Assembly (NCBI RefSeq): GCF_000297435.1
Contig: NZ_CAIP01000190.1
Coordinates: 1 to 20,038 of the forward strand
Origin: Microcystis sp. T1-4
GTDB lineage: Bacteria > Cyanobacteriota > Cyanobacteriia > Cyanobacteriales > Microcystaceae
Direction: 5' to 3'
Length of the DNA stretch: 20,038 bases
Shown: piece by piece, positions 1 to 20,038 of the stretch
Position numbering within the stretch: the stretch's first letter is position 1
Layout: every line of letters starts with the position of its first letter
Notes under the pieces: generated by a model
What the model was told of the DNA's origin: nothing
The model's database searches: none
The model's input: the letters and a program-made list of their open reading frames with translations, nothing else
Translations under genes and position numbers: made by a program

Positions 1-378
1 TGCCCCAGAAGGGGTAATTTCTAATGAGGGAGATTCCCTATCATCCATCGGGTTTATGATTTTGCTAATCGATTCTTCTGGATGGCGAATAGGTGTTTTT
101 TTGGCTATTTCTATATTTATTTCTGGTTGTAACTGTAGCATCTCTGTCCAGGCCTGATCAAACTTTTCTTTTTCTTTCGGGGATTTAACCCATAAAGCTT
201 GACAAAGAAGTTTAATTTTAGGATTGTCTAAGTTGGGATTTTCTTGAATAGCAATATCAGAATCATTGGCGAGTTTTTGAATTAGGTAATTTTCCACCCG
301 ATAATATTGTTCAATAGACAGCAGAAATCCTTCTTCGTCTCTGAGTTGATAAAATAGCTCAAGTAGGGGGGATGTCAT
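1..378 (-). CDS. CoxE-like vWA-family protein, N-terminal fragment (gene continues past window start)
   Basis: Absent from the ORF track because it has no stop in the window. Hand translation of the minus strand from ATG 378..376 gives MTSPLLELFYQLRDEEGFLLSIEQYYRVENYLIQKLANDSDIAIQENPNLDNPKIKLLCQALWVKSPKEKEKFDQAWTEMLQLQPEINIEIAKKTPIRHPEES..., open to base 1. It starts 8 nt after the MoxR stop. The patterns LF..LR..G..L..E.Y and L..ALWVKS.E....FDQAW resemble the N-terminal region of VWA_CoxE-type partners of MoxR/CoxD ATPases. The vWA domain itself would lie outside the window. Confidence 0.5.
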   Translation of the reverse strand, partial: MTSPLLELFYQLRDEEGFLLSIEQYYRVENYLIQKLANDSDIAIQENPNLDNPKIKLLCQALWVKSPKEKEKFDQAWTEMLQLQPEINIEIAKKTPIRHPEESISKIINPMDDRESPSLEITPSGA

Positions 379-386
379 TGGCTTTT

Positions 387-1358
387 TTAACCTCTTGTTC
401 CATAATCTTGTAAATCGGTACGGCTTTTTAGTAAAACACTAGCGTGGGGTAATTTGTCCTCGTTTAATTTGGCGATAATTTCTTCAGGTTTGTACTTGAG
501 CAACGATTTAAACCAGGCTATTAATTCACTGGTGCTAACTTTTTTTTCTCCTTCAGATTTAGTCTCGTCTTGTGATGTTCTCACTTCCAGAAAACGGTCC
601 ACTGCTTTGATGATAACCTCTTGTTCAGCGTCGGTAAACCGTTCGGTTAATATTTTTCTTAATCTTTCTTGGTTGGGTAGCTCAATATAGTGATAAATGC
701 AACGTCTCAGAAAAGCATTGGGTAAGTTTTTTTCTTGATTACTGGTAATTATAATCAGAGGAAAAGCTTGATCATTTGCTTGAATTAATTCTCCTGTTTC
801 TTTAATGAAAAAACGACGAGATTCAATGGCTAAAAGTAAATCATTAGGAAAATCTCGATCCGCTTTATCTATTTCATCAATTAATACTACCGATTGTTCT
901 TGCTTATCTTGACTTTGTTTAAATGCTTTACCCAAGGGTTGTAAATCAACCCAATCTTTTGAAGTAGCTGGATTTTTTTGCTCAGAAGAAGATTCTCCTG
1001 CTCCTTTTTGGCTTAAAATTCCGCTAATTTGAGCAGCTTGTAAACGGCCAATATAATCATATTGATAGAGACTATCTTCCGCTTTGCTTGTAGATTGAAC
1101 TATCCATTCATGATATTTTATAGAACCACTTTGCTGACCATTATTAAATTCATAAACTAAGGCATGAGCTAGACGACTTTTGCCACATCCCGGCTCACCT
1201 TCTAGTAACAAAGGCATTCCCAATTCAATAGCCAAGTTAACAACTTCTATTAACTCATCACCTGCGTCATAGGGATAAATTTTCTGTTGAATCGGTTCAT
1301 AATAAAGTCCCGATTTAGGTTGAATTTCTCCCGTGTAAGTTAAGGATAGTTTAGCCAT
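387..1358 (-). CDS. MoxR/CoxD-class AAA+ ATPase (AAA_5-like, single module)
   Basis: 323-aa ORF. Walker A is GEPGCGKSRLA, Walker B is VVLIDEIDKADRD, the sensor-1-like strand is LIIITSNQ, and there is an Arg-rich FLRRC. Size and layout are typical of MoxR-type chaperone ATPases. The ATG at 1358 overlaps the end of the upstream gene by 19 nt. Confidence 0.8.
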   Translation of the reverse strand: MAKLSLTYTGEIQPKSGLYYEPIQQKIYPYDAGDELIEVVNLAIELGMPLLLEGEPGCGKSRLAHALVYEFNNGQQSGSIKYHEWIVQSTSKAEDSLYQYDYIGRLQAAQISGILSQKGAGESSSEQKNPATSKDWVDLQPLGKAFKQSQDKQEQSVVLIDEIDKADRDFPNDLLLAIESRRFFIKETGELIQANDQAFPLIIITSNQEKNLPNAFLRRCIYHYIELPNQERLRKILTERFTDAEQEVIIKAVDRFLEVRTSQDETKSEGEKKVSTSELIAWFKSLLKYKPEEIIAKLNEDKLPHASVLLKSRTDLQDYGTRG

Positions 1359-2719
1359 TTATTTTCCCTCGATAATTGTCCTTGAAATTGTTGATAAAAA
1401 GCTTTCAGTGTGTCTTCTATGTTGCCTTCATTGCTATTTTTCCATAATTCCTGCAAGGTAGATTTAAATAAGTCTGTGGTTTCATCCTGTAAGTCACAAC
1501 CTAACTGAAGTTGTTGAGCAAAAGTAGGAATAATTTCCTGAAAAGACCGTTGTTCAAAGCAAGAGTCAATCTGTAAGCGGTGAATAGGAAATTCTGATAA
1601 TCTGTCGCTATCTCTCCAATCATTCCCTTCTCCATAATCTAACCAAATCATTAATAAAAAGCCCAGAATAGGACTATTTTGTATTTTACGAGCGTTGGTA
1701 ATTAAGTTTTGCCAAAACGAATCAATGTCTTTTAAACGGGAAAAGTCTGCACAATCAATTCCTTCAAAAATCAAACAAAAATTATTAGCTTTTAAATTTT
1801 TAATTCCTCCAGAATTATTGAAAAAATGTTCATGAAGACTATAGCTATCCCATTCTTCCTGACCATCTCCTTGAAATTTAAAAACAATAGGTTTAACGGG
1901 CAAATTATTAGTGATCAAGATTTCTTTTTCTAAACGACGCAAACACAAAACACGATATGTATGAGGACAAGGGGGAATATAAATACTGCCTTCTCGTAAA
2001 GTTTTAGCGGCTATTGAACTGGTAAAATTTACTAGATTAGTATAATTAAATTTTGTCAAAACACGATAAATTTTTTCATTATTTGTTTGTTGATTTTTTG
2101 GGTTTTGATGATGAAGTTGACAACATTGTAAGCTTTCAAAATCTAGGCCTAATACTTCGCAATAAGCTTGAACAATATAAGACTGTTTAGAGGTTCGCCC
2201 TTTTTTTCCTAGTCCATATTTTTGTTCAGTACAAAACCGCAAACTATCTCCAGATATGCCAATTACCTTTAAAATAGACGAATCTAATAAAAAATTCAGA
2301 ACCTCATCAAAGGTTAAATGAATTAAATTATCATTAATATCTTCAATTCTGGTTGTATTTATTTTATTTTGAGTAATGTACTCCCTTTTATTCTGATTTT
2401 CAAATCCTTTAAAATCAGATTTATTTTGTAAGTACAATTTCTTACCCTTTGGTTCTAAAACCTCTTTAGTTGCTCCAGATTGTGGCTGAGATTCTGTCAT
2501 CCAATCTTTCAAGACATTTAATCGAATGGTATAACTGGAAGTTTTTGTTTGACTACGGTATTCTTCGAGAAATGCCTCAAGTAACCATCGACTTGCTTCT
2601 ATTAATATTTTCTCTATTTTCTCCGAAGCACAAGAATAGTCTCCCTCATAAGCATCTTTAGCCTTACGAAGGGTTTCTACATCTTCATCCGATAATCTGA
2701 TTTCGCCGGACCTTAACAT
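1340..2719 (-). CDS. hypothetical protein, first gene of the MoxR cassette (no recognisable family; possible degenerate P-loop core)
   Basis: This is the ORF-track 463-aa frame, which starts at TTG 2731. The first ATG is at 2719 (MLRSGEIRLSDEDVETL...), giving 459 aa. The stop TAA at 1340-1342 lies inside the MoxR gene. It is a long uninterrupted ORF in a very AT-rich stretch, which argues for real coding. I can name no catalytic motif. Confidence 0.7.
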   Translation of the reverse strand: MLRSGEIRLSDEDVETLRKAKDAYEGDYSCASEKIEKILIEASRWLLEAFLEEYRSQTKTSSYTIRLNVLKDWMTESQPQSGATKEVLEPKGKKLYLQNKSDFKGFENQNKREYITQNKINTTRIEDINDNLIHLTFDEVLNFLLDSSILKVIGISGDSLRFCTEQKYGLGKKGRTSKQSYIVQAYCEVLGLDFESLQCCQLHHQNPKNQQTNNEKIYRVLTKFNYTNLVNFTSSIAAKTLREGSIYIPPCPHTYRVLCLRRLEKEILITNNLPVKPIVFKFQGDGQEEWDSYSLHEHFFNNSGGIKNLKANNFCLIFEGIDCADFSRLKDIDSFWQNLITNARKIQNSPILGFLLMIWLDYGEGNDWRDSDRLSEFPIHRLQIDSCFEQRSFQEIIPTFAQQLQLGCDLQDETTDLFKSTLQELWKNSNEGNIEDTLKAFYQQFQGQLSRENKWLNYP

Positions 2720-2845
2720 AAATCTCGTCAAACGTCAACCTACGATCTGATCCACTTTTTGATCCCCTTTTGCCAGCATTTGCTGAAAGCATTTTAATCA
2801 ACTTGTCCTCAAAAAACAAGCCCTAAGGCGACAGGAGCAAAATCT

Positions 2846-3013
2846 ATGAATTTTTGGCAAAAACATAAAGCGGACATTGACGTGATTTGCCGCATCATCA
2901 CCACTTTAACCGCCTTGGCTAGTTTGGGTGTTCAGGTGGGGGAGTTAAAGATTCCCGAAAGCAAGATTCTTCCCCCTATCCCTGAGGTTCAGGTGGAATT
3001 AAATATCAGATGA
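2846..3013 (+). CDS. hypothetical small protein (55 aa) with one hydrophobic segment
   Basis: Below the ORF-track size cutoff. AGGAG at 2833-2837 sits 8 nt before ATG 2846. Translation is MNFWQKHKADIDVICRIITTLTALASLGVQVGELKIPESKILPPIPEVQVELNIR, with TGA at 3011-3013. It is divergent from the MoxR cassette. It contains an internal ~22-bp direct repeat (GTTCAGGTGG..TTAAA at about 2931 and about 2987), so coding status is uncertain. Confidence 0.3.
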   Translation: MNFWQKHKADIDVICRIITTLTALASLGVQVGELKIPESKILPPIPEVQVELNIR

Positions 3014-3015
3014 AC

Positions 3016-3080
3016 GTAGGTTGGGTTGAAGCATGAAACCCAACTCCTGCATGGGTTACGCTACCGCTAACCCATCCTAC
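3016..3080. repeat. 65-nt palindromic element with two internal hairpins closed by GTAGG/CCTAC
   Basis: GTAGG (3016-3020) pairs with CCTAC (3076-3080). Hairpin 1 is GTTGGGTT (3020-3027) with AACCCAAC (3037-3044). Hairpin 2 is ATGGGTTA (3051-3058) with TAACCCAT (3068-3075). It begins 3 nt after the small-ORF stop. It resembles the small dispersed palindromic repeats common in cyanobacterial intergenic DNA. Confidence 0.6.
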
Positions 3081-3146
3081 AAATAATTTTGCCTCCCTAC
3101 TTAAGACGTATTTAAATCGCTTATTCTTAGATTAGCCGAATCTCCT

Positions 3147-3184
3147 CCCCCCTTGCCCCCCCGATGTCGGGGGGGTTGGGGGGG
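3147..3184. repeat. G/C-homopolymer palindrome (C6-TTG-C7-GATGTC-G7-TT-G7)
   Basis: C runs lie at 3147-3152 and 3156-3162, and G runs at 3169-3175 and 3178-3184. C7/G7 form a hairpin around GATGTC. The plus-strand G7-TT-G7 fits a G3N1G3N2G3N1G3 quadruplex pattern. Confidence 0.7.
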
Positions 3185-3249
3185 TTGCCTCTTGCCTCAT
3201 CTCAACAGGCAATTTAAATTACGAACAGCTTTTTTCATAAGACTGGACC

Positions 3250-3282
3250 AAAACGAGGGTGAGTTAATAAGATAACCCACCC
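3250..3282 (-). terminator. candidate intrinsic terminator of ndhH
   Basis: GGGTGAGTT (3257-3265) pairs with AACCCACCC (3274-3282) at 8 of 9 positions, with an 8-nt loop. On the minus strand the hairpin starts 10 nt after the ndhH stop and is followed by TCGTTTTGG (plus-strand AAAA at 3250-3253). Confidence 0.5.
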
Positions 3283-3292
3283 TGAAAGAGAT

Positions 3293-4477
3293 TTAGCGAT
3301 CGACTGACCCCATAATAATATCAATACTGCCTAAAATCGCCATAATATCGGCAACTTTTACCCCTTTGAGGATATGGGGCAGAATTTGAAGATTATTAAA
3401 ATCAGCGGCCCGAATTTTCCAACGCCAAGGGAAGAGTTCATCATTACCGACGATAAAGATACCTAATTCACCTTTACCGCTTTCCAAGCGCACATAATGT
3501 TCACCTTTAGGGATTTTGAAAGTGGGGGCGACTTTTTTGGCGATATATTGATAGTCAAAATCATTCCAAGCTGATTTTTTCCCTTCTGCCATCCGTTTTG
3601 CTTCCAGATTTTCGTAGGGACCACCGGGTAAACCTTTCAGTGCTTGCCGGATAATTTTCACCGATTCGCGCATTTCCCGAATCCGCACCAGATAACGAGC
3701 AAAACAATCGCCGGCGGTTTCCCAATGCACTTCCCAGTCAAAATCGTCGTAACACTCGTAATGGTCAACTTTTCTTAAATCCCATTTCACCCCGGAAGCG
3801 CGCAACATCGGACCAGATAAACCCCAGTTAATCGCTTCGTCTCTGGTAATGCAGCCTATCCCTTCAATACGACGGCGGAAAATCGGGTTATTAGTGATTA
3901 ATTTCTCGTATTCGTCCACTTTGGGGTCAAAATAGTCACAGAAATCCTCGCACTTATCCACCCATCCGTAGGGTAAATCCACCGCCACGCCACCAATACG
4001 GAAATAATTATTATTAATTAACCGCATTCCCGTGGCAGCTTCCCAGAGGTCATAAATCATCTCCCGTTCCCGGAAAATGTAGAAAAAGGGAGTTTGTGCG
4101 CCTACATCCGCCATAAAGGGGCCTAACCAGAGTAAATGGTTAGCGATGCGGTTGAGTTCCAACATAATCACCCGGATATATTGCGCTCGTTTGGGAACGG
4201 CGATATCGGCTAATTTTTCGGGAGCATTGACCGTAATCGCCTCGTTAAACATCCCTGCGGCGTAATCCCAACGACTAACGTAGGGAACGTACATGACATT
4301 GCTGCGATTTTCGGCAATTTTTTCCATGCCCCGATGAAGATAACCGATTACGGGTTCACAGTCAATCACGTCTTCCCCGTCAAGGGTGACGATTAAGCGC
4401 AAAACTCCGTGCATTGACGGGTGATGGGGTCCCATGTTTAAAACCATGGGTTCTGTTCTCGTTTCAATTTTTGCCAT
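3293..4477 (-). CDS. ndhH: NAD(P)H-quinone oxidoreductase (NDH-1) subunit H, NuoD/49-kDa family
   Basis: The sequence from [28 protein letters not shown]...GYLHRGMEK... to ...[13 protein letters not shown] reads as full-length NdhH (394 aa). I moved the start to ATG 4477. The 22 extra codons in the ORF track (MCIVEAF...) are not family-like and overlap a TATAAT box. Confidence 0.95.
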
Positions 4478-4513
4478 AGGGCTACCGATGATCCCGAAAA
4501 TCTTTTTAAAGTT

Positions 4514-4543
4514 ATTATAAGTAAACGCTTCGACAATACACAA
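4514..4543 (-). promoter_or_regulatory. candidate sigma70-type promoter of ndhH
   Basis: On the minus strand, TATAAT lies at 4519..4514 and a weak -35 TTGTGT at 4543..4538, with an 18-nt spacer. This would give a ~30-nt leader to ATG 4477. It is a consensus match only. Confidence 0.3.
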
Positions 4544-4667
4544 GGACTATCGGGTATCAGGAGGCGGCTGGCAGGATTTAGGAGGCAGTCACGATGCAAC
4601 AAGTTACACTGTCAAGCATGAAAATATTCTGATCCTAAATCCAGTTATTAAAAACTGATTATTTATT

Positions 4668-4725
4668 CCCCCTTTTGCAGGAGTGCCTCTCCTGATATGT
4701 AGCCTATACTCAAGGGATTTAGTAT
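4668..4725. repeat. direct repeat copy 1 (~51-58 bp), partner at 5016-5070
   Basis: The core TTGCAGGAGTGCCTCTCCTGATATGTAGCCTATACTCAAGGGATTTAGTAT (4675-4725) matches 5020-5070 with 5 mismatches in 51 nt. Both copies are preceded by a C4-5 run. Confidence 0.8.
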
Positions 4726-4755
4726 TACTTGAGATCTGATTACTCAATCCAAGCT

Positions 4756-4820
4756 TTTGGGGGGTTCTACCCCCCAAACCCCCCGTTGGGGGCGTGGCGC
4801 CGCCCCCAAACCCCCCGCGC
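4756..4820. repeat. G/C-homopolymer palindrome cluster
   Basis: Hairpin TTTGGGGGGT (4756-4765) pairs with ACCCCCCAAA (4769-4778). Hairpin GGGGGCG (4788-4794) pairs with CGCCCCC (4801-4807). Further C6 runs lie at 4779-4784 and 4811-4816. It is the same style as 3147-3184 and 14731-14782. Confidence 0.7.
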
Positions 4821-4872
4821 ATTAGTTTTTCGGTGGGATGCTTACACGCAGCCGCTGACACATCTGTAATGA

Positions 4873-5010
4873 TTTGAGAGGGGAGCATCTCATTTATGCA
4901 AGTGAGTAATTATACTTATCTATAAAACTGGTTTCTAGCAAGGCTTTCAAAATAGCTTGACATAAAAACCTGATTTAGGGGTTACAAAGGTGAGATGCTC
5001 CCTTTGAGAG
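4873..5010. mobile_element. MITE-like element: 122 bp with 12-bp perfect terminal inverted repeats and an 8-bp target-site duplication
   Basis: TIR-L GGGAGCATCTCA (4881-4892) is the exact reverse complement of TIR-R TGAGATGCTCCC (4991-5002). Identical TTTGAGAG lies immediately outside both ends (4873-4880 and 5003-5010). The interior is 98 nt, AT-rich, and has no ORF. Confidence 0.55.
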
Positions 5011-5015
5011 TCACT

Positions 5016-5070
5016 CCCCTTGCAGGAGTGTCTCTGCTGATATGTAGCTTATACTCAACAGATTTAGTAT
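5016..5070. repeat. direct repeat copy 2, partner at 4668-4725
   Basis: See copy 1. The two copies bracket the G/C palindrome cluster and the MITE. Confidence 0.8.
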
Positions 5071-5153
5071 GATCGACGAATTGGCGTTATTTCAGCTTCT
5101 GTTTTCCAGTCAGTCAGGATTTAGGAGATTATTTTTATTTATACTTCCCACTT

Positions 5154-5177
5154 CCCCACACCCCACACCCCACACCC
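5154..5177. repeat. heptamer tandem repeat (CCCCACA) x3.4, STRR-like
   Basis: CCCCACA units lie at 5154, 5161 and 5168, followed by CCC. The minus strand reads GGGTGTGGGGTGTGGGGTGTGGGG, which has four G-tracts with 3-nt loops. It is preceded by AGGAGATTATTTTTATTTAT (5123-5142). Confidence 0.9.
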
Positions 5178-5221
5178 TCTTTGAAGTCAGGAGATTATTT
5201 TTATTTATTCTCCCCATTTCC

Positions 5222-5255
5222 TAATTCATAATTCATAATTCATAATTCATAATTC
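5222..5255. repeat. heptamer tandem repeat (TAATTCA) x4.9, STRR-like
   Basis: TAATTCA units start at 5222, 5229, 5236 and 5243, with a partial unit at 5250. It is preceded by a second exact copy of AGGAGATTATTTTTATTTAT (5189-5208). Confidence 0.9.
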
Positions 5256-5469
5256 CCTCTCCCCGCTCGATCGAGTACAATAGAGTGTTCAGCAAAAGCG
5301 ATCGGCTATTAGCTTTGATTAGTCCTTCGGTAAGAGTTATAAACCAGAGAAAAGAGCCATTAAGAGCGGCAATCAGCTGAAAAAGCTCAAAAACTGAATT
5401 TTAGGCCGAAGGCTGACCTTAGCTTGCTGAAAGCTGAATCCCGTTGATAATTTTTTTACTTGAATCACC

Positions 5470-8439
5470 GTGGTTATCCAAATCGACTCAACTCAAAACT
5501 ACGAAACCAAAACCCAAGAGATCGCTAGACAACTTTTAGCCGAAACTCGGGAAAAAAAAGGTCTTTGGTCTGCTTTACAGGATCAAATGCGTTGGGATGA
5601 TAAATTACTCGATTGGGCAATGTCTAACCCCAATTTACGAGTACAATTATTCCGTTTTATTGACTGTTTACCCGCTTTACGCAGTAATGCCGAGATCGCT
5701 AATCATCTCCAACAATACCTCGGTGATGCTTCCGTAGAACTGCCCAGTGCGCTGAAAAGTATCCTCAACTTTAGTGATCCTAACTCCCTACCCGCTCAAA
5801 CGGCCGCCAGTCTGATCAGTAAATCCGTAGAAACCTTAGCTCGTAAGTATATCGCCGGGGAAGACCTAGAGCAAATTACTCGCACTGTCACCCGTCTGCG
5901 GAAGGAAAAAATGGCTTTTACCATAGATCTTCTCGGTGAAGCGGTAATTACTGAAGCGGAAACCCAAGTTTATCTACAAAGTTATCTGGATTTAATGACC
6001 CATTTGGCTCAAGAAGCGAGCAAATGGAATAAAGTTAGCCAAATTGATGAAGCGGACGGCGACTTATTACCACAAGTGCAGGTTTCTGTCAAGCTAACTG
6101 CCTTTTATTCTCAGTTTGATCCCATGGATCCCATTGGCAGTAAGGAGAAAGTTTGCGATCGCATTCGACTACTATTGCGACGCGCTCAGGAGTTAGGGGT
6201 AGCAGTCCATTTTGATATGGAACAGTACGTTTATAAAAACCTCACCCTGGCTATCCTGAAAGAATTACTCCTAGAAGAAGAATTTCGCAGTCGTACCGAT
6301 ATTGGCATCACCCTACAGGCATATTTAAGAGATTCTGCCCAAGATTTACAAGATTTAATTAATTGGGCCAAAAAGCGCGGTTATCCCCTTACTGTCCGGC
6401 TAGTCAAAGGCGCTTACTGGGATCAGGAAACAATTAAATCTCGCCAAAATCACTGGCCACAGCCGGTATATAACGAAAAATCCGCCACCGATGCCAATTA
6501 TGAGCGGATGACGCGGTTATTATTGGAAAATCATCAATATTTATACGCCGCCATCGGTAGTCATAACGTGCGATCGCAAGCATTGGCCTGTGCGATCGCA
6601 GAAAGTTTAGAAATTCCCCGTCGTCGCTTTGAAATGCAGGTATTGTACGGCATGGGCGACCAATTAGCCAAAGCGTTAGTGAACCGGGGTCATCGGGTGC
6701 GGGTTTATTCCCCCTACGGACAACTCTTACCCGGTATGGCCTACCTAATCCGCCGTTTATTAGAAAATACCGCTAATAGTTCCTTCCTAAGGCAAAATTT
6801 GGAGGATCGTCCCGTGGAAGATTTAATCGCAGCCCCCCGGGTTTTAGGCAAGGATAACCCGATTATCCCCGGTTTTCCTAATGCCCCCGATACAGATTAT
6901 GCTAACGAGCAATTACGAAATAAAGCGAGTCAAGCTCTTACTTTTGTCAAAAATTCCCTCGGTAAAACCTATTTACCCCTAATTAACGGCGAATACGTCG
7001 CCACCAATGTTCAAATTAATTCCGTTAATCCCTGTAACCCACAGGAAATAGTGGGTAAAGTGGGCTTAATTGATGTGGAACAGGCAGAAAAAGCGATCAT
7101 AGCGGCGAAACAGGCTTTTCCCGCGTGGAAACGCACTCCAGTGGCTAAAAGAGCCGAAATACTGCGAAAAGCGGCAGATTTGATGGAAGCGCGACGACAC
7201 GAGTTATCGGCCTGGATTTGTTTGGAAGTGGGCAAAGTTATCCAACAGGCGGATCCGGAAGTGTCAGAAGCGATCGATTTTTGCCGTTATTACGCCTCCG
7301 AGATGGAAAGACTGGATTTAGGGCATAATTTCGACGTAGCAGGCGAGAATAATCGTTATTTCTACCAACCACGGGGTATTGCTTTAGTGATTTCTCCCTG
7401 GAATTTCCCCCTAGCCATTGCGGTGGGGATGACAGTAGCAGCTTTAGTAGCCGGTAACTGTACGCTATTGAAACCTGCCGAGACTTCCTCGGTGATTACG
7501 GCGAAATTTGCCGAGATTCTCCTAGAAGCGGGTATTCCTGCCGGAGTCTTCCAATATATCCCGGGTAAAGGTTCGCAAGTGGGGGCGCATTTAGTTAGCC
7601 ATCCCGATGTTCACCTAATCGCCTTCACCGGTTCACGAGAAGTGGGCTGTCGCATCTATACAGATGCCTCCATCGTGCAAAAGGGTCAAAAACACCTAAA
7701 ACGAGTTATCGCCGAAATGGGCGGCAAAAATGCCCTAATTGTCGATGAGAGTGCCGATTTAGATCAGGCCGTTGTCGGTGCGGTTAAGTCCGCTTTTGGC
7801 TACACCGGCCAGAAATGTTCGGCCTGTTCGCGGATAATTGTTCTGGAAAGCGTCTATGATAGCTTTGTGGATCGCTTTGTCGAGGCTACCAAGTCCCTCA
7901 ATATCGGGCCGACGGATTTACCGAGTACGGAAGTAGGACCGGTTATCGACGAGAAAGCTCAAGCAAGAATTCGGGAATATATCGAAACTGGTAAAAAAGA
8001 GGCAGAATTGGCCCTAGAAATGCCGATTCCAGAAGTGGGTTACTTCGTCAGTCCCACCGTCTTTAAAAATGTTCCCCCTGATGCGGTAATAGCGATGGAG
8101 GAAATTTTTGGTCCGGTGGTGGCGATTATCAAAGTGAGCAATTTTGAGCAAGCTTTAGCTGTAGCTAACGGAACCGACTATGCTTTAACCGGTGGCTTAT
8201 ATTCTCGCACTCCTGCCCATATTAACCGAGCTACGCAGGAATTTGAAGTGGGAAACCTCTATATTAACCGGGGAATCACCGGTGCGATTGTCTCCCGTCA
8301 ACCCTTCGGGGGTTTCAAGATGTCGGGGGTAGGTTCCAAAGCAGGGGGTCCCGATTATCTCTTGCAATTCCTCGAACCTCGTCACATCAGCGAGAATATT
8401 CAACGTCAGGGATTTGCACCGATTGAAGGGGCCGATTAA
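5470..8439 (+). CDS. putA: bifunctional proline dehydrogenase / L-glutamate gamma-semialdehyde (P5C) dehydrogenase
   Basis: 989 aa. The N-terminal half is PRODH-like (...VRLVKGAYWDQE..., ...AYLIRRLLENTANSSF...). The C-terminal half is ALDH, with the catalytic Glu motif EMGGKN and the Cys motif GQKCSACSR. The length matches cyanobacterial PutA, which lacks a DNA-binding domain. It has a GTG start with no obvious SD, so the start is less certain than the frame. Confidence 0.9.
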   Translation: MVIQIDSTQNYETKTQEIARQLLAETREKKGLWSALQDQMRWDDKLLDWAMSNPNLRVQLFRFIDCLPALRSNAEIANHLQQYLGDASVELPSALKSILNFSDPNSLPAQTAASLISKSVETLARKYIAGEDLEQITRTVTRLRKEKMAFTIDLLGEAVITEAETQVYLQSYLDLMTHLAQEASKWNKVSQIDEADGDLLPQVQVSVKLTAFYSQFDPMDPIGSKEKVCDRIRLLLRRAQELGVAVHFDMEQYVYKNLTLAILKELLLEEEFRSRTDIGITLQAYLRDSAQDLQDLINWAKKRGYPLTVRLVKGAYWDQETIKSRQNHWPQPVYNEKSATDANYERMTRLLLENHQYLYAAIGSHNVRSQALACAIAESLEIPRRRFEMQVLYGMGDQLAKALVNRGHRVRVYSPYGQLLPGMAYLIRRLLENTANSSFLRQNLEDRPVEDLIAAPRVLGKDNPIIPGFPNAPDTDYANEQLRNKASQALTFVKNSLGKTYLPLINGEYVATNVQINSVNPCNPQEIVGKVGLIDVEQAEKAIIAAKQAFPAWKRTPVAKRAEILRKAADLMEARRHELSAWICLEVGKVIQQADPEVSEAIDFCRYYASEMERLDLGHNFDVAGENNRYFYQPRGIALVISPWNFPLAIAVGMTVAALVAGNCTLLKPAETSSVITAKFAEILLEAGIPAGVFQYIPGKGSQVGAHLVSHPDVHLIAFTGSREVGCRIYTDASIVQKGQKHLKRVIAEMGGKNALIVDESADLDQAVVGAVKSAFGYTGQKCSACSRIIVLESVYDSFVDRFVEATKSLNIGPTDLPSTEVGPVIDEKAQARIREYIETGKKEAELALEMPIPEVGYFVSPTVFKNVPPDAVIAMEEIFGPVVAIIKVSNFEQALAVANGTDYALTGGLYSRTPAHINRATQEFEVGNLYINRGITGAIVSRQPFGGFKMSGVGSKAGGPDYLLQFLEPRHISENIQRQGFAPIEGAD

Positions 8440-8464
8440 GCGATATAGCTAAAATTGGTTATTA

Positions 8465-8484
8465 TTGGGGGTTTATACCCCCAA
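8465..8484 (+). terminator. stem-loop downstream of putA (weak terminator candidate)
   Basis: TTGGGGGT (8465-8472) pairs with ACCCCCAA (8477-8484), with loop TTAT, 25 nt after the stop. There is no clear U-tract. Confidence 0.3.
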
Positions 8485-8610
8485 ATCTGGTTCATTTATT
8501 GGCTAAGACTCATCTTAACCCCCTATCCTTAGATTAGCTCTCTTATTCTTTGTGTGATCTCGCGTAGCGAGCGCGTTGCGACCAGTTTAAATTATATAGG
8601 AGCGATCGAT

Positions 8611-8655
8611 CTCTGTGTCCTTTGTGTCTCTGTGGTTCCTTCCACTCACTCACCA
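8611..8655. repeat. dispersed 45-bp repeat, copy A (partner at 14877-14921)
   Basis: CTCTGTGTCCTTTGTGTCTCTGTGGTTCCTTCCACTCACTCACCA matches the partner at 41 of 45 positions. It contains an internal CTTTGTGTC duplication and lies ~100 bp upstream of pgm. Confidence 0.8.
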
Positions 8656-8683
8656 AACCCAATAGAACCGTTGTCTTTCCTAG

Positions 8684-10390
<1,707 letters not shown>

Positions 10391-10401
10391 AATCTAGGGA
10401 T

Positions 10402-10452
10402 CAGCTATCAGTTTTTATCGGGGAATTTTTTGACCTGCTGACCACTGATAGC
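10402..10452. terminator. inverted repeat between convergent genes (candidate bidirectional terminator)
   Basis: AGCTATCAGT (10402-10411) is the exact reverse complement of ACTGATAGCT (10443-10452), with a 31-nt T-rich loop region. It sits between the pgm stop (10390) and the TerB-like stop (10459). Confidence 0.35.
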
Positions 10453-10458
10453 TCCTCT

Positions 10459-10869
10459 TTAATTACTTTCAGTAATTGCTTTGTGGTACAATTTTTGAAT
10501 TCCCGTCACTAATTTATCTAAAATAGATCGATGGCTATCGTGAGTCGGATCAAGACTCTGCACTTTGGTTAATAATTTCGCTTCCTGTATATCCACGTCG
10601 TCATCGCTATAGATTAAGGTGCTAATCGATGTTATTAGATCTTGATAGGTTTCTGGACTAGGATTATCGCCTAAATAGGACTCTAACCATCGATAACATT
10701 CACCAGTTTTAACTGGTTTTAGTTCGGATAATAGTGGTTTAATCTCCGGATCATCATCAAGTTTTTCCCTCACAGCTACCTGTCTTAAATAGCTTCTTTC
10801 TGATGGTTGAATTACACCATCAATCCAGGCAACACCGATGAGAATTTTCAGTAATTGTTTATTTTTCAT
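10459..10869 (-). CDS. TerB-like domain protein (tellurite-resistance TerB family fold), function unknown
   Basis: 136 aa. The N-terminal ...LLKILIGVAWIDGVIQPSERSYL... and the later acidic helical repeat ...LIYSDDDVDIQEAKLL... fit the two-repeat TerB-like pattern. The ATG lies 1 nt after the rsmB stop. Confidence 0.5.
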   Translation of the reverse strand: MKNKQLLKILIGVAWIDGVIQPSERSYLRQVAVREKLDDDPEIKPLLSELKPVKTGECYRWLESYLGDNPSPETYQDLITSISTLIYSDDDVDIQEAKLLTKVQSLDPTHDSHRSILDKLVTGIQKLYHKAITESN

Positions 10870-10870
10870 C

Positions 10871-12211
10871 TCACACTTCCTTGACTAACTTAGCCATAAA
10901 AAAACCGTCTTGATTATGCCGATGGGGTAACACTTCGATCGCTCCCGTTTCTGTATAGTATTCTGAGAAAGATGAATTAGAGTCAGGAGGGGCCATTTTC
11001 CAATCGGGATGAGCCGCTAAAAACTGCTCGATCACTCTTTCATTTTCTAACGGATCGAGAGTACAGGTGGCATAAACTAAGATTCCCTTCGGTTTTACCC
11101 AAGTAGCAGCCGAGGCTAAAAGTTCCCCCTGTCGTTTGGCTAGTACAGGTAAATTTTCGGGTGTTTGTCGCCAACGTATATCAGGACGCTTGTGCAGGGT
11201 TCCCAATCCTGAACAGGGAGCATCGATTAGTACACGATCAGCGATGCCGCACCACTGGGGACGATCGCGACTATCCCCTAGATGTATTTCGATCGCTTTT
11301 AAGTCTAATCTTTTAATATTGGCTTCTAACTGTCGTAAACGGGATGCCGTTTGATCACAGGCCAATATTCTACCCCGATCGCCCATTAATTCGGCAATAT
11401 GAGTGGTTTTTCCCCCCGGTGCCGCGCAAGCGTCGATAATTGTCTCTCCGGGCTGGGGATCGAGGAGATAAGTGACTAATTGGGCGCTAATATCCTGTAG
11501 GGTGTAATTTCCGGCTCGAAATCCCTCTAAACGCTCAATATTGCCTAAACCAGAGGTTAAACGGCAAGCTAGAGGTAATTTAAGATGATTAAAAGTTATA
11601 TTGGCTGATTCTAACTCATTTTCTAGGGCTTCTCGGCTAGTTTTCAGGGGATTAATCCGAATATCGAGGTCAGGAGAGCGATTAAACCATTGACACAGTT
11701 GTTCCGTTTCCGTAACACTAAAGCGATCTAACCACAATTGCACCAACCAATCGGGGAAACTGTGGAGAATACCCAATCTAGAAGCGGTATTTTCCGGCAA
11801 AATTAAAGGATCGTCGCCATTAGCAGTTAAACGGAGATATTGCCGCAGCATTCCGTTAACCACCGCCGCTAATTTGCCTAAATGACTGATTTTAGTTAAT
11901 TCTACCGCCGTATTCACCGCCGCCGATGGGGGAATCTGGGAGAGATAACGCAGTTGATAAAGACCAATATGGAGAATTCGCCGTAAATCCGGGGGTTGCT
12001 GGGCCGCGGTTTTTTTTCCCAGGCGATCGAGCAGCGCATCCAAAGTTCTTTGGCGGCGTATTATACCATAAACAATCTCCGTTGTCAAGGCTTTGTCAAG
12101 ACAATTTAAGGAACTAGCGGACAAATGGCGATCAAGAGCGCGATCGGGATAGGCGGAGGAGCGATCGATATCGCGTAAAATCAGCAAAGCCAGCTGACGA
12201 GCATTATTCAT
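10871..12211 (-). CDS. rsmB: 16S rRNA (cytosine967-C5)-methyltransferase, RsmB/Sun family
   Basis: 446 aa. It has a NusB-like N-terminal region, SAM motif I DACAAPGGKTTH, motif IV DAPCSGLGT and motif VI YATCTL. The ATG overlaps the upstream stop (ATGA at 12208-12211). Confidence 0.88.
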   Translation of the reverse strand: MNNARQLALLILRDIDRSSAYPDRALDRHLSASSLNCLDKALTTEIVYGIIRRQRTLDALLDRLGKKTAAQQPPDLRRILHIGLYQLRYLSQIPPSAAVNTAVELTKISHLGKLAAVVNGMLRQYLRLTANGDDPLILPENTASRLGILHSFPDWLVQLWLDRFSVTETEQLCQWFNRSPDLDIRINPLKTSREALENELESANITFNHLKLPLACRLTSGLGNIERLEGFRAGNYTLQDISAQLVTYLLDPQPGETIIDACAAPGGKTTHIAELMGDRGRILACDQTASRLRQLEANIKRLDLKAIEIHLGDSRDRPQWCGIADRVLIDAPCSGLGTLHKRPDIRWRQTPENLPVLAKRQGELLASAATWVKPKGILVYATCTLDPLENERVIEQFLAAHPDWKMAPPDSNSSFSEYYTETGAIEVLPHRHNQDGFFMAKLVKEV

Positions 12212-12765
12212 GCGGTTTCTAGACGATTGCGGAGGAATTGGCGTAATATAGTCAGCGCCGGAATCGGGATTTCGTGACCCATATTTAACTCGTGATATTC
12301 GACGTTAACCCCCAAACCAAGCAGTAAATCTCTGGCTTGACGAGCGGCAGCAATAGGAACGACGGGATCCTGCTTACCATGAACAATTAAGACATTTTGT
12401 GGGCCTTGGGGATGGGGTTCACCGTGCAGATAACCACTCAGGGAACCCAATCCCGCCAAGGGTAAGGATAAACCCACATCCAGCGTCATCGCTCCTCCTT
12501 GGGAAAAACCGGTCAAAAAAGTCCGCTCTAGGGGAATGCCGGTAGTTGCTTCTAGGGAAATAATCCAATCCTGCAACTGTTGACGACTAGCGACTAAACC
12601 TTGATAATCGGAGGTTTCTAACGCATACCAGGCGCGTCCCCCCGGCACTTGGGGATGATCAAAGGGAGCATTAGGAAACAAAAATTGACAATCAGCCAGA
12701 TCCAGCATCGATGCTAGGGGGGCCAGATCCATGGCATCCGCACCCCAACCGTGCAGCATGATCAC
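12208..12765 (-). CDS. alpha/beta hydrolase, phospholipase/carboxylesterase family (Abhydrolase_2)
   Basis: It has the nucleophile elbow GFSQGG, the acid VHGKQDPVVP and the His MGHEI. The ORF-track GTG start at 12765 cuts into the first strand (..YLVIMLHGWGAD). The frame stays open and family-like upstream to about 12822 (see finding), so the true start is probably further 5'. Confidence 0.8.
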   Translation of the reverse strand: MIMLHGWGADAMDLAPLASMLDLADCQFLFPNAPFDHPQVPGGRAWYALETSDYQGLVASRQQLQDWIISLEATTGIPLERTFLTGFSQGGAMTLDVGLSLPLAGLGSLSGYLHGEPHPQGPQNVLIVHGKQDPVVPIAAARQARDLLLGLGVNVEYHELNMGHEIPIPALTILRQFLRNRLETA

Positions 12766-13219
12766 TAGATAGCGAGCGGGATTTTCTGGGGAAGGGGGAA
12801 TGACAATCGGGTTAAAAGACAGGGTTTTTTCCTCGCAATTCTCTTTTTTCTCTATTCTATAGCGGTTTTCTCCGGGATGAGATGGCTGTTGGGGAGTCTT
12901 TTCAGTAACCAGTAATCAGTGAAAAGAAAACTCCGATTACTACCCCCTTCCTCTCTCGGAAAAGGTTTGGGGGTGAGGACAATTAACCAGAGCTGCCACT
13001 ACTTTGGAAAAATGGTCTTAGTCGTCGTCGAGTATAGTTGTTGTCAGCAACTACTAAAATTAATTAATATATCCGCCGCTCACCGTCAAGCGGAAACTAG
13101 ACAGAATGATCTGGCTATTATTACCCAAACCAGCCTTGAGCCAGTGAAAATTGGGGCTAATTGGCAATTTTTCGGCAAAAAAGTTATCTACACCTGTTAA
13201 CAGGCAATTTATCCCCCGA

Positions 13220-14755
13220 ATGAGCTACAATTATCGGTCAAACGTGGTTAATAGTGAGCAGATGCGTCGCATCGAAGGGGCGATTTTTGCCTCTGGTATG
13301 CCTGTGGCCGCTTTGATGGAAAAGGCAGCCCTGTTAACGGCACAACAGTTTAAAAAGTCCTATTCTTTGGCTAATTTCCCCAAAATCGGCGTTATAGTTG
13401 GCCCTGGTCACAATGGCGGCGATGCTCTCGTAATTGCTAGGGAATTACATCTCGCTGGTTATCAAGTATCTCTTTTTTGTCTGATCGCCAAACTCAAGGA
13501 TTTAACAGCACAACAGGCGAATTATGTCAAGCATTTAGGCTTAATTTTTCAGAAAACTTTAGAATCTTTGGAGGATTGTCAGTTAATTATCGATGGTCTT
13601 TTCGGTTTTGGTTTAGAAAGGACTTTATCGGGAGAGATTGCCGAATTAGTCGATAAAATTAATAGTTGGCAAAAACCGATAATTAGTATCGATATTGCTT
13701 CGGGAATTCACACCGACACCGGAGAGGTTTTAGGCACGGCAATTAAAGCCACTCATACCTTTTGTTTGGGACTCTGGAAGCGAGCTTTTTTCCAAGATTT
13801 GGCCTTACCCTATCTGGGTAAAGTGGAGTTAATTGATATAGGAATTAGTCCCCTTGACCTAGAAACAATTTTACAAGATTCACCGCCAATTCTGAGGGTT
13901 AATCCCGATCTAATTCGCCATTATTTACCCTTACCCCGTCCTCTCCTTACCCATAAATATCAGCAGGGACATTTATTAATTATCTGTGGTTCTCGTCGTT
14001 ATGCGGGGGGGGCAATTCTCGCCGGATTAGGAGCGCGAGGTAGTGGTGTGGGAATGCTTTCGATTGCCGTTCCTGCTGCCCTTAAATCTTTATTAATTAG
14101 TCATTTACCAGAAGCATTAATTATCGATTGTCCCGAAACTGCCACGGGAGCTATTGCCGAACTTCCCCTAGAATTAAATAATTATCATGTCCTCGCCTGT
14201 GGTCCTGGATTAACCACAGAAAATCCTGCTATTATCGAACAGGTTTTAGATAGTGATAAACCGATTATACTCGATGCCGATGCTTTAAATATTTTGGCTC
14301 AACTGGGTACAGAAAAATTATCATCTCGCCAAAATAAGACAATTTTAACGCCTCATTGGGGAGAATTTAAACGCTTATTTCCTAACTTATCAGGTTCTCA
14401 AGATAGGATTAATATCACTCAAGAAGCATCTCAACAAAGTGGTGCAATTGTCTTATTAAAAGGAGCCAGAACTATAATCGCCTCCCCGGAAGGTAAAATG
14501 TATATAATCCCCGAAAGTACCTCCGCTTTAGCGCGAGGTGGTAGTGGTGATGTCCTAACAGGATTAATCGGCGGATTCTTAACCCAAATGCAGGATAATC
14601 CCCCAGAAGCAACCGCATTAGCAGCTTATTTACACGCTCAAGCCGGCATTTTAGCGGCCAAAGAAAGGACAGAATTAGGAGTAGATGGAGTAACTTTAGC
14701 TAATTATTTATTTGCCGCCCTTAAAGATTCGATCCCCCCTGCCCCCCTTCGATAA
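13220..14755 (+). CDS. nnr: bifunctional NAD(P)H-hydrate repair enzyme (epimerase + ADP-dependent dehydratase)
   Basis: The YjeF-N signature is GPGHNGGDALV. The C-terminal carbohydrate-kinase-like part has GGSGDVLTG. I placed the start at the first ATG (MSYNYRSNVVNSEQMRRIE...); the ORF track starts at TTG 13151. The last ~8 codons and the stop lie in a G/C palindrome. Confidence 0.88.
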   Translation: MSYNYRSNVVNSEQMRRIEGAIFASGMPVAALMEKAALLTAQQFKKSYSLANFPKIGVIVGPGHNGGDALVIARELHLAGYQVSLFCLIAKLKDLTAQQANYVKHLGLIFQKTLESLEDCQLIIDGLFGFGLERTLSGEIAELVDKINSWQKPIISIDIASGIHTDTGEVLGTAIKATHTFCLGLWKRAFFQDLALPYLGKVELIDIGISPLDLETILQDSPPILRVNPDLIRHYLPLPRPLLTHKYQQGHLLIICGSRRYAGGAILAGLGARGSGVGMLSIAVPAALKSLLISHLPEALIIDCPETATGAIAELPLELNNYHVLACGPGLTTENPAIIEQVLDSDKPIILDADALNILAQLGTEKLSSRQNKTILTPHWGEFKRLFPNLSGSQDRINITQEASQQSGAIVLLKGARTIIASPEGKMYIIPESTSALARGGSGDVLTGLIGGFLTQMQDNPPEATALAAYLHAQAGILAAKERTELGVDGVTLANYLFAALKDSIPPAPLR

Positions 14756-14782
14756 GGGGGGTGGCCGATAGGCGGGGGGATC
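14731..14782. repeat. nested G/C-homopolymer palindrome spanning the nnr stop codon (possible terminator)
   Basis: The outer stem is GATCCCCCC (14731-14739) with GGGGGGATC (14774-14782). The inner stem is CCCCCCTT (14742-14749) with AAGGGGGG (14754-14761), with loop CGAT. The TAA stop is at 14753-14755. Confidence 0.7.
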
Positions 14783-14876
14783 AGAATTGATGATTTTTAC
14801 TGTATCTAACATTAAAATATCTTTCATAATACCCACCTAATAAACGCAATAAACGCAGAAATAAGTAGCGTTCTAT

Positions 14877-14921
14877 CTTTGTGTCCTTTGTGTCTCTGTG
14901 GTTCGTTCCATTCACTCGCCA
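14877..14921. repeat. dispersed 45-bp repeat, copy B (partner at 8611-8655)
   Basis: The sequence is CTTTGTGTCCTTTGTGTCTCTGTGGTTCGTTCCATTCACTCGCCA. It lies ~255 bp upstream of lysC. The surrounding ~105 bp is bracketed by the 13-bp direct repeat CATAATACCCACC (14825-14837 and 14943-14955). Confidence 0.8.
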
Positions 14922-15176
14922 GCAGGACTATATCTTAGAATACATAATACCCACCAAACCTAAGAGAGCCAAAATATTATTAATAGCATAAATGTACTGT
15001 ATTTAAACTGAGTAGGGGTATTTTAGTACAAATGCTCGGACTGCCTCCTTAAAGATTAATTCAGATAGTCGGCATTTGATAAAACATAAGGAATGTTAAC
15101 CAAAACCACTTATCGTTAAGGAATTTTGATAAGTTGGAGATTGAACAAAGATAGAAAGTCTCTAGCGCTGACAACT

Positions 15177-16982
15177 ATGGCTGTAATTGTCCAAAAATAC
15201 GGTGGTACATCGGTAGGTTCCGTGGAACGCATTCAATCGGTCGCTCAACGGGTCAAAAATACGGTAATAGCAGGAAATACCGTGGTGGTGGTCGTTTCTG
15301 CCATGGGTAAAACCACCGATGGATTGGTCAATTTAGCCAAACAAATCGCCGCCGAACCCTCGCGCCGGGAGATGGATATGTTATTATCCACGGGGGAACA
15401 GGTAACAATCGCCTTGATGAGTATGGCCCTAGAGGAAATCGGACAACCGGCCATCTCCCTAACCGGCGCTCAGGTGGGAATTGTCACGGAATCCGAACAT
15501 AGTCGGGCCCGTATTTTAGAAATTAAAACCGATCGCCTTTCCCGTCATCTATCGGAAGGTAAAGTAGTTGTGGTCGCCGGTTTTCAAGGTGTCAGCGATA
15601 GCGATCAACTAGAGATTACCACCCTAGGGCGCGGTGGGTCCGATACCTCGGCCGTAGCCCTAGCGGCCGCCTTAAAAGCCGATTTTTGCGAAATTTACAC
15701 CGATGTACCCGGTATTCTCACCACTGACCCCCGTTTAGTCCCCGAAGCGCGTCTTTTAGACCAAATTACCTGCGATGAGATGCTCGAATTAGCCAGTTTA
15801 GGGGCGAAAGTTCTCCACCCGCGAGCGGTGGAAATCGCTAAAAACTTCGGGGTTCCCTTGGTTGTCCGCTCCAGTTGGACAGAGGATCCGGGTACTTGGG
15901 TGACATCCCCAGCACCGAAACCGCGCACCCTGCAAGGATTGGAATTGACAAAAGCAGTGGATGCGGTGGAATTTGAGGGTAATCAGGCGAAAATCTCCCT
16001 TTTACGGGTTCCGGATCGTCCCGGTATCGCTGCCCGTTTATTCGGGGAAATCGCCCATCAACAGGTGGACGTGGATTTAATTATTCAATCGATTCACGAG
16101 GGGGACAGCAACGATATCGCCTTTACGGTGATGGGAAATGCCTTGAAAAAAGCCCAATCCGTGGCCGAAGCGATCGCACCGGTTTTACGTTCCCATCCCA
16201 CTAATACAGAGGAAGCGGAAGTGATTATCGAATCCGGGGCCGCTAAAATCGCCATTACCGGCGCTGGTATGATCGGCCGACCTGGAATTGCTGCCCAAAT
16301 ATTTAGCACTTTGGCCGCAGCAGCAATTAATATCGAAATGATCTCCACTTCTGAAGTAAAAGTCAGTTGCGTCATCGATGAAGCGGACGGAGAAAAAGCA
16401 ATTAAAGTCCTTTGTGATGCTTTTCAAGTGGAGTATTCTGCTAAAGTTGCTCATTGCGAAATCCCTAAAAATTTAGTCCCAGTACGGGGAGTGGCCCTAG
16501 ATAATAATCAGGCACAAATGGCCATTCGTAACGTCCCCGATCGCCCCGGGATGGCGGCGAGAATTTTCTCGGTTTTAGCGGCAAAAAATGTCAGTGTTGA
16601 TATGATTATTCAATCCCAACGCTGTCGCATTGTCGATGGTATTCCTCGACGGGATATCGCTTTTACTTTACCCCAAGCTGATGCTAATTTAGCCCAAAAA
16701 ATCCTTTTAGAACTATCGGAAAGTTTGGGTTTACAGGAAGTGGTGGTTAATAATGATGTGGCGAAAGTGAGCATTGTTGGTTCAGGAATGGAAGGACAAC
16801 CGGGGGTAGCAGCACGCTTTTTTGAAGCTTTAGCAAAGGAGAAAATTAATATTTTAATGATTGCTACTTCTGATATAAAAATCAGTTGTGTGGTGAATCA
16901 GGAAGATGGAGTCAGGGCCCTACAAGTGGTTCACGCCGCTTTTGGATTAGCCGGACAGGGTAAAATTGAAGTACCCGCCTAA
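15177..16982 (+). CDS. lysC: aspartate kinase with duplicated regulatory region (four ACT domains)
   Basis: 601 aa from ATG 15177 (MAVIVQKYGGTSVGS, the aspartokinase N-terminal signature). Two tandem ACT-ACT modules are visible as repeated patterns: ...LLRVPDRPGIAARLFGEIA... and ...IRNVPDRPGMAARIFSVLA..., then ...GAGMIGRPGIAAQIFSTLA... and ...GSGMEGQPGVAARFFEALA.... This matches the long cyanobacterial form. The ORF-track start at 15126 adds 17 non-family codons. Confidence 0.93.
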   Translation: MAVIVQKYGGTSVGSVERIQSVAQRVKNTVIAGNTVVVVVSAMGKTTDGLVNLAKQIAAEPSRREMDMLLSTGEQVTIALMSMALEEIGQPAISLTGAQVGIVTESEHSRARILEIKTDRLSRHLSEGKVVVVAGFQGVSDSDQLEITTLGRGGSDTSAVALAAALKADFCEIYTDVPGILTTDPRLVPEARLLDQITCDEMLELASLGAKVLHPRAVEIAKNFGVPLVVRSSWTEDPGTWVTSPAPKPRTLQGLELTKAVDAVEFEGNQAKISLLRVPDRPGIAARLFGEIAHQQVDVDLIIQSIHEGDSNDIAFTVMGNALKKAQSVAEAIAPVLRSHPTNTEEAEVIIESGAAKIAITGAGMIGRPGIAAQIFSTLAAAAINIEMISTSEVKVSCVIDEADGEKAIKVLCDAFQVEYSAKVAHCEIPKNLVPVRGVALDNNQAQMAIRNVPDRPGMAARIFSVLAAKNVSVDMIIQSQRCRIVDGIPRRDIAFTLPQADANLAQKILLELSESLGLQEVVVNNDVAKVSIVGSGMEGQPGVAARFFEALAKEKINILMIATSDIKISCVVNQEDGVRALQVVHAAFGLAGQGKIEVPA

Positions 16983-17004
16983 ATGAAATTACAAGTTCTA
17001 TGAT

Positions 17005-17044
17005 GGGGGTAAGAGTTGTTTAATTGTTGGCAACTTATACCCCC
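17005..17044 (+). terminator. stem-loop downstream of lysC (terminator candidate)
   Basis: GGGGGTAAGAGTTG (17005-17018) pairs with CAACTTATACCCCC (17031-17044) at 12 of 14 positions, with a 12-nt loop, 22 nt after the lysC stop. It is followed by an A-run rather than a T-run. It overlaps the TTG start proposed by the ORF track for the next gene. Confidence 0.35.
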
Positions 17045-17089
17045 AAAAACCCGATAAATAAGTTAACCCTCATCACCCCGATTTTATCT

Positions 17090-17506
17090 ATGGACCCTCT
17101 TACAGGAGCAGCGATCGCAGTTGGTTCGATTATTGCCACTAAAGCGTTAGAGAAAACTGGTGAAAAAGTGGGAGAGAAAGTTTGGCAACAAACAGAAAAA
17201 TTTCTCACTTCCCTGAAACAAGTTTCTCCAGATACTGTCACCGCAATTGAAAAAGCACCCGAACAGCCTTTAGATTATGGACAGGCAATTCTAGAGGTGG
17301 AATCTGTTGCTAAAACCAGTCCCGAATTAAGCCAAATTATAACCGAGTTGGTTAAAGCGATAGAAGCGGAACCTTCCCTTAAAGAATTGGTTAATAATAC
17401 CCTTAAATCTCAATCTCAACAAGCCAGCTTTATCAATAATCAAAAATTACCTGATTCCATAAAGAATCTTTTTCAAGGTAATACATTCATTGGCAATACT
17501 TTCTGA
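17090..17506 (+). CDS. small helical N-terminal domain ORF (138 aa), in frame with the downstream NB-ARC-TPR gene and ended by TGA
   Basis: I chose the ATG at 17090 (MDPLTGAAIAVGSIIATKALEKTGEKVGEKVWQQ...). It lies after the lysC hairpin and is the first ATG. The frame is the same as 17660..20038. The protein ends ...NLFQGNTFIGNTF, then TGA. Confidence 0.6.
   Translation: MDPLTGAAIAVGSIIATKALEKTGEKVGEKVWQQTEKFLTSLKQVSPDTVTAIEKAPEQPLDYGQAILEVESVAKTSPELSQIITELVKAIEAEPSLKELVNNTLKSQSQQASFINNQKLPDSIKNLFQGNTFIGNTF
17504..17506 (+). other. in-frame TGA separating the N-terminal domain from the NB-ARC domain
   Basis: Both 17024/17090 and 17660 are in the same reading frame. The 51 codons at 17507-17659 are open and encode the conserved pre-P-loop segment ...NIPRFVGRDQELIDLKKQL.... 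Confidence 0.9.
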
Positions 17507-17659
17507 CTGCAGCCGCCTGTTAAGGAACAGGTTAAACAACATCCTCACAATTTATCTAATAGTAATATCCCTAGATTTGTTGGTAGGGATCAGGAATTAA
17601 TTGACTTAAAAAAGCAATTACAACAATCCCAAAAGCTTGCTATATCTACCTTAACGGGA

Positions 17660-20038
17660 ATGGGAGGCATAGGTAAAACCGAACTAGCCAGACAGTTTGG
17701 CTGGCAACAATGGCGGGAAAAAGCCTATCCCGGGGGTATATGTTGGTTAAATGTGGCAGAAAGTGACGGCGGTTTTATCGGTACTTCTATTTTAGATTTT
17801 GCGCGGGTACATCTCAAATTAACTTTACCGGATGAGGGAGAATTAGACGTAAAAATTCGTTATTGTTGGCAAAACTGGTTAGCGGGAAATGTCCTAATTA
17901 TCTTTGATGATGTGCGGGATTATCAGCAAATTAGGGATTATTTACCACCGCAAGAAGACAAACGCTTTCAGGTTTTAATTACCACTCGCAAGGAATATTT
18001 ATCAGCGACAATTGCGACTTTTCGGGTAGAAGTATTAAAAGAAAAAGATGCACTTGATTTATTGCGTTCCTACCTTGTAGATAACAGAATTGACACACAA
18101 ATCGAGGCAGCTAAATTATTATGTCAGGATTTGGGTTATTTACCCTTGGCGTTAGAATTGGTGGCAAGGTTGCTGGTACGACGACAGGATTGGGAAATCA
18201 GCAAAATACGGCAGAAATTAGCCGAAAAAGGCTTAGATGAGCCAATCTTAGCCAAAAATCCCAAGTTTCATGGGGAAATGACTGCGGAAAGAGGGTTAAA
18301 AGCTGCCTTTAATCTCAGTTGGGAGGAGTTGCACAGCGAACCAGAAGCGCAAATTTTGGCACTTTACCTCAGTTTATTCGCTCTTGCGCCCTTTCCCAAG
18401 GGGATGATTCTGGATTTATTTCCCGATGAGGATGGGGATACAGTGGAGGAATGGTTAAGCGATAGTTTAGTTCACCTGAGTTTAGTTCAGGATAATCGTG
18501 ATGGTTGGTATGAAATTCATCCCCTGTTGCGTCGCTATTTTCGGGATAAGTTAGAAGCATCACCCCACGCAGAACCAGCAAAACGCCGTTATTGTGGGAT
18601 TATGGCCAAAAAATCGGCAGAAATGCCACAGAATCCCACTGTAGAAATCGTTGAAGAATTTAAACCTTTCCTTCTCCATCTACAAGCATCTGTCGGGGAA
18701 TATCCCCAATATATCGCTGATGAGGATTTATTATGGTCCTATACGGGTTTAGCTTGGTATTATAACGGACAAGGATTGTATGCTATTGCTGAACCTTACT
18801 ATCAAGATTGTTTAACCGCAACTCGAACCCACTTAGGAGACAATCATCCCCATGTGGCAACTTCCCTCAACAATTTAGCACTATTGTACGAATCCCAAGG
18901 CAGGTACACAGAAGCGGAACCTCTCCTTCTAGAAGCTTTAGATTTGAGAAAACGACTCTTAGGAGACAATCATCCCGATGTGGCAACTTCCCTCAACAGT
19001 TTAGCAGCATTGTACAAATCCCAAGGCAGGTACACAGAAGCGGAACCTCTCTATCTAGAAGCATTAGATTTGTATAAACGACTCTTAGGAGACAATCATC
19101 CCCATGTGGCACTTTCCCTCAACAATTTAGCACTATTGTACTATTCTCAAGGCAGGTACACAGAAGCAGAACCTCTCTTTCTAGAAGCATTAGATTTGTA
19201 TAAACGACTCTTAGGAGACAATCATCCCCATGTGGCACTTTCCCTCAACAATTTAGCAGGATTGTACGATTCCCAAGGCAGGTACACAGAAGCAGAACCT
19301 CTCCTTCTAGAAGCATTAGATTTGTATAAACGACTCTTAGGAGACAATCATCCCCATGTGGCAACTTCCCTCAACAATTTAGCAGCATTGTACGATTCTC
19401 AAGGCAGGTACACAGAAGCAGAACCTCTCTTTCTAGAAGCATTAGATTTGTATAAACGACTCTTAGGAGACAATCATCCCCATGTGGCACTTTCCCTCAA
19501 CAATTTAGCAGGATTGTACGATTCCCAAGGCAGGTACACAGAAGCAGAACCTCTCTATCTAGAAGCATTAGATTTGAGAAAACGACTCTTAGGAGACAAT
19601 CATCCCGATGTGGCAACTTCCCTCAACAATTTAGCAAACTTGTACGAATCCCAAGGCAGGTACACAGAAGCGGAACCTCTCCATCTAGAAGCATTAGATT
19701 TGAGAAAACAACTCTTAGGAGACAATCATCCCGATGTGGCACAATCCCTCAACAATTTAGCAGGATTGTACGATTCCCAAGGCAGGTACACAGAAGCGGA
19801 ACCTCTCTATCTAGAAGCATTAGATTTGACAAAACGACTCTTAGGAGACAATCATCCCGATGTGGCACAATCCCTCAACAATTTAGCACTATTGTACAAA
19901 TCCCAAGGCAGGTACACAGAAGCGGAACCTCTTTATTCTGAAGCATTACAAATTTGTGAACAATCATTAGGAATAGCGCATCCAACAACAATGACGGTTC
20001 GAGGAAATTATGCTATCTGCCTTCGTCGTGGGAGATAG
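17660..20038 (+). CDS. STAND NTPase, NB-ARC domain plus TPR repeat sensor (NLR/Avs-like); coding-like sequence extends 5' to 17507
   Basis: Walker A is GMGGIGKTELA, and the ORF-track Met lies inside the P-loop. Walker B is VLIIFDDVRD, the sensor-1/RNBS-B-like motif is QVLITTRKE, and the GLPLA-type motif is LGYLPLALELVARLL. These are followed by a helical linker and TPR_10/12-type 42-aa repeats. The TAG stop lies at the last 3 bases of the window. Confidence 0.85.
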   Translation: MGGIGKTELARQFGWQQWREKAYPGGICWLNVAESDGGFIGTSILDFARVHLKLTLPDEGELDVKIRYCWQNWLAGNVLIIFDDVRDYQQIRDYLPPQEDKRFQVLITTRKEYLSATIATFRVEVLKEKDALDLLRSYLVDNRIDTQIEAAKLLCQDLGYLPLALELVARLLVRRQDWEISKIRQKLAEKGLDEPILAKNPKFHGEMTAERGLKAAFNLSWEELHSEPEAQILALYLSLFALAPFPKGMILDLFPDEDGDTVEEWLSDSLVHLSLVQDNRDGWYEIHPLLRRYFRDKLEASPHAEPAKRRYCGIMAKKSAEMPQNPTVEIVEEFKPFLLHLQASVGEYPQYIADEDLLWSYTGLAWYYNGQGLYAIAEPYYQDCLTATRTHLGDNHPHVATSLNNLALLYESQGRYTEAEPLLLEALDLRKRLLGDNHPDVATSLNSLAALYKSQGRYTEAEPLYLEALDLYKRLLGDNHPHVALSLNNLALLYYSQGRYTEAEPLFLEALDLYKRLLGDNHPHVALSLNNLAGLYDSQGRYTEAEPLLLEALDLYKRLLGDNHPHVATSLNNLAALYDSQGRYTEAEPLFLEALDLYKRLLGDNHPHVALSLNNLAGLYDSQGRYTEAEPLYLEALDLRKRLLGDNHPDVATSLNNLANLYESQGRYTEAEPLHLEALDLRKQLLGDNHPDVAQSLNNLAGLYDSQGRYTEAEPLYLEALDLTKRLLGDNHPDVAQSLNNLALLYKSQGRYTEAEPLYSEALQICEQSLGIAHPTTMTVRGNYAICLRRGR
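18833..19966 (+). repeat. nine tandem 126-bp units encoding 42-aa TPR repeats (LGDNHP.VA.SLNNLA.LY.SQGRYTEAEPL.LEALDL.KRL)
   Basis: Units start at 18833, 18959, 19085, 19211, 19337, 19463, 19589, 19715 and 19841, an exact 126-bp period. Units 1-8 differ at only a handful of nucleotides. Unit 9 diverges in its last ~35 nt. A degenerate capping half-unit follows at 19967-20035. Confidence 0.95.

What the first reader, a model, noticed from the sequence alone, without database searches (positions are those of the whole stretch)
1..2731. AT-rich three-gene cassette (orphan 459-aa protein, MoxR-class AAA+ ATPase, CoxE-like vWA protein): candidate vWA-MoxR-type conflict/defence system
Three minus-strand genes are packed for co-translation. 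The orphan gene ends 19 nt inside the MoxR gene (1340-1358), and the third gene starts 8 nt after the MoxR stop. MoxR + vWA pairs are a known ATP-driven remodelling module (CoxD/CoxE, NorQ/NorD, CbbQ/CbbO). Comparative-genomic work has also described vWA-MoxR-centred multi-gene systems, enriched in cyanobacteria, that are predicted to act in biological conflict. Here the pair is not next to any enzyme it could mature: the neighbours are a tiny ORF and ndhH on the opposite strand. It is led by a large protein with no motif I recognise. The cassette is compositionally foreign to the adjacent core genes. The window cuts the system, so effector genes may lie beyond base 1.
Basis: partly seen in the sequence, partly recalled or inferred. 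Interest (0 to 1): 0.8.

Follow-up and report, generated by a model that had tools for sequence, protein, structure and literature searches.

The report
iSTAND–MoxR–vWA immune-like system, DGR-diversified
The cassette is a Microcystis copy of a predicted but never tested bacterial "immune-like" three-protein system (inactive STAND protein, MoxR ATPase, vWA protein). Its vWA protein ends in a lectin-fold binding domain that a reverse-transcriptase mutator encoded elsewhere in the genome rewrites from strain to strain.

Summary
Three tightly packed minus-strand genes, at 32-37% GC in a 44.5% GC window, encode a 459-aa protein, a MoxR-class AAA+ ATPase and the start of a CoxE-type vWA protein.

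The "orphan" is not an orphan. It is a very divergent inactive-STAND (iSTAND) protein. Its family profile reaches proteins that pass Pfam's iSTAND model. Its AlphaFold model matches ORC/Cdc6/RFC AAA+ folds. It has no Walker A motif.

The window cuts the third gene. In relatives it is a 906-aa protein with a CoxE-type N-domain, a vWA domain carrying a DxSxS MIDAS motif, a helical linker and an FGE-sulfatase/C-type-lectin (FGS) domain.

Its last ~40 codons are a variable region of a diversity-generating retroelement (DGR). Against a Microcystis template repeat, the cassette's variable regions differ at 50% of template adenines and at 2.3% of other bases.

The closest non-Microcystis relatives carry Avd, reverse transcriptase and the template repeat directly after the same triad.

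So this is an iSTAND-type MoxR-vWA ternary conflict system (Kaur et al. 2020) with a DGR-diversified sensor (the concept of Doré et al. 2024). It sits at a fixed place beside ndhH in every Microcystis genome examined.

I rate it a new member of a known, computationally predicted kind. The defence function is inferred, not shown.

The parts
1340..2719 (-). iSTAND component (459 aa from the ATG at 2719; the ORF extends to a TTG at 2731). Residues ~1-220 are an uncharacterised, fast-evolving N-terminal region. Residues ~221-362 are the inactive STAND/AAA+-like core. Residues 363-459 are a helical C-terminal part.
   Evidence: A profile of 15 Microcystis sequences, searched against 1.84 billion representatives, finds only 19 proteins. 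The non-Microcystis ones, P0341, P0342, P0344, P0346 and P0348, match Pfam PF19995 iSTAND at 24.0-59.9 bits (cutoff 24). The syntenic Crocosphaera gene scores 35 bits for iSTAND and aligns to residues 128-446 at E 4e-12. An AF2 model (pLDDT 81.8) gives Foldseek hits to ORC/Cdc6, RFC and other AAA+ proteins (best E 1.2e-5). There is no Walker A: the loop between beta1 and helix 1 reads PPCPHTYR. D322 is invariant.
1634..2056 (-). Approximate extent of the inactive STAND NTPase-like core (residues ~222-362) within the iSTAND gene.
   Evidence: The extent was placed by aligning the orphan with L006:5624-6889, whose Pfam iSTAND match covers residues 207-343. The AF2 model shows a beta-alpha-beta core over E242-248, H253-270, E275-281, H292-303, E313-319, H326-344 and E354-360.
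1340..1358 (-). 19-nt overlap between the end of the iSTAND gene and the start of the MoxR gene, consistent with translational coupling.
   Evidence: ORF coordinates. The same overlap appears in the called genes of L001, L004 and L055-L060.
387..1358 (-). MoxR-class AAA+ ATPase (323 aa). Walker A is G54-EPGCGK60-S61. Walker B is VVLID161E162. Sensor-1 is N207. The arginine pair is R218/R219. There is no Trp-rich VMAP-type N-terminal extension.
   Evidence: Pfam AAA_5 at 45 bits, above the cutoff of 22. NCBIfam MadB_ATPase at 79 bits, far below its cutoff of 475. Homologues 95-98% identical are named MoxR family ATPase in several Microcystis records. The motifs were read from the translation.
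1..378 (-). First 126 codons of the vWA-FGS gene: the CoxE-type N-terminal helical domain and the start of the linker. The gene is cut by the window edge. The full protein is 894-944 aa in relatives.
   Evidence: Reading frame. This fragment is 97-98% identical to the N-terminus of L001:10981-13701 and L004. The full-length orthologue has a MIDAS motif D218-C-S-D-S222, the SDAG and WLNPLP motifs, Pfam VWA_CoxE (21 bits; homologues score 27-44 bits against a cutoff of 26.4) and FGE-sulfatase at E 4e-50. N-domain residues L12, G17, Y25, W63 and K65 are invariant across the family.
2720..3292 (-). Intergenic region upstream of the cassette, the presumed promoter region. It holds a terminator-like hairpin (3283-3256, minus strand) just after the ndhH stop and a conserved 55-aa ORF on the opposite strand (2846-3013).
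   Evidence: Terminator-like site. The small ORF is present in every Microcystis locus but has no clear relative outside the genus. No promoter was demonstrated: promoter-like hits are at the chance level.

Best explanation
The cassette is an iSTAND-type MoxR-vWA ternary conflict system. One subunit is a hypermutated receptor.

**Shown here**
- The three genes encode an inactive STAND protein, an intact MoxR AAA+ ATPase and a CoxE-type vWA protein.
- They keep a fixed order and are packed for co-translation.
- The vWA protein ends in an FGS/C-type-lectin-fold domain.
- The last ~40 codons of that domain are a variable region copied, with adenine-specific errors, from a template repeat of a diversity-generating retroelement encoded elsewhere in Microcystis genomes.

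**Inferred from Kaur et al. 2020 and Doré et al. 2024, and from known MoxR/vWA pairs**
- The three proteins form one complex.
- The variable lectin-fold domain binds a molecule of an invader, such as a cyanophage protein or glycan.
- The vWA MIDAS site holds a peptide of a partner protein.
- The MoxR hexamer uses ATP to remodel the complex once ligand is bound. This acts as a threshold.
- The fast-evolving iSTAND protein either co-senses (nucleic acid has been proposed) or passes the signal on through its uncharacterised N-terminal 220 residues.

No enzymatic effector is recognisable in the triad. The output is therefore unknown. It may be dominant-negative sequestration of the ligand, or recruitment of effectors encoded elsewhere.
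For: **iSTAND identity.** The family profile reaches proteins that pass the Pfam iSTAND model. The syntenic Crocosphaera gene aligns to the orphan at E 4e-12. The AF2 model has pLDDT 81.8 and AAA+/ORC-like Foldseek hits. Walker A is absent.

**MoxR.** AAA_5 above cutoff, with intact Walker A and B motifs.

**vWA-FGS.** MIDAS DxSxS, VWA_CoxE in homologues and FGE-sulfatase at E 4e-50.

**Gene order and coupling** are conserved in 8 Microcystis loci and in Crocosphaera, Pannus and a metagenome contig.

**DGR targeting**
- The C-terminal codons are hypervariable among about 80 Microcystis orthologues at fixed positions, while their first 650 residues are mostly 95-98% identical to the L001 orthologue (range 90-100%).
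- The template repeat was found next to Avd and RT in M. aeruginosa S464.
- Template-versus-variable mismatches are 735/1422 at A against 82/3976 at C, G and T over 46 variable regions. For the cassette's own variable regions they are 78/155 against 10/435.
- The nearest relatives, L008 and L006, have Avd, RT and the template repeat directly after the triad.

**Fast evolution.** iSTAND dN/dS is about 1.0, against 0.38 for MoxR and 0.04 for ndhH. The literature describes iSTAND as rapidly evolving.

**Paralogous systems** share the same template repeat in one genome: a VMAP-type ternary system and STAND-FGS targets. This matches Kaur et al. 2020 and 2021.
Against: - No experiment exists for any iSTAND ternary system. 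Complex formation, ligand sensing and anti-phage activity are all inference.
- PADLOC models give no system-level hit.
- No effector, EAD, TIR or peptidase domain is detectable on the iSTAND N-terminus. Most described systems have one.
- The cassette is a fixed, apparently universal Microcystis locus rather than a variable defence island.
- In two complete genomes, the fetched loci around variable-region copies hold only remnants of the RT. Ongoing diversification is therefore not assured in every strain. Whether the strain of this window has an RT or a template repeat is unknown.
- A dN/dS of about 1 in the iSTAND gene could also mean relaxed constraint.
Confidence: 0.8

Rival explanations
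1. The pair is a MoxR/vWA maturation chaperone of the CoxD/CoxE, NorQ/NorD or CbbQ/CbbO type. It serves a specific enzyme complex. Given the conserved adjacency and shared strand with ndhH, the client would be NDH-1.
For: The vWA protein is CoxE-type. ndhH is the immediate upstream gene on the same strand in every Microcystis locus examined, even where the other flank of ndhH differs, as in L059.
Against: A terminator-like hairpin and an opposite-strand ORF separate ndhH from the cassette. Orthologous triads in Crocosphaera lie among mobile-element-like genes, in Pannus among chemotaxis genes, and in L008 next to ParA. None is near ndhH or any shared enzyme. The vWA protein carries a DGR-hypermutated binding domain, which makes no sense for a fixed client. 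ndhH is under strong purifying selection (dN/dS 0.04) while the cassette is not.
Confidence: 0.04
2. The cassette is a decaying, functionless remnant of a once DGR-linked system. It would be kept only by linkage, with the iSTAND gene drifting neutrally and the variable-region diversity being historical.
For: iSTAND dN/dS is about 1.0 overall. The cassette has low GC. The RT is reduced to fragments or split in several Microcystis genomes. No DGR lies next to the cassette in Microcystis.
Against: All three ORFs are intact in more than 100 distinct sequences, and all indels are in frame. The iSTAND core has dN/dS 0.43, MoxR 0.38 and the vWA protein 0.30. The catalytic motifs of MoxR and the MIDAS motif are intact. 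The 19-nt overlap and the 8-nt spacer are conserved. At least one strain has a complete Avd-RT-template set matching the variable region.
Confidence: 0.08
3. The third protein is an enzyme, as annotated ('SUMF1/EgtB/PvdO family nonheme iron enzyme'). MoxR/vWA would insert or exchange its metal, with the iSTAND protein as an adaptor.
For: Public annotations and a strong Pfam FGE-sulfatase match. MoxR/vWA pairs are known metal-insertion machines (NorQD; PMC13036017 and PMC9976466, listed).
Against: The C-terminal part of the FGS domain is hypervariable at fixed codons and tracks the template adenines, as in the binding sites of DGR variable proteins. The same variable-region scaffold is fused to CHAT-NACHT, NACHT-GUN4 and VMAP-system proteins in the same genomes. 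That pattern fits a portable binding module, not an enzyme. I did not check the catalytic residues of FGE or EgtB.
Confidence: 0.03

Closest known systems
iSTAND-type MoxR-vWA ternary conflict systems (Kaur, Burroughs, Iyer, Aravind 2020, eLife, PMC7159879)
   Same: The three components match: an inactive STAND protein, a MoxR without the VMAP-type extensions, and a vWA protein with a CoxE-type N-terminal helical domain and a variable C-terminal domain. FGS is the commonest such domain. The systems are concentrated in cyanobacteria and other colonial or multicellular bacteria. The gene order matches the strict order the paper states for VMAP systems, third component then MoxR then vWA.
   Different: This iSTAND is too divergent for the Pfam iSTAND model (no hit at E<=1). 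Its family is tiny: 19 representatives among 1.84 billion. Its N-terminal 220 residues show none of the TIR, peptidase, EAD or Death-like domains described. The locus is fixed beside ndhH across a whole genus.
DGR-linked VMAP ternary systems and other DGR-diversified 'antigen sensors' (Kaur 2020; Doré et al. 2024 PNAS, PMC10907252)
   Same: A vWA protein is fused to a C-type-lectin/FGS domain whose variable region is rewritten by a DGR. The template repeat lies either nearby or elsewhere in the genome. A MoxR ATPase sits immediately upstream.
   Different: The third component is iSTAND, not VMAP. There is no VMAP-C match here, whereas the Microcystis paralogue in L020 has one. In the parts of these papers I searched, DGR linkage is quantified only for VMAP systems. 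'iSTAND' and 'Microcystis' do not occur in the main text of Doré et al..
CoxD/CoxE, NorQ/NorD, CbbQ/CbbO, RavA/ViaA (MoxR + vWA maturation chaperones)
   Same: An AAA+ MoxR hexamer is paired with a MIDAS-bearing vWA partner. The vWA domain and its N-terminal helical domain are of the CoxE type.
   Different: There is no conserved client enzyme in the neighbourhood. A third obligatory iSTAND partner is present. The vWA protein is extended by about 550 residues ending in a hypermutated binding domain.
Bordetella phage BPP-1 Mtd and Treponema TvpA (classical DGR variable proteins)
   Same: The variable region lies at the C-terminal end of a C-type-lectin/FGE-sulfatase fold. Differences from the template are adenine-specific. 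Avd and RT are the accessory genes (background).
   Different: This target is cytoplasmic, multi-domain and remote from its DGR. It is one of at least 10-14 targets that share one variable-region/template scaffold per genome.
BrxB/BrxF iSTAND modules of BREX (bioRxiv 10.1101/2025.10.09.681413)
   Same: [quoted passage not shown]
   Different: The system context differs (BREX versus MoxR-vWA). I did not test for direct sequence similarity.

Membership tests
iSTAND-type MoxR-vWA ternary system (Kaur et al. 2020) | The third component contains an inactive STAND NTPase domain. | tested here: met
   The direct Pfam scan is negative. The family profile finds P0341, P0342, P0344, P0346 and P0348 at E 5e-24 to 2e-10, and these match Pfam iSTAND at 24.0-59.9 bits (cutoff 24). 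The syntenic L006 protein scores 35 bits for iSTAND and aligns to the orphan at E 4e-12. AF2 and Foldseek give ORC/Cdc6/RFC AAA+ hits. No GxxxxGK[ST] is present.
iSTAND-type MoxR-vWA ternary system (Kaur et al. 2020) | A MoxR-class AAA+ ATPase with intact ATPase motifs and without the VMAP-type N-terminal WxhapG / PsWRxa motifs. | tested here: met
   AAA_5 at 45 bits. Walker A GEPGCGKS, Walker B VVLIDE and the RR pair were read from the translation. There is no Trp in the first 50 residues. Clade assignment within MoxR by phylogeny was not done.
iSTAND-type MoxR-vWA ternary system (Kaur et al. 2020) | A vWA component with a CoxE-type N-terminal helical domain and a vWA domain. | tested here: met
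   The window holds only the N-domain (1-378). Full-length orthologues 97-98% identical over that part have MIDAS DCSDS, SDAG, WLNPLP and VWA_CoxE at 21 bits. Homologues P0329, P0334, P0337 and P0338 pass the cutoff.
iSTAND-type MoxR-vWA ternary system (Kaur et al. 2020) | The three genes are adjacent in the order third component, MoxR, vWA. | tested here: met
   Window. Eight Microcystis loci and L006, L007 and L008.
iSTAND-type MoxR-vWA ternary system (Kaur et al. 2020) | A variable C-terminal effector or sensor domain on the vWA protein, FGS being the commonest. | tested here: met
   FGE-sulfatase at E 4e-50 over residues 656-899 of the L001 orthologue. This lies beyond base 1 of the window.
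iSTAND-type MoxR-vWA ternary system (Kaur et al. 2020) | An N-terminal signalling, effector or adaptor domain (TIR, peptidase, EAD, Death-like) on the iSTAND protein. | tested here: not met
   No Pfam, NCBIfam, PADLOC or PHROG hit on residues 1-220. The profile search against PDB sequences gives nothing significant. This feature is frequent in the family but is not stated to be universal.
iSTAND-type MoxR-vWA ternary system (Kaur et al. 2020) | Acts against invasive elements. | not testable with these tools
   It needs phage or plasmid challenge experiments. I found no experimental study of such a system.
Target (variable protein) of a diversity-generating retroelement | A variable region at the C-terminal end of a C-type-lectin/FGS fold that varies between close relatives. 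| tested here: met
   About 80 Microcystis orthologues vary at fixed codons in the pattern LRGGSW..P..CRSA.R....RR.......GFRVVCGAGRTL. Their first 650 residues are mostly 95-98% identical to the L001 orthologue, range 90-100%. dN/dS in the variable region is 2.0.
Target (variable protein) of a diversity-generating retroelement | A cognate template repeat that differs from the variable region almost only at template adenines. | tested here: met
   The template repeat is in L030 and L046. Cassette variable regions mismatch it at 78/155 A positions against 10/435 non-A positions. All 46 variable regions mismatch at 735/1422 against 82/3976. The template comes from other strains than the window's.
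Target (variable protein) of a diversity-generating retroelement | A DGR reverse transcriptase and an Avd accessory gene in the same genome. | tested here: inconclusive
   Avd (72 bits) and RT (76 bits) are intact next to the template repeat in M. aeruginosa S464 (L030). The RT is split in M015S2. In the loci fetched from two complete genomes, only RT fragments lie near variable-region copies. None is present in this window. The rest of this strain's genome cannot be seen.
VMAP-type MoxR-vWA ternary system | The third component carries a VMAP-C domain. | tested here: not met
   There is no VMAP-C hit on the 459-aa protein at E<=1. A paralogous Microcystis system (L020) does hit VMAP-C at 58 bits.
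CoxD/CoxE-, NorQ/NorD-, CbbQ/CbbO-type maturation chaperones | Conserved genomic linkage to the client enzyme. | tested here: not met
   The ndhH linkage exists only in Microcystis. The Crocosphaera, Pannus and L008 triads have unrelated neighbours.
Catalogued anti-phage defence systems (PADLOC-DB v2) | The proteins match models of a known or candidate defence system. | tested here: not met
   Only weak generic AAA+ hits for MoxR (mad8 8e-7, TRIP13, IetA). There is nothing significant for the other two proteins.

The most novel reading that the evidence does not exclude
Colonial Microcystis may run a genome-wide repertoire of at least 10-14 intracellular receptors that share one hypermutable lectin-fold scaffold and one DGR template. 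The receptors are wired to different signalling chassis: iSTAND-MoxR-vWA, VMAP-MoxR-vWA, CHAT-NACHT and NACHT-GUN4.

This cassette would be the one arm fixed in every strain. Its output would be a previously undescribed domain, the fast-evolving N-terminal 220 residues of the iSTAND protein. That domain could be a new effector or a DNA-binding output module.

If so, this would be a tractable, universally present entry point for testing whether DGR-diversified receptors give bacteria an anticipatory, antibody-like immunity.
Probability: 0.25. Interest if true: 0.75.

Novelty: new member of a known kind. Interest (0 to 1): 0.45.

Why it matters
Microcystis is the main toxic bloom-forming cyanobacterium, and how it resists cyanophages shapes bloom dynamics. 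MoxR-vWA ternary systems and DGR-diversified "antigen sensors" have so far been inferred only by comparative genomics.

This locus offers a compact three-gene example. It is present at a fixed site in every Microcystis genome examined, and its receptor domain has a clear DGR signature. That makes the proposed sensor, MoxR threshold and output logic testable through knockouts, Walker A and MIDAS mutants, swaps of the variable region and ligand fishing.

The case also shows that a protein that looks like a genus-restricted orphan can be placed by an exhaustive profile search combined with a structure model built on a deeper alignment.

Tried and rejected
- **Exact look-up of the window's MoxR protein** found nothing. 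I used near-identical homologues instead.
- **Direct Pfam, NCBIfam, PADLOC and PHROG scans of the 459-aa protein** gave nothing significant. Imm30 (0.064) and HerA (0.016) were dismissed as noise.
- **The first AF2 model**, built from Microcystis sequences only, was unusable (pLDDT 48.9).
- **PDB sequence searches.** MoxR gave only weak Vps4 matches. The vWA N-terminal 650 aa gave nothing. The iSTAND profile gave nothing below E 0.3.
- **An XRE-type helix-turn-helix in iSTAND residues ~154-197.** The only trace is 3tyr at E 1.1. This is not supported and is kept as a hunch.
- **The NCBIfam 'MadB family AAA ATPase' hit** scores 79 bits against a cutoff of 475, so it does not show membership. 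Two literature searches for MadB were uninformative.
- **The 55-aa divergent ORF** has no relative outside the genus.
- **The promoter scan** was at the chance level.
- **A template repeat, RT or Avd inside the window.** None was found.
- **The supplement of Kaur et al. that is held** lists only multicellularity flags, not the systems. I could not check whether this Microcystis locus is in their tables.

Full report
**1. Observation**

The window's first 2.7 kb carries three minus-strand reading frames, as described.
- An ORF at 1340..2731 gives 463 aa from a TTG. The ATG at 2719 gives the 459 aa that gene callers use in relatives.
- An ORF at 387..1358 gives 323 aa. It overlaps the first by 19 nt.
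- Eight bases after its TAA, an ATG at 378 opens a frame that runs off base 1. This is 126 codons.

GC content is 0.32-0.37 in the three genes. It is 0.46 in ndhH and 0.445 in the rest of the window.

One detail was wrong. ndhH (3293..4477) lies on the same strand as the cassette. A terminator-like hairpin (3283-3256) and a conserved 55-aa ORF on the opposite strand (2846..3013) separate the two.

**2. Organism and locus**

The MoxR protein is 95-98% identical to proteins from many Microcystis assemblies, so the window is from a Microcystis strain.

Loci from other strains show the same arrangement:
- upstream: rsmB, TerB-like, pgm, putA, ndhH and the small ORF;
- the 449-459 aa protein, the 323 aa AAA+ protein and an 894-915 aa FGE-sulfatase protein;
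- downstream, where the contig reaches that far: small genes including DUF2283 and a DUF6036 nucleotidyltransferase, then a 7TMR-HD protein.

Looking up the window's exact NdhH sequence returned six informative contigs. All carry the cassette beside ndhH, even where the other flank of ndhH is different, as in L059. The cassette is therefore a fixed chromosomal locus in this genus, not a variable island.

**3. The middle gene**

It matches Pfam AAA_5 above the cutoff. It has a canonical Walker A (GEPGCGKS), a Walker B (VVLIDE), a sensor-1 Asn and an RR pair. It lacks the Trp-rich N-terminal motifs that Kaur et al. give for the MoxR of VMAP systems. The best NCBIfam hit, MadB_ATPase, is far below its cutoff (79 bits against 475) and says nothing about membership.

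**4. The third gene**

In relatives it encodes about 906 aa, with these features:
- A helical N-domain. This is the part inside the window. L12, G17, Y25, W63 and K65 are invariant across the family.
- A linker.
- A vWA domain with the MIDAS motif D218-C-S-D-S222 and the SDAG and WLNPLP motifs.
- A roughly 270-residue helical region.
- An FGE-sulfatase (FGS, C-type-lectin fold) domain at E 4e-50.

Pfam VWA_CoxE is just below its cutoff in the Microcystis protein (21.3 bits against 26.4). It is above the cutoff in the homologues P0329, P0334, P0337 and P0338.

**5. The 'orphan'**

A word-based search found only Microcystis sequences at 81-93% identity.

An exhaustive profile search of 1.84 billion cluster representatives found just 19 proteins. 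The non-Microcystis members P0341, P0342, P0344, P0346 and P0348 match Pfam PF19995 'inactive STAND' at or above its cutoff of 24 bits (24.0-59.9 bits).

In Crocosphaera chwakensis the gene in the same position, upstream of a 70%-identical MoxR and a 56%-identical vWA-FGS protein, scores 35 bits for iSTAND. It aligns to residues 128-446 of the Microcystis protein at E 4e-12.

With the deeper alignment the AlphaFold model reached pLDDT 81.8. Foldseek against the PDB returned ORC/Cdc6, RFC, Rif2 and other AAA+ proteins (best E 1.2e-5).

The loop where a P-loop would sit reads PPCPHTYR. The only family-wide invariant residues are R262 and D322, which lies at the Walker-B position.

The protein is therefore a divergent iSTAND component. 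Its first ~220 residues match nothing.

**6. Classification**

The features found are an iSTAND protein, a MoxR without extensions, and a CoxE-type vWA protein with a C-terminal FGS domain, in that order. This is the 'iSTAND ternary system' of Kaur et al. 2020. They report it as concentrated in cyanobacteria, with FGS as the commonest vWA-fused domain. VMAP membership is excluded: there is no VMAP-C match here, whereas a paralogous Microcystis system in L020 has one. PADLOC has no model for the system.

**7. The link to a diversity-generating retroelement**

In the two closest non-Microcystis relatives the triad is followed directly by bAvd, a reverse transcriptase and a second small FGS protein. 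A ~100-180-nt repeat occurs three times in both loci. In L008 the copies lie at the 3' end of the vWA-FGS gene, just after the RT, and at the 3' end of the small FGS gene. The RT-proximal copy there is AAC-rich.

In Microcystis the C-terminal ~40 residues of the vWA-FGS protein differ between strains at fixed codons. The pattern is LRGGSW..P..CRSA.R....RR.......GFRVVCGAGRTL. The first 650 residues of these orthologues are mostly 95-98% identical to the L001 protein, with a range of 90-100%.

A scan of one genome per species with the conserved 3' end of this variable region gave 45 loci, nearly all from Microcystis. One complete genome has 14 copies and another has 10.

Two of the copies are AAC-rich template repeats. 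One of them (L030, M. aeruginosa S464) lies next to an intact bAvd and RT and a CHAT-NACHT-FGS target.

| Comparison with the template repeat | Mismatches at template A | Mismatches at C, G, T |
|---|---|---|
| 46 distinct variable regions | 735/1422 | 82/3976 |
| Five variable regions of this cassette | 78/155 | 10/435 |

These counts are the hallmark of mutagenic retrohoming.

The Microcystis RT is 72% identical to the RTs that sit beside the orthologous triads in L006 and L008. The cassette's vWA-FGS protein is thus a remote DGR target.

The DGR itself is patchy. The RT is split in M015S2. In the loci fetched from two complete genomes, only RT fragments lie near variable-region copies. No RT, Avd or template repeat lies in this window.

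**8. Evolutionary rates**

These are pairwise NG86 estimates over 9 strains (6 for vWA). They are crude and the pairs are not independent.

| Gene or region | dN/dS |
|---|---|
| ndhH | 0.04 |
| MoxR | 0.38 |
| vWA without the variable region | 0.30 |
| iSTAND, whole gene | 1.0 |
| iSTAND core domain | 0.43 |
| iSTAND residues 1-120 | 1.7 |
| iSTAND residues 121-220 | 1.1 |
| iSTAND C-terminal helical part (dS only 0.009) | 4.9 |

The body of the FGS domain has dS 0.65, which suggests exchange between the many paralogous FGS genes. Rapid evolution of iSTAND modules is also noted in the literature.

**9. Mechanism**

Shown here: the domain make-up, the gene order and coupling, the DGR targeting, and conservation across the genus.

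Inferred from Kaur et al. 2020 and 2021, Doré et al. 2024 and known MoxR/vWA pairs:
- The three proteins form a complex.
- The hypervariable lectin-fold domain binds an invader molecule.
- The vWA MIDAS site and the MoxR hexamer convert binding into an ATP-dependent remodelling step.
- The iSTAND protein co-senses or transmits the signal.

No effector domain is recognisable, so the output is open.

**10. Rivals**

A maturation chaperone for NDH-1 is unlikely. The ndhH linkage is specific to Microcystis, a terminator-like hairpin intervenes, and a hypermutated binding domain does not fit a fixed client.

A decaying remnant is unlikely. All ORFs and motifs are intact in more than 100 sequences, and the core domains are under purifying selection.

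An enzymatic role for the FGS domain is unlikely given the behaviour of the variable region. I did not check the catalytic residues.

**11. Novelty**

The class is already described computationally, including the association of FGS with DGRs and template repeats encoded elsewhere in the genome. Doré et al. also propose that the vWA-lectin protein is the sensor.

In the searchable library I found no paper that describes the DGR of Microcystis or this locus. I also found no experimental work on any iSTAND ternary system.

I therefore rate the cassette a new member of a known kind. Four points are of moderate interest:
- a very divergent iSTAND with an unknown N-terminal domain;
- a fixed position across the genus;
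- one DGR template shared by at least 10-14 receptor genes per genome;
- uneven retention of the RT.

Noticed in passing
window 17660-20038 (+): An NB-ARC plus TPR-repeat STAND NTPase gene, cut by the window end. It is another conflict- or signalling-type protein in the same window.
   Followed up: no
window 2846-3013 (+): A 55-aa ORF with one hydrophobic stretch. It is conserved in every Microcystis locus between ndhH and the cassette and is divergent to the cassette. It has no convincing relative in the Crocosphaera or Pannus loci.
   Followed up: partly
window 3256-3283 (-): A terminator-like hairpin (11 pairs) starts 10 nt after the ndhH stop. This argues that the cassette is transcribed separately from ndhH, even though both are on the same strand.
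   Followed up: no
L010-L054 (Microcystis genomes), e.g. L017-L053 from M. ichthyoblabe FBCC-A1114: The 23-nt 3' end of the variable region occurs 14 times in one complete Microcystis genome and 10 times in another. These are many FGS-domain genes sharing one variable-region/template scaffold. They include CHAT-NACHT-FGS (L030), NACHT-GUN4-FGS (L046) and a VMAP-C/MoxR/FGS ternary system (L020).
   Followed up: partly
L011:2245-2529, L017:2568-2780, L046:5649-6846: The DGR reverse transcriptase is reduced to C-terminal fragments in the loci fetched from two complete Microcystis genomes. It is split into two ORFs in M015S2 and intact in S464 (L030). Retention of the mutator is uneven among strains.
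   Followed up: partly
L001:12931-13560 (FGS domain body of the vWA protein) and orthologues: Synonymous divergence between strains is about 0.65 in the FGS domain body, against about 0.04 in the rest of the gene. This suggests recombination or gene conversion among the paralogous FGS genes.
   Followed up: no
L016, L029, L043 variable regions compared with the L046 template repeat: Some cassette variable regions are 3, 6 or 9 nt longer than the template repeat found. Either template variants of other lengths exist, or indels arise during or after retrohoming.
   Followed up: no
L006:1-5500 and 14496-18110 (Crocosphaera chwakensis): There the orthologous triad and its DGR lie among mobile-element-like genes: a DUF3854/D5_N primase, a LexA-like S24 peptidase and a Herpes_ori_bp helicase. 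This hints that the module travels on mobile DNA outside Microcystis.
   Followed up: no
L001:14063-15233 and 17913-20428 (downstream of the cassette in relatives, beyond window base 1): Small genes (DUF2283, a DUF6036 nucleotidyltransferase) and several DUF29 and Uma2-family genes follow the cassette. They look like a toxin-antitoxin-like or mobile-element-associated cluster.
   Followed up: no
L033 (Nostoc sp. CHAB 5836), L037 (Scytonema sp. PCC 10023): The same 23-nt variable-region/template 3' end occurs in filamentous cyanobacteria. L033 has a MoxR (39% identical), a variable region, Avd, an RT (71% identical) and a template repeat in one 8-kb stretch.
   Followed up: no
window 10459-10869 (-): A 136-aa TerB-like protein lies between pgm and rsmB. 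It is conserved in all Microcystis loci seen.
   Followed up: no

What the first reader, a model, noticed from the sequence alone, without database searches (positions are those of the whole stretch)
17504..17531. A single in-frame TGA splits the NLR-like gene: pseudogene, two-part system or programmed read-through?
The 138-codon N-terminal ORF and the NB-ARC ORF share one frame and are separated only by TGA at 17504-17506. The 51 codons after the stop are open. They encode the conserved pre-P-loop segment (NIPRFVGRDQELIDLKKQLQQSQKLAISTLTG) and contain no ATG, GTG or TTG. The first ATG (17660) lies inside the Walker A motif, so a separately initiated NB-ARC protein would lack its first strand. 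The stop is followed by C, and UGA-C is the weakest termination context known in E. coli. A 6-bp hairpin (CCTGTT 17516-17521 with AACAGG 17526-17531) lies 9 nt downstream. Possible explanations are a recent nonsense mutation, a sequencing error, or regulated read-through yielding mostly free N-domain plus a little full-length receptor.
Basis: partly seen in the sequence, partly recalled or inferred. Interest (0 to 1): 0.75.

Follow-up and report, generated by a model that had tools for sequence, protein, structure and literature searches.

The report
Conserved leaky stop joins effector to NLR
The TGA is the normal, deeply conserved stop of a small cell-death effector gene, and the conserved RNA hairpin after it most likely lets a few ribosomes read on into the immune sensor, a programmed read-through I found described nowhere for bacterial chromosomal genes.

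Summary
ORF-N (17090-17506) belongs to the published Bell family. These are stand-alone ~140-aa cyanobacterial effectors that carry a C-terminal amyloid-type (BASS) motif, and TGA is their natural stop.

In 53 of 80 species-representative loci and 44 metagenome contigs the layout is the same. The Bell gene ends in TGA, usually followed by C. Then come an 8-nt spacer and a 5-bp stem with strong covariation (CG 44 / UA 44 at one pair). A STAND NTPase ORF follows in the same frame, usually with no usable start codon.

Loci without the element mostly end in TAA or TAG. There the NLR has its own start and, where inspected, its own copy of the motif.

The NLR part is under purifying selection (dN/dS 0.12-0.36). 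No sense-codon fusion was found among 5.8 billion proteins.

Sequencing error and pseudogene are excluded. Selenocysteine is unlikely, because surveys find no tRNA-Sec in cyanobacteria.

Best explanation: programmed UGA read-through gives abundant free Bell-BASS and a little Bell-BASS-NLR fusion. This is inferred from comparative evidence only. No protein data exist.

The parts
17090..17506 (+). Bell-domain effector gene (138 aa + TGA). It has an N-terminal MDPLTGAAIAVGSII hydrophobic helix, a helical bundle, and a disordered C-terminal tail.
   Evidence: ORF. There are 399 homologues; the best 120 listed are 88-179 aa and none is fused to an NLR. The family is listed as Bell/BASS5 in the Dyrka 2020 supplement. 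The AF2 model has helices 3-114, pLDDT 72, and residues 110-138 disordered.
17432..17503 (+). C-terminal G/N/Q-rich motif INNQKLPDSIKNLFQGNTFIGNTF, a putative amyloid signalling (BASS-like) sequence. In the read-through product it would lie between Bell and the NLR.
   Evidence: The motif ...QKLAD.IKNVFQGNT[FI]IGG[TN]F is conserved in Microcystis, Woronichinia and Nostoc. Its composition is like published BASS motifs. Amyloid formation was not tested.
17504..17507 (+). Recoding site: UGA stop plus C at +4.
   Evidence: TGA is the stop in 53 of 53 element-bearing species-representative loci and all 44 metagenome loci (the scan pattern required TGAC). C at +4 occurs in more than 90% of the aligned junctions. 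Loci without the element use TAA 16, TAG 5, TGA 6.
17507..17514 (+). 8-nt spacer CUGCAGCC (family consensus CUNNAGYC).
   Evidence: Alignment A2: the spacer length is invariant and several positions are at least 90% conserved.
17515..17532 (+). Conserved stem-loop. The 5-bp stem is GCCUG 17515-17519 with CAGGU 17528-17532. In this window two extra inner pairs form. The loop UUAAGGAA ends in the family-conserved GGAA.
   Evidence: 99.3% of cells are paired. Pair 19-37 is CG 27 / UA 26 / UG 2. RNAalifold predicts the same stem. In 90 distinct sequences the pair is CG 44 / UA 44 / UG 2 and 100% paired.
17533..17545 (+). Conserved 3' tail. UCCU 17542-17545 could pair with loop AGGA 17523-17526 to make an H-type pseudoknot. 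This is tentative.
   Evidence: 78% of cells are paired in A2, and complementarity is present in most sequences. A permutation control is not significant.
17498..17557 (+). Whole recoding element as matched by covariance model R1.
   Evidence: 57.2 bits, E = 7e-10. There is one hit per element-bearing locus and none elsewhere in 572 kb. There is no Rfam family match.
17507..17659 (+). 51 start-less codons: linker plus the N-terminal part of NB-ARC (FVGRDQELIDLKKQLQQ...).
   Evidence: No ATG, GTG or TTG. The Pfam NB-ARC match starts at residue 30. The pre-P-loop segment has pN/pS 0.23-0.78 with saturated pS.
17507..20038 (+). NB-ARC + TPR sensor ORF (843 codons + TAG). It is reachable in frame only through the UGA. 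The predicted read-through product is 138 + 1 + 843 = 982 aa.
   Evidence: NB-ARC E = 2.6e-19 and TPR_12 E = 2e-164. dN/dS for the window versus L015 is 0.15.
17657..17680 (+). Walker A / P-loop GMGGIGKT. The first ATG of the ORF (17660) lies inside it.
18832..19948 (+). TPR array made of 126-bp units, 8.9 copies, 93% identical.

Best explanation
One mRNA encodes two proteins through programmed read-through of UGA 17504-17506. Most ribosomes terminate there and release the 138-aa Bell effector with its C-terminal amyloid-type motif. A minority insert an amino acid at UGA and continue in frame, making a 982-aa Bell-motif-NB-ARC-TPR protein. The inserted residue is most likely Trp from near-cognate tRNA-Trp, but that is inferred. 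The signal is the leaky UGA-C context, an 8-nt spacer and a conserved 5-bp stem-loop (possibly a pseudoknot). This places a structure at the mRNA entry channel while UGA sits in the A site.

Functionally, read-through gives the sensor the amyloid motif that two-gene Bell/NLR systems encode a second time at the NLR N-terminus. When the NB-ARC/TPR sensor oligomerises, the clustered motifs would nucleate an amyloid fold. That fold would template the abundant free Bell-motif protein and switch on its membrane-attacking helix (abortive infection or cell death).

Shown here: the conserved anatomy, the covariation, selection on the downstream ORF, and the dichotomy with two-gene loci. Inferred: that read-through occurs, its efficiency, the inserted residue, amyloid behaviour of this motif class, and the cell-death output.
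For: 1. TGA is the native stop. The 120 best of 399 homologues are 88-179 aa and none is fused to an NLR.
2. The arrangement recurs in Woronichinia, Nostoc, Calothrix, Tolypothrix, Brasilonema, Scytonema, Stigonema, Moorena, Microcoleus and others. All 53 element-bearing species-representative loci have TGA, about 46 continue in frame for more than 200 codons or to the contig end, and the P-loop is in frame 0 with no intervening stop.
3. Loci lacking the element use TAA 16, TAG 5 and TGA 6. Their NLR lies in another frame or behind stop codons. In the pairs I read, it has its own start and its own copy of the motif: L001 Bell ...KIVNFSQRDININEQNITM*, NLR MDQKTVNYAQRDINIKQQNIY; L056 likewise.
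4. The same BASS5-type motif occurs in both layouts: in trans in L001 and L017, and followed by TGA plus the element in L042, L057 and L069. The element therefore substitutes for the second motif copy.
5. The stem covaries: CG 44 / UA 44 / UG 2 at one pair and 99.3% of cells paired. RNAalifold finds it independently.
6. The covariance model hits once per such locus and nowhere else in 572 kb.
7. The constraint is at RNA level. dS is depressed in the first 48 codons (0.05 versus 0.22-0.25). L051 has one extra loop nucleotide and reads the tail in another frame, yet its NLR is back in frame 0. The other loop indels are -3 and +3.
8. The NLR is under purifying selection. NBD dN/dS is 0.12-0.36, and the start-less pre-P-loop segment has pN/pS 0.23-0.78.
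9. No canonical start lies before the NB-ARC in most loci. The ATG at codon 17 of L021 is ACA in its near-identical relative L043.
10. A metagenome scan for the element gave 44 more loci. Each has TGA ending a small Bell-like ORF, apart from three with a different upstream domain and a few cut by contig ends. 41 of 44 continue in frame for at least 61 codons or to the contig end.
11. No protein spanning the junction with a sense codon was found among 5.8e9 clusters.
12. UGA with C at +4 and a structure 8 nt downstream are classic read-through determinants (review PMC7026636).
Against: There is no protein, ribosome-profiling or reporter evidence. Everything rests on comparative inference. The in-frame relation is partly inherited with a fixed-length cassette, so it is not about 100 independent observations. 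Support for active frame maintenance rests on a few indel events. The window's hairpin alone is thermodynamically unremarkable (z = -0.67). The pseudoknot is not statistically supported. Conserved Ile codons (ATT/ATC/ATA) downstream could in principle serve as rare start codons, and PGAP sometimes annotates them that way. A few loci have a canonical start soon after the element (L010, L021, L033, L044) or GTG directly after TGA (L027, L074). Amyloid formation by the FQGNT motif class is untested, and this motif is absent from the published paired-motif tables.
Confidence: 0.75

Rival explanations
1. Termination followed by reinitiation, or non-canonical internal initiation. Ribosomes stop at UGA, and the conserved structure holds or reloads them so that a separate NLR is started at a nearby non-AUG codon (CUG, AUC or AUU). 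This would give two unfused proteins.
For: The genes are adjacent on one mRNA with no promoter or terminator between them. The codon after UGA is CTG in the window and GTG in L027 and L074. A conserved Ile codon lies about 8 codons before FVGR, and PGAP has annotated it as a start in some strains.
Against: The codon after UGA is CUA, CUU, CUC, CCA or GUA in many loci, and these are not initiation codons. Reinitiation would not require UGA specifically, yet 53 of 53 loci are TGA while TAA dominates elsewhere. An NLR made this way would lack the amyloid motif that every inspected two-gene relative carries at its N-terminus. The +1 loop insertion in L051 is compensated so that frame continuity with UGA is kept.
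Confidence: 0.12
2. Selenocysteine insertion. The UGA encodes Sec and the hairpin is a bacterial SECIS bound by SelB.
For: An in-frame UGA is followed closely by a conserved stem-loop with conserved G residues in the loop. That is the general anatomy of a bacterial SECIS.
Against: [quoted passage not shown] A survey of 61 cyanobacterial genomes found no tRNA with a UCA anticodon (PMC6933170). No Rfam SECIS family matches. No homologue has Cys or any sense codon at this position. The site is a linker between an amyloid motif and an NTPase, not a redox centre. The genomes holding these loci were not themselves scanned for selA, selB or selC.
Confidence: 0.04
3. Dead or dying gene. The TGA is a nonsense mutation or an assembly error, and the NB-ARC/TPR part is an untranslated pseudogene.
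For: Gene callers place the NLR start inside or just before the P-loop, or mark partial genes. A few relatives are clearly decayed: L022 has a second stop, L024, L034, L038 and L081 are short, and the L002 NLR is cut by an IS element.
Against: The identical configuration occurs in at least 8 other assemblies in at least 3 genomic contexts and across many genera. ORFs stay open for up to 1165 codons after the TGA. dN/dS is 0.12-0.36. The stop is the family's native stop.
Confidence: 0.02

Closest known systems
Bell / BASS - NLR amyloid-signalling gene pairs (Dyrka et al. 2020, bioRxiv 10.1101/2020.01.06.895854). Bab/Agp of E. coli is the tested example (Ibarlosa et al. 2024, bioRxiv 10.1101/2024.11.07.622273).
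   Same: Same effector family. The Microcystis PCC 7806 Bell protein with BASS5 listed in the Dyrka supplement is a close homologue. The N-terminus is MEP/MDP-type and hydrophobic, the C-terminal motif is about 25 aa and G/N/Q-rich, and a collinear NB-ARC/TPR or NACHT partner lies immediately downstream.
   Different: The partner has no start codon and no N-terminal copy of the motif. Instead it is fused in frame behind a conserved UGA and an RNA structure. This layout is invisible to the paired-motif screen used to define BASS families, and the FQGNT motif is absent from their tables.
Murine leukaemia virus gag-pol read-through signal, and alphavirus-type UGA-C read-through.
   Same: A leaky stop is followed by an 8-nt spacer and then a stable structure. 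A minor fusion product shares its N-terminus with the major product. UGA-C / UGA-CUA context.
   Different: The host is bacterial and the genes are chromosomal, read by 70S ribosomes and RF2. The stop is UGA rather than UAG. The stem is only 5 bp and the pseudoknot is unproven. There is no sequence similarity.
Coliphage Q-beta A1 (read-through coat protein).
   Same: UGA read-through on bacterial ribosomes gives a C-terminally extended minor protein that is needed alongside the major one.
   Different: Q-beta is an RNA phage. From memory, its read-through is thought to rest on stop context rather than on a conserved, covarying downstream helix. Its function is unrelated.
Bacterial SECIS elements.
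   Same: In-frame UGA with a stem-loop a few nucleotides downstream inside the coding sequence.
   Different: No Sec machinery is known in cyanobacteria. There are no Cys homologues and no Rfam match. From memory, the loop lies closer to the UGA (13 nt) than in the bSECIS consensus.
'All-in-one' NLRs with an N-terminal Bell, HeLo or CC domain (rare Bell-NLR fusions; plant CC-NLR resistosomes).
   Same: The predicted read-through product has exactly this architecture: a membrane-targeting helical domain, then an NTPase, then repeats.
   Different: Here the fusion would be a minor translational isoform, the free effector the major one, and an amyloid motif sits between the domains.

Membership tests
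Bell-domain effector (Dyrka 2020) | Short (~120-140 aa) protein with an N-terminal hydrophobic helix and an acidic residue at position 2-3 (the 'MEPIS'-type N-terminus) | tested here: met
   138 aa, starting MDPLTGAAIAVGSIIATKALEK. Homologues start MEPLT/MEPFT. The motif is described.
Bell-domain effector (Dyrka 2020) | Sequence homology to proteins published as Bell | tested here: met
   Close homologues P0132 and L001 (83-86% identity over about 82% of the query) carry ...SSGQK.YIKTIEKIVNFSQRDIN. This matches, with one residue different, the string listed for Microcystis PCC 7806SL ARI84452.1 (BASS5) in the paper's supplement.
Bell-domain effector (Dyrka 2020) | Compact alpha-helical bundle fold | tested here: inconclusive
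   The AF2 model is all-helical (6 helices, pLDDT 72, pTM 0.62). Foldseek against the PDB gives nothing significant (best E = 0.93).
Paired BASS amyloid-signalling system | The same ~20-25-aa motif at the effector C-terminus and at the N-terminus of the adjacent NLR | tested here: not met
   The window NLR has no start and no motif. The sequence after TGA is LQPPVKEQVKQHPHNLSNS.... Relatives L001 and L056 do meet this feature. The window is therefore a variant, not a canonical pair.
Paired BASS amyloid-signalling system | The motif forms amyloid or prion-like fibrils | not testable with these tools
   Only composition (G/N/Q plus hydrophobic residues) and predicted disorder of residues 110-138 are available.
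Programmed stop-codon read-through | Leaky stop context (UGA, C at +4) conserved among orthologues | tested here: met
   TGA in 53 of 53 element-bearing loci against 6 of 27 loci without the element. C at +4 in more than 90% of junctions.
Programmed stop-codon read-through | Downstream ORF in the same frame, open, coding, and under purifying selection | tested here: met
Programmed stop-codon read-through | Conserved 3' stimulatory RNA structure at a fixed short distance | tested here: met
   A 5-bp stem after an 8-nt spacer, with covariation. Pseudoknot: inconclusive.
Programmed stop-codon read-through | Detection of the extended protein, or of measurable read-through | not testable with these tools
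   No proteomic or ribosome-profiling data are accessible here.
Selenoprotein / bacterial SECIS | tRNA-Sec and SelA/SelB present in the organism | not tested
   Literature only: the trait was not detected in Cyanobacteria, and no UCA-anticodon tRNA was found in 61 cyanobacterial genomes. The genomes carrying these loci were not scanned.
Selenoprotein / bacterial SECIS | Cys-containing homologues at the UGA position; match to SECIS models | tested here: not met
   No junction-spanning homologue exists at all. There is no Rfam hit.
Pseudogene | Relaxed selection and further disabling mutations in relatives | tested here: not met
   dN/dS is 0.12-0.36 and ORFs are long and intact in most relatives. 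Only a minority of copies are decayed.
Termination-reinitiation coupling | A start codon overlapping or within a few nt of the stop | tested here: not met
   The next codon is CUR in most loci, and also CCA, CUU, CUC, AUC and GUA. It is GUG in only 2 loci.

The most novel reading that the evidence does not exclude
Read-through efficiency is itself an immune input. The UGA/hairpin cassette would keep the Bell-NLR fusion at trace level in healthy cells. When phage infection or translational stress lowers termination fidelity (RF2 limitation, tRNA-pool changes), production of the fusion would rise. The recoding element would then act as a sensor that arms an amyloid-amplified cell-death pathway. 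The evidence is compatible with this but does not test it. One paper reports that Anabaena changes stop-codon read-through when a translational-stress regulator is deleted (PMC10272220).
Probability: 0.12. Interest if true: 0.95.

Novelty: new variant of a known kind. Interest (0 to 1): 0.86.

Why it matters
If confirmed, this would be a conserved, structured programmed read-through signal in bacterial chromosomal genes. That class of recoding is so far documented mainly in viruses and eukaryotes. In the review I read, Q-beta is the only example on bacterial ribosomes.

It would add a third architecture to bacterial NLR/amyloid immunity. Alongside two-gene pairs and all-in-one fusions, one mRNA would make both the free effector and the effector-sensor fusion in a set ratio.

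It would correct the annotation of many cyanobacterial NLR genes. In the assemblies and protein sets examined here they are given arbitrary starts (MPKF..., MDLKK..., MSTLTG..., MGGIGKT...) or called partial.

It would explain Bell proteins that appear to have no motif partner.

It would also provide a ~50-nt portable read-through cassette for cyanobacterial synthetic biology, and a directly testable model: a reporter with compensatory stem mutants.

Tried and rejected
- Other reading frames around the stop hold no hidden NLR start or motif.
- Pfam and NCBIfam give no family for ORF-N.
- Foldseek of the AF2 model against the PDB gave nothing significant, only weak Bcl-2 and Rx-CC-like helical bundles.
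- Rfam with permissive thresholds on 17000-17800 gave only a chance snoRNA hit on the other strand.
- Pseudoknot: the loop GGGA / downstream UCCC complementarity looked attractive, with apparent compensatory cases in L019, L020, L035 and Microcystis. Shuffling downstream segments among sequences gave equally long helices (1159 of 2000 for all combinations and 1477 of 5000 for the variants reached the observed value). I therefore report it only as tentative.
- A profile search with junction peptides found no natural sense-codon fusions, only Bell-only proteins.
- A promoter and terminator scan found nothing between the two ORFs.
- Frameshifting is rejected because both other frames are full of stops downstream.
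- A reassigned genetic code is rejected because two other genes in the window end in TGA and Bell homologues all terminate there.
- Literature searches found no paper linking Bell/NLR systems with read-through.
Full report
**1. Observation**

The window comes from a Microcystis genome: the closest proteins are 96-99% identical Microcystis entries. Every sequence statement in the finding is correct.
- An ORF runs from ATG 17090 through 138 sense codons to TGA 17504-17506.
- The next base is C.
- The same frame stays open for 843 codons to TAG 20036-20038.
- Codons 1-51 after the stop (17507-17659) hold no ATG, GTG or TTG.
- The first ATG (17660) is the M of the Walker A motif GMGGIGKT.
- The Pfam NB-ARC match begins at residue 30 after the stop, so a protein started at 17660 would lose the N-terminal part of the domain.
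- The hairpin is there (17515-17521 with 17526-17532, -8.1 kcal/mol), but taken alone it is no better than shuffled sequence (z = -0.67).

**2. What ORF-N is**

It has no Pfam or NCBIfam family. A search of 5.8 billion proteins returned 399 homologues. The best 120 are all short (88-179 aa) and none is fused to an NLR. They come from Microcystis, Woronichinia, Nostoc, Calothrix and Gloeothece.

These proteins share three features:
- an N-terminus MEP/MDP-L-T-x-AAIA... followed by a hydrophobic helix;
- a helical body (AF2 model pLDDT 72, helices 3-114);
- a disordered C-terminal tail that ends in a G/N/Q-rich motif.

The supplement of Dyrka et al. 2020 lists the Microcystis PCC 7806SL pair ARI84452.1/ARI84451.1 as a Bell/NLR pair with a BASS5 motif (SQSSGQKTYIKTIEKIVNFSQRDIN / KIVNYAQGDIN). 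That string is present, with one residue different, in the close homologues P0132 and L001 of ORF-N. ORF-N is therefore a member of the published Bell family. Bell proteins are the putative membrane-targeting cell-death effectors of bacterial NLR amyloid-signalling systems. A Bell/BASS pair has been shown to be an abortive-infection antiphage system in E. coli. The TGA is the native stop of this gene, not a mutation inside an NLR gene.

**3. Two layouts**

In a related Microcystis contig (L001) the system is a classical pair. Bell ends ...KIVNFSQRDININEQNITM-TAA. A 139-nt spacer follows. The NLR then starts with its own ATG and its own motif copy, MDQKTVNYAQRDINIKQQNIY....

In the window the NLR has neither a start nor a motif. 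The identical 138-aa ORF followed by TGA occurs in at least 8 other assemblies and in at least three genomic contexts. That rules out a sequencing error.

The same start-less, in-frame layout also appears in Woronichinia (L010), an uncultured cyanobacterium (L011) and Nostoc sp. C110 (L012). Each has TGA, an open frame 0 and a similar hairpin.

**4. Survey**

A scan of one genome per GTDB species with the Bell profile gave 80 loci. I extended each Bell ORF to its first stop and read on in frame 0. Presence of the RNA element was scored with a covariance model. The loci split cleanly.

| | Element present (53 loci) | Element absent (27 loci) |
|---|---|---|
| Bell stop codon | TGA in all 53 | TAA 16, TAG 5, TGA 6 (3 of these in truncated ORFs) |
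| Base after the stop | C in more than 90% of junctions | mostly A or T |
| Frame 0 after the stop | about 46 continue for more than 200 codons or to the contig end (up to 1165 codons) | no NLR in frame; stops follow within at most 27 codons in the intact genes |
| NLR | P-loop in frame 0, no intervening stop, wherever one was found | separate gene; own start and own motif copy where I read it (e.g. L056 Bell ...KIGQVVMPGGKGKIENQSF*, NLR MSEDSRKFAEKIGQVVMPGGQ) |

The same BASS5-type motif occurs in both layouts. It is in trans in L001 and L017, and it is followed by TGA plus the element in L042, L057 and L069. The element therefore appears to replace the second motif copy.

The partners behind the TGA are diverse: NB-ARC+TPR, NACHT+HEAT+NCC-H, NACHT/nSTAND3, TPR only, and a predicted TM segment plus PsbP-like domain. 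The junction behaves as a portable module.

A metagenome scan for the element's sequence pattern found 44 further loci. In each, the TGA ends a small ORF, usually about 135-160 aa. These are mostly more divergent Bell-like proteins with many different C-terminal motifs, three have a different N-domain, and a few are cut by contig ends. Frame 0 continues for at least 61 codons or to the contig end in 41 of 44.

**5. The RNA element**

An alignment of 57 junctions (A2) gives the consensus TGA CTN NAG TCG YCY G-NNNGGGAA-C RGR CAAAGTTAAATCCC. After an invariant 8-nt spacer comes a 5-bp stem.
- 99.3% of cells are paired.
- Three of the five pairs show double-sided changes (pair 19-37: CG 27 / UA 26 / UG 2).
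- Every slid-partner control collapses.
- RNAalifold predicts the same stem on its own.
- In 90 distinct sequences the second pair is CG 44 / UA 44 / UG 2. It is the highest mutual-information pair in the region and is 100% paired.

Conservation is at the RNA level.
- Synonymous divergence in the first 48 codons after TGA is 3-20 times lower than in the flanking coding sequence in several pairs. For the window versus L015 it is 0.053 against 0.246 and 0.224. For L036 versus L037 it is 0.028 against 0.70 and 0.24.
- In L051 a 1-nt insertion in the loop makes the conserved tail read TDKVKS instead of RTKLNP, yet the NLR is again in frame 0 further on.
- The other loop-length changes are -3 (Moorena) and +3 (L075).

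A covariance model built from A2 hits each such locus once. The window hit is 17498-17557 at 57 bits. It hits nothing else in 572 kb. Rfam has no matching family.

A pseudoknot between loop GGGA (AGGA in the window) and downstream UCCC (UCCU) is sterically plausible, and the complementarity is present in most sequences. A permutation control does not support covariation. I treat it as tentative.

**6. Is the downstream ORF alive?**

Yes.
- Nei-Gojobori dN/dS over 330 codons of the NTPase region is 0.12-0.36 in every pair, including within the Microcystis TGA clade (window versus L015: dS 0.22, ratio 0.15).
- The segment from 8 codons before FVGR to the P-loop has pN/pS 0.23-0.78 at saturated pS. 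In the window, L069 and L052 no canonical start precedes this segment or falls inside it; in L012 the only one (GTG, codon 50) lies at its 3' end, two codons before the P-loop.
- The ATG at codon 17 of L021 is ACA in its near-identical relative L043, so such occasional starts are not conserved.
- A minority of copies are visibly decayed (L022, L024, L034, L038, L075, L081; L002 is cut by an IS element). That is what real pseudogenes of this locus look like.

**7. Mechanism**

The combination points to programmed read-through:
- an absolutely conserved UGA, the leakiest stop;
- C at +4, and a frequent UGA-CUA/CUG context;
- a fixed 8-nt spacer and a covarying helix;
- a coding, selected, start-less ORF in the same frame.

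The review PMC7026636 lists exactly these determinants and cites the MuLV signal as an 8-nt spacer followed by a pseudoknot.

The biology supplies a reason. In amyloid signalling the sensor must carry the same motif as the effector. Read-through gives the sensor that motif, plus a Bell domain, without a second copy. It also fixes a high effector-to-sensor ratio. No sense-codon fusion was found among 5.8e9 protein clusters. This argues that both products are needed, or that full-level fusion is harmful.

Still inferred: that read-through happens, its rate, the residue inserted (probably Trp), amyloid formation by this motif class, and the cell-death output.

**8. Rivals**

- Reinitiation or non-canonical initiation (about 0.12). 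It is not excluded by sequence alone. It does not explain the strict need for UGA, the non-initiator codons after the stop, the missing motif, or the frame-restoring indel in L051.
- Selenocysteine (about 0.04). The geometry resembles a SECIS. However, the Sec trait was not found in Cyanobacteria, 61 cyanobacterial genomes have no UCA-anticodon tRNA, and there are no Cys homologues or Rfam hits.
- Pseudogene or error (about 0.02). Refuted in sections 3, 4 and 6.

**9. Novelty**

Bell/BASS/NLR systems and structure-stimulated read-through are each known. I found no paper connecting them, and none describing a conserved structured read-through signal in bacterial cellular genes. In the recoding review, the only example on bacterial ribosomes is phage Q-beta.

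The paired-motif screen that defined BASS families cannot see this layout, and the FQGNT motif is absent from its tables. I rate the finding a new variant of known kinds, of high interest, resting on strong comparative evidence but no experimental evidence.

Noticed in passing
window 17507-17680; proteins P0002, P0003, P0008, P0010, P0022; loci L002-L006: Near-identical Microcystis NLR genes are annotated with at least four different arbitrary starts: MPKF/MPRF at an Ile codon, MDLKK, MSTLTG and MGGIGKT. The same contig has been called two ways (P0006 versus P0022). This is systematic misannotation of this gene class.
   Followed up: partly
window 18832-19948: The TPR region is a tandem array of 126-bp (42-aa) units, 8.9 copies at 93% identity. 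This is the highly internally conserved repeat type that Dyrka et al. link to rapid diversification of NLR sensors.
   Followed up: partly
L002-L009 versus window: The identical Bell gene with TGA sits in at least three genomic neighbourhoods in different Microcystis strains: after aspartate kinase as in the window, after DnaJ plus a 114-aa minus-strand ORF, and after ribA. The locus seems to move or recombine. In L002 the NLR is cut short and an IS (DDE_Tnp_1) gene follows it.
   Followed up: no
L029, L031, L039, L040 (about 212-221 aa after TGA); L035; L046: Some cassettes read through into non-NTPase partners. One type is a predicted transmembrane segment plus a PsbP-like domain. L046 has TPR only, and L035 has no recognisable domain.
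   Followed up: partly
L119, L121, L136: The same TGA and hairpin element follows upstream ORFs that do not look like Bell (309, 152 and 177 aa). The cassette may serve other effector types.
   Followed up: no
L016 3501-4086: In this Microcystis MAG the Bell gene match is about 118 nt longer than normal and is interrupted by a stop after 43 codons. The recoding element is intact at 4027-4086. A small insertion (possibly a MITE) in the effector gene is likely.
   Followed up: no
L051 3933-3993: A one-nucleotide insertion in the hairpin loop shifts the frame in which the conserved tail is read, yet the NLR is back in frame with the TGA. This is a natural compensatory-indel experiment.
   Followed up: partly
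window 387-2731, minus strand: An AAA_5-type ATPase (322 aa) overlaps by 19 nt a 462-aa protein that has no Pfam family. This two-gene unit of unknown role could be another defence-type module.
   Followed up: partly
L012 1185-3599: In Nostoc sp. C110 the cassette lies on an 84-kb record next to a group II intron-type reverse transcriptase and a phage-integrase gene, which suggests a mobile context.
   Followed up: no

What the first reader, a model, noticed from the sequence alone, without database searches (positions are those of the whole stretch)
18833..19966. TPR array with near-identical 126-bp units and replacements confined to eight codons: a signature of concerted evolution plus diversifying selection
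Across units 1-8, plus the conserved part of unit 9, I see only three synonymous polymorphic sites. They are tcc/tct in the Ser of Y.SQ, gcg/gca in EAE, and gct/gca in EAL. Eight codon positions carry amino-acid changes, often with 2-3 nucleotide differences: position 7 H/D, 10 T/L/Q (act/ctt/caa), 14 N/S, 17 L/A/G/N (cta/gca/gga/aac), 20 E/K/Y/D, 32 L/Y/F/H, 39 R/Y/T and 41 R/Q. Units 4 and 6 are identical over their first 97 nt. This mirrors the highly internally conserved, hypervariable-position repeats of fungal NLRs. It suggests repeat shuffling that generates new ligand-binding surfaces. It is also an assembly hazard, because unit number may be mis-estimated by short reads.
Basis: seen in the sequence. 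Interest (0 to 1): 0.65.

Follow-up and report, generated by a model that had tools for sequence, protein, structure and literature searches.

The report
Hypervariable repeat sensor of bacterial NLR
Nine almost identical 42-residue repeats at the end of a Microcystis immune-receptor-like (NLR) gene differ only at the few positions that line its predicted binding groove, the diversity-generating design known from fungal immune receptors; in addition, the gene seems to be reached only by reading through a conserved UGA stop codon.

Summary
Positions 18833-19966 hold nine in-frame 126-bp units. In units 1-8, three sites are synonymous and eight codons carry all replacements.

The array is the C-terminal sensor of a Microcystis NB-ARC/TPR (NLR-type) protein. 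Its units are kinesin-light-chain-type 42-residue TPRs.

- Orthologous arrays in other strains have 2-9 units and almost entirely different hypervariable residues.
- Six codons (7, 10, 17, 20, 32, 39) have non-synonymous diversity 4-9 times the synonymous level. The other codons have essentially none.
- Positions 10, 17, 20, 21 and 39 correspond to KLC1 residues that touch bound peptide in the concave groove.
- Silent variants are homogenised within arrays. A paralogue that is 21% diverged in NB-ARC differs by only 1.7% in the repeat background.

This is the regime described for fungal NLRs, and it has been noted but not analysed for bacteria. It is a new member of a known kind.

One unexpected result lies outside the given coordinates. 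The NLR ORF has no start codon. It follows, in frame, a Bell-like effector gene that ends in UGA-C. Across cyanobacteria, 44 of 52 UGA-ended effector genes continue in frame into an NLR, against 0 of 24 ended by UAA or UAG. A covarying hairpin lies 8 nt downstream of the UGA. This is a candidate programmed readthrough.

The parts
18833..19966 (+). Nine tandem 126-bp (42-codon) KLC-type TPR units. Units 1-8 are near identical. Unit 9 diverges in its last ~10 codons. Hypervariable codons are 7, 10, 17, 20, 32 and 39 (weaker: 26, 41).
   Evidence: TRF; unit and codon tables; Pfam TPR_10/TPR_12; AlphaFold model with pLDDT 91; Foldseek hit to KLC1 TPR, TM 0.79-0.82.
18707..18832 (+). Degenerate N-terminal capping TPR-like helix pair that precedes unit 1.
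   Evidence: Helices H2-22 and H26-44 of the model, whose residue 1 corresponds to nt 18704.
19967..20038 (+). C-terminal capping helix (LGIAHPTTMTVRGNYAICLRRGR) and the TAG stop. The window ends at the stop codon.
   Evidence: Translation. The same cap allele occurs in P0009, P0041 and P0043; other strains carry two other cap alleles.
17594..18238 (+). NB-ARC nucleotide-binding domain. The P-loop GMGGIGKT lies at 17657-17680.
   Evidence: Pfam PF00931, E = 2.6e-19, residues 30-244 of the 843-aa ORF.
17507..17593 (+). Linker between the UGA and NB-ARC (LQPPVKEQVKQHPHNLSNSNIPRFVGRDQ). It contains no ATG, GTG or TTG. The first such codon after the stop is the Met inside the P-loop (17660).
   Evidence: ORF list; translation. 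The linker is homologous to a translated linker in ATG-started alleles.
17504..17506 (+). In-frame TGA, followed by C and the codon CTG. It separates the effector ORF from the NLR ORF and is a candidate readthrough codon.
   Evidence: TGA is conserved in 52 non-redundant effector loci; 44 of these continue in frame, against 0 of 24 loci ended by TAA or TAG.
17515..17532 (+). Hairpin that starts 8 nt after the UGA. In Microcystis the arms are GCCUGUU and AACAGGU with a 4-nt loop. The core shared across cyanobacteria is 5 bp.
   Evidence: strand folding. In 35 sequences, 97.1% of cells are paired and 28 cells have changes on both sides, against 9.5 ± 4.8 in shuffles (0 of 500 shuffles reach the observed value). 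Slid controls pair at 35% or less.
17090..17503 (+). 138-aa Bell-like effector. It has an N-terminal MDPLT hydrophobic helix, a six-helix bundle, and a disordered C-terminal tail (KLPDSIKNLFQGNTFIGNTF, nt 17444-17503) of the amyloid-signalling-motif type.
   Evidence: 399 small cyanobacterial homologues with no Pfam family. The model has pLDDT 74 with residues 110-138 below 50. The MEPIS-type N-terminus is described in bioRxiv 10.1101/2024.11.07.622273.

Best explanation
The array encodes the ligand-sensing solenoid of a Microcystis NLR-type (NB-ARC/TPR STAND) receptor. It consists of nine 42-residue kinesin-light-chain-type TPR units.

Frequent recombination and gene conversion keep the DNA of the units almost identical. 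This exchange occurs among units, among alleles and among paralogous loci (concerted evolution). The same exchange changes unit number and reshuffles units.

Against this homogenised background, six codons per unit are kept extremely diverse. They lie on the groove-facing stripe of helix A (7, 10, 17, 20) and on a stripe of helix B (32, 39). Between them sit the invariant Asn13/Asn14 'ladder' residues, which in KLC1 hold the backbone of a bound peptide.

Each strain therefore carries its own combinatorial binding surface. The most likely driver is diversifying selection from non-self ligands such as phage proteins.

Inferred, not shown: ligand binding releases NB-ARC oligomerisation. This activates the upstream Bell-like membrane-targeting effector through its amyloid-type tail and causes abortive cell death.

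Shown here: the architecture, the repeat statistics, the strain polymorphism, the homology of the variable sites to peptide-contact sites, and the homogenisation. Inferred: the ligand, the signalling and the immune role.
For: - Architecture: NB-ARC plus TPR_10/TPR_12. The closest solved sequences and folds are KLC1/2 TPRs and the Podospora 42-residue repeat 4Y6C/4Y6W.
- Clustering: 19 variable nucleotides fall in 11 codons, P = 8.5e-5.
- Selection, window only: pN/pS is 8.8 at 8 codons; pN is 0 and pS 0.05 at the other 34.
- Selection, 40 units from 8 arrays: pN is 4.3-8.8 times the global pS at codons 7, 10, 17, 20, 32 and 39.
- Entropy exceeds 2 bits at positions 7, 10, 17, 20 and 39 in 230 distinct units.
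- Arrays of 52 orthologues have 2-9 units and 245 distinct signatures, with cases of single-unit gain or loss.
- Closed genomes carry arrays of 7 and 5 units.
- Helix A is unit positions 6-21 and helix B is 25-43. KLC1 peptide contacts from PMC6214655 map by the 42-residue period and by residue identity (alignment) to positions 10, 13, 14, 17, 18, 20, 21, 25 and 39.
- Concerted evolution: background differences are 1.95 within arrays and 2.85 between (P = 1e-4). The change nt72 G>A is fixed in all 8 units of L005 only.
- A paralogue is 21% divergent in NB-ARC but 1.7% in the repeat background.
- One unit is shared between a paralogous locus and an orthologous locus with 1 nt difference.
- Precedent: the fungal regime is documented in PMC4986451. 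High internal repeat conservation in bacterial NLRs is noted in bioRxiv 10.1101/2020.01.06.895854.
Against: - pN/pS among recombining paralogous units is not a formal site test. No recombination-aware codon model was run.
- pS is itself lowered by homogenisation and is estimated from few sites.
- Positions 7 and 32 have no direct counterpart among the listed KLC1 contacts. Position 32 varies only among Y, L, F, H and C and may be semi-buried.
- No ligand, phage or phenotype is known.
- The unit number and order in this window cannot be verified, and the window ends 72 nt after the array.
- The NLR ORF lacks a canonical start codon, so its expression depends on an unproven mechanism.
Confidence: 0.8

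Rival explanations
1. Neutral hypervariability. The variable codons are simply unconstrained surface positions. The rest of the unit is under strong purifying selection, and no positive selection is involved.
For: The variable sites are solvent-exposed helix positions. The linker and cap regions of the same protein also vary freely.
Against: Relaxed constraint cannot push non-synonymous diversity above synonymous diversity. At six codons pN is 4-9 times the global pS. Diversity at these codons is as high within one array as between strains (8.7 vs 8.9 of 27 nt), although linked silent sites are homogenised. Other exposed positions, such as 11, 22, 24, 27, 29 and 37, are invariant.
Confidence: 0.08
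2. Targeted mutagenesis. A diversity-generating retroelement (DGR) or similar system writes variation into specific codons, as in DGR-diversified NLR-like sensors of multicellular bacteria.
For: At the variable codons the first and second positions vary while the third is mostly fixed, and each amino acid uses one codon. This superficially resembles DGR targets. DGR diversification of bacterial conflict sensors is known (PMC10907252, listed).
Against: No reverse transcriptase or template repeat lies in the 17 kb upstream in the window or within ±6 kb of the array in a closed genome. Of 41 consensus adenines, 27 are invariant in all 40 units. Of 22 strongly variable sites, 13 have G, C or T as the consensus base. 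The target is a TPR array, not a C-type-lectin fold.
Confidence: 0.03
3. Assembly artefact. The array in this window is collapsed, expanded or chimeric because short reads cannot resolve 126-bp units that are 87-96% identical. Its unit number and order are therefore unreliable.
For: About 23 of 52 database orthologues end inside a unit. The contig behind L004 stops inside its array. The window stops 72 nt after the array. Fungal work needed long reads for such alleles (PMC12222747, listed).
Against: The ORF is intact through nine units and a proper cap. Every unit is distinct by at least 5 nt. Arrays of the same kind are present in closed chromosomes CP191408 and CP169647. An artefact would not remove the phenomenon, only this array's exact composition.
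Confidence: 0.12
4. Non-immune TPR regulator. The protein is a scaffold or regulator, such as an AfsR-like regulator or the FxSxx-COOH RiPP-system TPR protein, as some database names say.
For: The NCBIfam model NF040586 (FxSxx_TPR) scores 360 bits against a cutoff of 300. Database names include 'FxSxx-COOH system TPR protein' and 'regulatory protein AfsR'.
Against: The NF040586 match lies in the repeated TPR region and is inflated by nine copies. AfsR and HaaT score far below their cutoffs. No radical-SAM, Fxs or DNA-binding partner is in the window or around L002. Strain-specific hypervariability and a Bell-like effector upstream fit a conflict system.
Confidence: 0.05

Closest known systems
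Fungal NLRs with highly internally conserved 42-residue TPR repeats (e.g. Podospora anserina Pa_2_10340; structures 4Y6C/4Y6W)
   Same: NB-ARC followed by 42-residue TPRs. Units are more than 85-90% identical. Repeat number varies among strains. A few positively selected positions lie on the concave face. Repeats are exchanged between loci (PMC4986451).
   Different: The host is a bacterium. The effector is a separate Bell-like ORF rather than a fused HET, HeLo or sesB domain. Six strongly variable sites are seen here, against three formally selected sites in the fungal study. The gene has no start codon of its own.
Bell/BASS-NLR amyloid-signalling gene pairs of multicellular bacteria (Dyrka et al. 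2020) and Bab/Agp of E. coli
   Same: A small helical effector with a MEPxT-type N-terminal helix and a short Q/N/G-rich C-terminal motif sits immediately upstream of, and collinear with, an NB-ARC/TPR gene. Microcystis was already listed as a host. An allelic form of this very locus is a textbook pair, with ...IVNFSQRDININEQNITM on the effector and MDQKTVNYAQRDINIKQQNIY on the NLR.
   Different: In the window the NLR has no copy of the motif and no start codon. The two ORFs are one reading frame interrupted by UGA. Pair-based searches would therefore miss it.
Kinesin light chain TPR domain (KLC1/KLC2)
   Same: 42-residue TPR period, 38-46% identity, TM up to 0.82, a conserved Asn pair in helix A, and peptide binding in the concave groove.
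   Different: KLC repeats are individually diverged and conserved across species. Here the units are near identical and the contact positions are hypervariable.
DGR-diversified putative antigen sensors of multicellular bacteria (PMC10907252)
   Same: NLR-like conflict proteins of cyanobacteria with a hypervariable ligand-binding end.
   Different: The mechanism differs. There is no RT or template repeat and no adenine specificity. Variation arises by recombination among repeats plus selection.
Programmed stop-codon readthrough signals (Qbeta coat/A1 UGA; MuLV gag-pol stop plus a structure 8 nt downstream; UGA-C leakiness in E. coli)
   Same: A conserved UGA with +4 C, a downstream ORF in frame without its own start, and a covarying hairpin after an 8-nt spacer (+4C effect from PMC5289835). 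The Qbeta and MuLV parallels are from my own knowledge.
   Different: This is a cellular bacterial gene family. The hairpin is only 5-7 bp, and a pseudoknot is only weakly supported. No product has been demonstrated.

Membership tests
NLR with highly internally conserved repeats (fungal-type regime, Dyrka 2014) | NB-ARC or NACHT domain N-terminal to TPR, WD or ANK repeats | tested here: met
   PF00931 at E = 2.6e-19, followed by TPR_10/TPR_12.
NLR with highly internally conserved repeats (fungal-type regime, Dyrka 2014) | Repeat units about 85% or more identical over more than 100 residues | tested here: met
   93% nucleotide matches over 8.9 copies. Units 1-8 differ pairwise by 5-16 of 126 nt and at no more than 8 of 42 residues.
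NLR with highly internally conserved repeats (fungal-type regime, Dyrka 2014) | Repeat-number polymorphism among strains | tested here: met
   2-9 units in 52 orthologues and 7 loci, including closed genomes.
NLR with highly internally conserved repeats (fungal-type regime, Dyrka 2014) | Excess non-synonymous change at a few codons | tested here: met
   pN is 4.3-8.8 times the global pS at six codons and about 0 elsewhere. These are count-based measures, not a codon model.
NLR with highly internally conserved repeats (fungal-type regime, Dyrka 2014) | Variable sites on the ligand-binding (concave) face | tested here: met
   Positions 10, 17, 20, 21 and 39 correspond to KLC1 peptide-contact residues. 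Positions 7 and 32 are placed only by helical periodicity.
NLR with highly internally conserved repeats (fungal-type regime, Dyrka 2014) | Homogenisation of units within and between loci | tested here: met
Bell/BASS-NLR amyloid signalling pair | Effector with a Bell-type helical domain and a hydrophobic N-terminal helix | tested here: inconclusive
   A MDPLT/MEPLT N-terminus and a six-helix bundle are present. No Bell profile is in the libraries, and no PDB fold matches at E below 0.8.
Bell/BASS-NLR amyloid signalling pair | The same short motif at the effector C-terminus and the NLR N-terminus | tested here: not met
   In the window the NLR side has no motif and no start codon. The feature is met in allelic loci L010 and L011 and in other loci ended by TAA or TAG.
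Bell/BASS-NLR amyloid signalling pair | The motif forms amyloid and cross-seeds | not testable with these tools
   Needs fibril or prion assays.
42-residue KLC-type TPR (TPR_10/TPR_12) | 42-residue helix-turn-helix period with the LxNLAxxY...G.Y.EA signature and a KLC-like superhelix | tested here: met
Diversity-generating retroelement target | A nearby RT and template repeat, with variation only at template adenines | tested here: not met
FxSxx-COOH RiPP system TPR protein (NF040586) | HMM score above the curated cutoff | tested here: met
   360 bits against a cutoff of 300, but the match is carried by the repeated TPR region.
FxSxx-COOH RiPP system TPR protein (NF040586) | Linked FxsA precursor and FxsB/C radical-SAM genes | tested here: not met
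   None in the 17 kb upstream in the window or within ±6 kb in L002. The region downstream of the window is not available.
Programmed stop-codon readthrough | A conserved leaky stop (UGA with +4 C) at a fixed position across lineages | tested here: met
   All 52 loci of this class end in TGA. Among the 44 that continue in frame, +4 is C in 39.
Programmed stop-codon readthrough | A long downstream ORF in the same frame that lacks its own start and needs the upstream frame | tested here: met
   44 of 52 TGA loci against 0 of 24 TAA or TAG loci, Fisher P = 2.8e-13. The window and most loci have no ATG, GTG or TTG before the FVGR motif.
Programmed stop-codon readthrough | A stimulatory RNA structure just 3' of the stop, supported by covariation | tested here: met
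   A 5-bp stem after an 8-nt spacer, with two pairs showing compensatory changes. The MFE of 76-nt windows is not better than shuffles.
Programmed stop-codon readthrough | A detected readthrough polypeptide | not testable with these tools
   Needs a reporter assay, western blot or mass spectrometry.
Selenocysteine insertion (bacterial SECIS) | SelB-binding hairpin and selA/B/C/D genes in the genome | not tested
The hairpin is much shorter than known bacterial SECIS elements (my own knowledge). No tRNA gene is in the window.

The most novel reading that the evidence does not exclude
The NLR is made only by programmed readthrough of the UGA that ends the Bell-like effector gene. In a whole class of cyanobacterial effector/NLR systems, covering several tail motifs and several downstream NTPase types, one reading frame would then yield two products. 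Abundant free effector comes from termination. A rare effector-motif-NLR fusion comes from readthrough of UGA-CUR, stimulated by a hairpin 8 nt downstream. The fusion would supply the NLR-side copy of the amyloid motif, which two-gene systems encode separately. Translational recoding would thus set the receptor-to-effector ratio.
Probability: 0.5. Interest if true: 0.8.

Novelty: new member of a known kind. Interest (0 to 1): 0.5.

Why it matters
The repeat array gives a quantified bacterial example of the 'near-identical repeats with hypervariable contact positions' regime. Until now that regime was documented for fungal NLRs and only remarked upon for bacteria. The example comes with population data from a bloom-forming cyanobacterium whose phage interactions are ecologically important.

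It supports the view that this way of generating receptor diversity is shared by NLR-type receptors of fungi and bacteria. It also points to six residues per unit as the specificity code to test.

In practice it flags these genes as systematically mis-assembled and mis-annotated. Arrays are truncated, starts are placed inside the P-loop or at ATT/ATC codons, and the 'FxSxx-COOH' name looks wrong.

If the in-frame UGA proves to be a recoding site, it would be a rare case of conserved programmed readthrough in cellular bacterial genes. It would also be a new way of wiring an immune receptor to its executioner.

Tried and rejected
- DGR-type mutagenesis: rejected (no RT or template repeat; adenines mostly invariant).
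- FxSxx-COOH, AfsR and HaaT membership: rejected or unsupported (neighbours).
- PADLOC: only a generic TPR hit and a weak PtuB hit for the effector. Not informative.
- Fold search of the effector model: no significant PDB match. Bell membership therefore rests on the N-terminal motif and the context.
- Thermodynamic test of the post-UGA hairpin: the MFE of 76-nt windows is no better than shuffles (z from -0.05 to -1.0). Support comes from covariation only.
- Pseudoknot between hairpin loop positions 20-23 and downstream positions 39-42: 83.6% paired, but the covariation comes from one clade and the downstream C-run encodes prolines. It is only weakly supported.
- pN/pS of the linker between the UGA and FVGR: 0.7-1.05, so uninformative about translation.
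- Rfam: nothing at the junction.
- Literature searches for readthrough in these systems: nothing found in the held library.
- Reinitiation at the codon after the UGA: considered. It fits CTG, ATG, GTG and ATC (33 of 44 loci) but not CTA, CTT or CCA (11 of 44). It would also give an NLR without any amyloid motif.
Full report
**1. The observation**

Tandem Repeats Finder finds a single long array at 18832-19948, with period 126, 8.9 copies, 93% matches and no indels. Cut at 18833, it gives nine in-frame 42-codon units with the consensus LGDNHPxVAxSLNNLAxLYxSQGRYTEAEPLxLEALDLxKxL.

In units 1-8 the only synonymous polymorphisms are at codons 21, 28 and 35. The 19 variable nucleotides occupy 11 codons, and random placement gives that few with P = 8.5e-5.

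There are two small corrections. Units 4 and 6 are identical for 93 nt, not 97. Unit 9 adds a fourth silent site.

**2. What the gene is**

The array is the 3' end of an ORF that runs to the last base of the window (TAG at 20036-20038). Pfam finds NB-ARC (E = 2.6e-19) followed by TPR_10/TPR_12, which is the NLR/STAND architecture.

Homologues at 88-98% identity are all from Microcystis. The rest of the window holds housekeeping genes: putA, phosphoglucomutase, rsmB and aspartate kinase.

By sequence, the closest solved structures are kinesin light chain TPR domains (E about 1e-55) and the Podospora anserina 42-residue repeat 4Y6C/4Y6W. A single-sequence AlphaFold model of the TPR region is confident (pLDDT 91, pTM 0.85). 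It places helix A at unit positions 6-21 and helix B at positions 25-43. Foldseek returns KLC1 TPR, with 6FUZ at TM 0.79 and 5OJ8 at TM 0.82.

**3. Strain comparison**

Seven genomic loci, including two closed chromosomes, carry arrays of 3, 7, 5, 9, 5 and (in a paralogue) 8 units of the same type, plus one array cut off by a contig end. Fifty-two orthologous proteins carry 2-9 units.

Taking the residues at positions 7, 10, 17, 20, 32 and 39 as a signature, there are 245 distinct signatures in about 330 units. None of the window's nine occurs in any other protein, although the NB-ARC parts are 88-98% identical.

Some pairs show unit-scale events. P0047 equals P0017 minus one unit. P0005 and P0006 share their first three units.

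About 23 of the 52 proteins end inside a unit, and one contig stops within its array. The 'assembly hazard' remark is therefore justified. The exact unit count in this window could not be checked.

**4. Selection**

Within the window, Nei-Gojobori counts give pN = 0.41 and pS = 0.066 at the eight variable codons (ratio 8.8). At the other 34 codons pN is 0 and pS is 0.05.

Pooling 40 internal units from eight arrays, pN relative to the global pS (0.081) is:

| Codon | pN / global pS |
|---|---|
| 7 | 5.0 |
| 10 | 7.7 |
| 17 | 8.8 |
| 20 | 7.2 |
| 32 | 4.3 |
| 39 | 7.3 |
| 26 | 2.9 |
| 41 | 2.0 |
| 14 and 21 | below 1 |

All other codons are about 0.

In 230 distinct units, entropy exceeds 2 bits at positions 7, 10, 17, 20 and 39. 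The core hypervariable set is therefore six codons rather than eight.

These are count-based measures on recombining sequences, not a formal codon-model test.

**5. Where the variable sites lie**

The helix-A sites (7, 10, 14, 17, 20/21) have the 3-4 spacing of one helical face. Positions 25, 32 and 39 form an i, i+7 stripe on helix B.

Pernigo et al. (PMC6214655) list the KLC1 residues that contact JIP1 or TorsinA peptides in the concave groove. I mapped them using the 42-residue period and the HMMER alignment, and checked each residue identity:

| KLC1 residue(s) | Unit position |
|---|---|
| K340 | 10 |
| N259 / N301 / N343 | 13 |
| N302 / N344 / N386 | 14 |
| V305 / L347 | 17 |
| L348 | 18 |
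| R266 | 20 |
| K309 / N351 | 21 |
| Y313 | 25 |
| R327 | 39 |

Four of the six hypervariable positions (10, 17, 20, 39), plus position 21, are homologous to peptide-contact residues. The invariant N13/N14 correspond to the asparagine pairs that bind the peptide backbone. Positions 7 and 32 are placed on the same stripes by periodicity only.

This is the result reported for the Podospora NB-ARC/TPR gene, which was modelled on KLC2 (PMC4986451).

**6. Concerted evolution**

- At 99 background nucleotides, units differ by 1.95 within an array and 2.85 between arrays (permutation P = 1e-4).
- A synonymous G>A at nt 72 is fixed in all eight units of L005 and absent elsewhere.
- T26P and T26K have spread through most units of single arrays.
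- At the hypervariable codons, diversity is the same within arrays (8.7 of 27 nt) and between arrays (8.9 of 27 nt).
- The paralogous locus L006 differs from the window by 21% in NB-ARC plus linker, but by only 1.7% in the repeat background.
- One L006 unit differs by a single nucleotide from a unit at the orthologous locus of another strain, while the flanking units differ by 14-23 nt.
- At hypervariable codons each amino acid uses essentially one codon. Only immediately neighbouring sites (17-20 and 7-10) are linked. This fits a limited alphabet of codon alleles recombined at sub-unit scale.

**7. Rivals**

A DGR is excluded. No reverse transcriptase lies near the array in the window or in a closed genome. 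Of 41 consensus adenines, 27 never vary, and most variable sites are not adenines.

Relaxed constraint alone cannot give pN greater than pS.

The NCBI name 'FxSxx-COOH system TPR protein' passes the model cutoff only through the nine TPR copies, and no Fxs partners are linked.

**8. What is known**

Dyrka et al. 2014 described this regime for fungal NLRs: 42-residue TPRs, repeat-number polymorphism and positive selection on the concave face. Dyrka et al. [quoted passage not shown] They also list Microcystis among hosts of Bell/BASS-NLR pairs.

I found no paper that analyses such a bacterial array. The finding is therefore a new, now quantified, member of a known kind.

**9. Outside the given coordinates: an in-frame UGA**

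The NLR ORF has no ATG, GTG or TTG before the Met inside its own P-loop at 17660. Upstream, in the same frame and separated only by TGA (17504-17506), lies a 138-aa ORF. Its product starts MDPLTGAAIAVGS... and ends ...IKNLFQGNTFIGNTF.

That protein belongs to a cyanobacteria-wide family of proteins of about 140 aa without a Pfam family. It has:
- the MEPxT-type N-terminal helix described for Bell/Hell domains;
- a six-helix bundle;
- a disordered Q/N/G-rich tail.

At this same Microcystis locus, other strains carry one of two alternatives. Some have a different effector, again followed by TGA and the same linker. Others have a classical two-gene pair, in which the effector ends with TAA and the NLR starts with ATG and its own copy of the tail motif.

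**10. How general the UGA arrangement is**

Four distant genomes (Woronichinia, Nostoc, Calothrix and a metagenome-assembled genome) show the same TGA plus in-frame NLR. A metagenome scan added 80 loci.

| Effector stop codon | Non-redundant loci | Followed by a long in-frame ORF |
|---|---|---|
| TGA | 52 | 44 |
| TAA | 19 | 0 |
| TAG | 5 | 0 |

Fisher's exact test gives P = 2.8e-13.

Among the 44 continuing loci:
- the base after TGA is C in 39;
- the next codon is CTG in 28, CTA in 9, and another codon in 7.

These loci span at least five different tail motifs and several downstream NTPase types. Effectors ended by TAA or TAG are instead followed by ATG-started NLRs that carry their own copy of the tail motif, in four motif types.

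TGA is an ordinary stop elsewhere in the window. UGA with +4 C is documented as an inefficient terminator in bacteria (PMC5289835).

**11. The hairpin after the UGA**

Eight nucleotides after the UGA lies a 5-bp stem, extended to 7 bp in Microcystis. All four combinations occur: GCCUG/CAGG, GUCUG/CAGAC, GUCCG/CGGAC and GCCCG/CGGG.

In 35 sequences:
- 97.1% of cells pair;
- 28 cells carry changes on both sides, against 9.5 ± 4.8 in shuffles (0 of 500 shuffles reach the observed value);
- slid controls pair at 35% or less.

One covarying pair links a synonymous third position of a Ser/Pro codon to the second position of an Arg/Gln codon. Protein-level co-evolution is therefore unlikely to be the cause.

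Seven sequences with a different linker were left out of that alignment. A loop-downstream pseudoknot is only weakly supported. Folding energy alone is not significant, and Rfam has nothing at the junction.

**12. Reading of the UGA**

The simplest reading is programmed UGA readthrough that produces an effector-motif-NLR fusion alongside free effector. This would supply the NLR-side motif that this class otherwise lacks.

The alternatives are reinitiation at the next codon, selenocysteine insertion, or a recombination junction. Reinitiation does not fit the CTA, CTT and CCA cases, and it would leave the NLR without a motif. Selenocysteine was not tested, and the hairpin is much shorter than known bacterial SECIS elements.

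I put readthrough at about 0.5. No product has been shown.

**13. Verdict**

The repeat array is a bacterial example of a mechanism known from fungi, so it is of moderate interest. The conserved in-frame UGA and hairpin upstream in the same gene are the unexpected part and deserve experimental testing.

Noticed in passing
window 17504-17532 (also L002-L005, L007, L008, L012-L015 and 30+ metagenome loci): An in-frame TGA-C lies between the Bell-like effector ORF and the start-less NB-ARC/TPR ORF. It is conserved across cyanobacteria: 44 of 52 TGA-ended effectors continue in frame, against 0 of 24 ended by TAA or TAG. A covarying hairpin lies 8 nt downstream. This is a candidate programmed readthrough.
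   Followed up: partly
window 17090-17593; L003, L004, L007, L008; L010, L011: The same Microcystis locus exists in three configurations: effector type A + TGA + NLR; an unrelated effector type B (MEPITVATIVALVF...ININKT) + TGA + the same NLR; and effector A with a different tail + TAA + about 135 nt of spacer + an ATG-started NLR with a matching N-terminal motif. The exchange breakpoint sits at the TGA/linker junction.
   Followed up: partly
P0002, P0004, P0005, P0008 and others; L012-L015 gene calls: Gene callers start these NLRs at the Met inside the P-loop, at ATT/ATC/ATA codons, or downstream of the conserved FVGR motif. Database entries for this family are therefore N-terminally truncated, and the link to the effector is lost.
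   Followed up: partly
L001, L022, L028, L032, L071 (effector gene): In several Microcystis loci the effector ORF is interrupted after about 30-100 codons by a short foreign segment, translated as ...ALRYLVWFDREA* or ...ALRFVLCNGRGL*. These look like small insertion (MITE-like) elements that inactivate the effector.
   Followed up: no
L005 array end; C-termini: The array of L005 ends in a frame-shifting junction (…GSLNNLFILKHYKFVSNH*). The C-terminal cap after the array comes in at least three unrelated alleles...ICLRRGR as in the window...VVEMLKPKPPHP, and ...IMRQQQHPSP.
   Followed up: no
L010 3685-4575; L012 6201-7414; L014 5387-6120; L002 9096-9521: Toxin-antitoxin genes (ParE, PhdYeFM/PIN, HicA, PIN) lie immediately downstream of the NLR in several genomes. 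This suggests a defence-island-like setting. In L002 the cassette sits in a different neighbourhood (isoamylase, DnaJ) from the window (aspartate kinase).
   Followed up: no
window 17507-20035: The NCBIfam equivalog model NF040586 ('FxSxx-COOH system TPR protein') passes its cutoff on this protein only through the nine repeated TPR units. No Fxs partner genes are nearby, so the RefSeq name given to orthologues is probably an over-annotation.
   Followed up: partly
window 5218-5255: A short tandem repeat, TTCATAA × 5.4 copies, lies just upstream of the putA-like gene that starts at 5470.
   Followed up: no
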